From Candidatus Kapaibacterium sp. (GTDB taxonomy: Bacteria; Bacteroidota; Ignavibacteria; Kapaibacteriales; UBA2268), in assembly GCA_963665665.1 (NCBI GenBank), contig OY762428.1, positions 4,864,001 through 4,928,000 of the forward strand: a stretch of 64,000 nucleotides of DNA. The letters are read 5' to 3'. How positions within the stretch are numbered: the first letter of the stretch is position 1; every line of letters starts with the position of its first letter. Of the stretch, positions 1-64,000 are shown piece by piece. The position numbers and the translations under genes are program-made. The notes beneath the pieces were generated by a model. The model had not been told where the DNA came from. It saw nothing but the letters and a program-made list of their open reading frames with translations, and searched no databases.

Positions 1-1365
1 GGATTCAATCAATTCAGCCTTATCTTTTCCTAAATCGGTAATAACTATTTCATTTCCTGTAAGCACACATACATTATCAATTCTTGATGTTTTTTGCAGA
101 TCGGTAATAACTTCTCTTTGCTTCTCGGATCGCTCGATAACAAGCTTGTAGTTTATGGCATTCTTTTCATCATCAACAAGGCCGATAGCAAATGTAGAGG
201 AATCTATAACGCCACGCAGATGCATGTATAATTTAGTGATAATATCGTCAAAATTCAGAACAGATGTTATACTTTTACCTATTGAACCAAGCAGGGCAAG
301 ATTTTCGAGTGATTCCTGGAGGTCGGATGTCAGCCTGCCAAGTTCATTATTATTGTCTTCAAGGCGTTTGTTCTGCTCGAGAATAGTTTTGTTTGAACTA
401 CTTATATCACCGGCCATCTGGTTAAAGCTTTCCGAAAGGTCCTGTATCTCGTCCCCGGTTTTAATATTCACCCTTATATCAAGATCGCCTCTGCCAATGG
501 CGATTGCAGCATTCCTTAGTTTCTCTACGGGCTTGGTTATGCTCCTGGCCAGGGTAATTGAAATCAGAATTGCCAGAATTATTGAAATTACCACAACAAA
601 TATTTGAATTATCCTTATCGTATCTGCTTTTGCTTCTTTCTGAGCTGCTATCTGCCGGATTTTCTGATTTAGTTCGAACTCGCTGTTTATAAGAATAGTT
701 TCTAAAGAATCTATTTTCCTGAAAGTGGATATAAGTGAAATAAAATTATCAAGGTAAATATTCGAAAGTCTGTGAATCTCGGATTCTGTCCGGGGATTTC
801 CCACAACTTCCGAGGCTGTGGAGTTAAGCTTTTCAACAACATTTTTTACTTTGTCGATATATTTATTCTTGCGTCTCATAATATAATCTTTTTCACTTCT
901 GCGGGCCTGAAGCATATATACATATAATTGATAATTATTCATGGATTTTATGATATCTTCAATATTATGAACGCTTTCCCTGAAACGGCCCTCCACGCCG
1001 TGATTTTCATCCAAGCCCCTTACGCGGTATTGTTTCACGTATTCGTCAAACAGGCTTCTGTACTGCTTCTGCTTTTCAATCAAAAAACGTGTATCTTTTT
1101 CAGTTTTGTAATCGTCGATGGTTTTAACGAAGTCATTCATAAGGGAAGTGAAAACACCGGATAGCAGGGTATCCCTTTTGCGGGAAAAATCGGTACGAAC
1201 CTGTGATGATCTGAGAAGAAGTGTATGTGCCTTCCTGAAATTATCACGATTGTTCTGAACTTTGTAGGTATAAATAGAGATAAGAGCTACAAGTAATATC
1301 AATGCTCCAAGGCCGCTTGCAAGAAACAAAAGTTTCTTATATAAGGTCATCTTTAAATTTAACAT
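1..1365 (-). CDS. Membrane sensor protein with periplasmic helical domain, HAMP and GAF domains (runs off window start)
   Basis: Not in the ORF track because it has no stop in the window. Manual translation: MLNLKMTLYKKLLFLASGLGALILLVALIS (TM1)...IFVVVISIILAILISITLARSITKPVEKLRNAAIAIGRGDLDIRVNIKTGDEIQDLSESFNQM (TM2+HAMP)...IGKSITSVLNFDDII (GAF start). Alternative start at 1350. Confidence 0.85.
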   Translation of the reverse strand, partial: MLNLKMTLYKKLLFLASGLGALILLVALISIYTYKVQNNRDNFRKAHTLLLRSSQVRTDFSRKRDTLLSGVFTSLMNDFVKTIDDYKTEKDTRFLIEKQKQYRSLFDEYVKQYRVRGLDENHGVEGRFRESVHNIEDIIKSMNNYQLYVYMLQARRSEKDYIMRRKNKYIDKVKNVVEKLNSTASEVVGNPRTESEIHRLSNIYLDNFISLISTFRKIDSLETILINSEFELNQKIRQIAAQKEAKADTIRIIQIFVVVISIILAILISITLARSITKPVEKLRNAAIAIGRGDLDIRVNIKTGDEIQDLSESFNQMAGDISSSNKTILEQNKRLEDNNNELGRLTSDLQESLENLALLGSIGKSITSVLNFDDIITKLYMHLRGVIDSSTFAIGLVDDEKNAINYKLVIERSEKQREVITDLQKTSRIDNVCVLTGNEIVITDLGKDKAELIES

Positions 1366-1505
1366 TATCAAACCCAAACATCATCAAACCTAATCCATAC
1401 ATCAACAGCTTGCAAGATAGTATATGAAAGTGAACTCTGTTTGAATGAAATGTTAATTTTCAATGAAGTTCAAAAAAACAGATTTTCTGCCAATAGTAGA
1501 AAACG

Positions 1506-3293
1506 TTAACCTTCTTTGTCATCAAGTTGCAATTTTTCTATTCTTGATTTTATCGCTCCCCTCGACCGTTTAAAGTGTTTTGATAAATCTTTAATAGTAA
1601 TGCCTTCAGTATACATAATTGATAGTTTTTCATCATGGTTTTTAGTCCATGGTTTATATGCATTTTCGAATATTGTTCGAATATTTGCAACATTATTAGT
1701 TAGATCCTTTTTGAGACTTCCATCTGTTTTATTTTTTGTAATATTATGGTTAAGAAGTTCATTTTTTTCATCTTTTTTTCTAATTGGTAAAAAATATATA
1801 TGTTTTGATTGATTATAAAAATCCTTAATTAATGAATCTGGTAAATATAATCGGTTTTTAGTTCTAGTAATTGCTACATATATTAAATTAATTTCCTCAT
1901 TTATTTTGGTTAGAATATGCTCATTTATTTTTTTATCAGATAATAATATATCCATTTTCTCTTCAGTAATAAAGTCATTAACAATTTGAATTGCATCATA
2001 TTCCATACCTTTACAGCGATGAACTGTTGAAAATATAATTTCAGCTTCATCTTTATGATTATCATCAACATGTTTATTCTTTATTGTTTCCAGTATTTTC
2101 GGAATGTCATTACCATATTCTTTTACAATATCTATCATCATTTTTAATTGAATATCTTCGGTTTTATCTATGTAATCATTCAAATCCTTGATAGTTTTCA
2201 TTTTTTTGATTAGCTTGTCTTTTATCAATCTATGTTTACCAATATAAAGATTTAAAACATCATAAAGAGAGGCTCCTTCATCTGCATAGGTATAAGAGCT
2301 AATGTTACCTTCGAAATAGATTTTCTTAACTTTTTTCTTCTCTGTAACATAAGCTATTGCCTTTTGCAATAAACCCAAATTTGTCCTTGCAATAACAGCT
2401 TTGGTAATAATTCTATCAGAAATTCCTACTCCTGAAATATTGAGCTCTACGTTATAATTTAATTTTTTCTTCCATTTTAAAATTTCCATTGCAAGATCTG
2501 CAATATCCTGACTAAATCTAAAACTTTTTGAAAGGTTGAAGTTTTTAAAATTTGACTTTTCAAGAGAATTTATTGCAAAACGCCAACCATAAATCTGTTG
2601 ATGTGTATCGCCAACAAGGACTTTTACTGATTTTTGGTTATAAAAAACATTAAGCATTGCGGCAGAAGCATCTTGTCCTTCGTCGAAAAGAATATAATCA
2701 TAATGTAATTTTGGTTTTGAAAGTTGAAATTTTTTTAAATAAAAATCATGAGTAATTGCAATTTCACTTCTGTCCATTTTTCCAAGAAATAATCTTGTCT
2801 GTTTAACAATGTAATTATAATAATTTGAAACAAATAACTTTGACTTTTTATCTGATATAATATCTAAATAATTGAGATCGGTTACTTTTTCTTTATCACT
2901 ATTGCAAAAATATAACATAAATTTATTTATAAAATTTGCTATTATAAATTCTGAATATTCATCTCCAAAGTTTTTTATTCTTAATAACTCTGTAATTTCG
3001 TGTGTTTTATAACCATGAGATTTTATCTTATAGTTACCATTAAAAACAATATTTTTATAAGCTAACGAATGAGCTGTTTCAACTTTTACATTATATAAAC
3101 CGATATTATTAAATTTATTAGCTGCTTCTAATTTTACTGATTTATTAAATGCAAGATATAAAATTTTACAATTTCTGGGTCTAGCTTTTGCATATTCAAT
3201 CAAGGTAGTTGTTTTCCCAGAACCAGCAACAGCATTTATTTTAATATTGCCAGAAGAGCTAATTATATCTTTTTGTTCATCTGTTAACATCAT
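1506..3293 (-). CDS. UvrD/REP-like superfamily 1 helicase with C-terminal HTH-like tail
   Basis: LTDEQ Q-motif, AVAGSGKTT Walker A, ILFDEGQD, VGDTHQQIY, STVHRCKGMEY, IYVAITR; very AT-rich. Confidence 0.9.
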   Translation of the reverse strand: MMLTDEQKDIISSSGNIKINAVAGSGKTTTLIEYAKARPRNCKILYLAFNKSVKLEAANKFNNIGLYNVKVETAHSLAYKNIVFNGNYKIKSHGYKTHEITELLRIKNFGDEYSEFIIANFINKFMLYFCNSDKEKVTDLNYLDIISDKKSKLFVSNYYNYIVKQTRLFLGKMDRSEIAITHDFYLKKFQLSKPKLHYDYILFDEGQDASAAMLNVFYNQKSVKVLVGDTHQQIYGWRFAINSLEKSNFKNFNLSKSFRFSQDIADLAMEILKWKKKLNYNVELNISGVGISDRIITKAVIARTNLGLLQKAIAYVTEKKKVKKIYFEGNISSYTYADEGASLYDVLNLYIGKHRLIKDKLIKKMKTIKDLNDYIDKTEDIQLKMMIDIVKEYGNDIPKILETIKNKHVDDNHKDEAEIIFSTVHRCKGMEYDAIQIVNDFITEEKMDILLSDKKINEHILTKINEEINLIYVAITRTKNRLYLPDSLIKDFYNQSKHIYFLPIRKKDEKNELLNHNITKNKTDGSLKKDLTNNVANIRTIFENAYKPWTKNHDEKLSIMYTEGITIKDLSKHFKRSRGAIKSRIEKLQLDDKEG

Positions 3294-3350
3294 AATAAAA
3301 AAATTAACAAAAAAATTTTAATTATTTCATTTAAATTACAAAAACTACTT

Positions 3351-4151
3351 TCATTTCCTGCCCTGAAACAAGGTGTATGTATAAAAACCATAATAATCAG
3401 GATCAGCAGGTAAGAAATTTTCTGAATCCGCTATGCAAAGACTCTGGAATTGTTCCCAATCTTCTTTCGAAACCTCATTCCGGCTGCTGCCCCAGAACAT
3501 TTGAAAAAATATTGCAAGTGCTTTCTTATGATCTTCGCTCAAAGGGCCGCTGATATCACCTGCAAAGGTTTTTGCTTTAACATCGCTAAAACCTGCATTC
3601 CTAAGCCAGTTTAGGGCGTATAAGATATGATTCTCATGTTTCATATCTTCAATGTAGGGAGCATTAGCCTTCTCGGATGAGTTTAGCCTTCCTTCCAGCA
3701 ATGGATAGCCCGGGAGCAGCTTTTGTGACGACCAGAAAAGCAGGTTGACTGTGCCCCCCGGCTTTAATGTTTCGTGGAACTGCCGAAGTATTGCATCAGG
3801 TTTTTCAGCCGGGCAGCCATATTCTTCAGGGCCGGCCCAAACTGTATCCATACTCCATATCCAGTCGAAGGAATTTTCAGGCAGTTCAAGATGATTAATA
3901 TCCCCCTGAACAAATTTGATATTTTTAGGTCTGTGATTAATTGCATGGTTTATAAATTCCGAAGAATAGTCCAGCCCCAGAATACTCCCTTCCGCAGAAA
4001 TCCTTTCAGCCAACAATTTAGTAATGCTTCCGATACCACAGCCAATATCAATACCATCGCTTACAGGGGCAATATTGATATTATCAATAATTTTTTTAAT
4101 CAAAGGTTCTCTGAACTTTGACAACAATTCATAAGTATTAATCTGATTCAA
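3351..4151 (-). CDS. Class I SAM-dependent methyltransferase
   Basis: DIGCGIG motif I, GLDYS, FDWIWS, LKPGG. Confidence 0.85.
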   Translation of the reverse strand: MNQINTYELLSKFREPLIKKIIDNINIAPVSDGIDIGCGIGSITKLLAERISAEGSILGLDYSSEFINHAINHRPKNIKFVQGDINHLELPENSFDWIWSMDTVWAGPEEYGCPAEKPDAILRQFHETLKPGGTVNLLFWSSQKLLPGYPLLEGRLNSSEKANAPYIEDMKHENHILYALNWLRNAGFSDVKAKTFAGDISGPLSEDHKKALAIFFQMFWGSSRNEVSKEDWEQFQSLCIADSENFLPADPDYYGFYTYTLFQGRK

Positions 4152-4241
4152 TGCTTTCCTTACTCACTTATTCGGAAAATTTTATATCAATGAAAAATTA
4201 CAGGTTTAAACCCAATGGATTTTAATAGTTTAACTGGATGG

Positions 4242-4664
4242 TCAGCTATCAAGAATATCGTTGTAATCAACAGTTATATTCATTTTGGTAGTAACAAAAT
4301 CTCTTATTTTTTTTGCAAAAACCATGGCATCTTCAACAATTCCATTAGAAAGAAAAATGGTCTCATTCGGATATCTTATTTCTACAGCATAACCCTGCAA
4401 TTCCGTAACAATATCAAAATAGCGGCCGAAATCCGGATCTGTCTCAGTTATTAAATCAAGTAAATAGGCCAAATCATGAGAATATCTAAAATCAGTATTT
4501 CTATAAATCAGGAAAGCCTTAAAATATTTCTCAATTGCCTGTTGGCAATGAAAGGTTACAGTATCAAGATATTCGGGTATATTAAGATAAGTTATTTTGG
4601 CAGTACCCAGATCATGGTCACCTTTTCTGATCCATTGCTTTATATCGTTAATTGGATCGTTCAT
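4242..4664 (-). CDS. HEPN domain protein
   Basis: FHCQQAIEKYFKA, RYSHDL, RYP motifs; start taken as MNDPIND, overlapping the end of the upstream MNT gene. Confidence 0.85.
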   Translation of the reverse strand: MNDPINDIKQWIRKGDHDLGTAKITYLNIPEYLDTVTFHCQQAIEKYFKAFLIYRNTDFRYSHDLAYLLDLITETDPDFGRYFDIVTELQGYAVEIRYPNETIFLSNGIVEDAMVFAKKIRDFVTTKMNITVDYNDILDS

Positions 4665-4968
4665 ACAAAGTTTTTCCATAATTTAAAACTTGATATACAA
4701 AACCATGTTTGTCATCTTTCGATTTCTCTATTTCACTTGGAGTATAAACTATTATATCAATCGGAATTCCGGTTCCCAGTAATATTTTTCTAACAAAAAA
4801 GGTTCTCTGCGGCCTTGGCAAGTCGCTGTCTTTTATAACAAACAAGTCTAAATCACTATTCTCATCCTGATTTCCAATAGCATAAGAACCGAAAAGTATG
4901 ATTTTTTCGGGATTGTAACCTGCTACAATCTTTTTAATAACTTCCGATATTTTATCTGCATCAATCAT
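4648..4968 (-). CDS. Minimal nucleotidyltransferase (MNT) of an MNT-HEPN pair
   Basis: IILFGSYA..SDLDLFVI motif; true start likely MIDADK (4968), since the longer ORF overlaps the upstream gene and terminator. Confidence 0.85.
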   Translation of the reverse strand: MIDADKISEVIKKIVAGYNPEKIILFGSYAIGNQDENSDLDLFVIKDSDLPRPQRTFFVRKILLGTGIPIDIIVYTPSEIEKSKDDKHGFVYQVLNYGKTLYERSN

Positions 4969-5033
4969 AATTGCCAACAATATACAATTTTTTTTTAAAG
5001 AATCAATAGAAAGCTGGCAGGGCAAATTGCTAT

Positions 5034-5073
5034 AAAAAAAATTCATCCGATGACTGCCTGCCACCGGATGAAT
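5034..5073 (-). terminator. Intrinsic terminator of the ECF operon
   Basis: attcatccg...cggatgaat stem with an adjacent A-run (U-run on minus strand) just after the 5084 stop. Confidence 0.6.
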
Positions 5074-5083
5074 CATTCTGAAA

Positions 5084-6049
5084 TCAGTCTTTTTCAAATT
5101 TATAAATGCTGCATGGATTTTTTCCGCTGGCCCATATGGTTTCCTGATCCAGAATAAATATCTGGTCAATTCTGTTATCGAAAAGATGGCCGCTATCCTG
5201 CCAGGTTTCACCACCATCAATTGATACGATAAATCCGCCTCCGTCATTTCTTGACCCGCAGGCTCCGTAAGCAACTTTATCATTAACAAATTCAATATCA
5301 CTTATACCGAATGCTGTATTCGATTCCAGTTCAATCCATGATTTCCCGCCGTCAGTGCTTTTTAGCAATGTTCCCCAGTTACCGCCAATAAGAATAGTAC
5401 CATTGGGGGCAACACAAATATCCTGAAGGTAGGAGTTTACCGTTTCCATTATTTCCCAGGTCTCCCCACCGTCGTTAGTTTTCATTATGTAGCCTATCTG
5501 CCAGCTTTTACCATCAGTATAAACAAATGTTCCTACTGTCATTATACCGTTGTCCGCATCAAAGAAGTGCATTGTAGATACCCAGTCTGCAACGGGAAGC
5601 TTAAACTTTTCCCAGTTGGCGCCGCCGTCTGTAGTCCTGAATACGTGCCCGTGCCTGGTAGCCACCCAGCCGGTATTTTCATCAACAAAGAATAAATTAC
5701 TAAGGTAAGTTTTTGTAATATCCAGGCTGATGTCCTGCCATGTTTTACCCCCGTCCTCGGTTTTCATTATTGTGCCATACTCGCCGCATACATACCCCTT
5801 GGTTTCACTGACAAACTGCATCCCCCACAATTCCTGCTTTGTACCTGTATAAATATACTCCCAGCTTTTGCCGCCGTCGGTTGTTTCCGCCATGTATCCG
5901 TCGGGAGCAATCATAAGCCCTTCCAGTTCATTGAAGAAAATAAAATCGCGGGAGAAATATGCTCTTTCTGTAAATATTTTATTCCACTCAGCCTGCAAGG
6001 TGTTCATACCTGCAATTACGAGAATTATTAAAATTATTATCTTTTTCAT
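5084..6049 (-). CDS. Secreted YCF48/BNR (Asp-box) beta-propeller protein
   Basis: Signal peptide; repeated T-x-DGGxxW Asp-boxes. Confidence 0.85.
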   Translation of the reverse strand: MKKIIILIILVIAGMNTLQAEWNKIFTERAYFSRDFIFFNELEGLMIAPDGYMAETTDGGKSWEYIYTGTKQELWGMQFVSETKGYVCGEYGTIMKTEDGGKTWQDISLDITKTYLSNLFFVDENTGWVATRHGHVFRTTDGGANWEKFKLPVADWVSTMHFFDADNGIMTVGTFVYTDGKSWQIGYIMKTNDGGETWEIMETVNSYLQDICVAPNGTILIGGNWGTLLKSTDGGKSWIELESNTAFGISDIEFVNDKVAYGACGSRNDGGGFIVSIDGGETWQDSGHLFDNRIDQIFILDQETIWASGKNPCSIYKFEKD

Positions 6050-6063
6050 TTTACTACCAAAAA

Positions 6064-7821
6064 TTATTGTTTAACAAATCTGATCACAGCTACTTCGCCC
6101 ATGTTTGTTTTCACCGAAGCAAGGTAGATACCCGGCTGCAGGCCGCTAAGATTAATATTTATTGTATATTCACCCGGACTGAGCAATTGTTCGTTCCGAA
6201 TTTCCCGGACAAAATCTCCGTTTGTTCTGTAAAGATTAATACTAACCTTTGCCGAATTATTTATCCTGAATTTCATTGATGTGGAATTCAGCGCCGGATT
6301 AGGAAAAATATTCTGTATGCTTACCGGGCCGGAAGATATCCTGCAAATATCATAGAAAGATTCGTCTTCGTTGAATCCCTTGCAGGCTTCTTCTTCAGGC
6401 ATTGCTCCTGAACGTATCTGCCTGAGTATTTCGGCTTCCTTTCTTAATTTTTTGGCATAACGATCCGGTAGTGCGTTTAAAAATTCATCCGTTGGATAGT
6501 ACCAGAGTACAACCCTTTCGGCGTAGTAGTCATCATGATTATCGAAATATTCATTCAAATTTATCTCTACCGGAACCATATCTTTGTAATAAGGATCGCT
6601 ATTTGTCAGGAAAAGCGGATGCCTCGGGTTATGGATGAAGAACAAGGGCGTTTTAAATACGCGATTAAGAATATTATCTCTTTTGTCTTTATAAGTACAT
6701 GTATAAAGAAGCGGCGAGATTCCGGAATACCCGTCAATACCTTGGCCGTCATAATTTTGCAGGTTGATATCCAATCCTATAGCAGATTTTATTTGTCCAA
6801 GGCGGTTCATTTCTTCGTTTGCGAGTTGTGCTTTTCTTCTCTTTTCTTCCGGCCAGCGGCTGTCATAACCATGATAGTCCAGGTCTTTCATCTTACGGCT
6901 TATTTCTTCTTTTTTATCTCTTATTTTCCAGTCTTTTATTTCGACGGCTATATGTTCTTTCACACAGAAGAGGCTTCCGTCCAAAGGATATTCGGCTTTT
7001 ACATATTTCTGAACCTCTTCACTATTGCGGTATTCATCCAGTCTTTTATAATCAATCGGGTGAATTCGGTCAGTTCTTTCAGTTATAAATTCAACTGTAT
7101 TGCCTGTTAACTTTACTCCGATCTTTTCAAGTTCTTCCCTGTTAAGATTCAGGACAACTATTCCGCCTATACTGTGCCCTGTTCTTTTATCGTTGGCCGA
7201 AGGGTGCAGAAGTATGCTGGTGTTATCTTTCCCTCCGCTTCCAATAGCAAATGATGTAGTGGTATTACTGCTACCGTTATTTTCCACTGATCTGAGTTTT
7301 CGGACAATTCTGCCTTTGTATTTTAAAACTCCGTTATTTTCTTCAATACTCTTTCCCTCGTTTGGATATTCATAATATTCAATTATCCTTCTCTGCTTAA
7401 TATCCTCTTTCTTTTCAGATTTGTCCTTTCCTTTTTCTTTTGGTGATTCATCTGAATTAATATTATCTGATATAATATTATTTTCTAATAATTTAACTGT
7501 ATTCACATCAGAATTGCTTTTATCGCTTTTCTCAGTCGTTTTCGTGATTATATTTGAATTTGCTGTGCCCAGGGCAGTTGTTGTTACAACGTTTTCATCC
7601 GCCTGGTTTGTGAATATCAGCATTAACGCGCTGACTAAAATACCTGCTCCCGTGAGTGGCATGATTAACCTCCTGAAAATCTTTGGTTTAACATTTGATA
7701 AATTCGTTTGTACAGATTTTTTATCAATAATGCTCCGGAGCATATCTTCGCTTAAAAGTTCTTCCCGGTTGCGCAATTGGCCGAGATCTTCCAAACTTTT
7801 ATTTAAATCGATTTTTTTCAT
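6064..7821 (-). CDS. Putative anti-sigma factor with internal TM helix and C-terminal T9SS type A sorting domain
   Basis: About 50-aa charged N-terminus, TM (LIMPLTGAGILVSALMLIF), low-complexity linker, CTD IFPNPA...LQPGIYLASVKT...RFVKQ; directly downstream of an ECF sigma gene. Confidence 0.7.
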   Translation of the reverse strand: MKKIDLNKSLEDLGQLRNREELLSEDMLRSIIDKKSVQTNLSNVKPKIFRRLIMPLTGAGILVSALMLIFTNQADENVVTTTALGTANSNIITKTTEKSDKSNSDVNTVKLLENNIISDNINSDESPKEKGKDKSEKKEDIKQRRIIEYYEYPNEGKSIEENNGVLKYKGRIVRKLRSVENNGSSNTTTSFAIGSGGKDNTSILLHPSANDKRTGHSIGGIVVLNLNREELEKIGVKLTGNTVEFITERTDRIHPIDYKRLDEYRNSEEVQKYVKAEYPLDGSLFCVKEHIAVEIKDWKIRDKKEEISRKMKDLDYHGYDSRWPEEKRRKAQLANEEMNRLGQIKSAIGLDINLQNYDGQGIDGYSGISPLLYTCTYKDKRDNILNRVFKTPLFFIHNPRHPLFLTNSDPYYKDMVPVEINLNEYFDNHDDYYAERVVLWYYPTDEFLNALPDRYAKKLRKEAEILRQIRSGAMPEEEACKGFNEDESFYDICRISSGPVSIQNIFPNPALNSTSMKFRINNSAKVSINLYRTNGDFVREIRNEQLLSPGEYTININLSGLQPGIYLASVKTNMGEVAVIRFVKQ

Positions 7822-7834
7822 TATTCAACCCGAG

Positions 7835-8374
7835 TTATATTTTCATTGAAACGGTTTTAATATCCCGAATGCTGTTTTCTGATACCTCGATACCAAGTTC
7901 TTTCCTTACAAGCTTCTTTGCTCTGAACAGGCGCAGCTTTACGTTAGATAGCGAAGTATTCATAATATTTGCAATTTCCTTTTGGCTAAAGCCCTGAATA
8001 TAGAACAATATCAGTGTTTCCCTGTATTTAGAATCCAAATGGTTTATTGCCTCCATCATCAGGTTTATATCGCACCTGATTTCCGGGCTGACTTCCTGCA
8101 TTTTCAGATTGTCCAAAACGCTTTGGTCAGTGGCATCAAACCTTGCAAGCCTGCTCCTGTTCTTGTTGTAAAGCCGGTAGGCTATAGTAAACAGATAGCT
8201 GAGGAAAGCCTGTTTGTTCTTCAGTCTGTCAAATCCCTCGAAAGCTGCCAGCACGGTTGAAGCTGTAAGGTCTTTCGCCTTATCGCGGCTACCTGTAATT
8301 ACAATGGCGAACCTTTCCAGCCTCTCCTTCAGCGGCATGTAGAGTTCAAGGAATTCATCATTCTTGTTTTTCAA
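7835..8374 (-). CDS. ECF RNA polymerase sigma factor
   Basis: AKDLTASTVLAAF, AFLSYLFTIAYR, region 4 FSQKEIANIMNTSLSNVKLRLFRAKK; TTG start. Confidence 0.9.
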   Translation of the reverse strand: MKNKNDEFLELYMPLKERLERFAIVITGSRDKAKDLTASTVLAAFEGFDRLKNKQAFLSYLFTIAYRLYNKNRSRLARFDATDQSVLDNLKMQEVSPEIRCDINLMMEAINHLDSKYRETLILFYIQGFSQKEIANIMNTSLSNVKLRLFRAKKLVRKELGIEVSENSIRDIKTVSMKI

Positions 8375-8423
8375 ATCAATAATTAACCGGTTAATAAAAC
8401 AAATTCGCGCTTTAATTTCACAG

Positions 8424-8452
8424 TATGTTCCGCAAAATCCAAAAAGGTTACA
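8424..8452 (-). promoter_or_regulatory. ECF-type promoter, probably autoregulatory
   Basis: Minus strand TGTAACC-N15-GAACATA, about 50 bp upstream of the sigma gene. Confidence 0.45.
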
Positions 8453-8663
8453 AGAATTGCAAAATTATTTTTTTGGCCCCGGTGTTTGGCAATGATACTT
8501 AAGGAACAATATACATGTAATAATAATAATATCTAATATCTTGTAAAAAAATTGTATCTGAATCACAGCCACAGGAAGCAGGATGATTAACAACAATCAC
8601 GGGAATAAAGCCGGAGTAAGCTATCGGAAAGGATTCCAAAGCCGGCAGCGGGTTAATTACCCT

Positions 8664-9130
8664 CATCCGACAGAAATCCTGTGCTAAATGATCATTGAGT
8701 TTGCCGGGCATAGTAAACTTCAATGTTTGTATATCCTATATTCACCCGGAAAAAACAAATACCGGCTCTTCCGTACCAAAACATCAATTGAAAATAGGGA
8801 TCGACCGTTCTAATAGAACGAATTTCTATATCAAAAAAGTGAAACTCTGTGTTTTCTGAGTAGAATTTTACCTGAAAAAGTGTCTCGGAAGGCACGAGGG
8901 AACGCTCGGAAAGCATGGGGGAACGCTCGGAAAGCATGAGGGAATGCTCGGAAAGGACGAGGGAATGCTCGGAAGGCTCAGGGGAATACTCGGAAAGGAC
9001 GAGGGAACGCTCGGAAAGGACGGGGGAACGCTCGGAAAGGACGAGGGAATGCTCGGAAAGGACGGGGGAACGCTCGGAAAGGACGGGGGAACGCTCGGAA
9101 GGCTCAGGGGAATACTATTATTGCACAAAA
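8664..9130 (+). repeat. Dispersed 21-bp-periodic element, copy A (leader + 11 x 21-bp array + TTATTGCACAAAA)
   Basis: Array 8884-9114, consensus CTCGGAAAGGACGRGGGAAYG; leader 8664-8895 colinear with the reverse complement of 39924-40155. Confidence 0.9.
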
Positions 9131-9450
9131 CAAGGGATTCTATGCGTGATAAATCGTTTACGGAGGATATGAGAACAGCGACGAGTTCAGAGACCGCTAT
9201 CGCTGCAGGTCGGGCATTGATGCTACTAACTCGCGATACGTACAGATGGACGGAGCACGCGGCGGTATCGTTACCGGGGCCTGGCGAATAAAAAATACAA
9301 AGACAGTATTTTTACCTATTGCCATGATAAATATTTTACTTAATTTTGAAGTCGTTAACTTTATACTTTTGAAAAGTTTATGTTTTGATATGATTAGCAT
9401 GGTAAATTGACCTTTTTGTTTTTTGGAATTTAAGTGAAAGGACGGAAGAA

Positions 9451-10386
9451 ATGGAATTGAGTTTAAAAAAAGGCAGTGCCTTTTGGGATTACTTTTTCTC
9501 GACAATTGGCGCAGCTGTAATGGCCCTTGGAATAAGCGTTTTTCTGATTGATGCACAAGTCGTACCGGGAGGCGTAAGCGGACTCTCGATGGCTATTCAC
9601 TACTTATCAAACAAAACTCTCCCTGTTGGTTTGATGATATGGATTCTGAATGTTCCACTTTATATCTGGGGCCTTAAAGAACTTGGTAAACGTTTTGGCA
9701 TCAGGACATTTTATTCCTTCACCATGAACTCTTTCTTCATTGATTTCTTCAGGGGTGATATTCCGGGATTCGGTTTTATTCGCCTGCATGAATCTGAAAC
9801 CGTGAAACAGCTTCTCGAACACGACTTTTTCTTCCTGATACTTATCGGTTCTGTATTGCTCGGCACAGGACTTGGAATAATCTTCAAATTCAAGGGTACA
9901 ACGGCTGGTTCGGATATTGTTGCAGCTATTATGCAGAAACGATTCGGCATAAAACCCGGCCAGGCAATCATGATCATTGATTTCTTTGTGATCTCTCTTG
10001 CCGGTATAATAATCGGTGCCAAAGGCCTTTCCCCGGATAAGCCTGCGCTGGTTCTGACGCTATATGCCTTTTTCCTTTTGTTTGTCTCATCAAAAATCAT
10101 CGATGTTATATTGGATGGTTTTGACTATGCACGTGCCGCATATATTATATCTGATAAATATAATGAAATTTCCGATGCCATTGTCAGGGACCTGTCCCGC
10201 GGTGCTACTGCTATTAAATCCAGGGGGCTTTATAAAGGTGTTGACAGGGAAGTTATCATGACTGTGGTAACATTGAAGGAAATTGGGCGGCTTGAGGAAA
10301 TTATCCGCAAGATCGACCCGGACGCATTCGTGATTGTTCACACCGTACACGAGGTGGTAGGCCGGGGATTCCGGCGAAGGATATAA
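9451..10386 (+). CDS. YitT family membrane protein (DUF161/DUF2179)
   Basis: PGGVSGL, LNVPL, GTTAGSDI, RGAT, IDPDAFVIV..VHEVVGRGF. Confidence 0.9.
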   Translation: MELSLKKGSAFWDYFFSTIGAAVMALGISVFLIDAQVVPGGVSGLSMAIHYLSNKTLPVGLMIWILNVPLYIWGLKELGKRFGIRTFYSFTMNSFFIDFFRGDIPGFGFIRLHESETVKQLLEHDFFFLILIGSVLLGTGLGIIFKFKGTTAGSDIVAAIMQKRFGIKPGQAIMIIDFFVISLAGIIIGAKGLSPDKPALVLTLYAFFLLFVSSKIIDVILDGFDYARAAYIISDKYNEISDAIVRDLSRGATAIKSRGLYKGVDREVIMTVVTLKEIGRLEEIIRKIDPDAFVIVHTVHEVVGRGFRRRI

Positions 10387-10412
10387 TTTTTGCAAAATAT
10401 TTAATAATTGAT

Positions 10413-10451
10413 AATCGTCCGGCGAATGAACAAACCGGACGATTTTTTTTT
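10413..10451 (+). terminator. Intrinsic terminator
   Basis: aatcgtccgg...ccggacgatt followed by a T-run. Confidence 0.8.
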
Positions 10452-10681
10452 ACAACCAAATACTTATTTAAGATTAAACCATTAAGATTTTAATATCTTA
10501 TAAACCATTAAATATGGCCCGGTTTGTATTTTTATTATATCAAATGATATTGTATAAACTATTAAGTTATCATTTGAATTTTTCCTGCCGGCTTCATTCA
10601 ATTACTTTTCAGATTAGTTAGTTTTTCTTATTTTTGTTCTTTTTTAAATACTTGATTTTGCAGACGGAAGAAAGAATAGTT

Positions 10682-11284
10682 ATGGAAGGAAAGACATACG
10701 AGAGAACGGAAAGAAGAAAAGAAAAACTAATGAACGTATTGAAGAAAAGACAGCCCGAACTAACAATTATTCTTGAAAATATTAACGATCCTCATAATAT
10801 GTCGGCTTGCCTGCGTTCCTGTGATGCCGTAGGTATTATGAAAGTATATATGATATACCATAGTGGCCAGCCTTTCCCGAAGCTTGGTGCTCAAAGTTCC
10901 GCCAGTGCAAAAAAATGGGTGGAATACGAACGCTTCGATACTGTAGAAGAATGCTTTACGAAATTGCGTAATGATGGATATAAAATCTATACTACCCACA
11001 TGGGCGAGGATTCCGTTTCGCTGTACAGCCTTGAATTGACTGGTAAGGTTGCCCTGATGTTTGGAAATGAACATTCAGGTGTATCTGCAGAAGCTTATGA
11101 AAATGCCGACGGAAACTTTCTGATTCCTCAGCACGGAATGATACAAAGCCTTAATATATCCGTAGCATGTGCTGTTTCTCTTTTTGAAGCTCAAAGACAA
11201 AGGCAGGTAGCCGGAAAATATGACATCCCACAACTTTCGTCAACTGAACTTGACAGCAAATATTCCGAATGGTTAAAAAAATAG
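10682..11284 (+). CDS. trmH: tRNA (guanosine-2'-O)-methyltransferase, SpoU/TrmH family
   Basis: ENINDPHNMSACLRSCDAVG, FGNEHSG, IPQHGMIQSLNISVA. Confidence 0.85.
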   Translation: MEGKTYERTERRKEKLMNVLKKRQPELTIILENINDPHNMSACLRSCDAVGIMKVYMIYHSGQPFPKLGAQSSASAKKWVEYERFDTVEECFTKLRNDGYKIYTTHMGEDSVSLYSLELTGKVALMFGNEHSGVSAEAYENADGNFLIPQHGMIQSLNISVACAVSLFEAQRQRQVAGKYDIPQLSSTELDSKYSEWLKK

Positions 11285-11356
11285 TGCCACACTTGATTTA
11301 ATGCTGTTTTCTGATTATCTTACCAAAGAGTAATTTTATCAATATCGGAACTTAAT

Positions 11357-13423
11357 ATGAGGCTTCCGTTCATATTCCTACTTTTTTTATTACCGCTAAA
11401 GATTTTTTCTGCCACGGAGAATCTTGATTCTCTTGAAAGTGCTCTGAAAATTGAAACAGTTGACAGTATAAGGGCAAAAATGCTAACTACTTTATCCAAA
11501 GAACATGCCAATAAAGGTTCGGATGAAGCACTTAAATATATTAATCGCCTCAGGGATATTTCTAAACAAAAGAATTATGGCAAACATTTAATTGATGTAG
11601 AAGCTAATTCTTTTATATATTATTCACGTAAAGGAAAACTGAAAGAAGCTCTGAAATATGGTGAAAAGATGTATTCACTTGCAAAGGCTCTTGAAAATCA
11701 GGAAAAAATGGCTGAAGCAAAGAATAAACTCGGTATTAATTATACAAGGCTCGGTGAATATGACAAAGCTGTTGAACTATTTACCGATGCAATTAAAATC
11801 TCGAAGAAACATAATATTCTAAATGTTGAAGCAAATTCTTATCTGATGCTGGGCATACTTAGTGAAAAAAGAAATAAAATTGAAGTAGCACACGATTATT
11901 TATTAAAAGCCCTTGATGCAGCAAACAAAAGCGATAAGAAAGATCGTTTATTACCAACAATTTATTCAAACTTATCAAGTTTCGAGATTTTACTCGGGCG
12001 TTATGATGAAGCTGCAAAACACCTGAATAATGTGATAGATATATATAAAAAGAAAAATGACCTGAACAGTTTGTCCATTGCATATAATAATAAAGCAATA
12101 TTATATTATCACCAGGAGGATTTTGAAACTGCGCTGAAGTGGTTCGAAGAATCAAAAAAGCTGAAAGTTAAACAGGAAAATATCATTGGTATTGCTCTTA
12201 TAGATATGAATATGGCCGAAATACTAATGAATATGAAAAATTATAAGAAAGCATTAAGAATTCTGGATTCTTCGAAAGTTGTATTTGATAGTACCGGAAC
12301 TATTGAATTATTAATTGAAGCATACAATACCGAAAACAAAATCAATATAGCCAGGGGGGATTTTAAAGCAGCACATAAATCTCTTGAAATGTATCATAAA
12401 TTAAATGATAGCATTCATAATAAGGCAAGTGAAAATAAGATAGCTGAAATTGAAACTCATTTCAAAGTTGCAGAAAAAGAATGGGAAAACGAACGATTGA
12501 AGGAACAGTCAGAAAACCAGAATTTAATTATCATTATTATTTTAATCCTGTCTTCCCTGATATTGATCCTGGCAGTTGCTTTAATATTTAAAAACAGATC
12601 GATGAATAAAACCAATGAAATATTGAAGGATCTTAATACTAAACTTGAAGATAAGCAGCTAAGAATCGAGAATCAGAACTACGAACTTGCCGAGTTAAAT
12701 TCCGACCTGGTTAAAACCAACCGGGAACTAAGTGAACTCAATGCAATGAAAGATAAATTTTTCTCTATCATTTCCCATGATTTGAAAAGCCCTCTCTCAT
12801 CCCTTTACTTAATGATTGAAATGCTCGTAGAGAACTATAATGATTTTTCCGGAGATGAATTGGAAGAAACACTTGAGCTATTAAAAGCGTCATCACGAAA
12901 CACCAGTTCTCTCCTTGAAAATCTACTGACCTGGTCGAGAACACAGATGAACAAAGTTGATTTCAACCCGGAACTGATTTCAATGCATAATCTTGCTGAA
13001 AGTACCATCAATGCTCTACAGTCTTCTGCATATATCAAACGAATAGAAATTGAAAATGAAATACCTGATAATCTGAAAGTATCATGCGATTATCCCATGA
13101 TATCAACTGTTATCAGAAACATCACGAACAATTCAATCAAATTTACACCTGAAGGCGGTAAAATAATTGTATCAGCAGCTGATGAAAAAGATTATTTGAG
13201 GATATCGATAGAAGACAATGGTGTGGGAATGAATGAAGATGCAAAGAACAATTTATTCCTGCTTGACAAAGCCAGCTCTACACCTGGAACGAATAATGAA
13301 AAAGGTACCGGTTTAGGACTTATTATTGTTAAGGAATTTATCGAAAAACATGAAGGAAAAATCTGGGCTGAGAGTGAAAAAGGAATAGGAACAACATTTC
13401 ATTTTACCATAAAAAAAGACTGA
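11357..13423 (+). CDS. TPR-repeat sensor histidine kinase
   Basis: Signal peptide, TPR repeats, TM, H-box SIISHDLKSP, N-box NNSIKFT, DNGVG, GTGLGL. Confidence 0.92.
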   Translation: MRLPFIFLLFLLPLKIFSATENLDSLESALKIETVDSIRAKMLTTLSKEHANKGSDEALKYINRLRDISKQKNYGKHLIDVEANSFIYYSRKGKLKEALKYGEKMYSLAKALENQEKMAEAKNKLGINYTRLGEYDKAVELFTDAIKISKKHNILNVEANSYLMLGILSEKRNKIEVAHDYLLKALDAANKSDKKDRLLPTIYSNLSSFEILLGRYDEAAKHLNNVIDIYKKKNDLNSLSIAYNNKAILYYHQEDFETALKWFEESKKLKVKQENIIGIALIDMNMAEILMNMKNYKKALRILDSSKVVFDSTGTIELLIEAYNTENKINIARGDFKAAHKSLEMYHKLNDSIHNKASENKIAEIETHFKVAEKEWENERLKEQSENQNLIIIIILILSSLILILAVALIFKNRSMNKTNEILKDLNTKLEDKQLRIENQNYELAELNSDLVKTNRELSELNAMKDKFFSIISHDLKSPLSSLYLMIEMLVENYNDFSGDELEETLELLKASSRNTSSLLENLLTWSRTQMNKVDFNPELISMHNLAESTINALQSSAYIKRIEIENEIPDNLKVSCDYPMISTVIRNITNNSIKFTPEGGKIIVSAADEKDYLRISIEDNGVGMNEDAKNNLFLLDKASSTPGTNNEKGTGLGLIIVKEFIEKHEGKIWAESEKGIGTTFHFTIKKD

Positions 13424-13487
13424 AAAACTATTTTTAAAAGTTTATATTTGTATCAAATTCATTTGATAAACAATCAGGAATGAAAAT

Positions 13488-14084
13488 ATGGACAGATTAT
13501 CTGCTGCTGAATCGATAATGATAAGCCAGAAAAAGGAATGGGGAGAGATCATTACCGGCTTTGAAACAAAGAATAAATACCAGATAATGACTCAGGACGG
13601 CAGCCCGCTGTATTTTGCCGGTGAAACCGGGGGAAATTTCCTTATGCGTATGTTCCTTAAAGGCTCAAGGCCATTTGAAATGACGGTAATGGATTCTTCC
13701 GGCAAAGTTATTCTGAAGGTAAACAGGCCTTTTAGATTTTTCTTTCCTGAATGTACTGTCAGCGACGGCTCCGGCAAAATACTTGGCCAGGTAAAATGGA
13801 ATTTTGCAATTTTCAGAAAAAAATATACCGTTCTTGATAAAAATGCTATGGAAATATTCCGCTACTTCGGCCCTGCTTTGAAACCCTGGACATTCAAGAT
13901 AATGAACGGAGAGCAGGAAGTTGGGATTATTACCAAGAAATGGAGCGGCCTTTTCAAAGAAGCTTTCTCTGATGCCGATAACTTCGGTATTCAGTTTCCT
14001 CCCGGCCTTTCTGTTGAACAAAAGGCATTGTTGCTTGGCTCTGTATTCCTGATAGATTTTGTTCATTTCGAAAACAAGAATTAG
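13488..14084 (+). CDS. Phospholipid scramblase / tubby-C-like protein
   Basis: GFETKNKY, RPF, ITKKWSG, FSDADNFGIQFP, KALLLGSVFLIDF. Confidence 0.8.
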   Translation: MDRLSAAESIMISQKKEWGEIITGFETKNKYQIMTQDGSPLYFAGETGGNFLMRMFLKGSRPFEMTVMDSSGKVILKVNRPFRFFFPECTVSDGSGKILGQVKWNFAIFRKKYTVLDKNAMEIFRYFGPALKPWTFKIMNGEQEVGIITKKWSGLFKEAFSDADNFGIQFPPGLSVEQKALLLGSVFLIDFVHFENKN

Positions 14085-14144
14085 CTCTTATTCCGGACAG
14101 AATTTCTTATAAGACTAAAACTATCTGAATGGAATGTTTATTAC

Positions 14145-14177
14145 AGCCTGATCCCTGACGCTGTCGGGGATCAGGCT
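14145..14177. terminator. Strong hairpin between convergent genes
   Basis: agcctgatccctgac-gct-gtcggggatcaggct. Confidence 0.6.
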
Positions 14178-14338
14178 TGTATTTATTGAGATGTATGAAA
14201 AGCAATATTTTCCAACACTCACCTTTTAGATATTCCCTATATTAAAAAAATTGGGAAAAAAGTTTAAATTGCAATTTGAAAAAGCATCCAACGATAAGCA
14301 TTGAACGAAGCATTATCCGAACACTACTATAAAGATAT

Positions 14339-17300
14339 TTATCTGTTAACAACAAACCTGGATTTGTATTTAACAGCACCGTCCCGGATTGTAATAAAAT
14401 ACACACCCGAAACAAGGCCGCTTATATCAACTTTTATCAAATCTCCCGAATTATTTATTTCTGTTTTAGCGACAGCAATATTACCCGTGATATCAATAAT
14501 TGAAATTTTCGGGGTATTTACTATTTCTGGCAAACGAATATATACATAACTTTCTGCAGGCTGTGGATAGATTAACATGCCATAAATATTATTATCAGAA
14601 CCTTCGGAAATTCCTACCAGGAAGTCATTCGGAGCTCCCGGTGTACCGTAAGTTTTTGAAGCAGCCCAATTTCTGCCAAGGCTGTTGTCAAGTTCCCAGG
14701 AAATCAGTGAAGCGGAGTGTCCGTCGCCGTCAGCTTCTTCCGGCCAGGGAGATTTATCGTCATAGTTCAAAGAATCAACCAAAATACCATTGTTGTCGTA
14801 CAGCCTTATCAGCTCCCCTGATGCACTAAGTCCGAAATCCATTGTTCCAATTACATTATTAACATCGGGAAAGAATTTGCCGAAGGCATTCAGATCATCA
14901 CTCAATACCAAATATCCGTCAGCCGGAATAATAGTTCCATCCGGGAAAATAAATTTATGAGCATCGTTTCCGTCAGAGAAATACCAGTTAGTGATATCAA
15001 TCTCTTCATCTGCGGGATTGTAAAATTCCACCCAGTCGCCACATTCAAAATCGTTGTGGGAATTATAATTAATCTCGTTAATAACAAGTTTGTTGCTTGG
15101 CTTTTCGTAATAATAAGCCCCAATATCCGAACGGCTGCCGTCAGGGTCTGTATAATCCGGAGAACCGGTATTAATGCAGGGCGATCCGCTTGTTAATTTG
15201 AAATTATTATCAACAATGTTTACAAAGAGAGGATTGCCATTGAAATTGCCATCACCGTCCAATGTACCATTATCGCTTATGCAGTAATTTACATTCGAAT
15301 CAGAACCACTTTCAATACTGATATCCTTTTCATTTTCGAAGAATATACAATTTATCACATCGGCATTGCCGGGCTTGTCGAAGTCTTTGGTATTAATATC
15401 AATACCGGATGCATTCTTATAAAAAGTATTATTCAGAATCAAGGCTCCGGCATTATCTTTCACGTTAACCGCGATGCCCGAATTAATTATCACATTCCTG
15501 CTGATAAATATATTTTCTTTTGGATTGCCTTCGATATTCCTAATGGATATAGCCTTGTCAGCTATTTTATCAAAGAAACAATTATTAATATGAACAAGTT
15601 TCGAATCGTTCAGGTCGATTCCGTCATCAGACGAACCGGAAAATTTGCAGGATTCAATTCTTATTGAATCGCTGAACATATATTCCACGGCATCATTAAC
15701 GTTAAGGAATTTGCAGTTAATAATATCGCCTCCGGAGTAGTCGCCGATGATACCTTCGCTGCTTTTGTCAGATAAAAATACAGAATTATTTATATCCGTG
15801 TTGCAACTGTCGAAAAAGAAGAAATAATTTTCATTTCCCGTACAGGAGTATCTTTCAGCTTTTAAATGGTCTATATCAACATCTGTTTTCAAGGAGTATA
15901 CAGAGCCATTCAAAATATTTGTATGGCTGATAATGCAATCGTCAACAGCATTATCAAAACTGATCTTTGCCCAGGCATTATGATTGGGAACAGGCGCTAA
16001 AACAACCGGTTCTGCAACAGTACCTGCTGATTCAAATCCTCCGTAAATTGTTATTGATTTCCCCTCGGATATAAACAGAGTAGCGCCGGGCATAAATTTT
16101 AACTTACCGGTTTGGCTGACTGTCAGGTCGCAGTTCAGCCTGTACGGAGAATTTTCCTTTGTAAGAATATATTCCCCGTCGATATCACATGGCAGAACAG
16201 TTCCGTTTTTCACTTCCAGAATATGAAAGTCATCATAACCGTATGTTTCCCAGTCTCCGTCATAAGCTTTCACGTACCAATAATATTTGCCTTCTTCAAT
16301 AACGGCAGTATAAGTAGTATCTGTCAGGTCTCTGACAAATGTTGCATATTCTTCTTCATAAGAAACCCGGGTTGACCACGCAAGTTCGTATTTTACCGGG
16401 TTACCCGACCTTGATTCCGAAGGATGCCATGAAAAGCGAACGGTATCCATTGCCAGCCTTACACCGGGGTTAACCATGAAGTTCTTTGGTTTTTTCTGCA
16501 TCTGTTCCAATACTATTCCTGCTCTTTGCTGAATATAGCTTTTATCATGATCGATAGCAGCATCAAATACGGCCATATCGCTGAAGATTTTCGTTGTATC
16601 TTCTTCCACGGCAGTTCTGATCACAGTTTTCAAACTGTCAATGATAGGCCCGAGATGCTCGATATTATAATATTTATCGCTGAACTCCATAATTTTCCCT
16701 TTTATATCGGAAAATATCTGATCATCGATAAAAGCCCTTTCCGGATACGGGTTGTCAGGATAACCTGTTAATGAACTGATATCAAAATGTGTATGAATAT
16801 AATATTGCCCAATAGTTTTATCAAGATCCCACGGGGTCATAAACCATTTGCCGCTTCGGTTTATATCATGGAACATGTGGTAATTATGATAATAGGTGCT
16901 ATAATTGCTGATAAGGATATTCATGGCAATTATCGAGACCATATTCTCGTAATTGAATGTTTCCCTGGCCCACTGTAGATAATCATCCTCAGGAACAGTA
17001 TTAATATTGTCAATTAATTCCTGAAGGTCGCCCGTACCGAGATTTTCATTTGTTTTCTTTTCCCAGTACCTGCTAATATCATCCCAAATACCAAGGCTTG
17101 CCCAGTCTTTTGTGGCTTTGTACAAATTACCGTTCCTGTCAAGTCCCCGATTTTTCAGGAAATCAGTATCAACATTTTCAACCATCAGATAAATGCCCAG
17201 ATAAGAACCGTTCAAATAAATTTTTGCATGCTCGCTTTTAAAGCAGTACAGGCCTGCATCGTTGAAAAGCCTTGTAGATAAATACTGGTGCATCAGAGTA

Positions 17301-17608
17301 TTGTCCAGGTATTCAGCGTTCAGGTTCAGCACATCGCTGCCGGAGATAAACTCACCGGAATCAAATTTTATCTTCAGAGATTTCTTTGGATATTCCCTTG
17401 ATCCGTCTCCTCTGACACGCATACGGCAGTCAGCCCAGGTTTTATCCCCGTACTGAACCGTAACAGGAATATAATAATCCTCGGCAAAATGTTCGTACAT
17501 CTTCTCAAAATCGCCAGCCTGGCTGGTCAGGTAAATAGATTTAAGTTCATCAGCCGATAAAGTTATCGAAGCAAGAAACAGCAAAAACGCTGAAATGAAA
17601 TATTTCAT
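14339..17608 (-). CDS. CotH kinase family protein with beta-helix, lamin-tail domain and T9SS CTD
   Basis: RVRGDGSREYPKKSLKI, YLGIYLMVE, HNY, PWDLD; VINEINY..DWVEFYN (LTD); IYPQPA..SGVYFI CTD. Confidence 0.88.
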   Translation of the reverse strand: MKYFISAFLLFLASITLSADELKSIYLTSQAGDFEKMYEHFAEDYYIPVTVQYGDKTWADCRMRVRGDGSREYPKKSLKIKFDSGEFISGSDVLNLNAEYLDNTLMHQYLSTRLFNDAGLYCFKSEHAKIYLNGSYLGIYLMVENVDTDFLKNRGLDRNGNLYKATKDWASLGIWDDISRYWEKKTNENLGTGDLQELIDNINTVPEDDYLQWARETFNYENMVSIIAMNILISNYSTYYHNYHMFHDINRSGKWFMTPWDLDKTIGQYYIHTHFDISSLTGYPDNPYPERAFIDDQIFSDIKGKIMEFSDKYYNIEHLGPIIDSLKTVIRTAVEEDTTKIFSDMAVFDAAIDHDKSYIQQRAGIVLEQMQKKPKNFMVNPGVRLAMDTVRFSWHPSESRSGNPVKYELAWSTRVSYEEEYATFVRDLTDTTYTAVIEEGKYYWYVKAYDGDWETYGYDDFHILEVKNGTVLPCDIDGEYILTKENSPYRLNCDLTVSQTGKLKFMPGATLFISEGKSITIYGGFESAGTVAEPVVLAPVPNHNAWAKISFDNAVDDCIISHTNILNGSVYSLKTDVDIDHLKAERYSCTGNENYFFFFDSCNTDINNSVFLSDKSSEGIIGDYSGGDIINCKFLNVNDAVEYMFSDSIRIESCKFSGSSDDGIDLNDSKLVHINNCFFDKIADKAISIRNIEGNPKENIFISRNVIINSGIAVNVKDNAGALILNNTFYKNASGIDINTKDFDKPGNADVINCIFFENEKDISIESGSDSNVNYCISDNGTLDGDGNFNGNPLFVNIVDNNFKLTSGSPCINTGSPDYTDPDGSRSDIGAYYYEKPSNKLVINEINYNSHNDFECGDWVEFYNPADEEIDITNWYFSDGNDAHKFIFPDGTIIPADGYLVLSDDLNAFGKFFPDVNNVIGTMDFGLSASGELIRLYDNNGILVDSLNYDDKSPWPEEADGDGHSASLISWELDNSLGRNWAASKTYGTPGAPNDFLVGISEGSDNNIYGMLIYPQPAESYVYIRLPEIVNTPKISIIDITGNIAVAKTEINNSGDLIKVDISGLVSGVYFITIRDGAVKYKSRFVVNR

Positions 17609-17914
17609 GGTTCCTCTTGAATAATTGCAATTATTACATATTCAATAACACAGCAAACCCAAAAAGGTCTCAGGAAATTGAAAATAATATCGTTTTGAAA
17701 ATTACGAAAAAAGAAGAAATAAACATTGATCTAAAGTTACTCCTGAAAAAAGTCAGTAATTAATTTATTTTGAAGCAGGGATAATTGCCTGGAAATATTG
17801 TGCAATATTAATCCAAACAAAATTGAATTACATATCTTTTTTATGCAATTCTTTGATTATGTTCCCCTTCAAAATAAAAATTAATAATAACATATTGGTC
17901 TGTTCGCATCTGCC

Positions 17915-17960
17915 ATGACAATTTTGTCATTTCATTAGAAATTATCGACAAATTTGTCGA
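17915..17960. promoter_or_regulatory. Tandem palindromic enhancer (bEBP UAS) sites
   Basis: ATGACAattTTGTCAT (17915-17930) and TCGACAaatTTGTCGA (17945-17960), 30 bp apart, upstream of a sigma54 motif. Confidence 0.65.
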
Positions 17961-18024
17961 TAATATTACCAATAAGTAATATTCTATAATGCAATGATAT
18001 TGATAAATAGAGACTTATAATTTA

Positions 18025-18040
18025 TGGCACAGCAATTGTA
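18025..18040 (+). promoter_or_regulatory. Sigma54 (-24/-12) promoter
   Basis: TGGCAC-AGCAA-TTGTA versus consensus TGGCAC-N5-TTGCW. Confidence 0.65.
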
Positions 18041-18109
18041 AATAATTAATCAAGGCGCCGCTAAGGTAAAAGAAAAGTTTAAAGAAGAATTTTTGACAAG
18101 GAGAATATC

Positions 18110-18553
18110 ATGAAAAAGTATCTGGCAATAGCAGCAACATTTGTAATGGCAATGGTTTTAACAGCAAGCATGACTTTGGCACAGGAAGAAACACCATCAA
18201 AACTCAGGCTTCATCAGAACAGCGAAGGAACTAATTTTGTAGATGCAGACGGCGACGGCGTATGTGACAATGAACCGGCAGAAGCAGGAACCCGAAGAGG
18301 AAACAGGGGACTTGAAAGACCAAACTTCGTAGATGCAGATGGTGACGGAATTTGTGACAATGAAGGTGCCGGCCTCGGAAACGGATCAGGCAACGGTTTG
18401 AAAAGAAACTTTGTAGATGCAGACGGTGACGGTGTATGCGACAACTTCGGGACAGAATCATCCAGGTTGCGTCAGAACCTGAAAGACGGCTCAGGTACAG
18501 GTGAAATGATGCAATCAGCAAGCAAAAAAGGCAATGGCAGAAGAGGCCGTTAA
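18110..18553 (+). CDS. Small exported protein with three NFVDADGDGxCDN repeats
   Basis: AGGAG RBS, signal peptide, DxDxDG Ca-binding-like repeats with Gly/Arg/Asn linkers. Confidence 0.85.
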   Translation: MKKYLAIAATFVMAMVLTASMTLAQEETPSKLRLHQNSEGTNFVDADGDGVCDNEPAEAGTRRGNRGLERPNFVDADGDGICDNEGAGLGNGSGNGLKRNFVDADGDGVCDNFGTESSRLRQNLKDGSGTGEMMQSASKKGNGRRGR

Positions 18554-18571
18554 TTGAAGAAAGTGAGAAAA

Positions 18572-18598
18572 AAAACGGGCGGAATATCCGCCCGTTTT
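18572..18598 (+). terminator. Intercistronic hairpin/terminator
   Basis: aaaacgggcgga-ata-tccgcccgtttt. Confidence 0.7.
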
Positions 18599-18629
18599 AA
18601 AAAAAAATAGTTCACAGGAGGGAAATATC

Positions 18630-19751
18630 ATGAAAAGAACGAAATTATATCTGACACCGGCATTAATGATCTTATTATCAGTAAGCCTGGCATACACAAC
18701 ACTTGAAGCACAATGGGTAGGAACTTTCACAACAAGCAATTCTTATGATGATAACATTTTCGGTATAAACGAAATGCAGAATGGCATAATTAATTCAAAC
18801 AATCTTTTTATCGGTTATGCACCTGATTCGGCACATTATGCTTTGAGTTATTCTGGAAGGCTGCTTTTTGTAGGAGGAATTGAAGACCTTGGATACAATT
18901 CACACGATCTTGCTTATTCCTATACTTATAAATACGGTGATTATTCGGAAAATTCCCTGGCTGCTCTTCTGAAAGGCCGGGCACGATTCAACAGCGATGC
19001 TTATAATACATATAATAACACAGTATTAATAGCAGGAATTAATTCCGAGCACGAAATTACACAAACCTTTATTCTTAGTTCAGGATACTACTACAGGCAA
19101 AAAGATTACAATAACAGCCCTGATCTGTCTTACTCGGAACACGAGGTATTTACAGGATTCAGGAAGTACCTGGAAACAAATACAAGTATTCATATAAATG
19201 CGGCTTATCAGATAAAATCTGCAAACTCTGTATTCGGATCGTTATTTGAAAAAGGGAAAAACGGGAACAGTGGTGAAAGTTTCAGCCAGATGGAAATATC
19301 TGCAAAAGTGGGACAGTCGCTGGCAGAAAAAACAGGATTGAGCCTTATGTATAAAAGGAAATTCGACCTTGGAAGCGAGAACTATTCCGGAACAATGTCA
19401 TATATTGATTATTTCATGGAAACAGAATTATATGACGATCCATACAGCTATCAAAGCAATGAGTACAGTCTGACATTAACACAGATTTTCCCATGGTCGA
19501 TAATGGCTAAGCTTAGTGGCTTTTACGCTGACAAATCCTATAACTACCTTGTGGATAATCAAATTGATAAAAGATCGGACAGCTATTCTGGAATATCCCT
19601 ATTCGCGCAGAAATCATTCCGGCTTGATTCCGGTGTCATACGCTATATTAACGTCAGTATGAACTATAGTTATATCAACAATGATACAAATCTCGATTAT
19701 TTCAGGTATCATAATAATTCGCTCGGCATTAATTTCAGTTTCGGTTTATAA
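18630..19751 (+). CDS. Outer-membrane beta-barrel protein
   Basis: Signal peptide, YDDNI motif, alternating aromatic strands, C-terminal INFSFGL. Confidence 0.75.
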   Translation: MKRTKLYLTPALMILLSVSLAYTTLEAQWVGTFTTSNSYDDNIFGINEMQNGIINSNNLFIGYAPDSAHYALSYSGRLLFVGGIEDLGYNSHDLAYSYTYKYGDYSENSLAALLKGRARFNSDAYNTYNNTVLIAGINSEHEITQTFILSSGYYYRQKDYNNSPDLSYSEHEVFTGFRKYLETNTSIHINAAYQIKSANSVFGSLFEKGKNGNSGESFSQMEISAKVGQSLAEKTGLSLMYKRKFDLGSENYSGTMSYIDYFMETELYDDPYSYQSNEYSLTLTQIFPWSIMAKLSGFYADKSYNYLVDNQIDKRSDSYSGISLFAQKSFRLDSGVIRYINVSMNYSYINNDTNLDYFRYHNNSLGINFSFGL

Positions 19752-19782
19752 AAATTGATATTTCGTTCTCAGGTGAACAATG

Positions 19783-19819
19783 CTCTTGCCCGTGGAATTT
19801 CCAGGGCAGGAGTTTTTTT
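19783..19819 (+). terminator. Intrinsic terminator
   Basis: ctcttgccc...gggcaggag + T-run. Confidence 0.7.
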
Positions 19820-19867
19820 ATACAGAAATACCTCATTATTCACTATTTATTACTATAGTCAATTGGA

Positions 19868-19928
19868 GAGCAGCGAAGAATCCATAACCCGCATGAATAC
19901 TGGGTTCTTCACTTTATTCAGAATGACA
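19868..19928. repeat. Degenerate REP-like element (GCGAAGAATC...CAGAATGAC family)
   Basis: Related copies at 54774-54864 and 59571-59644. Confidence 0.55.
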
Positions 19929-19985
19929 AATCGACAAATCGTAAATATTTTAAATAAAAAGACATTATCCACATCTTTCCAAAAC

Positions 19986-20105
19986 GAAGGCGGCGTAGCC
20001 ACGGCATTTTTGCAGGAAGATAAACACGGGATAAATAACAGCCCCGTAGGTGCGGCATAAACAAAAGAATATACGGTTCCTACGGAGCTTTTTATATATC
20101 ATTTC
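19986..20105. repeat. REP/BIME-like palindrome cluster (GCGGCGTAGCC, GCCCCGTAGG, CCTACGGAGC)
   Basis: Homologous to the reverse complement of 59654-59828. Confidence 0.8.
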
Positions 20106-20158
20106 ATCATAGCTAAGAGAAGTTTTTTAAAAACAATTTTCAATCCCAATACAAGCAA

Positions 20159-22399
20159 CTACCTTCCCACAACCACGGGCACAGTCCTTGTTGTGCCGCC
20201 AAGCCGTATATTAATAAAATACACTCCTGATGAAACCGAAGAACAATCCCAGTTTATTTCGCCGCGATATACATTCATTTTGTTAATGCTTATATCGCCG
20301 GGCTTGCTAACCAGCTTACCTGTGTAGTCGTGCACTGTTATTGCAGCGTTTTGCATGTCGTACCTACTGTCCCAGTATATTTCCGTACTGACGTGGTTGT
20401 TTGCCGGCTGTGGATAAGGCGGATAGTTGTACATTTTTATACCTTCTGCCCGTGGTTCTTCTACCGGTGTATCTTTATGGAATGTGAATTTAAGTAAATG
20501 ATAACCATTAGCATAAGCATACATTGTATTGTCAAAAAAGCCGTTTATAATTCGAATATAGTAACCAGGAACGGAATCTTGTTTCCAATCATAGGGATTA
20601 TTTTCTAAATCTTCGCAGTATATTAAACAACTGTCTCCTCCTGCTATTATCCTGCTATCCCATTCAATAAAATTTTTATACCCGGATTCATTATCAAGTT
20701 TCAATAATTCATAAGTTCTTGTTTTTATATTAACTTTGTGTAGTGTATGTTTAGCATTTGGATTTTCATCAGGACACCATACATAGCCTCCAAGAAGAAT
20801 ATTATTCCCAAAAATATTAATGCAATTTATTGTAGTATCCATCATTTTCATACTGATAAGGGTATCCCATTTTGCTCCAGGTTCATCTGAATATAAAATC
20901 TGATATACATTGGTATCAGGCGGTGGCCCATTCATTTGCCTCCTGTCAATAGACAGGGCATAATATAAATCATCGTGCTTCAATATTTTAAATATATTGA
21001 CTGTATCAATTATTTCCTTACTAATGAAATTCAAATCAATATCCAGTGTAAACAAAAGTGTAAATAGCCAGGTTTGGCGCTTACCTGGGAAATATATTTT
21101 ATATTCGTCATTTATCCTGATAATTGGCGCTCCAAGATGGAAAGTATAGCTGCTAATTCCATCAATATATTTTGTTTTGTAAGTATCTCCTGCGTCATCA
21201 GTGTAAATTACATTTGGCAAACCTACTGCTGTACCACTTCCAACAAGCAGCCCTCTGCCGTCTTCATTGAAATATGATGTTGAATTTAATGGCCAGTTTG
21301 ATAAATTCTCATCCATTTTTATTTCAGTTTTCCAGGTAATCCCGCCATTAGTAGTTTTATAGACAACGCCTTTATCCATTTTCTGGTAGCCAATATTTTT
21401 ATCCACCCATTGAATTTCTGGCCAGGGTTTATAATATGATATAAAATCCCAATTAATACCACCGTCAGAAGATTTCAAAATTAAATTATCATATCCGTAT
21501 GCATAAATTTCCTGATCATTTACAAAATCAAATCCGACTGGAATTAAAATTTCACAATAACGTTTCAGGTCGGGATTGCTTATCTGTTCATAATCAGGAG
21601 CATTGTTTTTATAGAAATACAACTGATCATTTATTTCTCCAAAACCGCTCTGCTTCAATTGTAATGAATATATTTCATCTTCAATTACATTATATGAATT
21701 GCCAATAATATCCACTTTTGTAAAGGTAACAAAATCGGAACTTTTATAAAGATTGCCGGCAATCTTTAAATAGAAATAGTTCTCTGATTTTTCGAAGCTT
21801 TGTACTTTTCCGGTAGAATCACAATACGACTTTTCCAGAAAATCAATAATTTCCGGTTCGTTATCGATATTATTGTTGTATTTAAAAAGCAACCCGTTTT
21901 CAGTACCTGCTAATAAAAAATCCCCAAAAGTTTCAATTTCACTTATTACAATTCCGCTGTCATAATCTTTAGTATTTAACAAGTTAAAATTATTATCAAA
22001 AGCCAATATTGAATTTTCACAAACAACAATATATTCATCATTGAATTTTACTATATCAATAAATTCTTCATCGGGGGGATTATCTAATTGTTTCTTATAA
22101 ATAACATCACCTTCATCATCAAGACGGAATAATCCGCTTTCATACACCCCGTAAAATCCCCCTGTTTCGCTTCTCATCTTTTTAATATTAAAACCGTTTT
22201 CGGTAATTGTGATTGATTTCCATTCGGAATTATCATGATTGGACCTGTTTATATAATTATTTGTTCCGTATAAGAATACATATTTATCATTTGATGCAAT
22301 TCCCCGGTACTGATAAAATCTCAGGTCTATATAGTCAAATTTCAGCCCGGCATTGGCAGTATAAATAATTAATAAAAGTAACGGTAATATCTTTTTCAT
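20159..22399 (-). CDS. Secreted beta-propeller (Asp-box) protein with T9SS CTD
   Basis: Signal peptide, SSDGGINW/TTNGGITW, CTD PYPQPA...SSGVYFINI. Confidence 0.85.
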   Translation of the reverse strand: MKKILPLLLLIIYTANAGLKFDYIDLRFYQYRGIASNDKYVFLYGTNNYINRSNHDNSEWKSITITENGFNIKKMRSETGGFYGVYESGLFRLDDEGDVIYKKQLDNPPDEEFIDIVKFNDEYIVVCENSILAFDNNFNLLNTKDYDSGIVISEIETFGDFLLAGTENGLLFKYNNNIDNEPEIIDFLEKSYCDSTGKVQSFEKSENYFYLKIAGNLYKSSDFVTFTKVDIIGNSYNVIEDEIYSLQLKQSGFGEINDQLYFYKNNAPDYEQISNPDLKRYCEILIPVGFDFVNDQEIYAYGYDNLILKSSDGGINWDFISYYKPWPEIQWVDKNIGYQKMDKGVVYKTTNGGITWKTEIKMDENLSNWPLNSTSYFNEDGRGLLVGSGTAVGLPNVIYTDDAGDTYKTKYIDGISSYTFHLGAPIIRINDEYKIYFPGKRQTWLFTLLFTLDIDLNFISKEIIDTVNIFKILKHDDLYYALSIDRRQMNGPPPDTNVYQILYSDEPGAKWDTLISMKMMDTTINCINIFGNNILLGGYVWCPDENPNAKHTLHKVNIKTRTYELLKLDNESGYKNFIEWDSRIIAGGDSCLIYCEDLENNPYDWKQDSVPGYYIRIINGFFDNTMYAYANGYHLLKFTFHKDTPVEEPRAEGIKMYNYPPYPQPANNHVSTEIYWDSRYDMQNAAITVHDYTGKLVSKPGDISINKMNVYRGEINWDCSSVSSGVYFINIRLGGTTRTVPVVVGR

Positions 22400-22429
22400 T
22401 ACGTAACCTTTTTAATAAATAAGCAAATT

Positions 22430-22462
22430 ACTCATCCGATCACTTAAAGTGATCGGATGAGT
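22430..22462. terminator. Perfect 15-bp intercistronic hairpin
   Basis: actcatccgatcact-taa-agtgatcggatgagt. Confidence 0.7.
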
Positions 22463-22471
22463 TTAAATAAT

Positions 22472-23086
22472 CTAATCTATATCGCAAGATATCACAAAAC
22501 ATTCAGTCGTCCAGTCCTCATCAGGATCAAATTCTTCTTCATCAGAGAAATCAGGCATTTCTGCGGAACATGTTTCATTATCAATTGACTGAGAATTGAC
22601 TAATTCTCTGAATGTAACAACCGGGGATTGGGTATAATCAGTACATACTTTGTAGAACATCTGACATTCTCCGTCATAGCCGCAATTTAGTATATTACAA
22701 ATACCATTCGTATGGTCGTTTGTAACTTTCCAACATTTTGCCCTGCTCGTAATTACATTGTATGTCATTGCAGGACATTGCGGAAAACTATAATTTTCTT
22801 CCATATCATCAAGAATAGTTGAATTAATAAAACTCCAAAATTCTCCTGTAGTAATATCATTGACACAATCAATATCAATCAATATCCTGTCAATTCTTGT
22901 ATGATATACATTGTTTGGGTCCAGCATCACACATTAATAGATATCAACACGGCAATCTCCGTAATTAACCGAAACAAATTCAGCAACTTCCGGATAAGTA
23001 CAATCTGCCTCTGCTTCCTGAATAAGACTAAGAAACGAAATAAAAAGAACAGCGAATAAAACGATTAGATTTTTGCCTGTTTTCAT
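22472..23086 (-). pseudogene. Cys-rich exported protein interrupted by one in-frame TAA
   Basis: GGAG RBS, MKTGKNLIVLFAVLFISFLSLIQEAEA signal peptide, ...DCRVDIY*CVMLDPNN...; stop at 22934-22936, and the frame continues to 22472. Confidence 0.8.
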
Positions 23087-23428
23087 GGCAAACTCCTGCA
23101 AATTATTAATAAATTGTATTTATTAATAAACAATGATACGGCATTATTCCGTGCCTATTGTTCTTCTTCCATATTATGTTTTTTATTACCGATTTTACGC
23201 ATCAAAAGTTTCCTCTCACCCCATTTTGTCAAAATAAATGGCTTTCAGGGGAAGTATCAACACATTATTTATTTGCTGCACAAAGTAAAAAAAAAAAAAT
23301 GATATTTGCAAGTAAATATACAAAGAATATATATTCATAAAAACACAGCCCACCGTTTGCTTACAATCACTTCTTATTTACCATCATCATGCCTTGCAGG
23401 GCTATTGTATTTCCGGGTACAGCTGTAC

Positions 23429-24154
23429 TTATTTGCCGGATTTTCCTGCTATTTTGAATAGCTGCCTGGCATTTCTGTGGGCATGGCCGCCCATGCAGTT
23501 GTTGAATGCTATAAAACAATCATTTTCCTTGTTATTTTCTTTCAGCGCGGAGGCCATTTTTTCAAGGAAATCACCGGGGTATGGGCTTTTGTACCACTCT
23601 TCAAAGCCATGCAGGCGATAGTAATTAATATCAGAGGTTCGGATATCTGTCAATCTTTGCGCCGGGTGGTCTATATTGGCATAGCTCGTGTTGGTGGATT
23701 CAAGGATATTCAGAGTTTCTTCCCTGTACCAGTCCGGATTCCTTATCTCGATAATCAGTTTAGAGCCAATTCCGAAATCATCAATTACCTGCTTTAGCCT
23801 GTCGGTATAAAAAGGCATTTTCGGATGCATCTGCAGCAGGCATCCGGCAAGCTTTTCGCCAAGAAGGCCGGCTTTTTCGGCAAACTCCCTGCATTCGGCT
23901 CCGCAATCCTGCAGGTATTTTATATGGGTGATATAGCGCGGTACTTTCAGAGCCATTTTACCGCCTTCGGGTATTTTATTCCTCCAGTTCTCGAACGTAG
24001 ATTCCCGGAAGCGCCTGTAGAAAGTAGCATTCACTTCAACGAAACTCAACTTTTCGAAGTAATAATTAAGCCATTTGGCCTTGCCAAGCCTCTGCGGGTA
24101 ATAATCTCCTGCCCATTCGTCGTAGGTCCAGCCTGATGTACCTGTATATATCAT
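23429..24154 (-). CDS. DUF72 family protein
   Basis: IYTGTSGW, VEVNATFY, KVPRYITH, IEIR, YYRLHG, FNN. Confidence 0.92.
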   Translation of the reverse strand: MIYTGTSGWTYDEWAGDYYPQRLGKAKWLNYYFEKLSFVEVNATFYRRFRESTFENWRNKIPEGGKMALKVPRYITHIKYLQDCGAECREFAEKAGLLGEKLAGCLLQMHPKMPFYTDRLKQVIDDFGIGSKLIIEIRNPDWYREETLNILESTNTSYANIDHPAQRLTDIRTSDINYYRLHGFEEWYKSPYPGDFLEKMASALKENNKENDCFIAFNNCMGGHAHRNARQLFKIAGKSGK

Positions 24155-24245
24155 TTGTTTCCGTTATATTATTTCAAAATCAAATTTATCAAAAAAAATA
24201 ATTATATTAGCAAAGTCAAATTTTTAAAATGAAATTGAGGTAAAA

Positions 24246-24944
24246 ATGCTTAATCGTTTTTTCAGTATGAAGATTGTTACATTTATTATTCTTTTCTTCT
24301 GTTCTATAGCTATATTATCAGCACAGAAAGACAATGAATTGCAAACAAAACAAAACCAGTCCACAATCGCTCATTGCATAGGTGTTTCAGGAGGTGGAAA
24401 TATATCTGTAATATCCGAACCTGCATTCGGCCTTCCCAACCTTGATTTCATGCCTTCATGGCAGATAATGGCTTCTTACGAGTATAGAATTAACCAAAAT
24501 CCCAAAACAGGCAACAGGCAATTCGATTACGGATTCCGATTAGGAATAGGATATATTGGTAAAGGCCACGATATCGGCGATTACATAAAAACCGACGAAA
24601 CAGGGCAGGTAATAGGAGAAATGAATTCACAGGGAATGAAAAATTACCTGATTTTTCCGATTAATGCTTGTATTTATTATAAAATATTCTACCTGAAGGG
24701 CGGACTTTACGGGGCAAAACTGCTCGATGTTCAGATTACGACAGACGGCAAAACAGAAACATGGAACGAACATAGTTTCGAAACTTTTGACCTTGGAATA
24801 GACCTGGGAGCAGGAATTAATTTCAACATATTCAACAACCTGTCATTATCTTTTGGCTATACATTCCAGCAAACAATTATACACGAGGCCACTGATAAAA
24901 ATACATCCCACTTGCTGGATTTGGGTGTGTTTATCTCTTTGTAG
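24246..24944 (+). CDS. PorT-like outer-membrane beta-barrel protein
   Basis: Signal peptide, YLIFP, FDLGIDLGAG, terminal beta strand. Confidence 0.7.
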   Translation: MLNRFFSMKIVTFIILFFCSIAILSAQKDNELQTKQNQSTIAHCIGVSGGGNISVISEPAFGLPNLDFMPSWQIMASYEYRINQNPKTGNRQFDYGFRLGIGYIGKGHDIGDYIKTDETGQVIGEMNSQGMKNYLIFPINACIYYKIFYLKGGLYGAKLLDVQITTDGKTETWNEHSFETFDLGIDLGAGINFNIFNNLSLSFGYTFQQTIIHEATDKNTSHLLDLGVFISL

Positions 24945-25042
24945 CGCTTTTGCATATTTGAATTTATTACAAGCAAATGCTGATTATTATTCAAGAAATA
25001 ACGATAATAAATTAATTGAGCAGGATCATCAACGAATTTAAT

Positions 25043-25077
25043 AAAAAAATCCCCGGTTGAAAGCGCCGGGGATTTTT
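25043..25077. terminator. Bidirectional terminator
   Basis: aaaaaaatccccgg...ccggggattttt between convergent genes. Confidence 0.8.
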
Positions 25078-25097
25078 CAAAAATATTTCATCAAACA

Positions 25098-26297
25098 TTA
25101 TTTGTTCTTATAGCGGTCGTAGAATTCGGCAATCAGTTTGAATGCTTTTTCCAGTGTTTCTTCAGGGGGAAGAATTACTATTCTGAAGTGGTGTGAACCT
25201 GGTTTCTGTCCGAATCCAGCTCCGGGAACAGTTACAACTCCTGTTTCCTTGATTAGCTCGCCAACGAAATGGAAATCATCTTCAACGTCAATGCTCGGAA
25301 AAGCATAGAAAGCGCCTTCAGGTTTTACAAGAGAAATGCCCGGAATTGTATCAAGCATTTCCATGGCAATATTTCTGCGGCGCTCAAGTCTTGTTTTTGC
25401 CTCTGCAAGATGCGACTGGTCTCCTTCGAGGGCTGCTACTATAGCGTACTGCTCGGGATGGTTTGCACAGAGGCGGGAACGTAAAATTTTATTAACACCT
25501 TCCAGGAACGGAGCCATAATTTCCCTGCGTCCGCTTGCAACGCCCCAGCCAATCCTGAAACCGGGAACAACATAATTCTTGCTCATTCCCGAGAAAGTAA
25601 CACAGGAAACATCCTTATTGAGCGAAGCTATAGAAACTAATTCCTTTCCGTCCAGCAGAAGCTTGTCATAAATCTCATCAGCAAGGATCACAAGGTCGTG
25701 CTCCAAAGCGAGGTCAATTATCTTTAGAAGAGTTTCTTTTTTGCAAATAGAACCCGTGGGGTTATTAGGGTTAATAAGAACGATAGCTTTTGTTTTATCG
25801 TTAATTTTTGATTTAATATCTTCAACATCCGGCTGCCATCCGTTTTCCTCGTCAAGGTAGTAAGGATTGGGTTCAAGCTCCAGCTTGCTCTGAATAGCAG
25901 TGTATAGCGGGTAGCCCGGTGTGGGCATCAGGAAGTTTTCTCCGGCATTCAGAAGCGAAGTCAGGCATATTTCAATAGCTTCGCTTGCGCCTGTTGTAAT
26001 AAATATATCAAGAATATTATCAATGCCCTTGGCATTAGTATCTTTTTCAATGGCTTTTACTGCCTGGTTTATTCCCGAAGAAGGTGAATATCCATTATAG
26101 TTTGCCTTCATGGCCTTGTAAGTTGCTTCAATAACATTTGGCGGTGTAACCCAGTCATAAACATTGGGATCGCCAATATTCAGGTAAAGCATTTCCTTTC
26201 CTGTTTTAGCAGTTTGCTCAGCCATAACAACGATATCCCTGATCGCGTATTTAATATTTTCCGTCCTGCGTGCTGCCTGAATCATCTGGTTTGCCAT
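25098..26297 (-). CDS. PLP-dependent class I/II aminotransferase (AlaA-like)
   Basis: LNIGDP, INPNNPTG, ADEIYD, SGMSKNYVVPGFRIGW; GGAG RBS before MANQM. Confidence 0.9.
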   Translation of the reverse strand: MANQMIQAARRTENIKYAIRDIVVMAEQTAKTGKEMLYLNIGDPNVYDWVTPPNVIEATYKAMKANYNGYSPSSGINQAVKAIEKDTNAKGIDNILDIFITTGASEAIEICLTSLLNAGENFLMPTPGYPLYTAIQSKLELEPNPYYLDEENGWQPDVEDIKSKINDKTKAIVLINPNNPTGSICKKETLLKIIDLALEHDLVILADEIYDKLLLDGKELVSIASLNKDVSCVTFSGMSKNYVVPGFRIGWGVASGRREIMAPFLEGVNKILRSRLCANHPEQYAIVAALEGDQSHLAEAKTRLERRRNIAMEMLDTIPGISLVKPEGAFYAFPSIDVEDDFHFVGELIKETGVVTVPGAGFGQKPGSHHFRIVILPPEETLEKAFKLIAEFYDRYKNK

Positions 26298-26506
26298 CTT
26301 TATCTCTCCGAAATATATAACTATCGTCAATTAAAACAATTCAAGGTTAGCAACTTAGCCAAGAAGCCCGATTTTTAAAAGCAAATTTTTTGCAGGAATG
26401 AAAAAATGTGTGATTTTTTGATTTTATATTAGCACCCAAAAAAAAGTGCGTCTTTTTCCTTTCTTATGGGTATTATAGTCAAACAGTAGAAATAAATTTT
26501 TAGAAA

Positions 26507-27070
26507 ATGAACAGAGAACTGCAACATATCGATGAAAAAAACCTGGTAAGTCTTTTAATTGAAGAAAAAGGCAAATCCGACCGGGCATTTAACGAGATAT
26601 ATGAAAGATATAAAGCAGACGTATATAAATATTGCACTTACATGACTGATAACATCGACGAGGCAAACGATGTATTCCAGGAAACATTTATCAGGTTCTA
26701 TAATAATATTGACCTAAAAAAACTTGGCAAATCTGTTATTTCCTACCTGATAATAATTGCGAGGAGTATCTGCCTTAATCTGATTAGAAACAGAAAATCC
26801 ACTGTTGAGTTCTCCGAGACAACATTTTCTGTTGACGAAAGAAACCAATACGACAATAACGAGCTTTTCGAATTAATAATTCGATCCCTGGACCTGCTAA
26901 AACCTGAAAACCGTGAAGCTTTTATACTTAAAGAATTGCAGGGATTCAAATACAGGGAGATTGCAGATATCCTTGATATTAGCGAGTCTTCTGCCAAAAC
27001 AAAAGTAGCAAGGGCAAAAGTAAAAATAACGAAAATTCTTCAACCTTACATTAGTGAATTGAAACAATGA
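26507..27070 (+). CDS. ECF RNA polymerase sigma factor
   Basis: ANDVFQETFIRF, REAFILKELQGFKYREIADIL. Confidence 0.92.
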   Translation: MNRELQHIDEKNLVSLLIEEKGKSDRAFNEIYERYKADVYKYCTYMTDNIDEANDVFQETFIRFYNNIDLKKLGKSVISYLIIIARSICLNLIRNRKSTVEFSETTFSVDERNQYDNNELFELIIRSLDLLKPENREAFILKELQGFKYREIADILDISESSAKTKVARAKVKITKILQPYISELKQ

Positions 27071-28221
27071 ACGATTATGAAAAAATATATGATTACTTAG
27101 AAAGCTCCCTCGAACCTGAGGAAGAACAGCAGCTTTTTGCACGGATAAGCGCTGATTCCGAATTAAGAGATTTCTTTGGTAATACCATAAGAATCAATAC
27201 TTCCCTTAAGGAAAACGATCGTGAGATTCTTCCGCCGGATTCACTAAAAGGAACTATATTTTCCTCTCTCGGCCTTTCTGGAGACAACCCTGAAATGAAA
27301 GAAGCTCCCGTTAAATCCAAATTGTCGAAACGTTATTTACTCTGGCTGCTGCCGCTCCTATTAGCATCTATTTTTATCTATGATCATTATGAATCCAAAC
27401 TATCCGGCCTTGAGGGCCAGGTGCAAGCTTTGAATCAGAAGATTGAAGAAGGGATTAAACTGGCTGACAATACTCCCATGCAGGATAAGCAGACTGTAAA
27501 TAGTCAGGTTGCCATAAAGAAATCAATTCCACAAACAGATAACAAAGAAAAATATAATGCAGTGATAAACAAAAATGATTCATTCAATTCAATAAGAAGC
27601 GAGGGTTGTTTTATTAACCCGTCATCGGCAAAATTTTCATCAAAAATAATGAAGGTTAGTACCCCCGCTACTGATTTTCAAAATTATTATCAATCATATC
27701 CAATGATATCCAATTTATTGGCTCTCTCGGGACCTGATTCAACCGGGCCGTTTTCACTTGAGATAGGCGGAATTTTTGCCGGCGGAATTCAGAATTACAA
27801 TTTTGCCGCTAATGATTTCGGCCCACTGCATGACAATTTGATCGGTATTAATTACTCAATGGATGAGAATTGGAACTTTGGGCTCATATTCCGCAGAGAA
27901 GAATTCCTGCAGGAATTCACCGGACATGAAGCTGACAGTAATTTCAGATACAAGCAGGAGCAAACACTTACCAGCCTGGACTTTAGGGTATTGTATAAAA
28001 CCGCAGTCCTGCCTTATAGCGATTTTTACCTTGCAGGTTCCGGCGGAATAAACACTTCGGGTTTTGTATTCAGGGGTAGTTTCGGCCTAGACATTAAGGC
28101 TATGAACAATATTACATTCAGGTTAGGATATAATTATTCTCGCCTGTTCTTTAAATACCAGGGAAACAGTTTTCAGTCCGATAAATCAGGACTACAATAT
28201 AGTATATTATACAGATTCTAA
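27067..28221 (+). CDS. Putative anti-sigma factor with TM helix and C-terminal outer-membrane beta-barrel
   Basis: ATGA overlap with the sigma gene; IYDYLESSLEPEEEQQL N-domain, TM, linker, amphipathic strands ending ILYRF. Confidence 0.7.
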   Translation: MNDYEKIYDYLESSLEPEEEQQLFARISADSELRDFFGNTIRINTSLKENDREILPPDSLKGTIFSSLGLSGDNPEMKEAPVKSKLSKRYLLWLLPLLLASIFIYDHYESKLSGLEGQVQALNQKIEEGIKLADNTPMQDKQTVNSQVAIKKSIPQTDNKEKYNAVINKNDSFNSIRSEGCFINPSSAKFSSKIMKVSTPATDFQNYYQSYPMISNLLALSGPDSTGPFSLEIGGIFAGGIQNYNFAANDFGPLHDNLIGINYSMDENWNFGLIFRREEFLQEFTGHEADSNFRYKQEQTLTSLDFRVLYKTAVLPYSDFYLAGSGGINTSGFVFRGSFGLDIKAMNNITFRLGYNYSRLFFKYQGNSFQSDKSGLQYSILYRF

Positions 28222-28286
28222 TATCGCGATATATTTTCTTAGATCAATTATTAAATCAATTACTAAAAATGACAATGGAGAACACA

Positions 28287-29387
28287 ATGCGTAAATTTTT
28301 ATTTTTAGCTTTATTTACAGGAATGATTCTATCGTCATGCGATGATTCGGTTCCGCTGGAAAACAATCATCAGAAAGATCCTATAGTTGAAGAACCTGAT
28401 ATCATCCTTACAGAAGTTAATGGTGACGACAGGAATATTCTTACAATTTGCGAAGACGGCAGCAACAAGACAACCCTTATAGAAGGTGCTTCGATCATGT
28501 CAGCGCCTGTGGACGGTAAAATTGTTTACGTGAAGTATGATACTGACATCAATAGTGGCTGTAAAATTATTTATTCGGATATGGATGGCGAAAATTCAGT
28601 TGAACTTTTGTCTTATCCTGCATCAATGAAGAATGTCCATGCTAAATTATCTCCTCGGGGCGATAAAGTAGTTTACTGGCATGAAGCAGACCCGCTTTCT
28701 GAAATCGGGATGATAGATGTTGACGGAACAAACCAGATACACCTTGCTGATATGGGATATATTTATTGCAATCCACAATTCTCCCCCGACGGGAACCAGA
28801 TAGCATACTTTGATTCTGAATTCTGGGTATCAACCCAGAATCCTCGTAAGTTTGTAGATATTAAAATTATTAATACAAACGACGGCAGCAAATCCGGCAC
28901 CGACTATTCATGGATGAATTATCAGTTTCGCCCTGCGATTACTTTGTCCTGGAGTAGCGATAATTACCATCTTGTTACATCCGGCAGGTTCGGATCATCC
29001 GGTTCTGTTCAGGAAGTTACAATTCTTCAAAATGACAGTAGCGGATGGAATAATATAACAACCAACAATATGGATATATGTGAGTTAGGAACTTTGTGGT
29101 CTCCGGATAATGATAAGATTATCTGGGGCAACAATTTCGGCGACCTAAATGTCAACACTTTCTCCGGCCAAAATCAACTTGGGATTAATTCCGGAGATGG
29201 TGGCGTTCTTATACCACAGGCATGGAATGCCACAAGCACGAAGGTACTGTATCTTCAAACCATGTCAAATCACGATGATAATCCCTGGGATTATTTCGGA
29301 ATTCTGAAAATATTTGATATTAGCAATAATTCAAGCAGCAGTGTTATGGGGGATTACGGAACAGAATATGCATTCTGGATAGAATAA
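28287..29387 (+). CDS. TolB/PD40-like beta-propeller lipoprotein
   Basis: Lipobox LSSC; LSPRGDKV, FSPDGNQI, WSPDNDKI repeats. Confidence 0.8.
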   Translation: MRKFLFLALFTGMILSSCDDSVPLENNHQKDPIVEEPDIILTEVNGDDRNILTICEDGSNKTTLIEGASIMSAPVDGKIVYVKYDTDINSGCKIIYSDMDGENSVELLSYPASMKNVHAKLSPRGDKVVYWHEADPLSEIGMIDVDGTNQIHLADMGYIYCNPQFSPDGNQIAYFDSEFWVSTQNPRKFVDIKIINTNDGSKSGTDYSWMNYQFRPAITLSWSSDNYHLVTSGRFGSSGSVQEVTILQNDSSGWNNITTNNMDICELGTLWSPDNDKIIWGNNFGDLNVNTFSGQNQLGINSGDGGVLIPQAWNATSTKVLYLQTMSNHDDNPWDYFGILKIFDISNNSSSSVMGDYGTEYAFWIE

Positions 29388-29397
29388 TGCTTTAAAA

Positions 29398-29432
29398 AAC
29401 ACCTCCGATAACAGTAGGTCATCGGAGGTGTT
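29398..29432. terminator. Bidirectional terminator
   Basis: aacacctccgat...atcggaggtgtt. Confidence 0.75.
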
Positions 29433-29456
29433 ATAAATAATCCCAATTACAATTTT

Positions 29457-30731
29457 TTATTTATCAGCTTCACCCATTACCGGGTCGATTGAACCGATGG
29501 CAAGGATAACGTCGGCAATCATCGAGCCTTTTACCATTTCCGGCAGGCTTTGCAGGTTGGCTGCCGATGGTGAGCGTATTTTCATTTTCCAGGGGTGGCC
29601 GGAGCCGTCGGATACTATGAAAAAGCCAAGCTCTCCCTTGGGGGCTTCGATAGCAGTGTAGGTTTCGCCTTTTGGGGGCGGCGCTCCGAAATTGATAAGC
29701 ATGAAGTCAGAGATAAGCTCTTCCATCTTTGTATAAACTTCTTTCTTGCGGGGTAGGGCTGCTTTTGGAGATTTTGCAATTATATCGCCCTTTGGCATCT
29801 GATCCAGAACCTGGTAAATGATCTTCAGTGATTCATACATTTCCTTAATTCTAACCATGTAACGCGCCCAAACGTCTCCCTCGGGATATGTTATAACGTC
29901 GAAATCAAGTTTGTCGTAAACCAGGTATGGCTCATCACGTCTAAGGTCATGAGCAACTCCCGAACCGCGAAGGGTGGGGCCTGTAATACCAAGCTGAATT
30001 GCTTTCTCTGCGCTTAAAATACAATTTCCGGCAAGGCGGTCGATAAATATCCTGTTGCGGTGAACCAGTTTTTCGAAATAAGCCATTTCCCCGGGGAACT
30101 GATCGGCCCAGTCTCTTATCATACCAAGGGTGCGGTCGTCAATATCGTTCGATACTCCGCCAATCCGGGTATAGCTTGTTGTAAACCTTGCGCCGCAGAT
30201 AAGCTCAAATATATCGTAAAGTTTCTCTCTTTCGGTAAAAGTCCAGAGCAGTATTGTCAATGCCCCGGCATCCATACATGTGGAACCCATAGCCATCAGG
30301 TGAGAGGATATCCTGGCAAGCTCTGCCACGAGTACCCTTATCCATTTTGCTCTTTCGGGAATATCCAGCCCAATTGCCGTCTCAATAGCCTGTGCCACAG
30401 CAACGTTGTTCGATAGTGGCGACAAGTAGTCAAGCCTGTCTGTGTGCGGGATGAATTCATGGTATGTAACATTTTCGGCAAGTTTTTCAAAACCGCGATG
30501 CAGGTAGCCAAGTTCGGGTACACAGTTAATAACTGTTTCGCCGTCAAGCCTGAGAAGTACCCTTAGCACACCGTGCGTTGCCGGGTGCTGCGGCCCCATG
30601 TTAAGCACCATATCATTTTCAAGTGCATCGTCAAATATTAGTTCAGTATCTTTGTCAAGAAGTTCACGATAAATTTTTTCTTGTCTGATCTTGTTAATTT
30701 TATCAACTTCTGCGTTGGTTCTGACGTTCAT
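29457..30731 (-). CDS. nuoD: NADH-quinone oxidoreductase subunit D
   Basis: LNMGPQHPATHGVLR, GYLHRGFEK, DRLDY, EAPKGELG, GSIDPVMGEADK. Confidence 0.95.
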   Translation of the reverse strand: MNVRTNAEVDKINKIRQEKIYRELLDKDTELIFDDALENDMVLNMGPQHPATHGVLRVLLRLDGETVINCVPELGYLHRGFEKLAENVTYHEFIPHTDRLDYLSPLSNNVAVAQAIETAIGLDIPERAKWIRVLVAELARISSHLMAMGSTCMDAGALTILLWTFTEREKLYDIFELICGARFTTSYTRIGGVSNDIDDRTLGMIRDWADQFPGEMAYFEKLVHRNRIFIDRLAGNCILSAEKAIQLGITGPTLRGSGVAHDLRRDEPYLVYDKLDFDVITYPEGDVWARYMVRIKEMYESLKIIYQVLDQMPKGDIIAKSPKAALPRKKEVYTKMEELISDFMLINFGAPPPKGETYTAIEAPKGELGFFIVSDGSGHPWKMKIRSPSAANLQSLPEMVKGSMIADVILAIGSIDPVMGEADK

Positions 30732-30899
30732 AGTGACTCCGGAAGAGGTTCAGAATATCATTAATTCGGGTAAGCAAAACATATTGCCGAAAATTCCCCT
30801 TTCATATCCATTAAAATAAATAAGATTCATGGCAATAGCAAAAAATAAAAAGAAAAATGATATTTTGTAATATATTTTTTTTCAATACGGCTATAAGAT

Positions 30900-31934
30900 A
30901 TGACTGAAGCTATACTTTACGAACCCGGCAGCAACAAATCAATACATTGCAAAATGTGCGCCCACTATTGTAATATTGAAAATGGTGATAAAGGAAAATG
31001 CCTTACAAGGGAAAATATTGACGGGAGGTTATATACACTCAGCTATGGGGCTTCCACGGGTTTTGCTGTCGATCCTATCGAAAAAAAGCCATTCTATCAT
31101 TTTCGGCCGGGAACTAAGGCTTTGTCTTTCGGTACTCAGGGTTGTAATTTTACATGTAAAAATTGCCAGAACTGGACCATGAGCCAGGGATTGAGAATTG
31201 AGAATCTGAAATCAGAGAAAAAAATAACCGAACCGGAAGAAATTGTAATTGCAGCGCGAAATCGAGGTATTGAAAATATTGCTTACACCTATTCCGAGCC
31301 GGCAATATTTTTTGAATATGCCAGGGATATTGCTAAAACCGCAAGAAGTACCGGTGGATGTGATGATATATCTCACGTTTTTATATCTAACGGATTCTAT
31401 TCAAATGAATTAACTGATATGATAATTGGCGAGAATCTTGCCGACGCGATTAATATCGACCTGAAATTTATGGATGACAAAAAATATCGTGATATTTGCG
31501 GTGGCAGGCTGAAGCCTGTGCTGAAAAGTATTGAAAGAATTTTCGAATCGGGAATACATCTTGAAGTGATTAACCTTGTTATCCCCGGCGAGAACGACAG
31601 CGATGATGATATTCAAAGACTCATAGATTTTATAGGAGCTGTCTCGCCTGAAATTCCATTACACTTCAGCCGGTTTTACCCCCAATATGAAATGGCAGAA
31701 TATCCACCTACTGCAATTATTAAACTGGAGAGAGCATATAATAAGGCTGTTGAATCAGGGCTTAGGCATGTTTTTGTCGGGAATGCAGATATTCCGGGAA
31801 CAAAAGATACTATATGCCCGTCTTGTGGAAAAACTCTGATAAAAAGAAACTGGTCGGGAATAATTATCAATGAAATTCAGCAGGGAAGTAAAGCCTGCCC
31901 TTATTGTGGTTATGATCTGTATATTAAGGGGTAA
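30900..31934 (+). CDS. amrS: AmmeMemoRadiSam system radical SAM enzyme
   Basis: CKMCAHYC, DPIEKKPFYHFRPG, GCNFTCKNCQNW, YTYSEP, PLHFSRFYP. Confidence 0.9.
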   Translation: MTEAILYEPGSNKSIHCKMCAHYCNIENGDKGKCLTRENIDGRLYTLSYGASTGFAVDPIEKKPFYHFRPGTKALSFGTQGCNFTCKNCQNWTMSQGLRIENLKSEKKITEPEEIVIAARNRGIENIAYTYSEPAIFFEYARDIAKTARSTGGCDDISHVFISNGFYSNELTDMIIGENLADAINIDLKFMDDKKYRDICGGRLKPVLKSIERIFESGIHLEVINLVIPGENDSDDDIQRLIDFIGAVSPEIPLHFSRFYPQYEMAEYPPTAIIKLERAYNKAVESGLRHVFVGNADIPGTKDTICPSCGKTLIKRNWSGIIINEIQQGSKACPYCGYDLYIKG

Positions 31935-32580
31935 GATTCAATTTATATGTATCATAGATAAAGTCTATCAAACTGTCGAACCGGCCAATTTCAGTTTTTA
32001 TATCTGATTTATCAAGATATCGGAACATAGCAAGTACTTGCTTGATCACTGTGTATCTTTTATTTACGAGGGCTTTATCATTCAAATTAAATAGTTGAAT
32101 AGTTTTTTCAGCTTTTAGAAATTCAATGCTGTCAGAAGAATTGTTTCTTGCAATAATTTTACCTGCTGATGTATAAATAAAGTATTGTTGTGGATTTTCA
32201 GTAACAGGATTTATCAAATATTTATAATCACCTTTTCTTATAGTCTTATCTTTATATTTAGCACCATAATATTCGCAGTTGGAAGCAGTAATAAGATTAT
32301 TCCAATTAAAAACCCATTCACAATCGGGGAAAAAGCTTCGTTTTAAGAAATGATCGATATGAGAGCGTGAACTGTCGGGAACGATATCTTCTTCAGTATA
32401 TCCGCATTGGCTGTTTTGTTCGGAAGTAGATTGGCAATTCCCGTCGGGCAGAACGCCTTCCAGCATATATTGCCTTATATTCAAACCAATCCCGAAACTA
32501 ATATCAGACCAGGTATCAGGCCTTGTTTTATTAATGTATTCCGAAAAGAAAGGAGGTTCTGCTTTATGAATAGCTTTCAC
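31924..32580 (-). CDS. HNH endonuclease (TIGR02646 / PtuB-like)
   Basis: EQNSQCGYTE, HIDHF, FNWNNL, LINP, TIQLFNLN; overlaps the ATPase gene. Confidence 0.8.
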   Translation of the reverse strand: MKAIHKAEPPFFSEYINKTRPDTWSDISFGIGLNIRQYMLEGVLPDGNCQSTSEQNSQCGYTEEDIVPDSSRSHIDHFLKRSFFPDCEWVFNWNNLITASNCEYYGAKYKDKTIRKGDYKYLINPVTENPQQYFIYTSAGKIIARNNSSDSIEFLKAEKTIQLFNLNDKALVNKRYTVIKQVLAMFRYLDKSDIKTEIGRFDSLIDFIYDTYKLNLTP

Positions 32581-33607
32581 TTTCTTTTTCCTTTTTTTTT
32601 CGTTCCATTCTTATCATTGCCAGATCGCTGTCGTATTTACCAAGTAAATTTTCAAGTTTGGAAAGTAGTTTTTTAAATTCCTGAGTATTATAATTATTAT
32701 TTTCCAACATTTCATTCAGTTGATTCAAATCCTCGTCAACTTCAGGTGTTCTCAAAGTCTTTACCCTGAATATGTCAAGCAATATTTCATCTACTTTCTT
32801 TCCATAGATGTTCCTGTTTCCGGATATAACTTCAATAATACCGTTGTTTTTTTGCAGAATCCTCAAATTATCATCTTCAACAGCCGAAACAACAAAAGGT
32901 GAGTGAGTGGTAATAATTAATTGGTTGTTGTTTTGAATGGCTGCCTGCCTGTATAAATCTGTAATATTGCTTTGCCAGTTCGGATGAAGTGAACTTTCCG
33001 GCTCGTCAATCAGGATGACGCTGTTTTTTATTCCTGATAAATAAAGAGGTAATAATTTTGTAATTAGTTCTTTTTCTCCTCCTGACAGGTCTTCAATCCT
33101 GATTTTATCAGATAGCGTATTACTAAAAAAAATATCCTTTTTTTTGTCAAGCATTTTGAATGATATATCTAGATTTAATCCCTCGGATAATGATTTAATT
33201 TTATCTCTGAGAATTGAATATGCTATGCTGCTTTTAGTATCTTTTTCGTAGATAAGTTCGTCAATGAAATTAACTATTAACTCTCTGGCAGGATGATATT
33301 CTTCGCCGGCACGAAAGTATATTACTTTATCATGGATAATTTTAAATAATTCGCTGTCTGTTTTTAACCATTTTTTATCTATTCTCATGGTTTGAATATT
33401 TTCTTCATTCAGGTTTTCAATATCAATGTAATTTCTTTTATCGTGATTTATAAGCTTATCTTTTGAAAAGAACTGATAAATAAATTCCAACAATGAAGTT
33501 TTACCGCTTCCGTTAATTCCGCAAACAACAGTCAGGGGATAAGTAAAGTCAATTTTGAAGTTTTTCAGAATTTTATAATTCGATGTGTATAAAGATTTTA
33601 GTCTCAT
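32564..33607 (-). CDS. ABC-type/AAA ATPase (PtuA-like)
   Basis: GINGSGKTS, LSGGEK, ILIDEPESSLHPNWQ, ITTHSPF, YGKKVDEILLDIF. Confidence 0.85.
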   Translation of the reverse strand: MRLKSLYTSNYKILKNFKIDFTYPLTVVCGINGSGKTSLLEFIYQFFSKDKLINHDKRNYIDIENLNEENIQTMRIDKKWLKTDSELFKIIHDKVIYFRAGEEYHPARELIVNFIDELIYEKDTKSSIAYSILRDKIKSLSEGLNLDISFKMLDKKKDIFFSNTLSDKIRIEDLSGGEKELITKLLPLYLSGIKNSVILIDEPESSLHPNWQSNITDLYRQAAIQNNNQLIITTHSPFVVSAVEDDNLRILQKNNGIIEVISGNRNIYGKKVDEILLDIFRVKTLRTPEVDEDLNQLNEMLENNNYNTQEFKKLLSKLENLLGKYDSDLAMIRMERKKKEKESESYS

Positions 33608-33829
33608 TTTTAATTATTTACGTTGATTAAATCAAAAAAACAATATAAATAAATTATTGATTACATACTAAATAATTCAGAATTTCTTATTTTTACCGAT
33701 TAAAATTAATAATTTTGGACTTCGTTATTGTATATATTACTTTTAAGTAATACAAATTATATAGTAACGAATAACATGTTTGATGTGTATATACAGAATC
33801 AGATTTAGTAAATTTTATAGGGCGGAAAA

Positions 33830-35977
33830 ATGAAGCAAACCATATTCCCGATCATTTTATTAACAATCTTAATTTTCAAAACCAACAGCACAATATCAGG
33901 TGAAATACCTTTGCAGATGATGCCGGAAGTTCAACACTTGGATGAAGTAAAATCGCAGGTAAGATGCAACTGCTCGAAAAAATACCACGACATGCCTATG
34001 CGGGTGGAGTTTATGCCGATTGAGAAAAGGCCTTACGATGTTTCGAAATTAAATATTTCAATTGACTGGTATCACCTTTTTGCCGGTGATTCAGCTGATG
34101 TTTTTTCCAATCCCTTATGGTATGCAAATGTGATTCTGGATGTGAAAATCCTTGATGAAAGTATTGACAAAATTGTTTTTGATTCGTACAATTTGAATAT
34201 TGACTCTGTTCTTTTTGAAGGAAATACTGTTCAGTTCACTACTTCAATCGATGACCAGGCTTTGGAAATTATACCGGGTAGAGTCCTTGAGGCAAACGAA
34301 GATGTTAGCTTTCAAATATTTTATCATAAAAATATCAGGAATGAAGACGGCTTTTTCCTATTCGAAGAAGGCCGCTATGTTGGCATGGGTGCCAATGGTG
34401 ATACCATCAGGGTTGAGGAAAGGGTTGCTTACACACAAAGCGAACCCAACCTGACAAGAACCTGGGTTCCATGCAACGACAGCCCCTACGACAAATCTTT
34501 TGTGGAACTTAATTTTATTGTACCGGAAGGGTTCACGTCGGCATCGAACGGGCTTTTGAAAAATGATTACGTTTCGGATGGTAAAAGATATCAAAAATGG
34601 GTTCCGAGAGATAAAATGGCCCCATACCTGATGGTGGCAAATGCTTCTAAATTCTATCAATATTCTGACTGGTATAAAAAAGTTACAAATCCTGAAGATT
34701 CCATCGAAGTTCAATATTATGTATGGGAGAAAGATTATCTGAATGAAAAACGTGACGGTACTGTTTACAATCCGCGTTTCGCATTTGATAATACTGTAAT
34801 GATGATAGAAGAATACTCAAAACTATTTGGTGAATACCCTTATGAAAAATATGGTATGGTAACTGTGCAGCCATATTATTATGGCGGTATGGAGCACCAG
34901 ACTTTGTCAACAGTGAACAGGGTATGGCTTCGCGGTTATAGTTATTATGGCATAGCCCATGAACTTGCTCACCAGTGGTTCGGAGATTTGATAACCTGTG
35001 CCTCATGGTATGATATATGGATTAACGAGGGAGCCGCAACATGGGCTGAAGCTCTTTGGGGTGAAAGAAAATGGTATAAGGATATTTATTACGATGTAAT
35101 GATGAATGCCCGGAAAACATACCTTCGCAAAGGTGGCTTAAGTATGCCGCAAATATACGGGCTGCCGGTAGAAACTATTTTCGGATCGAATTATGTTCTT
35201 GTGTATGACAAAGCAAGCTGGATATACCACATGCTCAGGGAAAATCTCGGCGATGATGTATATTTCTCCACTCTTCAAAAAATGCTGAATGATTATAAAT
35301 TCCAGGCAATAGATTCAAAACAGTACCAGGAAGTATTTGAAAAATACGTACCTGATCCCGAGATTGATTTTGAAACATTCTTCGGACAGTGGCTATACAG
35401 TGCCGGGCATCCTGTTTACAGGATTGAATCTGTTAATCATATCCACGAGAACGGCAGCTCTGATGTTGCGCTGACTCTTATGCAGGTTCAGGATGGTGAT
35501 AATGTTCCTGAATTATTTAAAACGCCTTTGTGGATTAACTTCTTTGGGCCTGATTCCACTATTGTTACTCACAGGATTTTAAATGTTGAACAAAACCAGG
35601 TTGAGTATTTTACATTGCCTTTTGTTCCTGATTCACTTCATATTGATATCAGGAAAACTTTATGTGAGGAACATTCCGTGATTACTGATATCAGAGAAAG
35701 CAATGACAATATATCCGATAATGAAATCAGCATTTATCCCAATCCGGTATTGGGTGCAAATGAGTCGATTCTAAAAATAAATACCGGGGCTTCGGCAGTA
35801 AAGGCAGAAATATATGACGAAATGGGAAATAAAATAAGAGATTTATATAATGGAAATGTACCTGCAGGTAATTATGAGATTCCCATAAATGTTGAAGGTA
35901 TGGCGTCTGGCAGGTATTTTATCCGTACAATTATCAACGGAAGTCCGACAGTTAAGCCGTTTACTTATTTTAAATAA
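33830..35977 (+). CDS. M1 family aminopeptidase with T9SS CTD
   Basis: GGMEHQ, HELAHQWFG..NEG, VYDKA; IYPNPV..ASGRYFI. Confidence 0.92.
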   Translation: MKQTIFPIILLTILIFKTNSTISGEIPLQMMPEVQHLDEVKSQVRCNCSKKYHDMPMRVEFMPIEKRPYDVSKLNISIDWYHLFAGDSADVFSNPLWYANVILDVKILDESIDKIVFDSYNLNIDSVLFEGNTVQFTTSIDDQALEIIPGRVLEANEDVSFQIFYHKNIRNEDGFFLFEEGRYVGMGANGDTIRVEERVAYTQSEPNLTRTWVPCNDSPYDKSFVELNFIVPEGFTSASNGLLKNDYVSDGKRYQKWVPRDKMAPYLMVANASKFYQYSDWYKKVTNPEDSIEVQYYVWEKDYLNEKRDGTVYNPRFAFDNTVMMIEEYSKLFGEYPYEKYGMVTVQPYYYGGMEHQTLSTVNRVWLRGYSYYGIAHELAHQWFGDLITCASWYDIWINEGAATWAEALWGERKWYKDIYYDVMMNARKTYLRKGGLSMPQIYGLPVETIFGSNYVLVYDKASWIYHMLRENLGDDVYFSTLQKMLNDYKFQAIDSKQYQEVFEKYVPDPEIDFETFFGQWLYSAGHPVYRIESVNHIHENGSSDVALTLMQVQDGDNVPELFKTPLWINFFGPDSTIVTHRILNVEQNQVEYFTLPFVPDSLHIDIRKTLCEEHSVITDIRESNDNISDNEISIYPNPVLGANESILKINTGASAVKAEIYDEMGNKIRDLYNGNVPAGNYEIPINVEGMASGRYFIRTIINGSPTVKPFTYFK

Positions 35978-36025
35978 TTTTGATATTGTATAAGACATGC
36001 AATCACTTGTTTCTTTATCTTTACG

Positions 36026-36060
36026 AAATATCCGATACCTCGGTGGTATCGGATATTTTT
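36026..36060. terminator. Bidirectional terminator
   Basis: aaatatccgatacc-tcggt-ggtatcggatattt. Confidence 0.8.
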
Positions 36061-36128
36061 ATCTACAAATAACATCCTTTTCATATTGAAGCTTATTTTT
36101 TATTCTTCCAACCCACTTTGCTTTCCTT

Positions 36129-36512
36129 CTATTTAAACTCCTTGCCGCAGTCCCGGCATTTGTAGTTCGGATTAATATTGCCAATCGGAACGAATGTAAA
36201 AATCGAAAGCAATATCGTTACAATTTTTTTAAACTTATTACTGCCAAGGCCGGATTCAATATTCGACGATCCGCATTCCGGGCATTTCAGTTCAAATTTT
36301 TGGTTCAGCCCGAGAATCTCCACTGCGTTGTCGTAATCTTCGGCATTTATTATTATCTGGGCACCGGAACCCATTAATTTGTAATAATTCGGAAGCATAT
36401 CAGACATATTCCTGTTAGTTATGAAGCATGGAATGCCTTCGCTTTCCAGTTTCCCCCGGATAATATCCGCCTCGACAGAGGATTCGCAGGTCATTAAGCG
36501 CATTGTTTTCAT
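36129..36512 (-). CDS. DUF2007 domain protein with Zn-ribbon and TM
   Basis: EADIIRGKLESEGIPCF, CPECGS, CRDCG. Confidence 0.8.
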   Translation of the reverse strand: MKTMRLMTCESSVEADIIRGKLESEGIPCFITNRNMSDMLPNYYKLMGSGAQIIINAEDYDNAVEILGLNQKFELKCPECGSSNIESGLGSNKFKKIVTILLSIFTFVPIGNINPNYKCRDCGKEFK

Positions 36513-36664
36513 ATCTTAACTAATTCAATACTTGAATAATCATCTTTTAAAAATAATATTTTATGTTTGCAATATTAATAAATTCATCTGATGAAAAAAA
36601 TTCGATTTATTTAAAGTTTAAATTATTTATTTTTGCGATAATTATAATTTACTCGGGAAGCGTC

Positions 36665-38554
36665 ATGAGAAAATGGACAATTGAAGATTCGGCGGAACTT
36701 TACAACGTAAAGGGATGGGGCCTAAATTATGTTGGTATAAATAATCAGGGGAACCTGTTTGTAAAGCCAAATTCGGGTAGTCCGGAAATCGATATAAAAG
36801 AGATAATTGACGAGTTGAACCTTACGGATGTAAATACGCCGGTACTTCTCAGGTTTCCGGATATTCTGGACAGCAGGATTGAAACTTTGGCTGAATGTTT
36901 TGCCAAATCCTCTGAAGAATACGAGTACAAGGGAAATTATTTTACGGTCTATCCGATTAAAGTCAACCAGACCAAGCAGGTAGTGGAAGAAATCCTGCGA
37001 TACGGTAAAAAATATAATATCGGCCTGGAAGCCGGATCAAAACCCGAATTACATGCTGTTCTGTCATTCACTGAAAATTCCGATGCTCTGATAGTTTGTA
37101 ACGGATATAAAGATGATGATTTTATCGAGCTTGCACTGCTTGCACAGAAAATGGGCCGGAAGGTTTATATTGTAGTAGAGAAACTCAATGAATTAAGGCT
37201 GATCATAAAAAAATCGAAACAGCTTAATGTTGCTCCCAATATTGGTATCAGGGTGAAACTTTCCAGCGAAGGAAGTGGTAAATGGGAGGATTCCGGCGGA
37301 GACAGGAGTAAATTCGGGCTCAATGCCAGTGAACTTCTCGAGGCAATAGCAATGGCTGAAAAGGCAAAAGTTCTTGACAGGATAAAACTCGTTCATTTTC
37401 ACCTCGGGAGCCAGATTACTAATATTAGAAATATCAAAAATGCACTCAGGGAAGCTTCTCAGTTCTACGTTCAATTATGTAAAATGAATTGTTCGGTTGA
37501 ATTTGTTGATATTGGCGGCGGCCTTGGTGTGGATTATGACGGCTCAAAATCCTCTGGTTCCAGCAGTATGAATTATTATATACAGGAATATAGTAACGAT
37601 GCCGTTGCCACATTCGGGGAAGCTTGCGAGAAACACGGCTTGAAGCACCCTAATATTATTTCCGAGTCAGGAAGGTCACTTACAGCTCATCATACTCTGC
37701 TGGTTTTTGATGTACTTGAAAAAACAACGCTGCCGTCATGGCCGGAAGATGAAGAAACAACTGATAATGATCATGAATTAACCAAAGAGCTTTACGATAT
37801 ATGGGATAATTTTACATTGCAGGGTATGCTTGAGTCCTGGCATGATGCCTTACAGATAAGGGGAGAGGCTTACGATCTGTTTTCACTCGGCCTGCTCGAC
37901 CTTAGCACAAGGGCTAAAATTGAAAGGTTGTTCTGGTCAATAGCCCGGGAAGTTTATCATGCCAGCCAGGAGATGAAACATCCTCCGCCGGAATTGCGAA
38001 AATTATCGAAAATGCTTGCTGATAAATATTTTTGCAATTTCTCTCTGTTCCAGTCTTTGCCGGATTCTTGGGCAATAGACCAGGTATTCCCGATTATGCC
38101 GATTCACAGGCTGAATGAGAAACCGAACAGGGTGGCTACTCTCCAGGATATTACATGTGATTCCGACGGTAAGATTGATAACTTCATTGGTGCACGCGAT
38201 ATAGCTTATTATCTTCCGGTGCATGATTTCAAAAAAGGCAAGCCATATTATATTGGGGTTATGCTAATAGGAGCCTACCAGGAGATACTTGGTGATATGC
38301 ACAATCTTTTCGGAGATACAAATACTGTTCATATTAAAATTAAAGATAATTATTACGTAATTGACCAGGTAATTGACGGGCAGACGGTTACGGAAGTATT
38401 GGAATATGTTCAGTATAATAGCAAAAAGATGGTCCGAACAATGGAAACATGGGTAAGCCGTGCAGTGAAAGAAGGCAGGATAACAGCTGTGGAAGGAAAA
38501 GAATTCCTGTCGAATTATAAATCAGGATTATACGGATATACATACTTGGAATAG
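36665..38554 (+). CDS. speA: Biosynthetic arginine decarboxylase
   Basis: YPIKVNQ, GLEAGSKPE, HFHLGSQ, DIGGGLGVDYDG, DITCDSDG, GAYQEILGDMHNLFG. Confidence 0.97.
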   Translation: MRKWTIEDSAELYNVKGWGLNYVGINNQGNLFVKPNSGSPEIDIKEIIDELNLTDVNTPVLLRFPDILDSRIETLAECFAKSSEEYEYKGNYFTVYPIKVNQTKQVVEEILRYGKKYNIGLEAGSKPELHAVLSFTENSDALIVCNGYKDDDFIELALLAQKMGRKVYIVVEKLNELRLIIKKSKQLNVAPNIGIRVKLSSEGSGKWEDSGGDRSKFGLNASELLEAIAMAEKAKVLDRIKLVHFHLGSQITNIRNIKNALREASQFYVQLCKMNCSVEFVDIGGGLGVDYDGSKSSGSSSMNYYIQEYSNDAVATFGEACEKHGLKHPNIISESGRSLTAHHTLLVFDVLEKTTLPSWPEDEETTDNDHELTKELYDIWDNFTLQGMLESWHDALQIRGEAYDLFSLGLLDLSTRAKIERLFWSIAREVYHASQEMKHPPPELRKLSKMLADKYFCNFSLFQSLPDSWAIDQVFPIMPIHRLNEKPNRVATLQDITCDSDGKIDNFIGARDIAYYLPVHDFKKGKPYYIGVMLIGAYQEILGDMHNLFGDTNTVHIKIKDNYYVIDQVIDGQTVTEVLEYVQYNSKKMVRTMETWVSRAVKEGRITAVEGKEFLSNYKSGLYGYTYLE

Positions 38555-38558
38555 TTAA

Positions 38559-39347
38559 ATGGCAGAAATGAAATGCAGGTTGTGTGGTGAAGAAAATTCA
38601 AAGTTATTTTACAGGCAGGGGCAGAATTCGGAATATAAATTTTATCTCTGCAGGAATTGCGGGCTGGTTAATTATGATCTGTCATCAGGATTGAATCAGG
38701 AAAAGTTTACCAGAAAGTATGTTCCCGTTGATGTTTTAAATGATAAACAGAACAGAACACAGGCCGAATCATACAGATTTTTCAGAAATTATATTAAGCC
38801 TCCCGGTAAAATACTTGATATTGGCTGTGGTAATGGAAATCTTCTTTACTTAGCACGAAAGGATGGATTTGAAGTTCGCGGGATAGAGTTGTCCGATTAT
38901 TTTGCAAAAGAGATTAAAGACAGATTGTCTATTGCCGTTGATGTAGCTAATTTCCTTGAATACGAATCAGAGGATAGGTTTGATTACATTGTTATACGCC
39001 ACGTATTGGAACATCTGCCGGATTCAGGAAAAGCCCTGAACAAAATTAACTCCCTCCTTAATCCGGGCGGAATTGTCCTGCTGGAATTTCCGAATATAAT
39101 GGGGCTGGAATTCAAGGCAAAAAGGGTAATGGAGAAAACCGGTTTGCACAGGAAAAAATATTCCCGCGATTACAAACCCGGCCATTGCAACGAATTCAGC
39201 ATCAAGCCATTCACATATCTTGCTCATGCCACAGGCTTTGAGTTAATAAAATGGCAGACTTATTCCAATAAGAAACCTGGCTATTTCCTATATAATTATT
39301 TTGATATTGCTTCAAAGGCAAGGGCTGTGATTAAGAAAGTAAAGTAA
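38559..39347 (+). CDS. Class I SAM-dependent methyltransferase with N-terminal CxxC motifs
   Basis: CRLCG/CRNCG, ILDIGCGNG, HVLEHL. Confidence 0.85.
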   Translation: MAEMKCRLCGEENSKLFYRQGQNSEYKFYLCRNCGLVNYDLSSGLNQEKFTRKYVPVDVLNDKQNRTQAESYRFFRNYIKPPGKILDIGCGNGNLLYLARKDGFEVRGIELSDYFAKEIKDRLSIAVDVANFLEYESEDRFDYIVIRHVLEHLPDSGKALNKINSLLNPGGIVLLEFPNIMGLEFKAKRVMEKTGLHRKKYSRDYKPGHCNEFSIKPFTYLAHATGFELIKWQTYSNKKPGYFLYNYFDIASKARAVIKKVK

Positions 39348-39563
39348 AATATTTTAAAGATATTATCACTTCCACGGTAGGATAAATATAAATTTTCCGG
39401 GTCTTTCAATAATTTTATTTGGCTATATCAGTAGACGTTTGTAATTGAATTTCAGCGGAACGTATCATTTTCCTGCATAAATTTGGAGCAATAGTTAATA
39501 AATTATATAATTCATTGATATTACATATCTTAATACAGCTGCTACACCATCCGGAATTGATTT

Positions 39564-40155
39564 TTTGTGCAATAAATCCTTTGATTTGAGCTTTCCGAGC
39601 GTTCCCCCATGCTTTCCGAGCGTTCCCCCGAGCCTGCCGAGCGTTCCCCCGAGCTTCCTGAGCGTTCCCCCGAGCTTTCCGAGCATTCCCTCATGCTTTC
39701 CGAGCGTTCACCCGAGCTTTCCGAGCGTTCACCCGAGCTTTCCGAGCATTCCCTCATGCTTTCCGAGCATTCCCCCCAGCTTTCCGAGCGTTCCCCCGAG
39801 CTTTCCGAGCGTTCCCTCATGCTTTCCGAGCGTTCACCCGAGCTTTCCGAGTATTCTCCCGAGCCTGATTATCGCTGATATATGCCGTCTTAGCGTTGGT
39901 TAGTGCCGTCTTAGCGTTGGTTTGTGCTTTCAAAAACACTTTTCCAGGTAAAATTTTACTAAGATTACACAGAATTTTACTCTTTTGATAAGAAATTTCG
40001 TTCTATTGATCCGTTCGATCCATTTTATCAATTAATATTTTGATCTGATAATGCATCTGTTTGCTTTTGCCGGGTGATTGTTTTATTTATAAATATTGAA
40101 GTTTGCTTTGCCCGGCAATGTTGATAATCCATCGGCACATAATTTCCATCGGATG
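39564..40155 (-). repeat. Dispersed 21-bp-periodic element, copy B (leader + 3 variant units + 13 x 21-bp array + TTATTGCACAAAA)
   Basis: Array 39590-39862 (plus-strand GCTTTCCGAGCGTTCCCCCGA), variant units 39863-39925, leader homologous to 8664-8895. Confidence 0.9.
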
Positions 40156-40244
40156 GAATGTGAAATACTTATCATGCCTGGCCCGAACAGGATTATCGTT
40201 TCAATCTGTCATGTTTTTATAGTTCTGTATTAAATTACTTATGG

Positions 40245-41273
40245 CTATTCCGGTTTATAATTGTAAGGCAATGTGCTCCAAAGCAAATTGTTTCCCCATT
40301 TACCGTTTATAATTAAAGCGTGATTAGGATCGATCAGTTTACCATCCGAATCCAGCCATACCATTTTTCCGAAATACTCAAGAAGAGATACTTCACGGCT
40401 TGCCCAAAAGAGGAATTTCCTGGAATAATATACATTTGTACTGTCAGCAAATCGGATACTATAGTAACCTTCTTCGTTCGTTTTTTCAACCAGCCCGTCT
40501 TTCAGCGGATCCATTTCATCACCATCCTCGCCGTTAATCACCGGGTATAGGGAAAAGCCTTCATCTTCAGTTGTTCCGGCAATCAGAGAGCGGCAGAAGT
40601 GAAGAAAGCCGCCTTCATAAGTACTTTCTCTGTGTTTGCGCCATTTTATTCTTTGTTCGCCGTTTTCAGGTTCCATTTCCTCGAACCATACGTCTTTGTC
40701 GATATAAGCTAATCTTTTTCTTTTAATAAATTGGTGCAGGTTAACTGTCAGCATATAACCGAGATATTTGTTCTCAATTATCAGGGGATTTTTGCTTTCA
40801 GCGTATAAGAATGTTTTTCCTTCAATATTTTTTTCTGAAAGGATAAGTTCTTCCGGATTAAGAATTTTTGCCTTATCGGCATTTTTGTTGTCTCCCCAGA
40901 AATAAAGCTTGAATTCTTCGAAAAGTTCCTGCCAGTTTCTGCCGCTGATCTCAATTCCGTCTGTAACAATTTCTTTTTCAGTCAGTTTGAAATTGAATGT
41001 CAGTATATCATTTTTTTTCAGGTTTATTTCCCTGTTTTCCGGGTTGTAAGACACTCCGGATATTATCAGTTTGTAGTCCCCGTTTTTAATATCCTTTATA
41101 ACGAAAGTGCCGTCGGGTTTTGTTCTTGTGCCAATGGTGGTGCCTGAAAAATAAACAGAAACTGAAGGAATGGGATTTCCCCTGGCATCAGTAACCCTGC
41201 CATTTATTTCTGCTGCAGACAAATTATAATTTGTAAGTAAAATAAAAGATAAAGCAATAAGTAGAATCTTCAT
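40245..41273 (-). CDS. Exported protein with carboxypeptidase-like regulatory domain
   Basis: INGRVTD..PIPSVSVYFSGTTIGT; ILNPE; YEGGFLHFCRSL; LPYNY. Confidence 0.8.
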   Translation of the reverse strand: MKILLIALSFILLTNYNLSAAEINGRVTDARGNPIPSVSVYFSGTTIGTRTKPDGTFVIKDIKNGDYKLIISGVSYNPENREINLKKNDILTFNFKLTEKEIVTDGIEISGRNWQELFEEFKLYFWGDNKNADKAKILNPEELILSEKNIEGKTFLYAESKNPLIIENKYLGYMLTVNLHQFIKRKRLAYIDKDVWFEEMEPENGEQRIKWRKHRESTYEGGFLHFCRSLIAGTTEDEGFSLYPVINGEDGDEMDPLKDGLVEKTNEEGYYSIRFADSTNVYYSRKFLFWASREVSLLEYFGKMVWLDSDGKLIDPNHALIINGKWGNNLLWSTLPYNYKPE

Positions 41274-41529
41274 GTTCTTACCCCCTGTGAATTAGTTACT
41301 ATGGCACCCGAAATAAAGACTGGTCAAAAGTACAAAAAGTTACAAATCTTATTTAATTTAGAATAATATCCTGCTGAATTTTTTTGTATATTTAAAATTA
41401 TGAAATAGTCAATAACAGAATATTTCATAATTTCTGATGAGGCTGAAAATCGTTCAAAAACTGTTTTGGAATTGTCAGCCCAAATATTGAAATAAATATT
41501 GTAATTAATTGATAATAAATTTAATTAGT

Positions 41530-42867
41530 ATGAACCGTATAATAGCATCTTTTGTTTTGTTTATTGTTTTGTCCTTTGCATCTTATGCCCAGCAGGGCAT
41601 GACTTTCGGAGAATTTGCACAGAAAATTGATCCTTATTTTGACAAAGACCTTATTCTTGACATAAAAAAAGAACTTCCCCAGGGAAGCGACTATTCAATT
41701 TGGGGCTGGGATGTGGGAGATTTCTCCGGTGACGGCTACAATGATGTTGCTTTTGCTCTTAAGCTAAGTTCAGACAAAAGAAGGCTTATGCATGTATATA
41801 TGTTTGCCGATATCGAAGGTTATCTGACAAAGGTGGGGCAGTTTGCCTATGAGTATGTTCAGCTTCCTATTGAAATCGGGTGTGTAATCAGGCATAATGG
41901 CTGCTTTGTTACAAAGAAGAATAAACAATACGACTGGCTAATTATAGGTTATACTTTTGATAACGGGGCGTTGATTAAACTTGATGAGTACCGGACAAGC
42001 AGAATAGGCAGGCTAACCCATGAAAGCTACCGTAATTTCCTGACGCTTCAGGGAACTGAGAAATATCTTGTTACCAGGAACGGGGATGAGGAATTCTTCA
42101 CTAACTTCCTTTCAATTCCAACTTATTACAGGGGAAGGAAAGTTTTTAAAGGCTATTCATACGAACCTTATGCTTATAATATAGATTACGTTCATAAGGG
42201 AGCATATTACTGGGACGGAGAACAGGATGCTTCATTTTCAGTTCAAACGGCTTATAACGATCAGTATTTGTATGTATCCGTGGATGTGAAGGATGATAAA
42301 TTAGTATCGCCACGGTGTGATTCCTGCCCCGGCGATAACATTCAGATATGGATAGATGCTTTATCACCATTTATTGTGGCTGGCGACAGGTTTGTATTCA
42401 ATAACAAGAATAAGTTACGTTTCAGGACAAATTCCGAGTTTGGTATATTCAACATAAATTTCTATCCCGGAAATTTCTATGAAAAGAAACCGTATTTTGC
42501 AATAAGTACAACAGATGAACTGGAATCATATCAAAAAGTTGCAGTAAGTGATATCAAAGTAGCATCTAATTTGAAAGATGACGGTTTCAAGATAAAATTC
42601 AGAATACCATTTAAATTACTCGGTTTTGAAGGCAGCCCACTGGAATCTGATGAGATAACAGAAATCGGCTGCACAATGATTTTCGCAGATATTGATAATC
42701 AGTTCCGTGAGGAAGAAGAAACACAGATAGCCACATCGGCATTTTCTTCGCTGAATCCTTCTTCCTACGGCAGTTTACTAATAATTCCCTCTAATAAATG
42801 GTATGGGGAATCCTATAACATTTATAAGGAAGAGCTCCTGAAAGCATTGCTTGAGAACGGATTTTGA
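41530..42867 (+). CDS. Exported hypothetical protein with a CBM9/DOMON-like C-terminal region
   Basis: Signal peptide; YLYVSVDVKDD, GDNIQIWID, FRIPFKLL, FADID. Confidence 0.65.
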   Translation: MNRIIASFVLFIVLSFASYAQQGMTFGEFAQKIDPYFDKDLILDIKKELPQGSDYSIWGWDVGDFSGDGYNDVAFALKLSSDKRRLMHVYMFADIEGYLTKVGQFAYEYVQLPIEIGCVIRHNGCFVTKKNKQYDWLIIGYTFDNGALIKLDEYRTSRIGRLTHESYRNFLTLQGTEKYLVTRNGDEEFFTNFLSIPTYYRGRKVFKGYSYEPYAYNIDYVHKGAYYWDGEQDASFSVQTAYNDQYLYVSVDVKDDKLVSPRCDSCPGDNIQIWIDALSPFIVAGDRFVFNNKNKLRFRTNSEFGIFNINFYPGNFYEKKPYFAISTTDELESYQKVAVSDIKVASNLKDDGFKIKFRIPFKLLGFEGSPLESDEITEIGCTMIFADIDNQFREEEETQIATSAFSSLNPSSYGSLLIIPSNKWYGESYNIYKEELLKALLENGF

Positions 42868-43091
42868 GATTATGTTGTGAAAAATAGTTTTCCACATAAT
42901 AAAATTTAATGATTCATGGCAATTTTAAATTATTTATTGAAAATTAATCAATTAAGAAAATATGATATGAATAAGAAACAACAATGTGATTATAAAACAT
43001 TTGTTTTGTTGAAATTAAATTTTCAAAAAAGTTGTTTCAATATTATAAAAAAATTATCTTTGCACACGAATATTGATTATACGCATTATTC

Positions 43092-43358
43092 ATGATTGAT
43101 AAACGAAGGAATAAAGGTGCCGGCAGCAAGGCAATGAGGGAGTTAGCCCCCTATATGAACCTGGGGATTAACCTGGCAGTTACCATAGGGCTGTTTTGCC
43201 TTTTGGGCTGGTGGCTTGACGGAAAGTTTGGAACAAAACCGTTGTTGATAATAATATGTGCTTTTGCGGGGATTGCCTTTGGAATGTATAATTTCTTCAG
43301 GACAATATCCGACCTTGACAAAAAGAAAAAAAGGGGGGCAGGCAATAAGCCGAAATGA
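43092..43358 (+). CDS. AtpZ/AtpI family protein
   Basis: LGINLAVTI..GWWLDGKFGTKP; first gene of the atp cluster. Confidence 0.8.
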   Translation: MIDKRRNKGAGSKAMRELAPYMNLGINLAVTIGLFCLLGWWLDGKFGTKPLLIIICAFAGIAFGMYNFFRTISDLDKKKKRGAGNKPK

Positions 43359-43384
43359 TTCGGCAAAAGGCCCGCCATTTTGCG

Positions 43385-43681
43385 ATGACCGAAGCATTGA
43401 TACTTTCTGCAGTTATTAGTTTTGCCAATTTGGCAGTTGCAGTGGCTGTTTTTAAGAAAGCATTCCAAAAAAAAGAGTTCGGTGAATTCAGCAAAATGGT
43501 TTTTACCTCCATGACCATTCGCTTAGTAATTATGACCTTATTTGCTTGGACTTTTATATTTTTTCTTGAAATTGACAAATTTTACTTTGCGATCGGGTTG
43601 ATAACAATGGTTTTCATCTCGATTATGATTGAAATATTGATTTTTCATTCTTATACGAAAAAGAAAAAAGAAACTAAATAG
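43385..43681 (+). CDS. ATP synthase I-like membrane protein
   Basis: Hydrophobic, 3-4 TM, located before atpB. Confidence 0.65.
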   Translation: MTEALILSAVISFANLAVAVAVFKKAFQKKEFGEFSKMVFTSMTIRLVIMTLFAWTFIFFLEIDKFYFAIGLITMVFISIMIEILIFHSYTKKKKETK

Positions 43682-43705
43682 CATAAATACTTCTAAGGTT
43701 ATTTT

Positions 43706-44776
43706 ATGGCCGAAAATTCAAACGAAATTCTATTAGCAGAAAACCACGAGGCAGAACATGCTGAAACACACGAAAGCGTAGATGCGCACGAAGCTGTGGA
43801 TTCGCATACCGAAACTGCTCACGATGCCGAACATGAGGCTGGTTCCGAAAATGTATTTCAGGAGCTTTACAAGCAAATGGGTGATCACCATGGTTTTTAC
43901 TGGGGTACTTACCATATAGCCGATCTGCCTATGATAATTTATGACGACGGTTTCCATTTCTATTCTTCGCCTGCTGCCATGGAAGCGGAAGGAAAGTTTG
44001 TAATGGATCATCATACTCATAAACCTGTAAAGGCTTCAACACTTCATTCGGAGCATCCTGAACCACCGGCTTTGGATCTGTCCATAACAAACCTGATAGT
44101 GTTTGAATGGATAGCTTTGTTTATTCTTGGGATTCTCTTTATCAAAGCTGGCAGCAGCGTTAAGAAAAATGCAGGAAGGGCTCCGAAGGGCATTGCAAAT
44201 GTTCTCGAGGTGATGTTCATTTACGTTCGCGACGAAATGATAAGGCCTAATATGCCTCTTCATGTTGCCGACAGGCTTCTTCCTTATTTTATCAGCCTGT
44301 TTTTCTTCATTCTTGTAATGAATCTTACCGGGCTTATACCAGGCGGGCATACCGCAACGGGTACGATAGGCGTAACATGCGGGCTGGCTATAACGGCGTT
44401 CATTGTGATTAACTGGACAGCTATCCGCGAGAGCGGCATAGGTGCATGGTTCAAACACTTACTTGGCGGAGCGCCAATAGGGCTTGCTCCGATTATGATC
44501 CCGATCGAGATACTTTCTTTATTTATCAAACCTTTCGCACTCACCATTCGTTTGTTTGCGAATATGTCGGCAGGGCACATTGTGCTCTTCTCGCTGCTTG
44601 GTTTGCTATTTTACTTCGGATCCTATATTGTGGCAGTACCACTTGTTGGTTTCTCGGTGTTTATTTACCTGCTGGAATTGCTTGTAGCATTTATCCAGGC
44701 TTATGTGTTTACAATGCTAACCGCAATTTTTGTTGGTTTGGCAATTGGCGACCACGCACACGAGGAACACGCATAA
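43706..44776 (+). CDS. atpB: F0F1 ATP synthase subunit a
   Basis: IKPFALTIRLFANMSAGH, IQAYVFTML; His/Glu-rich N-terminus. Confidence 0.96.
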   Translation: MAENSNEILLAENHEAEHAETHESVDAHEAVDSHTETAHDAEHEAGSENVFQELYKQMGDHHGFYWGTYHIADLPMIIYDDGFHFYSSPAAMEAEGKFVMDHHTHKPVKASTLHSEHPEPPALDLSITNLIVFEWIALFILGILFIKAGSSVKKNAGRAPKGIANVLEVMFIYVRDEMIRPNMPLHVADRLLPYFISLFFFILVMNLTGLIPGGHTATGTIGVTCGLAITAFIVINWTAIRESGIGAWFKHLLGGAPIGLAPIMIPIEILSLFIKPFALTIRLFANMSAGHIVLFSLLGLLFYFGSYIVAVPLVGFSVFIYLLELLVAFIQAYVFTMLTAIFVGLAIGDHAHEEHA

Positions 44777-44855
44777 AATGGATATCAGGTTGAAAAATAA
44801 AATTTTAAATATAATTGTTTTGTCGAATTTTTTCTATTTCATTGGAGGTTTTTAA

Positions 44856-45083
44856 ATGGATGCTTCTTCATTAGCATATTTGGCAGCAGGCCTTGGCGCC
44901 GGTATTACTGTTGTTGGCGCTGGTCTGGGTATCGGTAAATTAGCTTCTTCAGCTCTCGAGGCCACTGGCCGTCAGCCTGAAGCAGGCGGTGATATCAGGA
45001 CAACAATGATCATCGCGGCAGCCCTTATTGAGGGTGTTGCTTTCTTCGCAGCGGTTATTTGCCTGTTGCTCACATTCGTATAA
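44856..45083 (+). CDS. atpE: F0F1 ATP synthase subunit c (H+-type signature)
   Basis: GAGLGIG, RQPEA, AALIEG. Confidence 0.96.
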   Translation: MDASSLAYLAAGLGAGITVVGAGLGIGKLASSALEATGRQPEAGGDIRTTMIIAAALIEGVAFFAAVICLLLTFV

Positions 45084-45091
45084 TATTTTGC

Positions 45092-45119
45092 GCCGGCATC
45101 CCCGAAAAAGGATGCCGGC
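45092..45119 (+). promoter_or_regulatory. Hairpin after atpE (mRNA stability/stoichiometry)
   Basis: gccggcatcc...ggatgccggc without a U-tail. Confidence 0.55.
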
Positions 45120-45174
45120 AGCATTTGGTAAATTAATGCAATTTTGCTGAATTCACATTTTTGAGGAATAGATT

Positions 45175-45669
45175 ATGGATAGTCTGCTTGATGTTAATCC
45201 CGGTGCGATTATTTGGACGATTATCAATTTTCTCGTCTTCTTTTTCATAATCTTTAAAATGGGTGGTAAAGCCATCGTAAAAGGTCTGAAAGAAAGAGAA
45301 GATAATATAAACAAAGAGATCAATGACGCTGAGGCAGCAAATAAAAAAGCTCAGGAAATTCTGGTTCAGGCCCAGGAAAAAATTGACAATGCACAGAAGG
45401 AAATGGCAGAGATAGTGGCTAAAGGCCGCAAGCAGGCCGAAGATATCGTGCATAAAGCTGCAGAAGACGCGGATAAAGTCAAACAGGCCAAGATCGAGGA
45501 ATCCCTCAGGGAAATTGACAGACAGAAAGATGCCGCTATCAGCGAATTACGTACTGAAGTTGCCGGCCTCGTGATTGAAGCCACAGAAAAAATTCTTGAC
45601 GAAAAGCTTGACAAAGATAAACACATAAAGCTCGTTGAGTCATATATTGACAAACTTCCAAAGAACTAA
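45175..45669 (+). CDS. atpF: F0F1 ATP synthase subunit b
   Basis: N-terminal TM (PGAIIWTIINF), coiled coil, operon position. Confidence 0.93.
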   Translation: MDSLLDVNPGAIIWTIINFLVFFFIIFKMGGKAIVKGLKEREDNINKEINDAEAANKKAQEILVQAQEKIDNAQKEMAEIVAKGRKQAEDIVHKAAEDADKVKQAKIEESLREIDRQKDAAISELRTEVAGLVIEATEKILDEKLDKDKHIKLVESYIDKLPKN

Positions 45670-45682
45670 TTAAAGAATTGTT

Positions 45683-46231
45683 ATGACTGAACAAAGAGTT
45701 TCAAAAAGATATGCCAGGGCGGTTTTTCAGACAGCAAAGGAAATCAATTTGCTTGATGAAATTCGCAAAGACCTTGTTTTTGTAAAAAACACAATCGAGG
45801 ATTCACGCGAGCTGGAAAACCTGTTGAAAAGTCCTGTAGTTCATGTTTTTAAGAAAAAATCAATTCTGGAAGAGGTTTTTAAATCCCATGTCTCCGATCT
45901 GACCATGAATTTTATTTCATTGCTCAGTGAGAAACAAAGGGAGTCGCTGACTATTTCAATTATTGCACAGTTCATGATTCTGTATAACAAAGAAATGAAT
46001 ATCATGCCGATTACTGTTAGTTCGGCAGTTGAACTCAATGATGAAATCAGGGCTAAGATAATAACCAAACTGGAAGAAATTACAAATCAAACAGTGCTAT
46101 CAACTTTCCTGACAGACCCCGATATGAAAGGCGGTATAAAAGTAAGGATTCAGGACTGGGTATACGACGCTTCGATCAGAACCAGGCTGAATACTCTTTA
46201 TCACAGGCTTGCTGAAGGCATTGTTAATTGA
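45683..46231 (+). CDS. atpH: F1 delta subunit
   Basis: KRYARAVF, LKSP, SAVEL, GGIKV..YDAS. Confidence 0.93.
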   Translation: MTEQRVSKRYARAVFQTAKEINLLDEIRKDLVFVKNTIEDSRELENLLKSPVVHVFKKKSILEEVFKSHVSDLTMNFISLLSEKQRESLTISIIAQFMILYNKEMNIMPITVSSAVELNDEIRAKIITKLEEITNQTVLSTFLTDPDMKGGIKVRIQDWVYDASIRTRLNTLYHRLAEGIVN

Positions 46232-46268
46232 GAGACTAAATAATATAGTTTAATAAAGGTATTTTATT

Positions 46269-47819
46269 ATGGCAGAAGTTCGTCCAGAAGAAATTTCGGC
46301 GATATTGCGCCGCCAATTATCCGGCTTCGATAATGAAGCCGCGACCTACGAAGTAGGTACCGTTCTTCAGGTGGGTGACGGTGTGGCAAGGGTCTATGGC
46401 CTCGAGAAGGTTATGGCATCCGAGCTCGTTGAATTCCCTAATGATGTTATCGGTATGGTTTTGAACCTTGAAGAGGATAACGTTGGTGTTATGCTTTTCG
46501 GGGATGACAGCCTTGTTAAAGAAGGTGATATTGTAAAAAGAACAAAGAAAATTGCTTCCGTGCCCGTTGGCAGGGAACTGCTCGGCAGGGTTGTAAATCC
46601 TCTTGGCCTTCCTATTGACGGAAAAGGGCCGATTGACACGAAAGACATTTTCCCGATTGAAAGAAAAGCTCCCGGCGTTATGCTTCGTCAGCCGGTGAAA
46701 GAACCGCTTCAGACAGGTATCAAAGCAATTGATGCCCTGATCCCGATCGGACGCGGACAGCGCGAGCTTATAATCGGTGACCGCCAGACAGGTAAAACTG
46801 CCGTGGCCCTTGACACAATTATCAATCAGAAATTTACTCATTCCGAAGAAGCTAAAGCCCTTGGTATAGAACCTGTTTACTGTATTTATGTAGCTGTAGG
46901 CCAGAAGGGTTCAACTGTTGCTAACGTTGTGGCATCACTCGAAGAAAACGGTGCGATGGATTACACGATAGTTGTGGTTGCCAATGCATCAGATCCTGCT
47001 CCTTTGCAGTTTATTGCGCCTTACTGCGGCGCTTCAATGGGTGAGTTTTTCCGTGACAACGGTATGCATGCCCTGACGATCTATGATGATCTTTCTAAAC
47101 AGGCCGCCGCTTACAGGCAGGTGTCACTGCTTCTTCGTCGTCCTCCCGGACGTGAAGCATATCCCGGCGACGTGTTCTATCTTCACTCAAGGCTTCTTGA
47201 AAGGGCTGCTAAATTTTCTGATGAAAAAGGCGGCGGTTCAATGACATCCCTTCCAGTTATCGAAACACAGGCCGGTGACGTTTCGGCTTATATCCCGACA
47301 AACGTGATCTCGATTACAGACGGCCAGATTTATCTGGAACCCAACCTGTTCAATGCAGGTGTAAGGCCGGCTTTGAATGTGGGTATCTCCGTTTCCCGTG
47401 TGGGTGGTAATGCACAGATCAAGGCTATGAAAAAAGTAGCAGGGCCTCTGAAACTTGCTCTCGCTCTCTTCCGTGAGTTGGAAGCTTTTGCAAAATTTGG
47501 ATCAGATCTTGACGAATCTACACAGAAACAGCTTACAAGGGGGCGCGTACTTACCGAGATCCTGAAACAGGGGCAGTTCGTTCCGATAGCTGTTGATAAA
47601 CAGATTGCTTTGATTGTTTGTGCAACAGAAGGTTATCTTGATAATCTTCCCGCTGATTCTCTGACCAGATTTGAGAAAGAATTTTACGAACACCTTGATA
47701 ACGTTCATTCTGAATTACTTCTTGATATTATGAAAGTCAAGGAACTAAATGATGATATTAAATCAAGGTTGATCGCAGTCATTGAAGGTTTTGTTGAGAA
47801 TTTCAAGAAGACTATATAG
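46269..47819 (+). CDS. atpA: F1 alpha subunit
   Basis: [32 protein letters not shown]. Confidence 0.98.
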
Positions 47820-47966
47820 TTCTTTAATAATTTGAATGGTAGCGGGCGTATACCTTTACGCCCCGTTACTGCAATATTTATACCTGAAGCCAAAACCTGA
47901 TTGCCGTGAAAGGGATTTTTCTTATATTGAAGTCCGGAAATATGAAAATTAAGTATAGGATATAAT

Positions 47967-48932
47967 ATGATTTTAGTTACAGGTGGTGCCGGATTCATTG
48001 GTTCCTGCTTTGTAAAAAAGCTTAATGATAATGGAATAAAGGATATTTTCGTTGTCGATCATCTTGGGAACGGACAAAAATGGAAAAATCTTGTTGGGAA
48101 GCAGTATCAGGCCTATGAGCATAAAGCTGATTTCAGGAAACTGTTGAATAGCGGTGAGTTTAAAGGCCGGTTTGAAGCAATCTTTCATTTTGGTGCCTGC
48201 TCGGTAACAACCGAGAAAGACGCCGATTACATGATGGATAATAACTTCAATTACAGCCGTGAACTTGCTGAATTTGCCATTGACGAAGATATCAGGTTTA
48301 TTTATGCCAGTTCAGCTGCAACTTATGGGGCGGGTGAAAATGGCTATTCGGACAGATTATTCGATGAGCTTAAACCACTGAACGTTTATGGTTACTCAAA
48401 GCAGCTTTTCGACTTATGGGCAATTGAAAAAGGTTATGACAAAATATTCACGGGACTGAAATTCTTCAATGTTTTCGGGCCTAATGAATACCACAAGGGT
48501 GATATGGCCAGCATGGTTTACAAATCCTATTTCCAGATAAAGGAAACAGGCAGAGTCAACCTGTTCAGGTCTTATTTGCCGGAATATACTGACGGCGGCC
48601 AGAAAAGAGACTTCGTTTACGTGAAAGACGTTTGCGATATTATGTGGCTAATGTATCAGGATAAATCCATAAGCGGGATTTATAATCTCGGGGCCGGTAA
48701 GGCCCAAACATGGAATGAACTGATTAGCGCTGTTTTCAAGGCTTTGGGTAAAGAAACAAATATTGAATATATTGATATGCCGGAATCCCTGAAAGGCCAA
48801 TACCAGTATTATACAAAAGCTGATATGGGCAAAATGCAGGAAATTATTCCGGGGTTAAGTTTTAAAACCCTTGAAGAGAATGTTGCCGACTACGTTTGCA
48901 ATCATCTTGAAAAGGAATGGAAAAACTATTAA
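47967..48932 (+). CDS. rfaD: ADP-L-glycero-D-manno-heptose 6-epimerase
   Basis: TGGAGFIGS, YASSAATYG, PLNVYGYSK, FNVFGPNEYHKGDMAS, YQYYTKAD. Confidence 0.93.
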   Translation: MILVTGGAGFIGSCFVKKLNDNGIKDIFVVDHLGNGQKWKNLVGKQYQAYEHKADFRKLLNSGEFKGRFEAIFHFGACSVTTEKDADYMMDNNFNYSRELAEFAIDEDIRFIYASSAATYGAGENGYSDRLFDELKPLNVYGYSKQLFDLWAIEKGYDKIFTGLKFFNVFGPNEYHKGDMASMVYKSYFQIKETGRVNLFRSYLPEYTDGGQKRDFVYVKDVCDIMWLMYQDKSISGIYNLGAGKAQTWNELISAVFKALGKETNIEYIDMPESLKGQYQYYTKADMGKMQEIIPGLSFKTLEENVADYVCNHLEKEWKNY

Positions 48933-48970
48933 GCCAAAGGAAAATATTTCTAACTAAATAATAGAATACT

Positions 48971-49867
48971 ATGGCTACTTTAAAAGATATTTCCCGCAGG
49001 ATCGGGGCCGTGAAAAGCACGGCAAAAATTACATCTGCCATGAAAATGGTTGCTGCTGCCAAATTGAAAAAGGCTCAGAAATCAATTGAATCGGCAAGGC
49101 CTTACGTTCTGAAACTCGGCGATATGATGTCCGAATTGGTTTCCGCCCTCGGTGGTGAATACTCTCATCCTCTTATTGAGCAGAGAGAAGAAATTAAATC
49201 AATTGCCATTATTGTTATTGCTTCCGACCGTGGCCTTTGCGGAAGTTTCAATAACAGCCTGTTCAGGCAGGTTAAATATCATATTGAAAAAGAATTGAAA
49301 GCTGAAAATCCCGAACTTAAAGTAACGATAATTCCGGTAGGGCAGAGGACATGCGGTTTCTTCAAAAAGGAAACTTATCCTGTTGCCAAAATGTTTCCCG
49401 GAGTATTTAACGACCTTAAGTTTGAAGTTGCTCAGGAAATAGTAGATACTGTGCAGCACGGGTTTATCGGCGGTGAATTTGATAAAGTACTCCTTTATTA
49501 TAACGAGTTCGTTAATGTGATCAAGCAAACTCCTAAGCTGGATACTCTTCTCCCTATCAGCCCGAAAGCCGAGGAAGAAAATGAAGGCGAAAAGAAATTT
49601 AATGTTGATTACATTTTTGAACCCGGACAGGAGGAAATCCTTGAAGTATTACTCCCGAAAATGGTGAATATCAGCGTTTGGAGGGCTTTGCTGGAATCTA
49701 ATGCTGCTGAAAATGCAGCAAGGATGATGGCTATGGATAATGCCACAACAAATGCTAACGATCTTATGAAATACCTTGAGATGGTATTCAACAAAGCACG
49801 CCAGGCTGCGATTACAACTGAAATGCTTGAAATTGTTAGCGGCGCGGAAGCGCTTCGCGGACAGTAA
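48971..49867 (+). CDS. atpG: F1 gamma subunit
   Basis: KITSAMKMVAAAK, DRGLCG, ARMMAMDNAT, RQAAITTEMLEI. Confidence 0.97.
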   Translation: MATLKDISRRIGAVKSTAKITSAMKMVAAAKLKKAQKSIESARPYVLKLGDMMSELVSALGGEYSHPLIEQREEIKSIAIIVIASDRGLCGSFNNSLFRQVKYHIEKELKAENPELKVTIIPVGQRTCGFFKKETYPVAKMFPGVFNDLKFEVAQEIVDTVQHGFIGGEFDKVLLYYNEFVNVIKQTPKLDTLLPISPKAEEENEGEKKFNVDYIFEPGQEEILEVLLPKMVNISVWRALLESNAAENAARMMAMDNATTNANDLMKYLEMVFNKARQAAITTEMLEIVSGAEALRGQ

Positions 49868-49889
49868 TTATTTCATTTATTTTTTTATT

Positions 49890-49922
49890 ATAATCCCCTG
49901 GTATCAACTATCAGGGGATTTT
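49890..49922 (+). terminator. Terminator of the atp operon
   Basis: aatcccctgg...tcaggggatttt. Confidence 0.7.
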
Positions 49923-49964
49923 ATGTTTGTACGGATAATTGAATAGATTATCAGGAAGGCAATA

Positions 49965-51236
49965 ATGGACAAATCATACAGTCTTAAAGGGATTTTGAAA
50001 ACTATTGGCCCCGGTATTATATACGCTGGTGCTGCTATAGGTGTTTCGCATCTGGTACAATCCACAAGAGCCGGAGCTTTATATGGTTTTGAAATTATCT
50101 GGGCAATAATACTAATAAATATTTTTAAATACCCGTTTTTTGAGTATGCATATCGCTACACTGCCGCAACCGGGGAGAGCGTTCTGGATGGTTATCGTAA
50201 ACTCGGCAGTTGGGCAATATGGTCATTCTTCGGCTTATCAATTTTTACAGCGATATTCACCTATGCAGCAGTTGCTTTGGTAACATCCGGGCTGGCATCT
50301 TATCTTTTCAGTATAAACCTTACCCAGTTTGAAGTAAATTTTTTGCTTCTGGTAATTGTGTTTGTTATTCTTTTACTGGGAAGTTATTCCAAACTTGATA
50401 AACTGATGAAAATGATGGTTGTGCTGCTTAGCGTAGGGACGATATTCGCATTCTTTATGGCTATCGGAAAAAACCCCGACCCGGTGGATGGATTTACTCC
50501 AACGGAATTATGGAATACCGGCGGAATAATGTTTCTGATTGCCTTAATGGGATGGATGCCTACTCCTATAGAAGTATCAGTCTGGCCCTCGCTATGGTCT
50601 ATTGAACACCAGAAAAACAATAAATATAAACCAACGTTCAAGGAAATATTATTTGATTTCAATATTGGGTTTGTCGGATCAGGATTTCTGGCTGTATTTT
50701 TCCTGGGTCTTGGAGCCCTTGTTATGTACGGAACCGGAGAAGTTTTTTCGAATAGTAATATAAAGTTTTCTGAGCAGCTTGTTTCTCTTTATGCCAACAC
50801 TCTCGGGGAATGGAGCAGGCCAGTGATCTCAACTATTGCAATGCTGACCATGCTGACAACTACAATCACTGTTTTCGACGGCTATCCCAGAACATTGGAA
50901 GCGGCCATGAAGGAGATTTGGCCAAGGTTCAAAAAAGAACCCATGAACTGGGTATCGAAAAATTTATACTGGCTTTGGGCTATATTGCTGTCGATAACAA
51001 CCATGCTTATTGTCGGTTGGTTCACCGACAGCATGAAGCAGCTTGCACAGATGGCAATGATCATTTCATTCATTGCAGCACCGTTTTTCGCTGCAATTAA
51101 TTTCAAAATTGTGACATCGGACTTTATGCCGGAAGATTATAAGCCGGGTGTTAAAATGCGAATTTTAAGCTTTGCAGGCATAATATTTCTTTCAGTATTC
51201 TGCCTGATTTTTTTCTATTATTTCTTTATCGTTTGA
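49965..51236 (+). CDS. NRAMP-like divalent cation transporter
   Basis: GPGIIYAGAAIGVSHLVQSTRAGA, ALMGWMP, DGYPR. Confidence 0.85.
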   Translation: MDKSYSLKGILKTIGPGIIYAGAAIGVSHLVQSTRAGALYGFEIIWAIILINIFKYPFFEYAYRYTAATGESVLDGYRKLGSWAIWSFFGLSIFTAIFTYAAVALVTSGLASYLFSINLTQFEVNFLLLVIVFVILLLGSYSKLDKLMKMMVVLLSVGTIFAFFMAIGKNPDPVDGFTPTELWNTGGIMFLIALMGWMPTPIEVSVWPSLWSIEHQKNNKYKPTFKEILFDFNIGFVGSGFLAVFFLGLGALVMYGTGEVFSNSNIKFSEQLVSLYANTLGEWSRPVISTIAMLTMLTTTITVFDGYPRTLEAAMKEIWPRFKKEPMNWVSKNLYWLWAILLSITTMLIVGWFTDSMKQLAQMAMIISFIAAPFFAAINFKIVTSDFMPEDYKPGVKMRILSFAGIIFLSVFCLIFFYYFFIV

Positions 51237-51511
51237 TTAATTGTTTGTAATCAGCTAAGATGATATTATTCTGTTTTGAAAAGAAAAATTGCAAAATTGT
51301 CGTTCTGAATAAGCTTACGACTTAAAAATCCACTTTTTTTTAGCAAGAAAATATGAAGAAGAGACTCTCCACTTCATTCAGTCGGAGGATTTAATTCCCA
51401 ATTTCCTGCGAAAACAATTTCCAAAATTTAACTTTGGTGTTCAAAAAGGAGATTCAGATCAAATTATTTCTGATTAATCCTTAAATCAGGATGAATATTT
51501 TTGATGTATTT

Positions 51512-52204
51512 TTACTCCCTGGATAGGGCTGAGCCTCCTTTTATCAAAAGCCAGAATGTAAGGGATAATTCTCCGATAATGCCCGGAAGGATTACAATTG
51601 CTGAAAATATGTTCTTATATTCTGCATATTCCGGTAGAAGGAAGTTTGCAAAGCTGTCGGTAATATAGCCGGCAGAAGCTATCAATAGCAGCCACCCGAT
51701 AAAAGAGGGTATCTGTGTGGATTTAATTATCAGGTATCCGAGGAACGCAAGATGAATACCAAAGAATATCAGCCCGATAAGCCATGTATTATTAAAAGAT
51801 TGAATATCTGTCATTATAAAAATCTGAATAAGCCCGGCATCAGCTGATTCGATTGAATTCGAAACAAAACCGAGAATGTTTACCAGATTGAATAGCGCCG
51901 CTGCAAATATCACTCCGTTTACCAGCCGTAACCAGGCAGAAAGAAGAGATATGCTTTGATTAACTGGCTTAAGCAGAATGTATAGCGCCCAGGCAAGAAT
52001 GATATCGAAAACTACCATTAATATAAAGCCTACAATCCCAAGCCTGAAAAGAAACATATTCTCTGTCAGATTTTGAAAACTTAATGCCGGATTGTTGTAG
52101 TCGAATATCCCTTCCAATACGTAAAAATTCGAGAAGAATCCGGTTATGAAAATTACCAGGTATCCAATTCCTGCAATTTTTGCTACGTTATTGATATTGT
52201 TCAT
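51512..52204 (-). CDS. DUF4386 family membrane protein
   Basis: AKIAGIGYL, LLKPVN, IFFGIH, GEL..FWLLIKG. Confidence 0.8.
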   Translation of the reverse strand: MNNINNVAKIAGIGYLVIFITGFFSNFYVLEGIFDYNNPALSFQNLTENMFLFRLGIVGFILMVVFDIILAWALYILLKPVNQSISLLSAWLRLVNGVIFAAALFNLVNILGFVSNSIESADAGLIQIFIMTDIQSFNNTWLIGLIFFGIHLAFLGYLIIKSTQIPSFIGWLLLIASAGYITDSFANFLLPEYAEYKNIFSAIVILPGIIGELSLTFWLLIKGGSALSRE

Positions 52205-52371
52205 TTATTTTTTCCTTGGTTCCTAATAATATTAGTTGTGTTAAAATAAAAATTAGTTAAGACTAATATTTGCAAATTACGAAAGGAATTGAAAAAAGTT
52301 GTAACTATTTTTAAAATATTTGTTATTTTAGTTAACTAATATTTATTGTTTCAAAATCATTTTGTTCCCTG

Positions 52372-53217
52372 ATGAGAATGGCAAAGATTTATAAAATTCT
52401 GATACTAATAATTATTCTTACTTTTTCAAATTCCTGCATGAATTTTAAATATGCAAAAGAAAAGCGTTTAAATCCATCATGCCCCACTTCAATTAGTGGT
52501 AAACTTGTTTATAATATTCCAAAAGTTCATATCGAAGAAGATATCCTGTTTCTGAAAGGCAGAAAAGAAAAAAACATACTATTCGGAAAGATCACAGGTA
52601 AAACTGATAAAGGTTTTTTGTTTGATCCTTCTGCTACCTACAGGTCTGACCGGCCTGAAAAAGAATTTGAATTTGATGAAATTGAATGCCTTATGGATAC
52701 AACAAGAGAATGTGTTTTTGGTGAAGTCCCGGAAAAATATAAGAAAAAGTTAGAATCATTTGATCCGGAAAAATTTGGCTGGAATGTAAAATTATTTGTA
52801 AAGCCATTTGACGATCCCGATTCGAAACAAATAATTATTACAATGAAAAGCGGTGAAGAGTTCGCCTATTGTTTGCCGGCAGGAAAATATTTTATCGAGA
52901 AAGTCAAATTTGACCGAAAGGCAAAATACTTTTCTGATGTTTGTGATTATGTACCGAGAATTACTTTAGATGTAAGAGAAGGTGTCGACAATTATATTGG
53001 GCATCTTGTATTGGATGATGACGATAGGTTCGATTCAAATACATATCATTTCCACTGCAAAATACTGAGTCGTCCCGATGATTATTCCGGCTATAAATTG
53101 TTCGGATTGTTTTACGCAGTATATCGTGATACACGTAGCCCTTTTCACACTATTACTATTGATGACAGCCTGGATATAGATGATAGCAGAACAAAATCCA
53201 TACTACAACTCAGATAG
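52372..53217 (+). CDS. Hypothetical lipoprotein
   Basis: Lipobox-like SNSC after a hydrophobic stretch; LPAGKY..YIGHL. Confidence 0.65.
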   Translation: MRMAKIYKILILIIILTFSNSCMNFKYAKEKRLNPSCPTSISGKLVYNIPKVHIEEDILFLKGRKEKNILFGKITGKTDKGFLFDPSATYRSDRPEKEFEFDEIECLMDTTRECVFGEVPEKYKKKLESFDPEKFGWNVKLFVKPFDDPDSKQIIITMKSGEEFAYCLPAGKYFIEKVKFDRKAKYFSDVCDYVPRITLDVREGVDNYIGHLVLDDDDRFDSNTYHFHCKILSRPDDYSGYKLFGLFYAVYRDTRSPFHTITIDDSLDIDDSRTKSILQLR

Positions 53218-53312
53218 AGTGTGCATAATTATTGAACAATGAATTATAAGCATTGATTGTAAATACCAGTAAATTTTAAATTATAATCAGGATAACCAAA
53301 TAATCTGATTAT

Positions 53313-54623
53313 TTATAAATTCAATTCTCTTAGTAATGCCTGCTTTTCAATTTCCAATTGCCTTATTTTTCTTTCCACGGCATTTAATTCGTCCGGCATA
53401 CTGGCTATTTCTATCCTTCTCTTACTGGCGGCTTCGTCTATAAGGTCAATTGCTTTGTCCGGCAGGAACCTGTCGGTTATATATCTGTTGGATAGCTCTG
53501 CGGCAGATACTATTGCCGAATCCTGAATCCTTACACCGTGGTGAACTTCATATTTTTCTTTCAGGCCCCTTAATATTGATATTGTATCATCAACTGTCGG
53601 TTCCCGGATAATTACTTTTTGGAACCGTCTTTCGAGCGCGGCATCTTTTTCAATATGTTTCTGGTATTCATCCAGGGTAGTGGCCCCGATACAGTGCAAT
53701 TCTCCACGGGCAAGTGCAGGTTTTAATATATTGGCAGCATCCATTGATCCGCTTGTAGCTCCTGCACCGATCAGGGTATGCAGTTCATCAATGAATAGTA
53801 TAAATTCACCGTTGGATTCTTCAACTTCTTTAAGTATTGCCTTAAGCCTTTCTTCAAATTGTCCCCGGAAGCTTGTTCCGGCAACAAGGGTTGCCATATC
53901 AAGAGCAACGAGTGATTTTGATTTCAGGTTTTCCGGTACATCCTCGTTTACTATTCTCTGGGCAATACCCTCGACAATAGCAGTTTTCCCAACTCCCGGT
54001 TCGCCAATCAAAACAGGGTTGTTCTTTGTTCTGCGGGAAAGAACCTGCATCACCCGGCGAATTTCATCTTCGCGGCCTATAACCGGGTCGATCTTGCCTG
54101 CTTTTACCTCGTCATTAATTAAACGTCCGAATTTTTTCAATGCCTGGTATTTATCTTCCGGATTATTATCAGTTACCCTCTGATTACCGCGAATTTTTGC
54201 CAGAACTTTTAAAATCCGATTTCTGTCAATTCCATTTTGTTTCAGGTATTTTCCAATTCTGTCAGGTGAATCTGCAATAGATATGAAGATATGTTCAACA
54301 GATACATATTCGTCCTTTAATTGAGTGGCTTCATTTTGTGCATTATTCAGAACTTTCCTGAGTTCATTTGATAAATACAACCCTACATTTACAGCATCCT
54401 TTACCTTGGGGAGGCTTTCCATGAATTCATTAATTTTAATTTTTATATTCGAAATATTTGCGCCAAGCTGATTTATTATTTCAGGCACTACCCCGTCGCT
54501 GTCCTGAATTAGCGCTGCAAAAAGATGTATTGGTTCTATACCCTGATTTTCATACCCGGCAGCAATTTCCTGAGCATTTTGTATTGCTTCCTGTGACTTT
54601 AACGTGAATTTCTGAAAATTCAT
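53313..54623 (-). pseudogene. clpB: C-terminally truncated ClpB (N-domain + NBD1 only)
   Basis: [36 protein letters not shown]; ends at [13 protein letters not shown] (436 aa); no remainder in the window. Confidence 0.8.
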
Positions 54624-54773
54624 TTTCTGATCTCCCTAAATATTCAACATCGGAAATTCCCGGTTATTCCAACATGAATATTAAAGTAAATAGGATGATT
54701 TTATTTTAAATTATTGCCTTTTACTCAGATGGTTTGAATTTATTGTATAATTTATATGAAAAAATAAAAAAAA

Positions 54774-54864
54774 TGTTATTCCGTGCGAGCCTGCAAGCGA
54801 AGAATCCATCTTTATCTTTAATATTCATTGAAAGATGCTCTCTTTGCTGTAGCTCAGTGTGACA
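54774..54864. repeat. Degenerate REP-like element (GTCAT..GCGAAGAATC..GCTCAG..TGAC family)
   Basis: tgttattccgtgcgagcctgcaagcgaagaatcc...gctcagtgtgaca. Confidence 0.5.
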
Positions 54865-54956
54865 TTTGGCTCTGATTTTTTCTGTATCCAACATAATTTT
54901 CTTTTATAGCTGTGTAGTTACAATGATTGTTATGAGAAAAAAATTTTTAAAATCAG

Positions 54957-54984
54957 GTAACCGCTATCAAATGCCCTGCGTCTA
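54957..54984 (+). promoter_or_regulatory. ECF-type promoter
   Basis: GTAACC-N16-CGTCTA, about 50 bp before the 55034 start. Confidence 0.6.
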
Positions 54985-55033
54985 ACCCGGTAAGAAACGA
55001 AAATGATTATTGAAAAATTATAAGAGGTAAAGA

Positions 55034-55384
55034 ATGCCTGAAGAATTAATACCCCTGGCCGGGATACTTTCGATGTTCGGAACTCTTTTTGGAGTAGTAT
55101 ATTTATTTTTAACAACTCGCAACAGGGAGCGCCTTGCAATGATAGAAAAGGGAATCGATGCTAAGATATTTTATGAGAAAAAACCAAAATCCTATCTTGT
55201 AATTAAAATTGGTATGGCTGCAATCGGTATTGGTATTGGTATTTTCTTTGGCAAATTACTTGTTTCGGCAGGTATGGGTGAAGAAATGATTGCTGCCATG
55301 ATGTTTGTATTTGGCGGTATCGGGCTGGTAATTGCATATTTCATCGAAAGCAAACTCAGAGCCGGTGAGAAAAAAGAAGATTAA
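55034..55384 (+). CDS. DUF6249 family membrane protein
   Basis: RNRERLAMIEKG, IGIGIG, FGGIGLVIAY. Confidence 0.8.
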   Translation: MPEELIPLAGILSMFGTLFGVVYLFLTTRNRERLAMIEKGIDAKIFYEKKPKSYLVIKIGMAAIGIGIGIFFGKLLVSAGMGEEMIAAMMFVFGGIGLVIAYFIESKLRAGEKKED

Positions 55385-55415
55385 TGTTTACGGCTAACAT
55401 CCTGATATATCCTTC

Positions 55416-55447
55416 GCCCGGTTTAGATAAGCCGGGCTTGTTTTTTT
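55416..55447 (+). terminator. Intrinsic terminator
   Basis: gcccggttt...aagccgggc + T-run. Confidence 0.7.
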
Positions 55448-56166
55448 TATTGAAAATTCAAGGTCCTGATGTATTTGTCCTGTTTCGTGAAAATTATACC
55501 CCAACCTTCCCGAAATGATATCTGCATGCTGATCGGGCTGAGGCTTCTTGTTTTCAATCCATTAGGGAAATTATATATCGAGCTGTCAGGAATGCTTTCT
55601 GTCCTTACAACATCAATAATACAGTGAAAATCATTTTCTTCAATATCGCTAAGTTCTTCGGGAGGAGAAGAGAGGCGGTTAGCGCTGACCCTGATATCCC
55701 GAAGTACATCAATCACAATAACTTTTGATTCGTGAATTATATTGGCCTTAGCATTTTTCGTGTATGATTCATTCCATTCCTGATTAGAAAAATCGGCAAG
55801 AATATGCCAGTCAGGAGCGAAATCCGTGCAGCTGATTTTCATGAATGGTTCAAGTATCCTGCCGTGAAGAAGTATTTTATTATCTTCAAAGGATAAGCAA
55901 AAAAGCGAGGGGGCATAAGTGGGAATAGAATATTGCATCAGGTAAACATGTTTCCCAAGGCTGTCCTTTTCCTCAATAAACGATAATGTATCGATTCTGT
56001 TTGTTGATTCATAGCTGTAAGTATATAGATATCGGGTTTGTTGAGAAAAATTGTAAATATCATCTGCAACAACTGTTTCTGTTGGTTCTTCGCTGCTACT
56101 GCATGAAGCCAGGATAGCAGATATTAAAATAAACAGGCTGAATATGTGAAATTTGTTTATAAGCAT
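55447..56166 (-). CDS. Hypothetical lipoprotein
   Basis: LASC lipobox. Confidence 0.7.
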   Translation of the reverse strand: MLINKFHIFSLFILISAILASCSSSEEPTETVVADDIYNFSQQTRYLYTYSYESTNRIDTLSFIEEKDSLGKHVYLMQYSIPTYAPSLFCLSFEDNKILLHGRILEPFMKISCTDFAPDWHILADFSNQEWNESYTKNAKANIIHESKVIVIDVLRDIRVSANRLSSPPEELSDIEENDFHCIIDVVRTESIPDSSIYNFPNGLKTRSLSPISMQISFREGWGIIFTKQDKYIRTLNFQ

Positions 56167-56232
56167 GGTTAATCATTTTAAAATATAATAAAAAAACTGA
56201 AATGTAGAGATTACAACTTAGTCTGATACAAT

Positions 56233-56970
56233 TTATTCTTCCAATTCTTCCAAAAGATATTCATCATCATCTTCATAAGTTTCTTCATTTTCAACTATCT
56301 CGCTGCCCTTCTTTTTCAAGGTTCTGTAAATGCATACCTGGAAAGCTTCTTTCGCTTTCGAAGGTGAATTTGCCATGTAATTGACAAGTTCGGCGCTGAT
56401 ACCTCCTAAGAATAGTAAAAAACTTAAACTGGTTTCACTATAACTACGGGATGATGGAGGTATTGTAACAATGGCTCCCAAGGTTCCGATTTCGAAGTAC
56501 ATACCAAAAGATCTTGATATGCAATAGCTTCCTATAACACGGGATACTATTTTACCTGTTTTAACATCCAAAACCTGAATCTCGATATTTGCAGTTTCCT
56601 TCTTCCGTGTTACAAGTAGGAAATCCGAATAATCCGAATACAAATAGTATGTTGGCAAAAGGAGATAATCCAAATTAAATTCATTACCTGTTTTTGTTAA
56701 TTCAGAAATTTCATTTGACGGAAGAATCTGGGAAAGTTCAACGACCATTGATGGATTATGTGTCTTGATTGCTTCAGATATATGGTTAGAATTATTACTT
56801 ACAAAACTTTTAAATTCAGGCAATGAAGCAGCGTTATAGTTTTCAACTATGCCAATTTTTTTTCCTTCTAAATCAGGAAATTTTTCTGTTCTGGCTGTTT
56901 GGAAAGATGTTGAGCAAGATGTAATTAAAGCAGCAAAAACCAAAATTAGCGGGCAGATAAATTTTTTCAT
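56233..56970 (-). CDS. Hypothetical lipoprotein with C-terminal hydrophobic segments and acidic tail
   Basis: MKKFICPLILVFAALITSC. Confidence 0.65.
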   Translation of the reverse strand: MKKFICPLILVFAALITSCSTSFQTARTEKFPDLEGKKIGIVENYNAASLPEFKSFVSNNSNHISEAIKTHNPSMVVELSQILPSNEISELTKTGNEFNLDYLLLPTYYLYSDYSDFLLVTRKKETANIEIQVLDVKTGKIVSRVIGSYCISRSFGMYFEIGTLGAIVTIPPSSRSYSETSLSFLLFLGGISAELVNYMANSPSKAKEAFQVCIYRTLKKKGSEIVENEETYEDDDEYLLEELEE

Positions 56971-57109
56971 AATTTCCCCAAAAGTTAAATTGAAAAACAA
57001 ATTGAAAATCAAATTTAAGAAAGGAATGGCAATTAAACAATCCATTTGAAATTATATTCATCAGATTTATGTAAATTTGATTTTTTTTAAATTGATATTT
57101 GTAAATTCT

Positions 57110-58195
57110 ATGCTAATATTTAGTCGTTTGTCTGTGTTTCTGATATTATTATTTCCGTTGCTTTTGAAAGCTGATGATAGTATCAACGTTGCCGATAATT
57201 ATTTTTACCATGCTTATGATTACGGGTCCGAAGCTGTTTATAATCCTGTTAATCTGATATTAAATTGTAGTTATGATGTGATTCAGCTTGACAATCGAAG
57301 CAGAAACATATTTGATTATCCTTATTCAAAATCTGCAAAAAATTTGTGGAAAAATCTGAAGGATCCAATAAATGTAATCAATAAATTCGGTTGGTATGAA
57401 TTTATTGAAAGCGAAATTTTCCCTTTTACATTGAAATCAAAAAAAGGACAATGGTGGCCAAACTACCAGTTACACCTGATAGGCGGCGGTATGACGTATA
57501 CTGCCCTAAAGGAATGGTATGAATATCATGGCTGTGAATATCCCTGGATACCATCTGTTGTAACTACCGCTACTTATCATATTCTGAACGAACTTGTTGA
57601 AAATCAGGATCATGTGGGTAGAAACGTTGACCCGATAGCTGATATTTATTTCTTTGATATACTTGGAATATGGCTTTTCAGTTATGATAACGTAAATAAA
57701 TTCTTTAGTGAAGAACTGAACATGGCTGATTGGTCCATGCAGCCTTCCTTTGTTCTGCCGTCAGGTGAACTGCATAATAACGGGCAGTATTTTTCTGTTA
57801 AATGGTATTTGCCATTCTATGATAAGGCAGCAATTTTCTATTATTTTGGTATGAATGCCCTTATCGGAGCTTCTTACCGTCTGAATGAAGAATATAATAT
57901 ATCTTTCGGAGCAGGCCTGCGTGCCAGGAATAATTTTCTTGTAAAGGAGGAAGGCCGGCAATTATCTGTTTCAATGGTATGGAATGCCGGGCTTTTCTAC
58001 GACAGAAATAATTCGCTCCTGGCATCATTGCATCTTAGCGGGCTTACCGACAATTTTGTAACACTGAACATTTATCCCGGAGTGGTAAAATTTGGTAAAT
58101 TTTCTCCTGGTTTGTGGGGCGCGTATCGCAGGGGCGGTAACTTTATTTTCGGACTAACTACTGTTTATACTCCGGGAATTGGTTATGGAAGATAA
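57110..58195 (+). CDS. Hypothetical exported/outer-membrane protein
   Basis: Signal peptide; NYQLHLIGGG, NELVEN, DPIADIY; C-terminal beta strands. Confidence 0.7.
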   Translation: MLIFSRLSVFLILLFPLLLKADDSINVADNYFYHAYDYGSEAVYNPVNLILNCSYDVIQLDNRSRNIFDYPYSKSAKNLWKNLKDPINVINKFGWYEFIESEIFPFTLKSKKGQWWPNYQLHLIGGGMTYTALKEWYEYHGCEYPWIPSVVTTATYHILNELVENQDHVGRNVDPIADIYFFDILGIWLFSYDNVNKFFSEELNMADWSMQPSFVLPSGELHNNGQYFSVKWYLPFYDKAAIFYYFGMNALIGASYRLNEEYNISFGAGLRARNNFLVKEEGRQLSVSMVWNAGLFYDRNNSLLASLHLSGLTDNFVTLNIYPGVVKFGKFSPGLWGAYRRGGNFIFGLTTVYTPGIGYGR

Positions 58196-58338
58196 TGATC
58201 AGGAATTATATGGCAAATTTGAAAAATTGGGAATTTACAACTTTTATTATCATAAAAGCATCTGATTTGTTATATTTGCCCTGTTATTAATACATTTAAT
58301 CTGAAGCAGAAAACTTTTATTTTTTAAGGGAGAGCCAC

Positions 58339-59463
58339 ATGTATTTTTCAGGCACAATAGAGATTGACCCCTCGCAATTGACTCATATCAAAAGAGTAAA
58401 GCCTACAAAACTTTTTGGAAAACTTTTGAACGCATTGACATTCGGTTCGATGAGCGATAAGCAGGAACACGAAACTTTTACTGCTATATCAATCCTTCAG
58501 CAAATGAACATGGGATTACGTTCTCTGAATATTCAAAATGTAATTCGCCTTGCTGTGGACGATTACGATTTTTACCTTGACGAAAAAGGTGTTGATGATG
58601 ATATGAGCCAGGCAATGTTTGAATTCAAAGCCAAAATTGACCCGCTGGAATCGGAAGTCTTTGATTCAATATATCTTGTGCTGGAACATCTTGAAGACAA
58701 CCTGAAGTATGTTCTGGAAATTTCTATTGACAGGAAACATAAGGTAGGGGAATACCCCATACAAATTTCTGTAAACGGTGTGCTTTCGGATTTCAAACGC
58801 CTGGAAGGTGAATCTGCCGAGGATCTGGAAAAACGCCTTGAACCGGTTTTCAGCGACCAGCAGACTTATGATACTTATATTACAAAGCACTGGGCTGTTT
58901 TCGAGCGTTTCCTTGATAATCTTTCCCTTGCTATCAGAAAAGTGATGAAAGTTGATGATGTTATCAAAAAATCCAACAAACAGATGGTAAGGCCAAAACA
59001 ACCTGTCAGGGATGTTAATGACATGCAAAGGCATACCGGCGGGCAGCCCGTTTATCATGGATATTACGGTTTCCAGGATTATTTCTTCTACTCGATGCTT
59101 TGGTCCATGAGCATGCACAGCCACGGAATGTATGTTAATAATGTGACTATAGTTGATGACAACGGCCAGAACGTTATGGATGTGGGCGAGGAAGGCTTCA
59201 ATGCCGGGGAAACAGATACATTGAATCCCGAAGCTGATTTCGTTGCCCCCGAGGGTGGCGATATTGATTATTACGGTGACAATCAGTTCGAATCCGAGAT
59301 CAGCGATGCTGATGTACTCAGCTCCCAAACCGGCGGCAGCGATATGGTGGACGACAGCGGATGGATGGATTCAGGGGATGCAGGCGGCGATTCCGCTTCG
59401 TGTTCTTCCTGTTCATCATGCAGTTCCTGCTCATCCTGCGGCGGTTGCGGCGGTTGCAATTAA
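58339..59463 (+). CDS. Hypothetical protein with acidic region and (CSS)4(CGG)2C tail
   Basis: GGGGAG RBS; C-terminus SASCSSCSSCSSCSSCGGCGGCN. Confidence 0.8.
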   Translation: MYFSGTIEIDPSQLTHIKRVKPTKLFGKLLNALTFGSMSDKQEHETFTAISILQQMNMGLRSLNIQNVIRLAVDDYDFYLDEKGVDDDMSQAMFEFKAKIDPLESEVFDSIYLVLEHLEDNLKYVLEISIDRKHKVGEYPIQISVNGVLSDFKRLEGESAEDLEKRLEPVFSDQQTYDTYITKHWAVFERFLDNLSLAIRKVMKVDDVIKKSNKQMVRPKQPVRDVNDMQRHTGGQPVYHGYYGFQDYFFYSMLWSMSMHSHGMYVNNVTIVDDNGQNVMDVGEEGFNAGETDTLNPEADFVAPEGGDIDYYGDNQFESEISDADVLSSQTGGSDMVDDSGWMDSGDAGGDSASCSSCSSCSSCSSCGGCGGCN

Positions 59464-59480
59464 TAAAATATGAATACATT

Positions 59481-59520
59481 AGGGGAAGGCTTATACATGT
59501 TAAAACAGCTGGCCTTCCCC
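59481..59520 (+). terminator. Hairpin after the 58339 gene
   Basis: ggggaaggc...gccttcccc. Confidence 0.5.
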
Positions 59521-59570
59521 AGACTTATTCCCAATCTTTGATTTCACCTGTCCCACGCCGGCGCATGGAT

Positions 59571-59828
59571 TGTCATACTGAGCGAAGCGAAGTATCCATT
59601 CTTTATACATTATCTGCAAAGTAAATGTGGACTTCCTCTGTTGCAAGAGCAGCGAAATCATATAAAAAAGCTCCGTAGGAGCGGAATTTTTGTAGATAAT
59701 ATTTGCATAATCTTCATTCAAAGCTCCGTAGGAGCGACATCTGAAATGTAAATGCCGCCCCGACGGGGCTGTTATTCATCCCGGGATCGATTTACTACAA
59801 AAATGTCGCGGCTACGCCGCTATCCTTC
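59571..59828. repeat. Composite REP cluster (GTCAT family + GCTCCGTAGGAGC/GCCCCGACGGGGC/GCGGCTACGCCGC)
   Basis: tgtcatactgagcgaagcgaagtatcc, then palindromes homologous to 19986-20105. Confidence 0.8.
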
Positions 59829-59886
59829 ATTCCGATGAATAGGGGGATGACGGATAGGAATATCTTCCTGGGACAGATTTGCCATT

Positions 59887-60075
59887 ATTTACCACAAAAT
59901 ATCAATCATATATCCCACAATTCTGATTTTTTATATCAAAATAGTGATCCTATTGCTGAGAAAATCAATTCTTTATCTCATAATATTGATTCTTACTTTC
60001 AAAATTGTGAATCAATATCATAAAAATCTGATCATTTGAACTATAATTCCGATTCTTTATTTCAAAATAATAAAT
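59887..60075. repeat. Degenerate AT-rich 21-bp tandem array (9 units)
   Basis: Units such as ttttatatcaaaatagtgatc, ctttatctcataatattgatt, ctttatttcaaaataataaat in exact 21-nt register. Confidence 0.8.
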
Positions 60076-60662
60076 ACACGGATTATTTGAATGAAGCCTA
60101 ATCCTGTAAATGATTTGATGTGTGCAATTGGTTAGTATCGGATAATCGGGTTAATATTTAGTAAGTGTAATCTATTATATATTTTATTTATCAGAGTATA
60201 TAATCATCATAAATTTATATTTTATCGGTATATTTTATTAAAATTTTAATCTATTTTATGCTTGATATAGTTTATCTAACTAAATTCCTTATTTATATTA
60301 TTGATTAATTTATGTATATGATAAAATAATGAGTTATGCTAATTGTATATTATATTTGTCCTATTATATAATAAAGTGTTATAATTTATTAGGCTAATCT
60401 GTTTTTTACTAAATAAGGATGCTTATTTAATATGAAATGAAATGGAATTAATATTATGAGTTAATTATTTACTAATATGAATATGTTATTTAATATTTTT
60501 GATTGATTATTTATGGTTTTTGGTTAGGGAATTACTAAATTATTTAATATAAATATTAATTGTTATTATTTTAATTGTTGTATAAGTAGATTATTTCTTT
60601 GAACTTATAATTTAATTACTTATATTAATATTAGTAATCATATTATATATCGGGGAGATATA

Positions 60663-61577
60663 ATGTCTGTAATACTAAACAATAATTTCTCGCAGGATAC
60701 TCATGATATCAGGGCTGAAAGGCTTAGGAAAATCCAGGATAATCATGATTTTATTCGTGATGAGCTTCATGCGCCGGAGGAGATTTGTATTTGGGCTGAG
60801 GACTGCTATGATATATTCATGGATAAGATTAGTTCGTCGGCGGTGGACACTGCGCAGTGGCATTCACAGACCTTTTCGGTGCAGAACATGCTTAGGGAGC
60901 TGACGGAATGTTATCAGATTGTGCGGGCGTTGGGTATTCCGATTTACGCGGATGATCAGAAGCATCTGAAAGATTTTGATTTTGGTCTGAGGTTCCCAAA
61001 GTCGCGCCTGGAGATGCTTTCGAGGGCCGAGCTGATTATTGAAGTGCACAACCGGCACGTTCAGGAGGGGCTGCCGAAAACTATTCCGCAGCTGATGATC
61101 GACAGGCTGGCTGCGGCGATTGCCGAAACGGAGCTGGCGATGGAGGAACAGGAGCAGAAAAAGAAGCGCGCGATGCACAGCACTGCGGAGCTGAAGGAGC
61201 TGATGAAGGCCGACGAGTGGCTGCTGACCTTGCTGAAGGGCTGGTGGCGCGGGGTGATGGGCAAGGATTCGGTGCTGATACAGAAAATCGGGATGGTGAA
61301 CCTGAAAAGGCGCGGAAACCCGCACAGGCCCGAGGCTCCGGCGGATTTTGACTATGATGCCGCGCAGGAAGTTTTTTCCTGGCCGGAGGTGGAGGGCGCG
61401 ACAAGCTACGAGATTGTGACGCGGAGCGCAAAAAAGGGTAAAAAATGGCGGAAAGCCTGGCGGGGACGCGTTCTGAGCGCTATGCTGCCGCCACCGGAGA
61501 GTCCGTCCGAGTACGCCGTGCGCGCGCGCAACCATAATGGCTACGGGCTGATAAGCGCTGTGGTGGCGGTGGGATAG
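60663..61577 (+). CDS. Hypothetical protein: helical N-terminal region + C-terminal fibronectin type III-like domain
   Basis: GGGGAG RBS; PEAPADF..FSWPEVEGATSYEI..YAVRARNHNGYG Fn3 pattern; no signal peptide. Confidence 0.8.
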   Translation: MSVILNNNFSQDTHDIRAERLRKIQDNHDFIRDELHAPEEICIWAEDCYDIFMDKISSSAVDTAQWHSQTFSVQNMLRELTECYQIVRALGIPIYADDQKHLKDFDFGLRFPKSRLEMLSRAELIIEVHNRHVQEGLPKTIPQLMIDRLAAAIAETELAMEEQEQKKKRAMHSTAELKELMKADEWLLTLLKGWWRGVMGKDSVLIQKIGMVNLKRRGNPHRPEAPADFDYDAAQEVFSWPEVEGATSYEIVTRSAKKGKKWRKAWRGRVLSAMLPPPESPSEYAVRARNHNGYGLISAVVAVG

Positions 61578-61738
61578 GCGGAAGGGGAAATATGTGTCGG
61601 TATTTTTAAATAATAACGAAGAAGTTGCACCTGAATATTGTTAGTTCTCAAATGAAAAATAAAAATCCCGTTTTAAAAAAACGGGAAATTAAAAATTGAC
61701 ATCAAATATTGATCTTCAGCCCTGAATGAACTTTGAAA

Positions 61739-62173
61739 TCATACTTTTGCTTCAACCAGTTCATTTATTGAACTTACAATAATTCCTTTATCCACACTGC
61801 CGTTCAGAGCAACAAACACTGTGTCATCGCCTGCTATAGTACCGACAACCCCGGGTAGTTCTTTGGTATCGATACTCACCGCCAGGCTGCTGGCCGAGCC
61901 GGGTTTGGTCCGAATAACATATACAAGTGACGAAAACATTTTTTCATTCAGGCCTACATGCTCATCGGAACTATTGGGAAAATAATATTTATATTTTCCT
62001 GAATTTGTCATTATGCGGGCTGTTTTTAGGTCTTTAAGATCTCTTGAAATGGTTGCCTGGGTTGCTTTAATTCCTAACTCTTTCAATTCCGTATTCAGAT
62101 GTTCCTGATTGTAAATATCTTTCGAAAGAATTAGTTTCCTGATTATTCCCTGTCTTTTTCTTTTGTTTTTCAT
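61739..62173 (-). CDS. argR: Arginine repressor
   Basis: NQEHL, ATQATISRDLKDL, TKPGSA, GTIAGDDTVFV. Confidence 0.93.
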   Translation of the reverse strand: MKNKRKRQGIIRKLILSKDIYNQEHLNTELKELGIKATQATISRDLKDLKTARIMTNSGKYKYYFPNSSDEHVGLNEKMFSSLVYVIRTKPGSASSLAVSIDTKELPGVVGTIAGDDTVFVALNGSVDKGIIVSSINELVEAKV

Positions 62174-62181
62174 ACTCTCAT

Positions 62182-62220
62182 GATGTATAAACATACAAAC
62201 TCTCTGCAAAAATATCCAAT
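62182..62220. promoter_or_regulatory. Tandem ARG boxes upstream of argR
   Basis: Cores TGTATAAACATACA (62184-62197) and TGCAAAAATATCCA (62205-62218), i.e. 18-bp boxes 3 bp apart. Confidence 0.65.
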
Positions 62221-62553
62221 TATTATTAATTTTCAAAAAAATTTGTTTAATAATTGTAATTCAGTGTTATTGAAATCACGTATACCCTCACCAATAAACT
62301 TTAGAAGCGGATAATGCAGCATTCTGTAGGGTATCTACACTGCGGCTTCTACTCTGCTTGTAACAGAACTTTCAAATTTCATTTCAATTCGCTCATGAAT
62401 TTTGTGTCTCATAAATAAAACATACGATAATGGTTTAAACCTGATATACAGTTAATTTCAGGTAATAATGCAGGAAAATAATCTCTGCCTTTTTTGATTT
62501 GTACCCATTTTACTATTTTTGAAAATGATTAATTGATAATTGTAGAGAATAGA

Positions 62554-63135
62554 ATGAAAAAAGTTGCTGTTTATTGCGCATCCAGTCAGAAAATTGATAA
62601 TCTTTATCTTGAAGAAGCAGCCAGGCTGGGAAAACTGCTTAGTGAAAAGGATTTTGGTATTGTATATGGCGGAGGTAAGGTCGGGCTTATGGGAACAGTT
62701 GCCGATGCTGCAATGAAGGCTGGCGGGCATGTTAGCGGGGTTATTCCGGAATTTATGATAAACCTTGAATTAGCCCATAAATCAATAAGCGAGTTAAACA
62801 TTGTTGAGGATATGCATACCAGGCAAAAAATGATGCTTGAAAAATCTGATTATATTATCGCCTTGCCGGGTGGAAGCGGCACATTCATGGAATTTTTCGA
62901 AGCTGTATCCTGGAAGCGGCTCGGATTGATAGTATCTCCGATAATTCTACTTAATATCAACGGCTATTATGACAATATGATAGCAATGCTGAACAGAGCT
63001 GTTGATGATAAATTTATGGCCGGAGATTACAGCAGACTTTGGAATGTATTTTCATCGGTCAGCGAGGCAGTTGATTTCTTAACAGAATGCCGGGATAATG
63101 CTGGTTGTAAGAAAATCTCGATCTCCGGTTTATAA
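62554..63135 (+). CDS. LOG family (TIGR00730) nucleotide phosphoribohydrolase
   Basis: VYGGGKVGLMG, MHTRQ, ALPGGSGTFME, LNINGYYD. Confidence 0.9.
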   Translation: MKKVAVYCASSQKIDNLYLEEAARLGKLLSEKDFGIVYGGGKVGLMGTVADAAMKAGGHVSGVIPEFMINLELAHKSISELNIVEDMHTRQKMMLEKSDYIIALPGGSGTFMEFFEAVSWKRLGLIVSPIILLNINGYYDNMIAMLNRAVDDKFMAGDYSRLWNVFSSVSEAVDFLTECRDNAGCKKISISGL

Positions 63136-63167
63136 CTGTTTTTAAGATTAATATTATTCTCCACTGC

Positions 63168-63194
63168 TAAACTTTTTCTATATATTGCCGAATA
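63168..63194 (+). promoter_or_regulatory. Sigma28 (FliA)-type promoter
   Basis: TAAA-N15-GCCGAATA. Confidence 0.65.
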
Positions 63195-63202
63195 TTGGCA
63201 AT

Positions 63203-64000
63203 ATGGTTATCGCATCCTCAAATATTGGGTTTGAGGCTACTCATTATAGTGCCTCCCGTGTTACAGAGTCTCTGTCCTTCAGGATAGTGAACGATAGTAA
63301 TAGTGATAACCGTGATATTCTGGATATAAAATCCGCCGGATCTTCCCAAATGATTCCCAAAACCGATGATAACGACAATATGCTTTCAGCAGAAATGAGA
63401 GCGATAAAAATGTTGTTCAGAGAAATTTTCGGCGATAAATTTGATATTCATCTGTCTGATTATTCCAAAGCCGAGTCATCTGTCAATTCAATGAATGAAG
63501 AGATCAGAGAAAGAACAGGCGCTGATAACTTCGAGTTATCCAGGGCTGTCAGCGTTTATGAATCAGAAAAGATCAGCCTGAATGCCTCAGGAATAATTAA
63601 AACATCCGACGGTCAGGAAATTGATTTTAAAATTTCCTTCAGTCTCGGCAGGGAATTTTATATGGAAAATGTTCAGCAGATAAGGTCGGCAAGGAAGTCA
63701 GATCCTCTTGTATTAAATCTTGATACTACTGCGGCAGATCTTAGTAGCCAAAAAGTTGCATTTGACATAAACTCGGACGGAACTGATGAAAATATCAGTA
63801 TTCCTTCCAGTGGCAGCGCATTTTTATTTATCGACAAGGATGACGATGGCAGAGCCACGGACGGCTCGGAATTATTCGGCCCGTCGTCAGGCAGCGGATT
63901 CAACGAACTTCGCCTGCATGACATTGACGGCAACAACTGGATTGATGAAAACGATGAAGTATTTAACAGGCTCAAACTTTGGAACGCAGCAACAGGAAGC
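63203..64000 (+). CDS. Hypothetical protein with DxDxDG Ca-binding-type motifs (runs off window end)
   Basis: Manual translation MVIASSNI...GIIKTSDGQEIDF...DPLVLNL...FDINSDG...DKDDDG..DGSELFGP..D.DGNNWIDEND..FNRLKLW. Confidence 0.85.
   Translation, partial: MVIASSNIGFEATHYSASRVTESLSFRIVNDSNSDNRDILDIKSAGSSQMIPKTDDNDNMLSAEMRAIKMLFREIFGDKFDIHLSDYSKAESSVNSMNEEIRERTGADNFELSRAVSVYESEKISLNASGIIKTSDGQEIDFKISFSLGREFYMENVQQIRSARKSDPLVLNLDTTAADLSSQKVAFDINSDGTDENISIPSSGSAFLFIDKDDDGRATDGSELFGPSSGSGFNELRLHDIDGNNWIDENDEVFNRLKLWNAATGS

Follow-up and report, generated by a model that had tools for sequence, protein, structure and literature searches.

The BrickBuilt MITE of Porphyromonas gingivalis (Klein et al. 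2015, PMC4596501) is, like the element reported here, found in a member of the Bacteroidota and, as presented in the body of that article, likewise composed of a leader, a tandem array and a tail. By the same account it resembles our element in occurring in about 20 intergenic copies, in having both terminal repeats in only 4 of them, and in sharing its ends with a resident insertion sequence (IS). A second line of work concerns bacterial tandem repeats of constant 20–21-nt size and variable sequence (Subirana and Messeguer 2021, PMC8161180); that such repeats are fixed in size and free in sequence is, going by the main text, a published open question. For the ISL3 group of IS, the text of PMC12554700 describes the member ISAeme19 as having 8-bp direct repeats and imperfect terminal repeats.

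We analysed a stretch of 64,000 nucleotides from Candidatus Kapaibacterium sp. (contig OY762428.1, positions 4,864,001 to 4,928,000; hereafter the window), which holds two copies, A and B, of a leader joined to an array of 21-bp units. In our reading, to which we give a probability of about 0.7, these are eroded members of a minisatellite-bearing MITE that is BrickBuilt-like but ISL3-derived and carries captured promoter cargo. The element would be a second case of a minisatellite-bearing MITE, and the source of its leader, array and tail can be named, namely the upstream region of a real gene, which suggests how such elements arise.

Layout of the two window copies

Positions 8664–8895 align with the reverse complement of 39924–40155 over 232 bp, ungapped, at 73.3% identity, and both leaders run into period-21 arrays (TRF: 8884–9100, 10.3 copies; 39588–39864, 13.2 copies), as the initial annotation had described. 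It had also placed the copies correctly among their neighbours: copy A is flanked by divergent genes, for an ECF sigma factor and YitT, and copy B by convergent ones, for a methyltransferase and a carboxypeptidase-regulatory-domain protein.

In copy A the minus strand carries a dead 5' fragment of a gene of the helical+FN3 family (8620–8711, about 20–30 codons, ATG at 8711), recognised from a profile match at 8659–8724, an alignment to the intact gene and a pN/pS of 1.19; the boundary near 8620 is approximate. The leader itself (8712–8883, minus strand) corresponds to the 5'UTR, the ribosome-binding site and, going by its position only, the likely promoter region of the captured gene. The array (8884–9114, plus strand) has 11 units of a G-rich 21-mer, type T2, and is followed by a 54-bp tail remnant (9115–9168, plus strand) that matches the sister copy at G000:5111453 at 91%, where G000 denotes this genome, one contig of 5.46 Mb. 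Copy B leads from its leader (39936–40107, plus strand; the captured gene's 5'UTR and ribosome-binding site) through three units of a second, related 21-mer type, T1, and a one-unit linker (39852–39935, minus strand), all in register with T2, into a G-rich T2 array of 12–13 units (39588–39851, minus strand). Its tail (39365–39587, minus strand) is homologous to sequence that precedes the intact gene's array on its upstream side, and its dead 5' gene fragment (40108–40221, plus strand) has the start codon TTG at 40108.

Several details of the initial annotation needed amendment. The 13-mer that it reported past the arrays is present in both copies; the two instances are offset by exactly 21 bp and therefore do not occupy the same position, and the motif is not family-wide. 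The arrays are more alike than the leaders (82–84% against 73–75%), which falls short of the 'far more' that had been claimed. The statement that no frame stays open in both copies does not hold for the opposite strand, where a single frame runs through both arrays without a stop and each copy contains a dead gene start; the conclusion that the copies are non-coding stands. An assembly artefact, which the annotation had considered, can be discounted because in a second strain from another study contigs 17 and 23 carry the left flank of copy A joined to the start of its leader and the right flank joined to the end of its array. The site of copy A, the copy for which the comparison was made, is occupied in both samples (this genome and the second strain), with no empty site observed. 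When the ends of copies A and B were searched for the IS ends described below, alignment scores lay within the shuffle range.

A dispersed family and its insertion sequence ends

The initial annotation described a single pair of copies, whereas profile searches of the genome gave 22 loci for the leader, 22 for the gene fragment and 20 for the tail. T2-like arrays number 27 and hold 333 units in total, and period 21 is dominant among tandem repeats genome-wide (160 TRF rows, each with at least 4 copies). An alignment of 21 leader copies has no indel in 205 columns at a mean identity of only 78%, with the highest conservation in the 70 bp adjoining the array (0.86–0.93); adenine-biased, DGR-like mutagenesis of the leader was not seen. 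The arrays follow a strict lattice. T1, linker and T2 belong to the same lattice, T1 and T2 agreeing at 13 of 21 positions, array length differs between copies by whole units only, and the leader-to-tail distance is identical modulo 21 in 20/20 copies of 9–30 units (those with a tail match; two without one, copy A among them, were left out). A CRISPR array was rejected on the grounds that the units stand head to tail without unique spacers and have no Rfam match, and a G-quadruplex role was set aside because relatives' arrays range from 16 to 76% GC.

Pairwise similarity among most copies ends raggedly. Eight copies nevertheless have a common left end, 314–317 bp beyond the leader end, and four have a common right end, 415–443 bp past the array. 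These two ends are imperfect inverted repeats of each other, and the same ends bound a 1501-bp IS at G000:2358949-2360449. The two ORFs of this partner IS score above the ISAon1 cut-offs (455 vs 250; 120 vs 55), while with the general ISL3 model NF033550 the IS does not reach the cut-off (154 vs 180); it holds the only ISL3 transposase in the genome, which lies outside the elements. Left ends align to the IS with scores of 28–50 against shuffle maxima of 21–26, and right ends with 52–84 against 23–27, above all 300 shuffles in 8/8 and 4/4 cases respectively. The element right end also translates like the C-terminus of the ISAon1 transposase, and the element ends are only 77–88% identical to this sole IS remaining in the genome. 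As a separate observation, an orphan ISAon1 end of 104 bp at G000:4044991-4045094 is 92% identical to the intact IS.

The 22 elements thus comprise 8 with the IS left end, 4 with a full and 2 with a partial right end, and 4 with both ends (G000:1573696-1574928, 4247893-4248876, 4735498-4736755 and 5257368-5258284). The partner IS is flanked by an 8-bp duplication (8/8), and the target duplications of the four complete copies are 8/8, 8/8 (poly-A), 6/8 and none, flank matches for which the chance is 4e-5 at 8/8 and 0.007 at 6/8 or better. Complete copies measure 917–1258 bp and have no transposase gene; two of the four exceed the 1000-bp MITE size given in the main text of PMC4596501. The family combines several marks of a MITE, namely terminal inverted repeats matching an IS, target duplications of the partner's length, and small size in many copies without a transposase. 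The proposal of a non-autonomous mobile element is supported by these complete copies elsewhere in the genome, with their ISAon1 ends and target duplications; the accompanying remark that terminal repeats and transposase are missing is true of the window, whereas the genome holds a matching IS.

The IS left end is absent from 14/22 loci, both window copies included, and in two groups of copies the left part is of another kind. The IS-ended copies occupy scattered positions in the leader tree, with which the tail tree conflicts for several copies; this pattern fits common descent with recombination and erosion without proving it. We infer that the 14 loci descend from IS-ended copies.

On this evidence we suggest that the element is a non-autonomous transposon (MITE-like, 0.9–1.3 kb) that an ISAon1/ISL3 transposase would have mobilised in trans. 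Most probably the DNA upstream of a family gene was caught between two ISAon1 ends and the captured segment then copied round the chromosome by in-trans transposition. A complete copy reads as the IS left end (45–65 bp), the reversed dead gene start and 5'UTR, 9–30 units of the 21-bp lattice, reversed upstream DNA of the gene, a REP-like piece, and the IS right end with the last ~26 transposase codons. Most copies would have had their ends lost or replaced through deletion and recombination between copies, and unit number would have changed by slippage or unequal exchange.

Beyond G000, a search of 30 relatives from other genera with the DNA of copy A gave no match, and no complete element was found in 5 further genomes, which yielded a single 89-bp array match. 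Within G000, a leader of a second family, about 225 bp long and almost free of gaps, precedes related arrays at nine loci (G000:461289, 501513, 787903, 841967, 2650321, 3968589, 4056994, 4331377 and 5414333), at which no gene start or IS end was found. Separately, G000:617626-617697 carries the element's gene fragment with neither leader nor array.

The captured gene start and arrays at homologous genes

In 20/20 translated copies the strand opposite to the array has a start codon 173 bp from it (19 ATG, 1 TTG), followed by at least 22 open codons. One of the 22 leader loci runs into an intact 425-aa gene, P0001 (G000:2118628), upstream of which lie the same leader, T2 array and tail as in the element. 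The gap-free alignment of element copies with P0001 covers the UTR and about 20 codons and in some cases, copy A included, extends to about codon 30. Judged from these alignments, the leader is, on its other strand, the 5'UTR, ribosome site and first 20–30 codons of a helical+FN3 gene, an origin that the initial annotation missed in proposing an undescribed element of leader and array. The captured gene fragment is dead, with no selection on the peptide: pN/pS is 1.19 over 19 of the 22 loci, a set from which the donor and two loci lacking part of the fragment were omitted. The array is cargo inherited from the upstream region of this gene family and is older than the MITE.

The P0001 protein is predicted to have long helices (residues 14–209) and two FN3 domains (pLDDT 88.8), and it matches the PQLLE family NF052641 weakly (32.4 bits vs a cut-off of 80, E 7e-8). 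No catalytic family was found for the donor-family protein, and scanning against Pfam gave no Rep family. The proteins of the family encoded next to the arrays are acidic (33/34 below pI 7, median pI 4.58), which argues against their binding the array directly. In searches for the fold of the helical domain FN3 crowded the results, both as matches to the full model and as repeats in the representative search, and the helical domain folded alone gave a pLDDT of 43.5. In the Atlas, clusters stand at 0.93–0.94 without a name, and a lead to the helical DUF6261 proteins at 0.84. The donor protein's relatives carry the label Candidatus Kapabacteria or Kapaibacterium; T9SS genes are present in G000.

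P0001 has eight paralogs in the genome, six of them 94–97% identical. About 800 bp of shared upstream DNA adjoins four paralogs directly and is split off by an insertion, which we take to be IS3-like, in two; the dispersed paralog cassettes stand mostly between or beside REP-like palindromes, and one of the six similar cassettes has an internal deletion. One paralog is in the window, an intact short gene (304 aa; 60663–61577, plus strand) that lies outside the element and belongs to the family from which the cargo derives; together with about 800 bp of A/T-rich upstream DNA, which starts with an apparent decayed repeat, it spans 59860–61577 (plus strand). The genome's other large 21-bp array family has copies upstream of one paralog and downstream of another (G000:1352685, 4944127). 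That this family of ~50 copies is the 5'UTR of the paralog at G000:1352685 was considered and dropped, as no homology reached the gene start. The donor gene is surrounded by a polysaccharide cluster, with a long-period repeat tract among the regions 7532–7747, 9950–11140 and 12993–13373 of its locus (L001); a small ORF beside it presumably resembles the N-terminus of an IS21 transposase, and a neighbouring gene is presumably of the GxxExxY type.

At homologous genes outside G000, a period-21 array was found within 800 bp upstream in 20/30 cases and downstream in 1/29, or strictly in 19/30 and 0/29 when one locus counted on both sides, with a 9-bp-based repeat, is excluded. These counts come from 37 loci, after the upstream count had set aside 7 (4 of insufficient length and 3 with at least 100 N; two of the seven had an array anyway) and the downstream count 8. 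Counted by source, 13/20 have the upstream array; as kin are not independent, the Fisher value is an overstatement. The background is 4 arrays in 398 kb from three genomes, one of the four lying about 100 bp upstream of another family gene. Among PQLLE-profile loci, 12/27 have a 21/42-bp array upstream (13 including one with a mis-set start), and among DUF6261 loci 0/3. The units vary from locus to locus, are mostly unrelated in appearance and are non-coding. The array is absent at 10–11 of the 30 genes, several of them in the same gene context in related genomes, which speaks against a universal rule; family genes without it include L038, L039, L102, L037 and L043, and the position of L038 and L039 behind the same upstream gene suggests a vertically inherited array-less branch.

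Independent N-terminal remnants consisting of array, UTR and the first 35–50 codons occur four times in genome G556 (L118–L121, three with a readable array) and once in G599 (L114), with breaks that cluster early in the ~400-codon gene. The array and gene-start remnants of another genome have no DNA-level match to the IS ends of G000, and such remnants can therefore arise without this MITE. Other arrangements were also seen. At L127:1300-1780 (G556) two head-to-head 21-bp arrays, one T1-related, precede A/T-rich DNA, a ribosome site and a five-codon family-like gene start, and stacked 21-bp arrays with differing units occur at L132:8863-9668 and L133:14899-15341 (G556) and at L146 (G510). No family gene was detected near these three; past the L132 array come a ribosome site and an ORF of 18 codons.

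Alternative readings and known systems

In the main rival history, array and gene would form a cassette that propagates itself or moves by REP-linked means and degenerates to an array with a gene start, the IS ends having joined one remnant late and marking a minority of copies. Several observations agree with this: there are eight paralogs, six of them 94–97% identical and sharing upstream DNA, most stand beside REP-like palindromes, a Y1 transposase is encoded in the genome, the nine second-leader loci have no IS ends, and the five remnants in G556 and G599, broken at about codons 35–50, look like products of such decay. Yet IS-ended copies form one clade in 0/200 bootstrap trees, although starred branches still allow a single origin; moreover, a copy without the left end carries a partial right end, and no catalytic family was found for the protein. 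We regard this history as rather improbable. Somewhat less probable still, in our estimate, is that selection maintains the copies as portable sites for regulation or nucleoid organisation, either phased binding platforms or outward promoters, as reported for segments of BrickBuilt. The gap-free leaders with their well conserved array side, the exact 21-bp register and the retention of copy A in the second strain are what selection would leave behind, but recombination between copies could keep leaders gap-free without it. The genes flanking copy A have nothing in common with those flanking copy B, terminators are as frequent as expected by chance, and a promoter scan, which does not cover Bacteroidota promoters, gave a single sigma-70-like match within the leader of copy A.

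Two further readings place the function in a product of the array. A repeated RNA antitoxin or guide for the downstream protein, as in type III toxin–antitoxin systems, would account for an array upstream of a gene, and the early breaks would fit loss of a harmful gene that leaves orphan antitoxins. It is very unlikely: Rfam gave 0 matches on the window, the consensus fold of the leader is not beyond that of shuffled columns (−3.1 and −4.0 kcal/mol), there was no real PADLOC match (1/34 at E 0.008), and known type III toxin–antitoxin units are longer than the 21-bp units here. The templates for a repetitive RNA suggested by the initial annotation find no support in the same Rfam and folding results. 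That the arrays encode heptad-repeat peptides, or the leader a small protein, hardly deserves credence. One frame is nearly stop-free across the arrays, the leader start opens into at least 22 codons in all 20 copies translated, and T2 varies least at one of the codon positions (0.15/0.06/0.21). T1, however, has the opposite pattern, codon-phased variation is found in 0/24 arrays (from 28 listed loci, two being out for want of a clean array and the last two giving no row), some arrays have stops in all three gene-strand frames, pN/pS is 1.19, and a stop-free fragment has a chance probability of 0.30. A heptad-repeat coding gene, for which neither a conserved open frame nor codon-phased variation was found, is thus largely refuted.

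We therefore retain the reading of an ISL3-derived MITE with captured cargo. To a fair degree it explains the mobile element, though not the fixed 21-bp period upstream of the gene family. Most likely the array would act in cis at the intact gene under a length rule of two helical turns, and our best guess for its role there is one set by helical phase; slippage in register would by itself preserve the 21-bp period as well. The initial annotation had also raised two helical turns; the register is exact in all 20 measurable copies and the period is kept across genomes, but the adjacent protein family is acidic. More tentatively, the 21-bp array and the helical+FN3 (PQLLE-like) gene might be an undescribed two-part system in which about ten units are needed in cis and the two-turn period matters while the sequence does not. 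The array would be renewed or kept at each mobile copy of the gene and survive gene loss with the first 20–50 codons, and the IS would have made this module a portable cassette that spread about twenty times here. If so, the gene family would be the first handle on constant-size 20–21-nt bacterial repeats.

Among known systems, plasmid iterons have a spacing of about two turns, beside A/T-rich DNA and upstream of a gene. The arrays here are chromosomal and multi-copy instead, and the adjacent protein, with helices and two FN3 domains, is no Rep; an iteron replication origin was rejected for want of an adjacent Rep initiator. The PQLLE family (NF052641) has 21/42-bp arrays upstream of many profile loci, as at the donor, although the donor scores 32 against the cut-off of 80 and has added FN3 domains. 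The constant-size repeats of PMC8161180 agree with ours, as far as the main text describes them, in fixed period, lineage-specific sequence and mostly non-coding location, whereas the arrays here keep to a single gene family and a single position; that text names no such link and does not contain the word 'upstream'. The tie to one family and one position makes the question of these repeats testable. Search listings of the open-access literature showed no paper on the element or on the gene–array pairing; the supplements of PMC8161180 and PMC4596501, and an earlier 1241-genome survey cited by PMC8161180, lie outside that scope and may list such arrays.

With the ISAon1/ISL3 insertion sequences (NF049916, NF049917, PF01610) the element shares its terminal repeats, 8-bp duplication, A/T-rich targets and the C-terminal part of the transposase, and differs from them in lacking a transposase and carrying cargo. 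BrickBuilt, according to the main text of PMC4596501, has IS5-type 12-bp ends and a 23-bp unit, against ISL3/ISAon1 ends and a 21-bp unit here. Unlike BrickBuilt as described there, the present element has a uniform 8-bp duplication, keeps a transposase remnant, and has a leader and tail traceable to the upstream region of an identifiable gene. It works like BrickBuilt, yet it is no member of BrickBuilt.

Follow-up and report, generated by a model that had tools for sequence, protein, structure and literature searches.

Sequence evidence points to a repeat–gene module that pairs 21-bp tandem arrays with a PQLLE-type helical and Fn3 gene in Candidatus Kapaibacterium

The c1 gene lies in a six-copy repeat

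We analysed a window of 64,000 nucleotides from a Candidatus Kapaibacterium sp. genome (contig OY762428.1, positions 4,864,001 to 4,928,000), which contains the gene c1 and, upstream of it, a degenerate 21-bp tandem array and an ultra-AT core (Table 1). Blastn and alignment of the copies revealed that the block at ~59544–61584 is a 2-kb repeat present six times in the genome. The copies diverge past the right boundary at 61583/61584, and a blastn search of 58301–62300 against the genome returned ~100 short matches to 59540–59840 at the left end. The six copies share one ancestor and are therefore treated as a single observation.

The initial annotation took c1 for an orphan, which is incorrect, as the gene has copies and paralogues in this genome and homologues elsewhere. 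We found nine matches to c1 in its own genome: five are full-length with 95–100% identity, one is truncated, two are the paralogues d1 and d2 (39–40% identity) and one is insignificant (E 0.63). For the five full-length copies, pN/pS is 0.09–0.26 and pS is 0.08–0.13; c1 is a real gene under purifying selection. An antisense open reading frame at 60864..61535 was taken to be a side effect of the high GC, since pN/pS favours the plus frame.

Table 1 Features of the c1 locus and of elements A and B in the window
Feature	Position	Strand	Description
Element A	8690..9125	-	GC-rich 21-bp array 8884-9100 and AT-rich tail to ~8716; gene-less copy of the d1 upstream module
Element B	39560..40080	+	GC-rich 21-bp array 39588-39864, second short array 39883-39927, AT-rich tail; gene-less d1-type copy
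2-kb repeat, left end	59544..59860		Mosaic of short REP-like interspersed repeats, also at many other genome sites
AT-rich degenerate 21-bp tandem array	59884..60085	+	~9-10 units, roughly ATTCTTTATNTCAAAATANTG
Ultra-AT core	60140..60662		13-18% GC, residual 21-nt periodicity; one of 29 in the genome
22-nt motif GTTAGATRAACTATATCAAGSN	60259..60280	- (opposite to gene)	Conserved, common to all ultra-AT cores
Shine-Dalgarno-like GGGGAG	60652..60657	+	5 nt ahead of ATG; invariant in 6/6 copies
Gene c1, 304 aa	60663..61577	+	PQLLE-like helical domain (residues 1-215) and one Fn3 domain (residues 220-304)
2-kb repeat, right boundary	61578..61584		6-7 nt past the stop codon; blast alignments of the copies stop at 61583/61584

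The c1 protein combines a PQLLE-like helical domain with Fn3

The proposal that c1 encodes a helical protein with an Fn3 domain was supported by the AF2 model (pLDDT 95.9 over the full length, 97.2 for the N-domain alone), by hhalign comparison with PQLLE proteins and by structural matches to Fn3. Comparing the family (50 sequences) with the six PQLLE proteins over the cut-off, hhalign gave a probability of 96.8% and an E value of 3e-10 over 199 columns. The homologous helical part comprises residues ~28–215 of c1, and the PQLLE...LGIV motif aligns with the D.R....IGMVN motif of the c1 family. The NF052641 HMM, which has a cut-off of 80 bits, did not match the c1 protein; it matched 22 of 47 family members below the cut-off, the best at 38.4 bits, with d1 at 34 bits and d2 at 22.5 bits. 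Profile–profile comparison thus suggests that the helical domain is homologous to NF052641, whereas the whole protein remains under the HMM cut-off.

In addition to the PQLLE part, the c1 family has a conserved 27-residue N-terminal segment with invariant N7, D12, R17 and R20, and one to several Fn3 domains at its C terminus. The C-terminal domain of c1 is an Fn3 beta-sandwich: the family profile recovered Fn3 chains from the PDB with E values as low as 2.5e-18, and the c1 model matched an Fn3 structure with a Z score of up to 12.2 (rmsd 1.9 Å, 83 residues). Pfam fn3 (PF00041) was matched by 12 of the 47 family members, and the Pfam search with the c1 protein itself gave no match, fn3 included. 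Structure prediction and Foldseek, recommended by the initial annotation, recovered Fn3 from the whole model, for which it was the sole match in the fold search, but the N-domain alone had no Foldseek match at E <=0.001. The best VIA scores of the N-domain (Z 9.1), to YscO/FliJ-type hairpins and to chemoreceptor and BAR bundles, are under the meaningful level for helical bundles. Matches in ESM Atlas were to unnamed clusters only, with DUF6261 as a weak lead, and a homodimer prediction for c1 scored 0.00, which we regard as neutral.

A search with PADLOC gave no match, and no conserved neighbour genes were seen around c1 homologues or PQLLE genes. In single cases, one PQLLE gene adjoins cas1-cas2 and another an MmeI-type gene. 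We also considered a phage structural protein with Ig/Fn3 decoration and rejected it: PHROG matches were confined to residues ~215–300, the Fn3 domain, a viral-contig scan confirmed 0 of 49 candidates, and the neighbours of the relatives are housekeeping genes.

The compositional ramp joins two compartments with opposite substitution spectra

The G+C counts per 60-nt line in the initial annotation were exact (60241=9, 60541=6, 60661=20, 60901=29, 61141=35, 61441=38 and 61501=39), as was the return to AT-rich DNA, with counts of 26, 16 and 19 past 61560. The ramp had been called monotonic. Over the 15 lines within the reading frame the counts are 20, 27, 23, 34, 29, 27, 35, 37, 35, 39, 31, 35, 37, 38 and 39, which is a strong trend (Spearman rho 0.83, p 1e-4) but not a strictly monotonic one. 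The reported preference for G or C at later third positions was also present: GC3 climbs from 0.37 in codons 1–30 to 0.97 in codons 171–200, then drops to 0.6–0.77 past codon 200, and the rise in GC2 (0.23 to 0.63) is confined to the last third. Among the 2495 reading frames of at least 250 aa in the genome, the family copies hold GC3 ranks 1–4, 6, 9 and 10, with values of 0.64–0.70 against a genome mean of 0.376 (sd 0.069), and their GC3 slope of 0.095–0.118 per 100 codons is close to the 99.9th percentile of the genome (0.113). The initial annotation proposed looking for the same ramp in homologues; their GC is flat and near the value of their own genome. The ramp is not an assembly chimera, because it is shared with five further copies in a closed genome and because contigs of a second study cross the AT core into the gene. 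One of these contigs covers 60565–61126 and another 61128–61583; they are broken up by the repeat, and no single piece covers the whole stretch.

We compared substitution spectra between the two halves of the repeat, taking the direction of each change from the majority state of five copies, between which sequence is exchanged. In the gene, 17 of 169 synonymous S sites had S>W changes, compared with 69 of 157 S sites in the non-coding DNA next to it in these copies (p 3e-12); for W>S changes, the numbers were 17 of 93 synonymous sites and 43 of 626 non-coding sites (p 9e-4). Consistent with an equilibrium of their own, the synonymous sites of the gene have a GC3s* of 0.65, equal to the observed 0.65, and their rate of G/C loss is roughly a quarter of that in the neighbouring, equally old non-coding DNA, which is evolving AT-ward with a GC* of 0.13–0.15 (array and AT core). 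The initial annotation had suggested a single polarised mutational or copying process and a comparison of spectra between paralogues; this process does not fit, because the two halves of the repeat have opposite spectra although both are gene-converted. The ramp is the junction of AT-equilibrium non-coding DNA with a coding region in which G-ending synonymous sites are maintained.

One alternative is that c1 is a relic of horizontal transfer from a GC-rich donor that ameliorates slowly, in which case the ramp would be a chimeric junction or would reflect a 5' end that decays faster. The GC of the gene far exceeds that of the genome, and seven of the 13 genome regions with GC >=0.56 are family genes; the other GC-rich genes are prophage-like (terminase-, portal- and capsid-like reading frames). 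In the first third of the gene, S>W changes outnumber W>S changes (13 versus 6), although the difference between this third and the last has a p of 0.056 with small counts per third. Against this, the synonymous sites are at their own equilibrium, and searches of 5.8 and 1.8 billion proteins found no close GC-rich relative, the best non-self matches having ~40% identity. The bias is also common to two paralogue lineages with a mutual identity of only 40%, and the choice is for G-ending codons, whereas third-position C equals or exceeds G in the prophage genes of this genome. We therefore regard transfer as very improbable.

GC-biased gene conversion, which has been proposed for bacteria in the part of the literature available to us (PMC4450053), could lift GC through exchange among the six copies, with a gradient set by tract starts. 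Exchange is indeed frequent in both the coding and non-coding compartments: all 10 possible partitions occur among the copies, 33 of 74 adjacent informative pairs are incompatible, and low-diversity patches lie within the gene (pi 0.006–0.008 at 60920 and 61220). However, the upstream non-coding half is also converted, yet has 13–16% GC and an AT-ward spectrum. Symmetric biased conversion does not predict the strand asymmetry at third positions (G 0.49, C 0.18, T 0.23 and A 0.10), and d1 and d2 are similarly GC3-rich with two diverged copies only. This explanation is improbable. Translational selection was rejected for the c1 codon bias, as GC3 is 0.39 in EF-Tu and 0.43 in EF-G and both have the opposite codon preference, which in EF-Tu is for T- and A-ending codons. 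We infer that the G-ending bias reflects a gene-specific, strand-asymmetric force on the transcript or on transcription, rather than a transfer relic or symmetric biased gene conversion.

A degenerate array and an ultra-AT core precede c1

The 21-nt periodic stretch reported ~590 bp upstream of c1 is present at 59884–60085. Its autocorrelation is 0.52, 0.54 and 0.59 at lags 21, 42 and 63, above a maximum of 0.45 in 500 shuffles, and an array of this type is found in 6/6 copies, although TRF makes no call on the c1 array, which is too degenerate. Substitutions in the array run towards AT (S to W at 33 of 71 S sites, GC* 0.15), and its pi of 0.13–0.16 corresponds to a neutral-like rate. Degenerate and evolving at this rate, the array may therefore no longer function at c1. 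By comparison with other loci (below), it is the decayed counterpart of the arrays upstream of homologues.

The ultra-AT core retains a lag-21 autocorrelation of 0.485 (shuffle mean 0.373, sd 0.020) and has a GC* of 0.13 against an observed 0.16. Thirty regions of the genome have GC <=0.17 over 400 nt, 29 of which are 21-nt periodic, and a nhmmer profile built from 16 other cores matched 6/6 gene-linked cores and 0/14 shuffles. The 22-nt motif has 30 genome matches with up to four substitutions, all but one inside ultra-AT DNA; with up to two mismatches, it has 29 matches in this genome, whereas 60 further genomes from the order have 0–2 each. The motif is shared by 29 cores, of which six are gene-linked and 23 gene-less. 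Predictions from a promoter scan were not above shuffles.

It is possible, but rather unlikely, that the element acts at the RNA level, with the array transcribed as a long leader or as constant-length small RNAs that act on the mRNA or the protein. The six gene-linked cores share the strand asymmetry of the gene (in gene orientation, G exceeds C by 0.16–0.33 and T exceeds A by 0.12–0.17), which fits read-through transcription, whereas most of the 23 other cores have the opposite skew and three of the 23 are also G>C, weakly. Transcription of constant-size repeats has been proposed as well, in the portion of PMC8161180 that we could consult. By contrast, the Rfam search gave no match, array units have no common motif or dyad across loci, and the six cores amount to one evolutionary observation.

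21-bp arrays recur upstream of c1 homologues

The initial annotation suggested that array, AT-rich spacer and gene form a unit and that homologues without nearby 21-bp arrays would speak against it. We found that the unit recurs six times in this genome and that 21-bp arrays lie upstream of homologues in other genomes and metagenomes. TRF detected 21n arrays of 4–19 units in 14 of 16 homologue loci, ending 95–630 nt ahead of the ATG. Array units differ between loci, the 21-bp period stays constant and no frame is consistently open. Among the 15 rows with an intact N terminus and at least 300 nt of upstream sequence, lag 21 was the best of lags 8–40 in every one (15/15; three rows are near-duplicates). 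As a control, an excess of at least 0.3 was reached among 79 reading frames (>=150 aa) of the same loci by two family genes only and by 0 of the 77 others. The idea that homologues lack arrays thus fails, because 14 of 16 loci have a TRF array and none of the 77 controls reaches the threshold.

The pairing extends to the PQLLE loci, where the best upstream period is 21, 42 or 63 in 14 of 18. As a base rate, 55 of the 2495 reading frames in the present genome have a 21n array in the 1 kb ahead of them. No clear array is present in one divergent branch of the family (lag-21 excess <=0.12 in G158, G142 and G007b, and 0.20 at -1250 in G007a). Our literature searches found no publication on array–PQLLE pairing, no paper that uses PQLLE in this sense and nothing relevant on tandem repeats in Kapabacteria.

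The module has been amplified in gene-less form

TRF loci of period 21, 42, 63 or 84 make up 266 of 527 in this genome; period 21 has 166 loci, and periods other than multiples of 21 have at most 30 each. The 21n arrays of at least 80 bp occupy 47.9 kb in 118 clusters and belong to at least seven unit families, 6–13 mismatches apart. Elements A and B of the window had been interpreted as gene-less derivatives of the c1 unit. Their derivative nature is supported by alignment of the d1 array, spacer and start-codon region with the full length of A and B (73% mean column identity), but their source is the paralogue d1, not c1. An array of a variant A/B type is found 190 nt ahead of d1, and a narrow-pattern search found no GC-rich arrays of this type within 17 kb of the six c copies. 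The genome has 21 array-plus-tail elements, ~20 of them of the gene-less A/B type; the tail motif of element B has 0 mismatches (genome position 4903967). A possible N-terminal remnant lies behind element A at 8499..8723 on the minus strand, a likeness judged by eye only. The module has thus been amplified in this genome as six c-type gene copies and many gene-less copies of array and spacer, of both c and d1 type.

Such amplification might suggest a selfish mobile unit, in which gene and array are autonomous and the gene-less arrays and AT cores are non-autonomous, MITE-like derivatives. The six gene copies beside 23 gene-less AT cores and ~20 gene-less A/B elements would fit this, as would the arrays in inverted orientation on either side of the core in the general AT-core family and the multiple copies of the superfamily in a few genomes (nine in G026 and ~10 matches in G020). 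Arrays are also near-absent from 60 other genomes of the order, although these are mostly draft MAGs, in which repeats collapse in assembly. However, family and fold searches with the c1 protein found no match to a nuclease, recombinase or transposase, neither target-site duplications nor defined termini were seen, the copies end within REP-like mosaics, and in relatives the c1 homologue is a single chromosomal gene amid housekeeping genes. We consider a mobile unit unlikely.

Discussion

The best overall explanation, to which we assign a probability of roughly 0.6, is that the c1 locus is a copy of a conserved two-part module in which an array controls a gene in cis. The module runs from a non-coding 21-bp tandem array, each unit spanning two helical turns, through an AT-rich spacer to a PQLLE-type helical and Fn3 gene; at c1, array and spacer have decayed and expanded into a 520-nt ultra-AT core. 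By analogy with known operators, the array probably provides a helically phased DNA binding platform upstream of the promoter that controls the c1-type gene; a factor made of several subunits would sit along a single face of the helix, much as on iterons or LytTR operators.

Tentatively, the factor on the array may be the encoded protein itself, although this is less likely than not. Each paralogue has its own unit type, and specificity therefore appears to be encoded in cis. By contrast, the N-domain is acidic, with a median net charge of -6 and a negative charge in 38 of 47 family members (5 of 6 among PQLLE proteins), which is unlike most DNA binders and argues against direct binding of the protein to the array. 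A more far-reaching and doubtful version is that PQLLE-type proteins polymerise on 21-bp repeats, one unit per paralogue, and that the c, d1 and d2 pairs might have seeded the more than 100 arrays (~48 kb) in a chromosome-organising or self-spreading role, with the G-ending codons as part of a separate expression. Together, our results point to an undescribed gene-control or DNA-organising module.

Once the repeats are linked to one gene superfamily, the question becomes testable, with candidate proteins, arrays that are cognate or non-cognate to them, and naturally gene-less copies at hand. The genome studied here is an especially good test bed, being closed and having three paralogue–array pairs and dozens of solo arrays traceable to them. 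The decayed AT core also provides a built-in neutral reference, with a mutation equilibrium of ~13–15% GC. Against this reference, c1 is a clean case of synonymous sites kept far from mutational equilibrium and from the codons that EF-Tu and EF-G prefer, and it is relevant to how codon usage is shaped by selection or by processes linked to transcription.

Comparison with known systems

Iterons of theta plasmids and LytTR operators (~21-bp spacing) are direct repeats of ~17–22 bp beside an AT-rich stretch and the gene of a presumed binder, and their helical phasing sets the sites on one DNA face. The c1 protein differs in that it is predicted to be a coiled-coil bundle with Fn3 and has neither the winged helix of Rep nor a LytTR domain, and the present arrays differ from iterons in being chromosomal, numbering dozens per genome and reaching 19–33 units. 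An iteron replicon (oriV and rep) was rejected, as there was no Rep match in Pfam or NCBIfam and the predicted fold is a helical bundle with Fn3.

The gene set of gene transfer agents is GC-richer than the host through selection and not recent transfer, according to the part of PMC7360931 available to us. The enrichment in c1 is different from that described there, as it chiefly concerns synonymous codons ending in G and increases over the length of the gene, and the viral-contig scan and the neighbourhoods of relatives gave no link of c1 to a gene transfer agent or prophage.

NF052641, an uncharacterised family of ~215 aa, resembles the c1 family in its helical domain and in the periodic arrays of 21, 42 or 63 bp upstream; the 27-residue N-terminal segment and the C-terminal Fn3 are the additions of the c1 family. 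Bacterial tandem repeats with a constant size of 20–21 nt and variable sequence have been reported in many bacteria, with neither function nor partner assigned to them, and a protein that polymerises on them has been proposed (Subirana and Messeguer, PMC8161180, as far as its text was available). The present arrays are of this kind: they are non-coding, have a fixed period and unrelated units, and comprise several families with one 21-nt period of two helical turns per genome. In its accessible text, that paper draws no link to neighbouring genes (it never uses the words 'upstream', 'promoter' or 'intergenic'), whereas the arrays described here pair with one gene superfamily across genomes, and the gene-less ones are traceable to modules upstream of the paralogues.

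Family membership of c1

Gene c1, a 304-aa ORF in the window with a helical domain and one Fn3 domain, had been read as an orphan, but we found paralogues in the same genome and relatives elsewhere. The genome holds six c1-type copies, five of them full-length (95–100% protein identity) and the sixth carrying an internal deletion, as well as two more distant paralogues, d1 and d2, with about 40% identity to c1 and two Fn3 domains. Full-length relatives occur in 'Candidatus Kapaibacterium' MAGs, four other genomes of the order and metagenomes; none were found in viral contigs. In three relatives the neighbours are housekeeping genes, and no neighbour gene is conserved across these loci. Among the five full-length copies, pN/pS was 0.09–0.26 (pS 0.08–0.13), and the plus-frame ORF is therefore a gene under selection.

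The AlphaFold model of c1 (pLDDT 95.9) shows a bundle in which two helices span about 56 residues each, and then the Fn3 domain; modelled alone, the helical domain gave no specific structural match (best Z 9.1). Profile comparison indicates that this domain is homologous to the uncharacterised NCBIfam family PQLLE (96.8% probability), whose HMM matched 22 of 47 members of the c1 family, all under the cut-off.

Gene c1 lies in a repeat of about 2 kb whose copies are 93–96% identical (see table). Diversity among copies was 0.08–0.16 upstream, comparable to pS, and the gene was more conserved. A 1.44-kb insertion sequence (IS), present genome-wide in 18 full-length copies (98.6–100% identity), interrupts two repeat copies close to the start codon. 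The inverted repeats of c1 and c2, 17.6 kb apart, could mediate inversion of the intervening segment, which starts with argR and a LOG-family (lysine-decarboxylase-like) gene. The 374-aa ORF before the repeat matched no Pfam family.

Features and their coordinates (window positions, or genome:contig positions; G000, source genome; G427, a compared genome)
Feature	Position	Strand	Description
Gene c1	60663-61577	+	member of inverted repeat pair
Copy c2	G000:C1:4943216-4944127	-	member of inverted repeat pair
Repeat block	~59544 to 61584		
Upstream part 1			REP-like mosaics
Upstream part 2	59884-60085		degenerate AT-rich 21-bp array
Upstream part 3	60140-60662		ultra-AT core, own 21-nt periodicity retained
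IS in c3	G000:C1:4627630-4629073		two overlapping transposase frames; just 5' of ribosome-binding site
IS in c5	G000:C1:164764-166213		two overlapping transposase frames; after ~codon 4
Window tandem-repeat stretches	8884-9100, 39588-39927, 59884-60662		
ORF after element A	8499-8723	-	74 aa
Next gene	7835-8374	-	ECF-type sigma factor, judged by reading translation
ORF directly before repeat	58339-59463	+	374 aa; Cys/Ser/Gly tail (…SCSSCSSCSSCSSCGGCGGCN)
Core family example	G000:C1:1260051-1260550		
Prophage-like genes	G000:C1:1737833-1748466, 3130883-3137600		
Locus L056 (PQLLE gene)	G427:C1:4211144-4214776		immediately 5' of cas1-cas2

Arrays of 21-bp repeats stand upstream of the gene family

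The proposed association of the gene with 21-bp arrays extends to its homologues, which have an array upstream in other genomes and metagenomes. Among loci whose start is intact and whose upstream sequence reaches at least 300 nt, the best lag between 8 and 40 was 21 in 15 of 15 rows, three of them near-duplicates. TRF detected upstream arrays of 4–19 units at 14 of 16 loci; it missed the decayed copy of c1 itself and one locus truncated at 309 nt. These arrays end 95–630 nt 5' of the ATG (with approximate gene starts for loci of other genomes, and several loci being near-duplicates), differ in unit among loci and have no consistently open frame. Among control ORFs of the same loci (n = 79), the periodicity threshold was reached by the two family genes alone, and as a base rate 2.2% of this genome's ORFs have an array of this kind in the 1 kb before them. 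An array of the type found in elements A and B lies at -429..-187 of d1, and one of another type at -966..-630 of d2. An apparent absence of an array link had rested on one narrow A/B-type pattern and was overturned, for the family as a whole, by d1, d2 and the homologue arrays.

Distant PQLLE genes from other classes likewise have this periodicity upstream (14 of 18 loci), and a super-period of 42 bp is frequent. Within the family itself, one divergent branch (G158, G142 and G007b) had no clear array. In single cases, a bona fide PQLLE gene (L056) precedes cas1-cas2 and another (L054) adjoins an MmeI-type restriction-modification gene, with no pattern shown.

Gene-less elements and ultra-AT cores

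Periods of 21, 42, 63 or 84 characterise 266 of 527 TRF loci, the dominant tandem-repeat class of the genome; such arrays of at least 80 bp total 47.9 kb in 118 clusters. Period-21 arrays form several unrelated unit families, often with two families as adjacent pairs, and 174 period-21 rows include 27 of d1 type and 35 of d2 type. One particular unit has 292 occurrences here, and none of 60 other genomes has it more than once; most of these are drafts, whose repeats may have been collapsed.

Ultra-AT regions share this period, with 21-nt periodicity in 29 of 30. A profile from 16 cores matched the six gene-linked cores and none of the shuffled controls. A 22-nt motif common to all cores occurs 29 times here, once per core of about 500 nt, and essentially never in 60 other genomes of the order. 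Oriented by this motif, all cores run alike from a sharp edge through the core to a 21-bp array, and 23 have an additional array, inverted, at the place taken by the gene in the other six. In most cases the core and its flanking arrays thus form a large imperfect palindrome. In strand skew the six gene-linked cores match the gene (G>C and T>A in gene orientation), perhaps a vestige of transcription across the core; the 23 gene-less cores mostly have the opposite skew, three having the same sign weakly.

Elements A and B, each a GC-rich array with an AT-rich tail, had been suggested to be gene-less derivatives. Both align over their whole length with the array, spacer, ribosome-binding site and ATG of d1 (73% mean column identity), and one of the genome's 21 elements of this kind stands before d1. 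Together with the 23 gene-less cores, these alignments support the idea that such elements are gene-less derivatives. Modules of the A/B type stand upstream of varied genes, and the ORF after element A begins with residues faintly like the family N terminus, by eye alone.

The composition ramp is specific to this lineage

The G+C counts per 60-nt line in the initial annotation were all exact on recount. Within the c1 ORF, G+C does rise over 15 lines from 20 to 39 (Spearman 0.83, p 1e-4), although not monotonically as had been described. The ramp has two components: GC3 increases from 0.37 to a peak of 0.97 at codons 171–200 before falling to 0.6–0.77, and the increase in GC2 is confined to the Fn3 part. 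The 520 nt upstream of the ATG are 13–18% GC, and conserved N-terminal residues (N, F, I, D and K) pull the first 100 nt of the gene AT-ward. Among 2495 ORFs of 250 aa or more in this genome (5.46 Mb, 38.6% GC; mean GC3 0.376, sd 0.069), c1-type copies rank top in GC3 (0.65–0.70) and at about the 99.9th percentile in GC3 slope; family genes account for 7 of 13 regions whose 600-bp GC is 0.56 or more.

An assembly chimera does not explain the ramp, which recurs in five further copies of a closed genome; contigs from an independent study bridge the junction from AT core to gene, with coverage on to the gene end. Homologues elsewhere do not share it, their GC being flat and near their own genome's value. 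The ramp thus belongs to this lineage rather than to the array–gene module.

We compared substitutions in both compartments inside the same repeat copies, and hence over an equal time span. With polarity by majority rule, and six copies representing one lineage, adjacent non-coding DNA showed 44% G/C-to-A/T and 7% A/T-to-G/C changes (equilibrium GC 0.13–0.15; observed 0.16 in the core and 0.27 in the array), against 10% and 18% at synonymous third positions of the gene (equilibrium and observed GC both 0.65; p 3e-12 and 9e-4, respectively). Given these opposite spectra, the ultra-AT spacer resembles DNA that is free of constraint and sits at the mutational equilibrium of the genome, and the G/C-ending codons of the gene are not a fading import but are under active maintenance. 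Because equilibrium GC is merely 0.13–0.15 in the non-coding part (59880-60662 and five paralogous copies), the underlying mutation bias of this genome is strongly AT-ward. By gene thirds, equilibrium GC was 0.32, 0.66 and 0.87, on small counts (first versus last third, p 0.056 on all sites). Biased gene conversion as the cause of the ramp is weakened, since conversion among copies is evident in coding and non-coding compartments alike. The codon bias is strand-asymmetric (G3 0.49, C3 0.18, A3 0.10) and opposite to the codons of EF-Tu and EF-G. Prophage-like genes (terminase-, portal- and capsid-like from reading translations) are also GC-rich (0.50–0.56; GC3 0.58–0.66), with C-ending rather than G-ending codons.

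Discussion

Our results establish a conserved pairing of array and gene in which the 21-bp period is fixed and the unit sequence free; the arrays are non-coding and amplified in this genome. We suggest that the array may serve as a helically phased binding platform, upstream of a promoter controlling the gene. Since the unit type differs from paralogue to paralogue, the encoded protein would be the simplest source of array specificity. However, this protein is acidic and lacks any known DNA-binding fold; a separate factor may therefore be involved, or the array may act at the RNA level. Literature searches for PQLLE and for Kapabacteria repeats returned nothing relevant. An earlier paper called repeats of constant 20–21-nt size but varying sequence enigmatic and suggested a polymerising protein (PMC8161180); it draws no link to neighbouring genes, whereas here the arrays are paired with a gene family.
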